6,136 nucleotides of DNA. Origin: a virus. The stretch spans positions 1 to 6,136 of the IMG/VR virus record IMGVR_UViG_3300020030_000005. One strand, written 5' to 3'. A model generated the notes under the pieces. It was not told the origin of the DNA. It was given only the letters and a program-made list of their open reading frames with translations, and did not search any database. Positions 1 to 6,136 of this stretch are shown here, one piece after another; positions within the stretch are counted from its first letter, which is position 1; every line of letters begins with the position of its first letter. The translations under genes were made by a program, and so were the position numbers.

Positions 1-97
1 ACTTCGTTCGGGGCGGTTCTCCGAACCGCGAAATGCGTCACCTCGCCACAATGGTGTAAACAATTGAATAAAGAACGATAGAAAAATGCGCGACCTC
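1..97. repeat. Left copy of an exact 97-nt terminal direct repeat (same as 6040..6136). This is a circular-genome assembly overlap, and the unit length is 6039 nt.
   Basis: Bases 1-97 (acttcgttcggggcggttctccgaaccgcg...aaaaatgcgcgacctc) reappear base-for-base at 6040-6136, running to the window edge. Gene content is a full microvirus complement. Confidence 0.95.
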
Positions 98-167
98 TCC
101 TGCAGTCGTTACCAATAACCTTCAGCAATTCACGAACTCTTGCAAAAGGGGTCCGCGCACGTAGCAT
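1..167 (-). CDS. 5' part (codons 1-55 plus 2 nt) of a junction-spanning 64-aa Arg-rich basic ORF. It continues at 6039 and stops at 6012. Hypothetical small basic, possibly DNA-binding, protein.
   Basis: I translated the minus strand by hand. ATG is at 167-165, and the in-frame upstream stop is TGA at 176-174. The frame stays open to base 1 and continues across the circular junction to TAA at 6014-6012. Product: MLRARTPFARVRELLKVIGNDCRRGRAFFYRSLFNCLHHCGEVTHFAVRRTAPNEVRVRHRSFP. It has 13 Arg, 1 Lys and 4 acidic residues. It starts 22 nt after the stop of the 98-aa gene and ends 12 nt before the ATG at 5999. It is missing from the ORF track only because the window is linearised inside it. Confidence 0.5.
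   Translation of the reverse strand, partial: MLRARTPFARVRELLKVIGNDCRRGRAFFYRSLFNCLHHCGEVTHFAVRRTAPNE
7..32. other. GC-rich stem-loop, also present at 6046..6071 as part of the duplicate. It lies inside the 64-aa ORF.
   Basis: gcggttc (13-19) pairs with gaaccgc (23-29) around a tcc loop. The stem is extended by ttc (7-9) pairing with gaa (30-32) across a ggg bulge. Confidence 0.5.
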
Positions 168-189
168 ATATCGTCAAGTAAAGAGGGTA

Positions 190-486
190 CTATTTTTCTT
201 CACCTTTAGAGGGTTTCGCAGCAGACTTCGACCTATCTATCTCTGAATCAATGAGTTCCTGACCAACCTCGAGGCCATCGAACTTATCCATACGGGAGAA
301 CGAATTAGGGTCGAAATCAATCTCGGGATTGAACTTATCACCCTTATCAAAATCAGAAGGTTCTACCACTACATCCGGACGGCCAGGAAGGACGTCGACA
401 GAACCAGAACCATCAAGAACGGAGAGAATGCGCTGACCGCGAGAAACGTAGGCGGGAGCATCTTCAAGTAACCAGTTAAGTGCCAT
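190..486 (-). CDS. Hypothetical acidic 98-aa protein immediately downstream of VP1
   Basis: ATG at 486-484 lies 12 nt after the VP1 stop. The gene is on the same strand as all hallmark genes. It has 21 Asp+Glu against 12 Lys+Arg, with Asp-rich stretches (EPSDFDKGDKFNPEIDFDPNSF). I recognise no family. Confidence 0.7.
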   Translation of the reverse strand: MALNWLLEDAPAYVSRGQRILSVLDGSGSVDVLPGRPDVVVEPSDFDKGDKFNPEIDFDPNSFSRMDKFDGLEVGQELIDSEIDRSKSAAKPSKGEEK

Positions 487-498
487 AAGATCAATGTG

Positions 499-2289
499 TT
501 AACGATTAGACAAACGAGTTGCAAATGTTTTATTAACCAGGTTCTTCTTCTGGACAGAATACGAAAGATTGACAAAGAAGTTATCTTCCAGGTTGGAGTA
601 AAACGGAGAGTTTACCTGACCAACGTCCACGAACAAAAGGGAATAATACTTATTATAGCTCGCCGACAGAACACGCTGTTGAACCCAATAACTATAAAGA
701 GGAATAGAGCCGTGGCTCGTTTGGAATCGAGACAGCTGACCAAGAACCTCGTCAAACGAGGACCGAAACTCGTTGAAACACGGTTCGTAGGCCACAGCTT
801 CCGAGGCCGAAGTGGTTCCGAATCCGAATTGGAATCCGGGAACGTCTTGATACCCAATGTCATTATAGATCGGATTAAAATAATCGGCACCAGTATAATG
901 GAGATAGTCAGGGTAAACACCGGCCCAATAGTAGACGGGGCGAATGCTCAGCATATCAATCATATAGCCAGGCTCGCGGAAGTAATAAGACTGACGGCGA
1001 CCGAGACGATCATTGAAAGCAATAGAGCCGCCCTGCTGACCGAGCGGGCCCATCGACGAATCGCCGCCAAAATTGTTAAATCCGGCCTGATTCATAATAA
1101 TCTGAACGTTAACAGCCTGAGATGCGCTAAACAGCAATTTAGGCCGATCGACGTGTTCGATTTTTGAAGCAAAAAAGGTCTCCAACCAATCACTATAACG
1201 AGAACCGCCAGCACCAAGTAGATCTTTATATTCCTGAAGCCGCGAAGCAATAGCCAGCTGCGGTATGGTAGAAACGCCGGACATGGAGATACCTTCGGAA
1301 CTACCAACAGGAAGCAATCGACTATAGCGATCGGGATTCGAAGGTATAACGGCCATCGGATGGGCAACAAGGAACGATCCAAGCGTAGTAACAGTTGTAT
1401 CGGCAGCGGCAGTAGCGAATTGACTTGCAGGACCCGCGGTGGATAGCGTAGTACTTCCGGGATAAATGGTAGAGACGGGGTAACCATCTTTGGATGCGGT
1501 AATCGTAGTGCCAAGGTCTGAAAGCAATATCTGAGAGAAGAGATTTCCTCTGTTATATGTATTGTTCGACGACGGCACAGACGAAGGATAGAATTGACTC
1601 TCAAAATAAGCGTCTAGGAATTCAAGACTCCCGAATCTTTGCGAGAAAAACGTCATCTTGTCACTAAACTGAGGAACATTATACGCAGCACCGGTACTAT
1701 TGGGAATGAAATACCAAGAACTAGGCCAAGCGAAAGAATAGAGTCCCCACTGGGAATAACTGTAGTAATTGCGAACAATGTCCCAATAAGCAAGATAAGA
1801 ATCGGCATTACACCAACCTAAAGGATACGCCAACTGAGCCGTTGTGAGATTAGAAGACATCGGAACATTACTCGAGGTCGTAGCCGGTATAGACGCGGGA
1901 ATAACGCGCAACCAACGAAGCAGCGAATTAGAATAAGGATAGTTGTTGGTCGTAAATTCGTACGAACCAGTAGAAGAAGAGGCAATAAAATTCAAACTCA
2001 AATCGTTCATATCAAACTTACTACTGTTCGTTCGCATCTCCGGATGGTACAGCTGCAAAGGCACCCAGAAACGGTGAAGTCGAATGGTGTAGGGGTTAAA
2101 TGACGGAACAGCGAGGGGGTTACTACGAACGTCGATGCCTTGCTCGATGGACACACGGTCTCGAGCATTGATAAAGTCAATTCGCACTGGATACAAAATA
2201 CCCGGTGTGCACGTAAAAGCTTTACTCTCAGGAACATCATAACGAGAGTAGCCATTAACGGCGTGAGAAATAAAAGGTTGTTTTCCCAT
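499..2289 (-). CDS. VP1: Microviridae major capsid protein (VP1 / F-like jelly-roll)
   Basis: 596 aa with an ATG start. The N-terminal strand pattern is typical of gokushovirus-type VP1 (FTCTPGILYPVRIDF...RLHRFWVPLQLY, compare TTFDAGYLIPI...FFVPLRL). Conserved C-terminal blocks are YYFREPGYMIDMLSIRPVYYWAG and YEPCFNEFRSSFDEVLGQL...YSYW. It sits 3 nt downstream of the Rep stop. Confidence 0.95.
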   Translation of the reverse strand: MGKQPFISHAVNGYSRYDVPESKAFTCTPGILYPVRIDFINARDRVSIEQGIDVRSNPLAVPSFNPYTIRLHRFWVPLQLYHPEMRTNSSKFDMNDLSLNFIASSSTGSYEFTTNNYPYSNSLLRWLRVIPASIPATTSSNVPMSSNLTTAQLAYPLGWCNADSYLAYWDIVRNYYSYSQWGLYSFAWPSSWYFIPNSTGAAYNVPQFSDKMTFFSQRFGSLEFLDAYFESQFYPSSVPSSNNTYNRGNLFSQILLSDLGTTITASKDGYPVSTIYPGSTTLSTAGPASQFATAAADTTVTTLGSFLVAHPMAVIPSNPDRYSRLLPVGSSEGISMSGVSTIPQLAIASRLQEYKDLLGAGGSRYSDWLETFFASKIEHVDRPKLLFSASQAVNVQIIMNQAGFNNFGGDSSMGPLGQQGGSIAFNDRLGRRQSYYFREPGYMIDMLSIRPVYYWAGVYPDYLHYTGADYFNPIYNDIGYQDVPGFQFGFGTTSASEAVAYEPCFNEFRSSFDEVLGQLSRFQTSHGSIPLYSYWVQQRVLSASYNKYYSLLFVDVGQVNSPFYSNLEDNFFVNLSYSVQKKNLVNKTFATRLSNR

Positions 2290-2292
2290 AAA

Positions 2293-3363
2293 TTAAATGT
2301 TTAGTTGAAGTTTATAATGATCTCTCCAAAACTGAAGAACATCCAGGTCTAGCCAAGTAGGGGGGTCAAAATCGGGCATCTTGCGAGAGGACGCGGCAAA
2401 ACGCATCATTTGCTTTTGCTCCCACGTATACGACGCTCTACGGGATACGGAGGAATTGAGGCCGAACCGCTCAACACACAGAGACACAACACGCTTAACC
2501 AGAGAAGACTTGCTAAAACGTGCATAAGCATCAGCAGCGGTAATCGAGCGCGAAACGTCGTCTTCCTGTTTGAGATACTTAAGATAATATCGAGGAATCG
2601 AGTAGTTATAATTGATACGCTTCTCAAAATCGAAATAAGACCACGACGAAGTACGAGCAGAAGGGCGAGGCATATAACCAAGAAAATCACCAACGCCAGC
2701 AGATACGAATTTTCGCGTATAACGGCGATGTTGGAGGAGGCAAGATAAAGGTGTATAGTTTCCATCTATGGTAACAAATTTGTCCGAAATTTCTTCGGGA
2801 TTAAACTGAATCTGTTTAGTAACATACTTAACGCAGTAACGAGCACGCTTATGGGTAGCCTTCGCTAACCAGACAAAACCAAGATCGCGGACGGCCGCTC
2901 GAATCTGATTATACATACAATTGGTTCCGAACAGGAAACCGTGGAAATGTAGACGAGGCGCCAAGCCTGTTTCCGGGTGAGTGCCGAACTCTTGGAAAAA
3001 CGCGTGCTTAAAAGAGTGTCCGAGCGTGTGACGAACTCGCTCATTCCATCGCCGAATAAACTTAGAGGGGTTCAGCAATGCTTCATTGTAATACGCAGGA
3101 GCTATGGTTATCGTAATAAAAATAGCCTGCTGAGACTCAGCCTTACAACGAGCGAGTTCGCGTTCCAACCGAACGAACCAATCATTGCGCTGACGACGCA
3201 AACAGTCTTCGCACTTTCCGCAGGGGACCATAAGCCACTGACGGGCGACATCCCAGGGACGGAGGGCCAAAGCGGACTTTGCAACGTCAGAGCCGTTACG
3301 ACAGGGATTCTTCTTGTCGAAATAGCGACGATTGCGTATCCATATGGGCGACGAGCAAGGCAT
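2293..3363 (-). CDS. VP4: Rolling-circle replication initiation protein (VP4 / phiX A-like HUH endonuclease)
   Basis: 356 aa. The N-terminal Cys cluster PCGKCEDC is at nt 3202-3225. Motif 1 FITITI is at nt 3103-3120. The HUH motif LHFH(GFLF) is at nt 2941-2952. The double-Tyr catalytic motif YCVKYVTK (Y-x3-Y, as in phiX174 A YVAKYVNK) is at nt 2815-2838. Confidence 0.93.
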   Translation of the reverse strand: MPCSSPIWIRNRRYFDKKNPCRNGSDVAKSALALRPWDVARQWLMVPCGKCEDCLRRQRNDWFVRLERELARCKAESQQAIFITITIAPAYYNEALLNPSKFIRRWNERVRHTLGHSFKHAFFQEFGTHPETGLAPRLHFHGFLFGTNCMYNQIRAAVRDLGFVWLAKATHKRARYCVKYVTKQIQFNPEEISDKFVTIDGNYTPLSCLLQHRRYTRKFVSAGVGDFLGYMPRPSARTSSWSYFDFEKRINYNYSIPRYYLKYLKQEDDVSRSITAADAYARFSKSSLVKRVVSLCVERFGLNSSVSRRASYTWEQKQMMRFAASSRKMPDFDPPTWLDLDVLQFWRDHYKLQLNI

Positions 3364-3563
3364 TACAATAAACTTCTAAGACAGTCAAATCTAATAGCAG
3401 GATAATCGAGACGACAGCGAATGAGGTAATCATTAGCGGGTTCTTCGTCGGCAAACCAGGCGATAACAACTCGCTTCTTACCGCGATATGCTGCAATAGA
3501 AAAACGATAGGGAATACTGTTAATCACAGGAGAAAAACGGGGACGAAAATCAAACTTATCCAT
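3363..3563 (-). CDS. Hypothetical 66-aa protein translationally coupled to VP4
   Basis: ATG at 3563-3561. The stop TAA (3365-3363) overlaps the VP4 ATG (3363-3361) as TAATG. No alternative in-frame ATG/GTG/TTG occurs upstream before the in-frame TAG. I recognise no family. Confidence 0.6.
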   Translation of the reverse strand: MDKFDFRPRFSPVINSIPYRFSIAAYRGKKRVVIAWFADEEPANDYLIRCRLDYPAIRFDCLRSLL

Positions 3564-3582
3564 AATCGTAGAATAATACTTT

Positions 3583-3611
3583 GCGCTTCGAAAGACGGTA
3601 CTTTCGAGCGC
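3583..3611. other. Stem-loop of 11 bp with one bulge and a 6-nt loop, located in the long intergenic region
   Basis: gcgct(t)cgaaag at 3583-3594 pairs with ctttcgagcgc at 3601-3611. The loop is acggta. Confidence 0.6.
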
Positions 3612-3631
3612 GAGAACTACTTCGTTCCGCC

Positions 3632-3672
3632 GGCCGACCGCCTAACGGCGGGGACGCTGCGCGTCTTCGGCC
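3632..3672. other. GC-rich three-way junction (Y-shaped fold) of 16 bp within 41 nt
   Basis: The outer stem is ggccga (3632-3637) with tcggcc (3667-3672). Arm 1 is ccgcc (3638-3642) with ggcgg (3647-3651), loop taac. Arm 2 is gacgc (3653-3657) with gcgtc (3661-3665), loop tgc. All pairings were read directly and hold on either strand. Confidence 0.55.
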
Positions 3673-3699
3673 TCCATGGCTCCACTTCGTGGTCTATAT

Positions 3700-3715
3700 A
3701 CCGGATAAATCCGGT
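3700..3715. other. Perfect 6-bp hairpin with a tetraloop. On the coding strand it is followed by TATATAG.
   Basis: accgga (3700-3705), loop taaa, tccggt (3710-3715). Confidence 0.5.
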
Positions 3716-3727
3716 GAGTTTGCGGAC

Positions 3728-3763
3728 AAAAAACTCCCAAGGAGAGAAAACCTCTCCCGGGAG
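3728..3763 (-). terminator. Rho-independent terminator downstream of the 107-aa gene
   Basis: The coding strand reads CTCCC-G-GGAGAG-GTTTT-CTCTCC-TT-GGGAG followed by TTTTTT. That is 11 bp of G/C-rich stem (3734-3738 with 3759-3763, and 3741-3746 with 3752-3757) plus a T6 tract (3733-3728). It begins 45 nt after the stop at 3809-3811. Confidence 0.7.
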
Positions 3764-3808
3764 CTTCACGGTCAAAGAACTCTTCCACCAAGAGGGCGGA
3801 TTACAACT

Positions 3809-4132
3809 TTAGCTCCTCTTCCTTTCTTCTTTCGGCGTGCTTTCATCGGAATCGAGATTAAAATCAAACATAAGGACCAGTGTATTATCGAAAAAATCGA
3901 CCGAAAAATGCGGATAGGCGGCAAGGTCAACTAAGAGACGAGAGACAAGGCTATGGGGAATATAAGGCATATCCGAAATAGCCGAACGAACGAAGTGACC
4001 GAAAATGGGAGTATCCTCGAAGATATTCAGGGACAACGGCGAAAACTGCCCATCTTTAAGATAGCCGACATGGGCAAGGTCAACATCAAGAGCCGGATTA
4101 ACGCGGCGAAGAACGATATGAATCTGTGTCAT
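3809..4132 (-). CDS. Hypothetical 107-aa protein with an acidic C-terminal tail, in the VP3-equivalent position
   Basis: I prefer the ATG at 4132-4130 (MTQIHIVLRR...), which lies 11 nt after the upstream stop. The longer track ORF (to 4204) starts on TTG and would overlap the upstream gene by 61 nt. The C-terminus is FDFNLDSDESTPKEERKRS. I recognise no family. Confidence 0.6.
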   Translation of the reverse strand: MTQIHIVLRRVNPALDVDLAHVGYLKDGQFSPLSLNIFEDTPIFGHFVRSAISDMPYIPHSLVSRLLVDLAAYPHFSVDFFDNTLVLMFDFNLDSDESTPKEERKRS

Positions 4133-4143
4133 AACAATGTAAT

Positions 4144-4464
4144 TTAAATTTGCGATTGAAATCTGAGATAAAAACGCTTCCAAGCTTCGGAATATTTTCT
4201 CCAAAAATCATAACCCTCGGGCGTCGTATCAAACAAGAAAGCGGTGGAAATGAGGTAGGTAGGGCCTAAACTCGGGTTGCAAAGAGAACGCCGAATATGG
4301 GCGCGCAAACGTTCACGAAAACCCCCGTAGGGCGAAACGACGACATCGTAGTTCGTCTTAAAGGCGACGAATAACCTATGGCGAACGAGCCACTCGGTAA
4401 ACGCGTACTCGAGAACGTCGACAATCAAATCGCCAGCCTTAAAACTTTTACTGTCCTTTTTCAT
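4144..4464 (-). CDS. Hypothetical 106-aa basic protein
   Basis: I prefer the internal ATG at 4464-4462 (MKKDSKSFKAGDLIV...). It lies downstream of the VP2 stop and of a TAnnTTTG box. The track ORF start at 4764 would overlap VP2 by 221 nt. I recognise no family. Confidence 0.65.
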   Translation of the reverse strand: MKKDSKSFKAGDLIVDVLEYAFTEWLVRHRLFVAFKTNYDVVVSPYGGFRERLRAHIRRSLCNPSLGPTYLISTAFLFDTTPEGYDFWRKYSEAWKRFYLRFQSQI

Positions 4465-4489
4465 AGTATTGTGGTTATTGGTTACGACA

Positions 4490-4497
4490 CAAAAATA
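4490..4497 (-). promoter_or_regulatory. Candidate Bacteroidota-type -7 promoter element (TAnnTTTG)
   Basis: The coding strand reads TATTTTTG, an exact match to TAnnTTTG. It sits in the 79-nt VP2/106-aa spacer, 25 nt upstream of the ATG at 4464. A TTTG lies further upstream (in AACTTTTTGAAC), but its 26-nt spacing is longer than the canonical -33 position. Confidence 0.4.
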
Positions 4498-4543
4498 CGA
4501 CACAAGAAACAAGCGATAAAGTTCAAAAAGTTGGGGGACTTGT

Positions 4544-5806
4544 TCAATTCCTCCTAAAATAGCTGCGGCGAGTGTATGTAGCACCAATTTGATCTCCGGA
4601 AGGGCCGTAAACGTCGCGCATCTCTTCATAACCCTCGGGTCCTGCAGGACCTGCAGCCTTGCGGCCGACGTACGAGGCGCCGGCAATGCCGGCAGCGGCA
4701 GCAAAAGAACGAACGACGTCATGAGCGAGACGAAGTCGAGAATTGCGCAAATCCCAACGGACATTGCCTGTTTCGAGCTGAGCAGTCTCGGCGGCGGCAG
4801 TCTTCAGGATAGCCAGAGTCTCTGCCACCTTCATGATCTTCGTCTCAACAACTTCACCCTTCTCATTGCGTATCTGAACAGGGACGTCTTTTTCCCAGTT
4901 GAGCTCATACCACTTTTGTAAATCCTTGAGCTCCTGAGCATTAAGAGCCCTGCGAGAGTCAGATTCAGCCGCGGCGGCAACATTAGCAATCGCAGAACTC
5001 CAAGCAACAGCGAGGGCGGCGCCAGCTTGCGGGGCAAACCAATCGTTCGTCTGACGAAGGTAGTTGTATTTTTCCTCCAAAATTCCTGTCATGGCCATAA
5101 TAGAGGAGAGCTTGTAACCTTGCGAAATATCAGCCAAATAGGCCTCGATAGACATAATTTGAGCTTGCGCTTCATGCAATCTTGCAATTTCACTTGCATC
5201 CTTAACGTTATGTCGGGCAATCTGCAATTCGAGATCATCCATCTGCGCTCGCCACTCTTGCGTATGAGTATTACCTCGAAGATTAGCAGCTTCTGCATTA
5301 TCTCGATTAGCAGCGGCAGAATTACGATCAACCGTAGAGCGAGCGATCATATTCTGTGCAACAGCCGTGGGATCACCAGGGGAAAAAACGCCAGCGCCAA
5401 CAGGCGAACCGCCTGAAGGACCGGAGGCGGAAGGCATAGACGCAGAACCTCCAGACATGGTAGCATTTACGCCAACGCCAGAAGAGCCTAAGACTGCAGC
5501 AGGTGTAACACCGGCCTTCAAATAGCGATCGAAAACCTTCGTAGGGTCATTATACGCGTTCTCGTAATCGAACTGCTTCTGCCAATTAGCATAGGAAAGC
5601 TCAGATTGTTTTTGCATTTGCTCCAAAGCATACTGCTGTTGAAGCTTCATCTGTTTCTGCTGATATTTCCACTGGCGACGAGCGCTCATGCCGCCAAAAA
5701 GCTGGCCAAAGATGCCGTTAATAAGGCCTGTAGTTCCAGTAGAGGCAGCGGATTCGCCAAGAGCGCGACCAAAAGAACTCGAGGCAGCAGCAATAGGAGT
5801 AGGCAT
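4544..5806 (-). CDS. VP2: DNA pilot / minor capsid protein (VP2, phiX H-like)
   Basis: 420 aa. The N-terminus is Ala/Gly-rich with a glycine zipper, GLINGIFGQLFGG (nt 5690-5728). A Gln/Lys-rich helical segment follows (QWKYQQKQMKLQQQYALEQMQKQ), then the YLKAGVTPAAVLG motif typical of microvirus VP2, then a Gly/Ser-rich linker (nt 5375-5488) and long Ala-rich helical regions. Size and position relative to VP1 and VP4 fit VP2. Confidence 0.85.
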   Translation of the reverse strand: MPTPIAAASSSFGRALGESAASTGTTGLINGIFGQLFGGMSARRQWKYQQKQMKLQQQYALEQMQKQSELSYANWQKQFDYENAYNDPTKVFDRYLKAGVTPAAVLGSSGVGVNATMSGGSASMPSASGPSGGSPVGAGVFSPGDPTAVAQNMIARSTVDRNSAAANRDNAEAANLRGNTHTQEWRAQMDDLELQIARHNVKDASEIARLHEAQAQIMSIEAYLADISQGYKLSSIMAMTGILEEKYNYLRQTNDWFAPQAGAALAVAWSSAIANVAAAAESDSRRALNAQELKDLQKWYELNWEKDVPVQIRNEKGEVVETKIMKVAETLAILKTAAAETAQLETGNVRWDLRNSRLRLAHDVVRSFAAAAGIAGASYVGRKAAGPAGPEGYEEMRDVYGPSGDQIGATYTRRSYFRRN

Positions 5807-5807
5807 A

Positions 5808-5999
5808 CTACAAGTGAGTTAATTTGTTAGAACGAATAATGTAATCAACGCGAACAGTGTCGATATGAACGCCGCTACGCTGCATCCTAGCTTGAGCGGA
5901 ACATGAGGCAAGAAAAAAAGTAGCCAATGCAGCAATAATAGACGAAACGAGTGTCCAAAAAGCCTTTGATTTATAGAACGGTTGTTTAACGTCTGACAT
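5808..5999 (-). CDS. Small predicted lipoprotein (63-aa precursor, 31-aa mature form)
   Basis: ATG at 5999-5997. It has a Lys-containing n-region (KQPFYKSK) and a hydrophobic h-region (AFWTLVSSIIAALATFF). A canonical lipobox L-A-S-C places Cys33 at nt 5903-5901. The stop TAG (5810-5808) is 1 nt from the VP2 ATG. Confidence 0.7.
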   Translation of the reverse strand: MSDVKQPFYKSKAFWTLVSSIIAALATFFLASCSAQARMQRSGVHIDTVRVDYIIRSNKLTHL

Positions 6000-6011
6000 G
6001 ATAGTAAAAAT

Positions 6012-6136
6012 TTAAGGGAAGCTACGGTGCCGCACCCTCACTTCGTTCGGGGCGGTTCTCCGAACCGCGAAATGCGTCACCTCGCCACAATGGTGTAAAC
6101 AATTGAATAAAGAACGATAGAAAAATGCGCGACCTC
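6012..6136 (-). CDS. 3' part of the same 64-aa Arg-rich ORF as it appears at the right end of the window. Bases 6040-6136 duplicate 1-97, and the unique part is 6012-6039.
   Basis: The same reading frame is open from the window edge down to TAA at 6014-6012. The C-terminal residues ...NEVRVRHRSFP were read directly. Confidence 0.5.
   Translation of the reverse strand, partial: GRAFFYRSLFNCLHHCGEVTHFAVRRTAPNEVRVRHRSFP
6040..6136. repeat. Right copy of the 97-nt terminal direct repeat (duplicate of 1..97)
   Basis: Exact identity to 1-97 read directly from the sequence. It is not an independent locus. Confidence 0.95.

Follow-up and report, generated by a model that had tools for sequence, protein, structure and literature searches.

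What does a 63-codon gene do that lies a single base ahead of the DNA pilot protein gene in a microvirus genome? Microviruses rank among the most abundant phages in the gut of mammals and, to our knowledge, their lysis is understood only for phiX174-like phages. An earlier note, made from the sequence, read the product of this gene as a small lipoprotein and a candidate for lysis or for superinfection exclusion. The stretch of DNA analysed here (the "window", 6,136 nucleotides) is a circular genome of 6,039 nt, since its first 97 bases are identical to its last 97. It belongs to the ~6-kb single-stranded DNA phages (microviruses), and all its recognisable genes are carried by the minus strand. 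Pfam and PHROG searches identify the major capsid protein VP1 (499-2289) and Rep/VP4 (2293-3363), while PHROG pilot-protein families identify VP2, the DNA pilot protein (4544-5806), which is the downstream neighbour of the small lipoprotein gene ("Lpp", 5808..5999). The closest GenBank genomes are faecal microviruses, mainly from pig, with a nucleotide identity of just 70-77%.

The Lpp gene, delineated from the list of open reading frames, the sequence itself and 359 database homologs, starts with an ATG at 5999 and ends with a TAG at 5810-5808 on the minus strand. Its 63 codons specify the protein MSDVKQPFYKSKAFWTLVSSIIAALATFFLASCSAQARMQRSGVHIDTVRVDYIIRSNKLTHL. Among the 359 homologs returned by the protein search, the best 120 share 84-95% identity with it. 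A 192-nt ORF of equal length and devoid of indels is found in 80/80 IMG/VR relatives with ~6-kb genomes; with the window included, the ORF is intact in 81/81 close genomes, with no stops, indels or pseudogenes. In these close genomes, the entropy at codon positions 1, 2 and 3 amounts to 0.27, 0.14 and 1.12, respectively, the first two positions being almost fixed and the third near saturation. The median dN/dS is 0.058 (about 0.06). The pS value reaches 0.64, close to saturation of the synonymous sites; there is therefore no overlapping constraint at the nucleotide level, and selection acts on the protein. This selection is stronger on the signal peptide than on the mature part described below (pN/pS of 0.09 vs 0.17). 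Across related genomes, the lipoprotein is 80-95% identical, to be compared with 63-92% for VP1 and 37-95% for VP2, both of which are mosaic. The ORF is a real protein-coding gene under strong purifying selection, and it is among the best conserved genes of the genome. That the ORF arose by chance, or merely accompanies a conserved nucleotide element such as the origin or promoter region, has practically no probability left: the lipobox pattern by itself is common in shuffled sequence and the gene abuts a conserved non-coding motif, but this reading is already refuted by the codon-position entropy and dN/dS, and 81 genomes without indels or stops, as well as homologs that keep the protein at differing genomic positions, also stand against it.

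The 5' flank of the gene (6000-6136, minus strand) belongs to an intergenic region of 229 nt, which on the circle extends into 1-189. The flank harbors the conserved non-coding motif GCATTTTTCTATCGTTC at 6112-6128, also read at 73-89, and an optional GC-rich insert of ~95 nt (roughly 6013-6105), which folds no better than shuffled sequences. An Rfam search of the window returned no match, and no Shine-Dalgarno sequence is present ahead of the lipoprotein ATG. In many relatives, a 100-aa extended form of the protein has been called. It was rejected because an in-frame TAA at 6014-6012 breaks it in the window and because a signal peptide must be N-terminal. The 100-aa gene calls in relatives run through the conserved upstream motif.

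The protein divides into two parts at a cysteine. Residues 1-32 (5904..5999, minus strand) form a signal peptide as delineated by a PROSITE-type rule, with an n-region MSDVKQPFYKSKAFW and an h-region TLVSSIIAALATFFLAS. The lipobox L30-A31-S32-C33 (5901..5912, minus strand) contains the predicted lipidation and cleavage site, Cys33, encoded by the codon 5903-5901. The PROSITE PS51257-type rule matches with K5 in the first 7 residues, the segment F29-L30-A31-S32-C33, and a Cys within positions 15-35. The 6 residues ahead of this segment carry no charge; lysines are found at positions 5, 10 and 12, and the stretch from W15 to C33 is free of D, E, R and K. The 63-aa ORF, the basic n-region, the hydrophobic core (17-19 residues here, about 19 in the earlier note) and the LAS|C lipobox at Cys33 are as this note had described them, and the mature peptide of 31 aa (5811..5903, minus strand; CSAQARMQRSGVHIDTVRVDYIIRSNKLTHL) is the one it had written.

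The signal pattern alone is no rarer than chance, and the comparative evidence is decisive. In mononucleotide-shuffled copies of the window, the lipoprotein rule is matched by a mean of 0.58 ORFs, and at least one such ORF occurs in 44% of the shuffles. In the close genomes, however, C33 and S32 are both present in 81/81 and L30 in 80/81. In the wider family, clustered at 50% identity, a strict [S/G/A]-C lipobox pattern is kept in 59/63 clusters, and two of the four clusters missed by this pattern still have the Cys. The homologs were thus examined for loss of the Cys or the lipobox, and the Cys is kept even where the signal or the mature peptide has been swapped for an unrelated one, which corroborates the lipoprotein identity proposed earlier. 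General lipoprotein models give sub-threshold signals: Pfam LPAM_1 scores 10.4 bits against the protein (cut-off 20; E 0.99) and NCBIfam lipo_YgdI_YgdR aligns with the signal region at an E of 0.19. Taken on its sequence features and their conservation, the protein is very probably a lipoprotein.

The wider family was assembled by a profile search of 1.84 billion representatives, which yielded 65 clusters, of which 63 are real and two spurious; the latter, P0130 (2305 aa) and P0172, are repeat matches and were left out. Within the family, no other part is as widely conserved as the signal peptide, and the window-type signal motif, SKKFWTLVxAIVAALxAFF, is conserved across the members. Mature peptides come in two types. 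Type A, that of the window, reads RxGVHxDTVRVDY..RS.N, its RxGVHxDTV motif being found family-wide. Type B reads.HRV.QSASxFxxGDxxxTxIxYEQxG. In the mature peptide of the window, the conserved core formed by the invariant alignment columns is R41-x-G43-V-H45-x-D47-T-V-R-V-D-Y53...R56-S57. The two mature types are associated with three or more unrelated signal peptides, always with the junction at the Cys. Type A is found behind a differing signal in the members L082, P0147 and P0155, while the window-type signal precedes type B in L083, P0173 and P0179. In Dulem virus 210, a third signal is associated with type B, and the gene is again directly upstream of VP2. Such joining of modules at the Cys would be expected if cleavage and lipidation at this position define two separable parts.

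These exchanges also bear on another reading of the protein, that of an uncleaved single-pass membrane peptide, not a lipoprotein, which would act like the transmembrane domain of phiX174 E and in which some other cause would account for the conservation of the Cys. A hydrophobic segment that is the most widely conserved element of the family, followed by exchangeable C-terminal parts, recalls what is known of E; with 32 aa the signal is long, and some members display odd residues ahead of the Cys, such as LESC in L083 or MEGC in P0176. An S, G or A at position -1 followed by a Cys is nevertheless retained after hydrophobic segments of at least three unrelated kinds, the exchangeable modules meet exactly at the small residue-Cys pair, the PROSITE rule matches, and the Ser at -1 fits Bacteroidota usage. 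With these observations, an uncleaved membrane peptide appears quite improbable, and the lipoprotein assignment is retained in what follows.

LPAM_1 and lipo_YgdI_YgdR aside, no family of Pfam, PHROGs or NCBIfam matches the protein even at E values up to 10, a profile search of PDB sequences returned no match, and the exact sequence of the 63-aa protein of the window has no database record. AlphaFold2, run on a 60-sequence alignment, proposes a single long helix with low confidence (pLDDT 73; 58-75 in the mature part); a β-hairpin in the mature peptide is an impression drawn from residue propensities alone. The earlier note was not aware of any characterised lipoprotein in this virus family. 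Literature searches agree, as they returned no description of a microvirus lipoprotein, but the NCBI record DAU60727.1 was already auto-named "MAG TPA: lipoprotein [Microviridae sp.]", which is the sole database trace. The proteins constitute a sequence-orphan family of small lipoproteins, in a virus family without a studied lipoprotein.

When one genome per prokaryotic species was scanned, the family was found only in two Alistipes genomes, those of Alistipes montrealensis and of an Alistipes metagenome-assembled genome (MAG). Both host a microvirus prophage in which the lipoprotein gene comes first, followed by two small genes, Rep, VP1, a small gene and VP2. Both prophages are flanked by dif-like direct repeats and have a GC content well below that of their flanks. 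The repeats are located at 9878-9898 and 15608-15628 in the prophage L081, spanning 5,730 bp, and at 9510-9530 and 15496-15516 in the prophage L082. The cultured strain Alistipes montrealensis kh20 carries its homolog in a 5.7-kb dif-flanked prophage. A dif-like site of this type was not found in the window.

The host of the phage in the window is probably a member of the Bacteroidota, because related dif-flanked prophages reside in two Alistipes genomes. The lack of a Shine-Dalgarno sequence, a trait of Bacteroidota translation, also supports this assignment. The earlier note had considered such a host as a condition for its prediction of the location of the lipopeptide, and the homolog-bearing prophages of A. 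montrealensis and of the Alistipes MAG now give substance to it. In Bacteroidota, surface export of lipoproteins relies on an acidic motif after the Cys, CS(D/E)2-3, K(D/E)2 or QA(D/E)2 (PMC6222051). The window reads C-S-A-Q-A-R at this place, without the acidic residues of the motif. By the same definition, none of the 59 family members in which the Cys was located by the strict pattern has at least two D/E at positions +2 to +5, in line with the absence of an export signal noted earlier. Because this motif is missing, the mature lipopeptide is predicted to face the periplasm, which is its likely location.

The gene is tightly linked to VP2 in the window and its clade. The lipoprotein stop and the VP2 start form the junction TAG-T-ATG (5804..5810, minus strand), in which a single base (5807) lies between the stop and the VP2 ATG at 5806. 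A TA[GA]-T-ATG junction is kept in 80/80 related genomes, despite two differing types of VP2 N-terminus, and it probably couples the translation of both genes by termination and re-initiation. The location of the gene 1 nt upstream of VP2, as first described, is thus valid within the clade of the window, but not for distant relatives: in the Alistipes prophages and in "long-form" relatives, the lipoprotein gene does not adjoin VP2. The genomes MG945680 and MG945498 seem to contain an Lpp-VP2 fusion, as their "VP2" feature overlaps the lipoprotein gene; this is an annotation artefact, since the 5' part of the feature reads in a frame other than that of Lpp. In the mature peptide, positions 38-42 and 60-63 (eight positions reported) vary systematically with the type of VP2 N-terminus. 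The variable positions of the signal peptide do not track the VP2 type, the synonymous sites of the invariant stretch between 38-42 and 60-63 show little association with it, and the lipoprotein does not track the VP1 type. This co-variation with VP2 may be functional, or can be explained by linkage or lineage structure.

Such a link could reflect an envelope function of the lipoprotein in the infection cycle other than killing, as a membrane-anchored partner of VP2 or as an assembly or egress factor, for instance in vesicle-mediated release. The conserved stop-start junction implies co-expression of both proteins, and the co-variation with the VP2 type points in the same direction. Furthermore, the signal peptide varies less than the mature part, which would not be usual if it served for targeting only, and this suggests that the membrane segment itself has a role. 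This reading is unlikely, however: the separation of both genes in the Alistipes prophages and the long-form relatives argues against it, VP2 has no signal peptide, so that the two products start in different compartments, and we know of no precedent in microviruses for a VP2 partner or an egress factor of this sort.

A role in lysis or release is the function favoured here, tentatively and with slightly less than even confidence, for three reasons: the gene belongs to the core of its clade, no peptidase or endolysin is found in these genomes, and the seven examined microviruses that bear an M15 peptidase are devoid of the family. The first reason comes from GenBank, where a family member is present in 20/20 microviruses with at least 46% Rep identity, among the matches listed (19 detected by tblastn, and MG945170 by the family HMM). 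The lipoprotein gene is a core gene of its clade of gut microviruses. Regarding the second, Pfam and PHROG searches identify no lysis enzyme, endolysin, peptidase or holin in the window. Of its gene-strand ORFs that encode a membrane segment, the lipoprotein ORF alone is open in 80/80 relatives. As for the third, an M15 peptidase has been proposed as the lysis enzyme of some other microviruses (PMC3394797). A search of 95 Lpp-bearing loci, among them both Alistipes prophages, found no M15 peptidase, and conversely the seven M15-bearing microviruses without the lipoprotein family include phiHBP1, the sole Bacteroides microvirus in culture.

The complementary distribution of lipoprotein and M15 peptidase is confounded by phylogeny, and no replacement of one by the other was found within the clade. 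Two sister genomes, bajarodmic virus 17 and 159, possess neither the lipoprotein nor a peptidase; the lipoprotein gene is therefore not universally required. The conservation of the gene also has a reverse side. Most known single-gene lysis proteins show little conservation, and their genes often lie within others; the fact that the lipoprotein gene is free-standing and among the best conserved of the genome counts against a lysis function. In these genomes, the +1 frames contain hardly any stops and encode hydrophobic sequence, and an E-like lysis gene may be embedded in one of them. One rival candidate of this kind is an ORF of 119 aa inside Rep (2765..2406), which has a strong membrane segment and is open in 75/80 relatives. 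It was rejected as evidence because, upon synonymous resampling of Rep, an open run at least as long appeared in the +1 frame in 47% of the trials.

A competitor of a lysis role is superinfection exclusion, or protection of the progeny, in which a periplasm-facing lipopeptide would block the receptor, or the incoming pilot protein and DNA-delivery step, of related phages. Its architecture is that of known exclusion lipoproteins, such as Llp of phage T5, Cor of phages phi80 and N15, and Ltp of a Streptococcus prophage. Several features of the locus would fit: the gene adjoins VP2 with a stop-start coupling conserved in 80/80 genomes, eight mature positions track the VP2 type when variable signal positions do not, and in the two Alistipes prophages it is the first gene inside attL, the expected place for a conversion gene. 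Exclusion genes are, however, usually accessory, and here a clade core gene without pseudogenes in 81 genomes is observed. Selection is strongly purifying and not diversifying, and the protein remains uniform (80-95% identity) against mosaic VP1 and VP2. Linkage or lineage structure can account for the co-variation with VP2, no similarity to the Cor and Llp families is detected in PHROGs and Pfam (libraries assumed to include both), and no dif-like site of the kind flanking the prophages is present in the window. Exclusion is thus given a rather low probability, and lysis or release is favoured over it.

A lysis role could proceed as follows. The 32-residue signal peptide would take the precursor to the inner membrane, where Cys33 would be lipidated and signal peptidase II would cut ahead of it, leaving a 31-aa lipopeptide facing the periplasm. 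The near-invariant core of the mature peptide suggests binding to a conserved partner, a host component, and this too leans towards lysis or release. In the proposed mechanism, this core, RxGVHxDTVRVDY, would attach to a conserved component of the envelope or peptidoglycan biogenesis machinery, in the periplasm or the membrane, and growing cells would burst as a result. The logic would be that of single-gene lysis by phiX174 E, but exerted from the periplasmic side and with the architecture of a colicin lysis lipoprotein. The unusually conserved signal peptide may add an effect of its own as a membrane peptide. In its complete form, the proposal is that of a first lipoprotein-type single-gene lysis protein, a periplasmic lipopeptide of 31 aa whose core inhibits a conserved component of Bacteroidota envelope or peptidoglycan biogenesis, with the cleaved signal peptide as a possible second membrane-active product. 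This precise version is speculative, and doubtful as a whole.

The nearest analogues of the lipoprotein are the colicin lysis lipoproteins for size and architecture, phiX174 E for biology, and Llp, Cor and Rz1 as precedents of phage lipoproteins; it is a member of none of these groups. The colicin lysis or bacteriocin release proteins (PF02402, Lysis_col) share with it a precursor of ~45-63 aa, a signal peptidase II signal and a mature lipopeptide of ~30 aa (~27-35 aa in this class, 31 aa here), and both are encoded by a tiny replicon for which a large product has to leave a Gram-negative host. In release proteins, the signal peptide is stable and has a function of its own, a parallel to the unusually conserved signal peptide found here. 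In contrast, no sequence similarity is detected, as PF02402 is not matched even at E values up to 10. Release proteins are plasmid-borne and found in Enterobacteria, whereas the present family is phage-borne and associated with Bacteroidota. Release proteins also depend on OmpLA, while virions of 25-30 nm additionally need the peptidoglycan to be breached.

PhiX174 E is encoded in the same virus family, likewise by a very small genome without a muralytic enzyme. Both proteins are small and targeted to the membrane, with a hydrophobic N-terminal segment that is conserved and C-terminal parts that can be exchanged. E, however, is not a lipoprotein, is embedded in gene D, and targets MraY within the inner membrane, whereas the lipoprotein gene is free-standing, with a conserved lipobox and a high overall conservation, and has no homology in PHROGs. 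T5 Llp, Cor of phages phi80, N15 and HK022, and Ltp of Streptococcus phage TP-J34 are small phage lipoproteins acting on the periplasmic side, their gene lying beside a host-entry gene as in the window. They differ from the present family, which has no homology to them in PHROGs and Pfam (Cor and Llp models assumed to be included) and a mature part about half their size; here, moreover, the gene belongs to the core of its clade, evolves under purifying selection and does not follow the variation of VP1. Finally, o-spanins of the Rz1 type are also phage lipoproteins of small size, and their short mature part could extend to the outer membrane, as could that of the window. No partner i-spanin, holin or endolysin was found in the genome studied here, however, and Rz1 is proline-rich, while the mature peptide of the window has no proline.

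A conserved, sequence-orphan lipoprotein family is thereby defined, which is core to one Bacteroidota-associated clade of microviruses and absent from the peptidase carriers examined. The lipoprotein is the best candidate for the breaching of the envelope by these phages. Two handles are available: the homolog in the A. montrealensis kh20 prophage and, as a comparator, the cultured Bacteroides microvirus phiHBP1, which lacks the gene. A gokushovirus has already been rebuilt from its genome (PMC7062461). As an exclusion factor, on the other hand, the lipoprotein would have no described predecessor in microviruses. If it is the first lipoprotein-type lysis protein, it would account for host lysis throughout a large clade of gut microviruses and would point to a new drug-like target in Bacteroidota; should this target be an essential envelope component, the lipopeptide would represent a new "protein antibiotic" together with a new Bacteroidota target. 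The manner in which these microviruses exit their host cells is thus turned into a testable, one-gene hypothesis.

The window carries an identical direct repeat of 97 nt at both ends (positions 1-97 and 6040-6136), and it is therefore a circular genome whose assembly overlaps itself, the true length being 6,039 nt. Upstream (5') of Lpp, the predicted small lipoprotein gene, lies the motif GCATTTTTCTATCGTTC (window 6112-6128, also found at 73-89), kept in all 81 genomes, i.e., the window and its 80 IMG/VR relatives. This motif may belong to an origin or to a promoter. In many relatives it is not followed by a stop codon, which explains the spurious 100-aa form of Lpp returned by gene callers. 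About 18 of the 81 related genomes have an optional GC-rich insert of ~95 nt, CCATTGTGGCGAGGTGACGC...GCACCGTAGCTTCCC, which lies between the Lpp ATG and the motif at 6112-6128 (about 6013-6105 in the window, minus strand) and occurs in two copies in relative L060. This insert has no Rfam match, and its folding is no better than that of shuffled sequences.

The 80 relatives differ in their structural genes. VP2, encoded downstream of Lpp, displays two N-terminal types, one starting with MP/MA.PxAAA (56 genomes) and the other with MRLIDFKSYV (24 genomes). VP1 falls into classes of ~69% and ~90% identity, and this grouping does not follow the Lpp or Rep sequences. Together, the VP2 types and VP1 classes indicate that these are mosaic genomes shaped by recombination.

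Lipoprotein-like genes are also observed in other microviruses. Dulem virus 210 (PP511404, L084) possesses a 78-aa lipoprotein-like ORF (..LFGFFCSC|SSSHRVMQSASTFKVGD.., positions 2392-2628) ending 4 nt before VP2, a slot matching that of Lpp in the window; its signal peptide is unrelated to the window's, and its mature peptide belongs to type B, one of the two mature-peptide types of the wider Lpp family. Two deposited features named "similar to VP2", in MG945680 (L102, 3402-5030) and MG945498 (L103, 3403-5028), begin inside the Lpp gene, though not in its frame; roughly 85 N-terminal residues of each come from reading Lpp out of frame, an annotation artefact. Bacteroides phage phiHBP1 (PV598014, L101), the only cultured Bacteroides microvirus, encodes an M15-type peptidase devoid of a signal peptide (84-488), and a search of this genome for an Lpp-family gene returned none.

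Microvirus prophages of 5.7-6.0 kb are found at loci L081 (9878-15628) and L082 (9510-15516), their hosts being Alistipes montrealensis kh20 and one Alistipes MAG. On both sides they have dif-like repeats (in L081, TTACTATTATGTTAAATAATA); their GC content of 0.43-0.44 contrasts with that of the flanks (0.50-0.60). Their gene order is unlike that of the window, VP2 being located after VP1 and not after Lpp.

In about half of the wider Lpp family, the Lpp ORF continues without a stop past its conserved part and overlaps the next gene in the +1 frame for ~130 further codons. The resulting products are 180-220 residues long and terminate with a basic tail, ..RRGGRRGKPRPKxKTIPLGGSHL. Such long forms occur in the Alistipes prophage L081 (9977-10585), at the loci L087 (2432-3025), L091 (1440-2027), and L095 (154-726), and among the protein matches P0125-P0167. 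When the overlapped protein was held fixed, this +1 frame stayed open in 5-31% of synonymous resamplings, depending on the lineage. The +1 frame is generally stop-poor, and selection for the long extension is therefore not established.

Other small ORFs of the window, both on the minus strand, are widely kept among the 80 relatives. The first, at 3772-3846, is unannotated and encodes a highly basic peptide of 24 residues (MKARRKKKGRGAKVVIRPLGGRVL), retained in 73 of them; in composition it may resemble the small DNA-binding packaging protein of microviruses (phiX174 J, gokushovirus VP8). The second, at 2406-2765, is a 119-aa ORF with a very hydrophobic segment, embedded in the +1 frame of Rep/VP4 and open in 75 relatives. 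Given the Rep sequence and its codon usage, an open run of this length is expected by chance with P = 0.47. Genomes of the window type hold ample raw material for embedded E-like genes.
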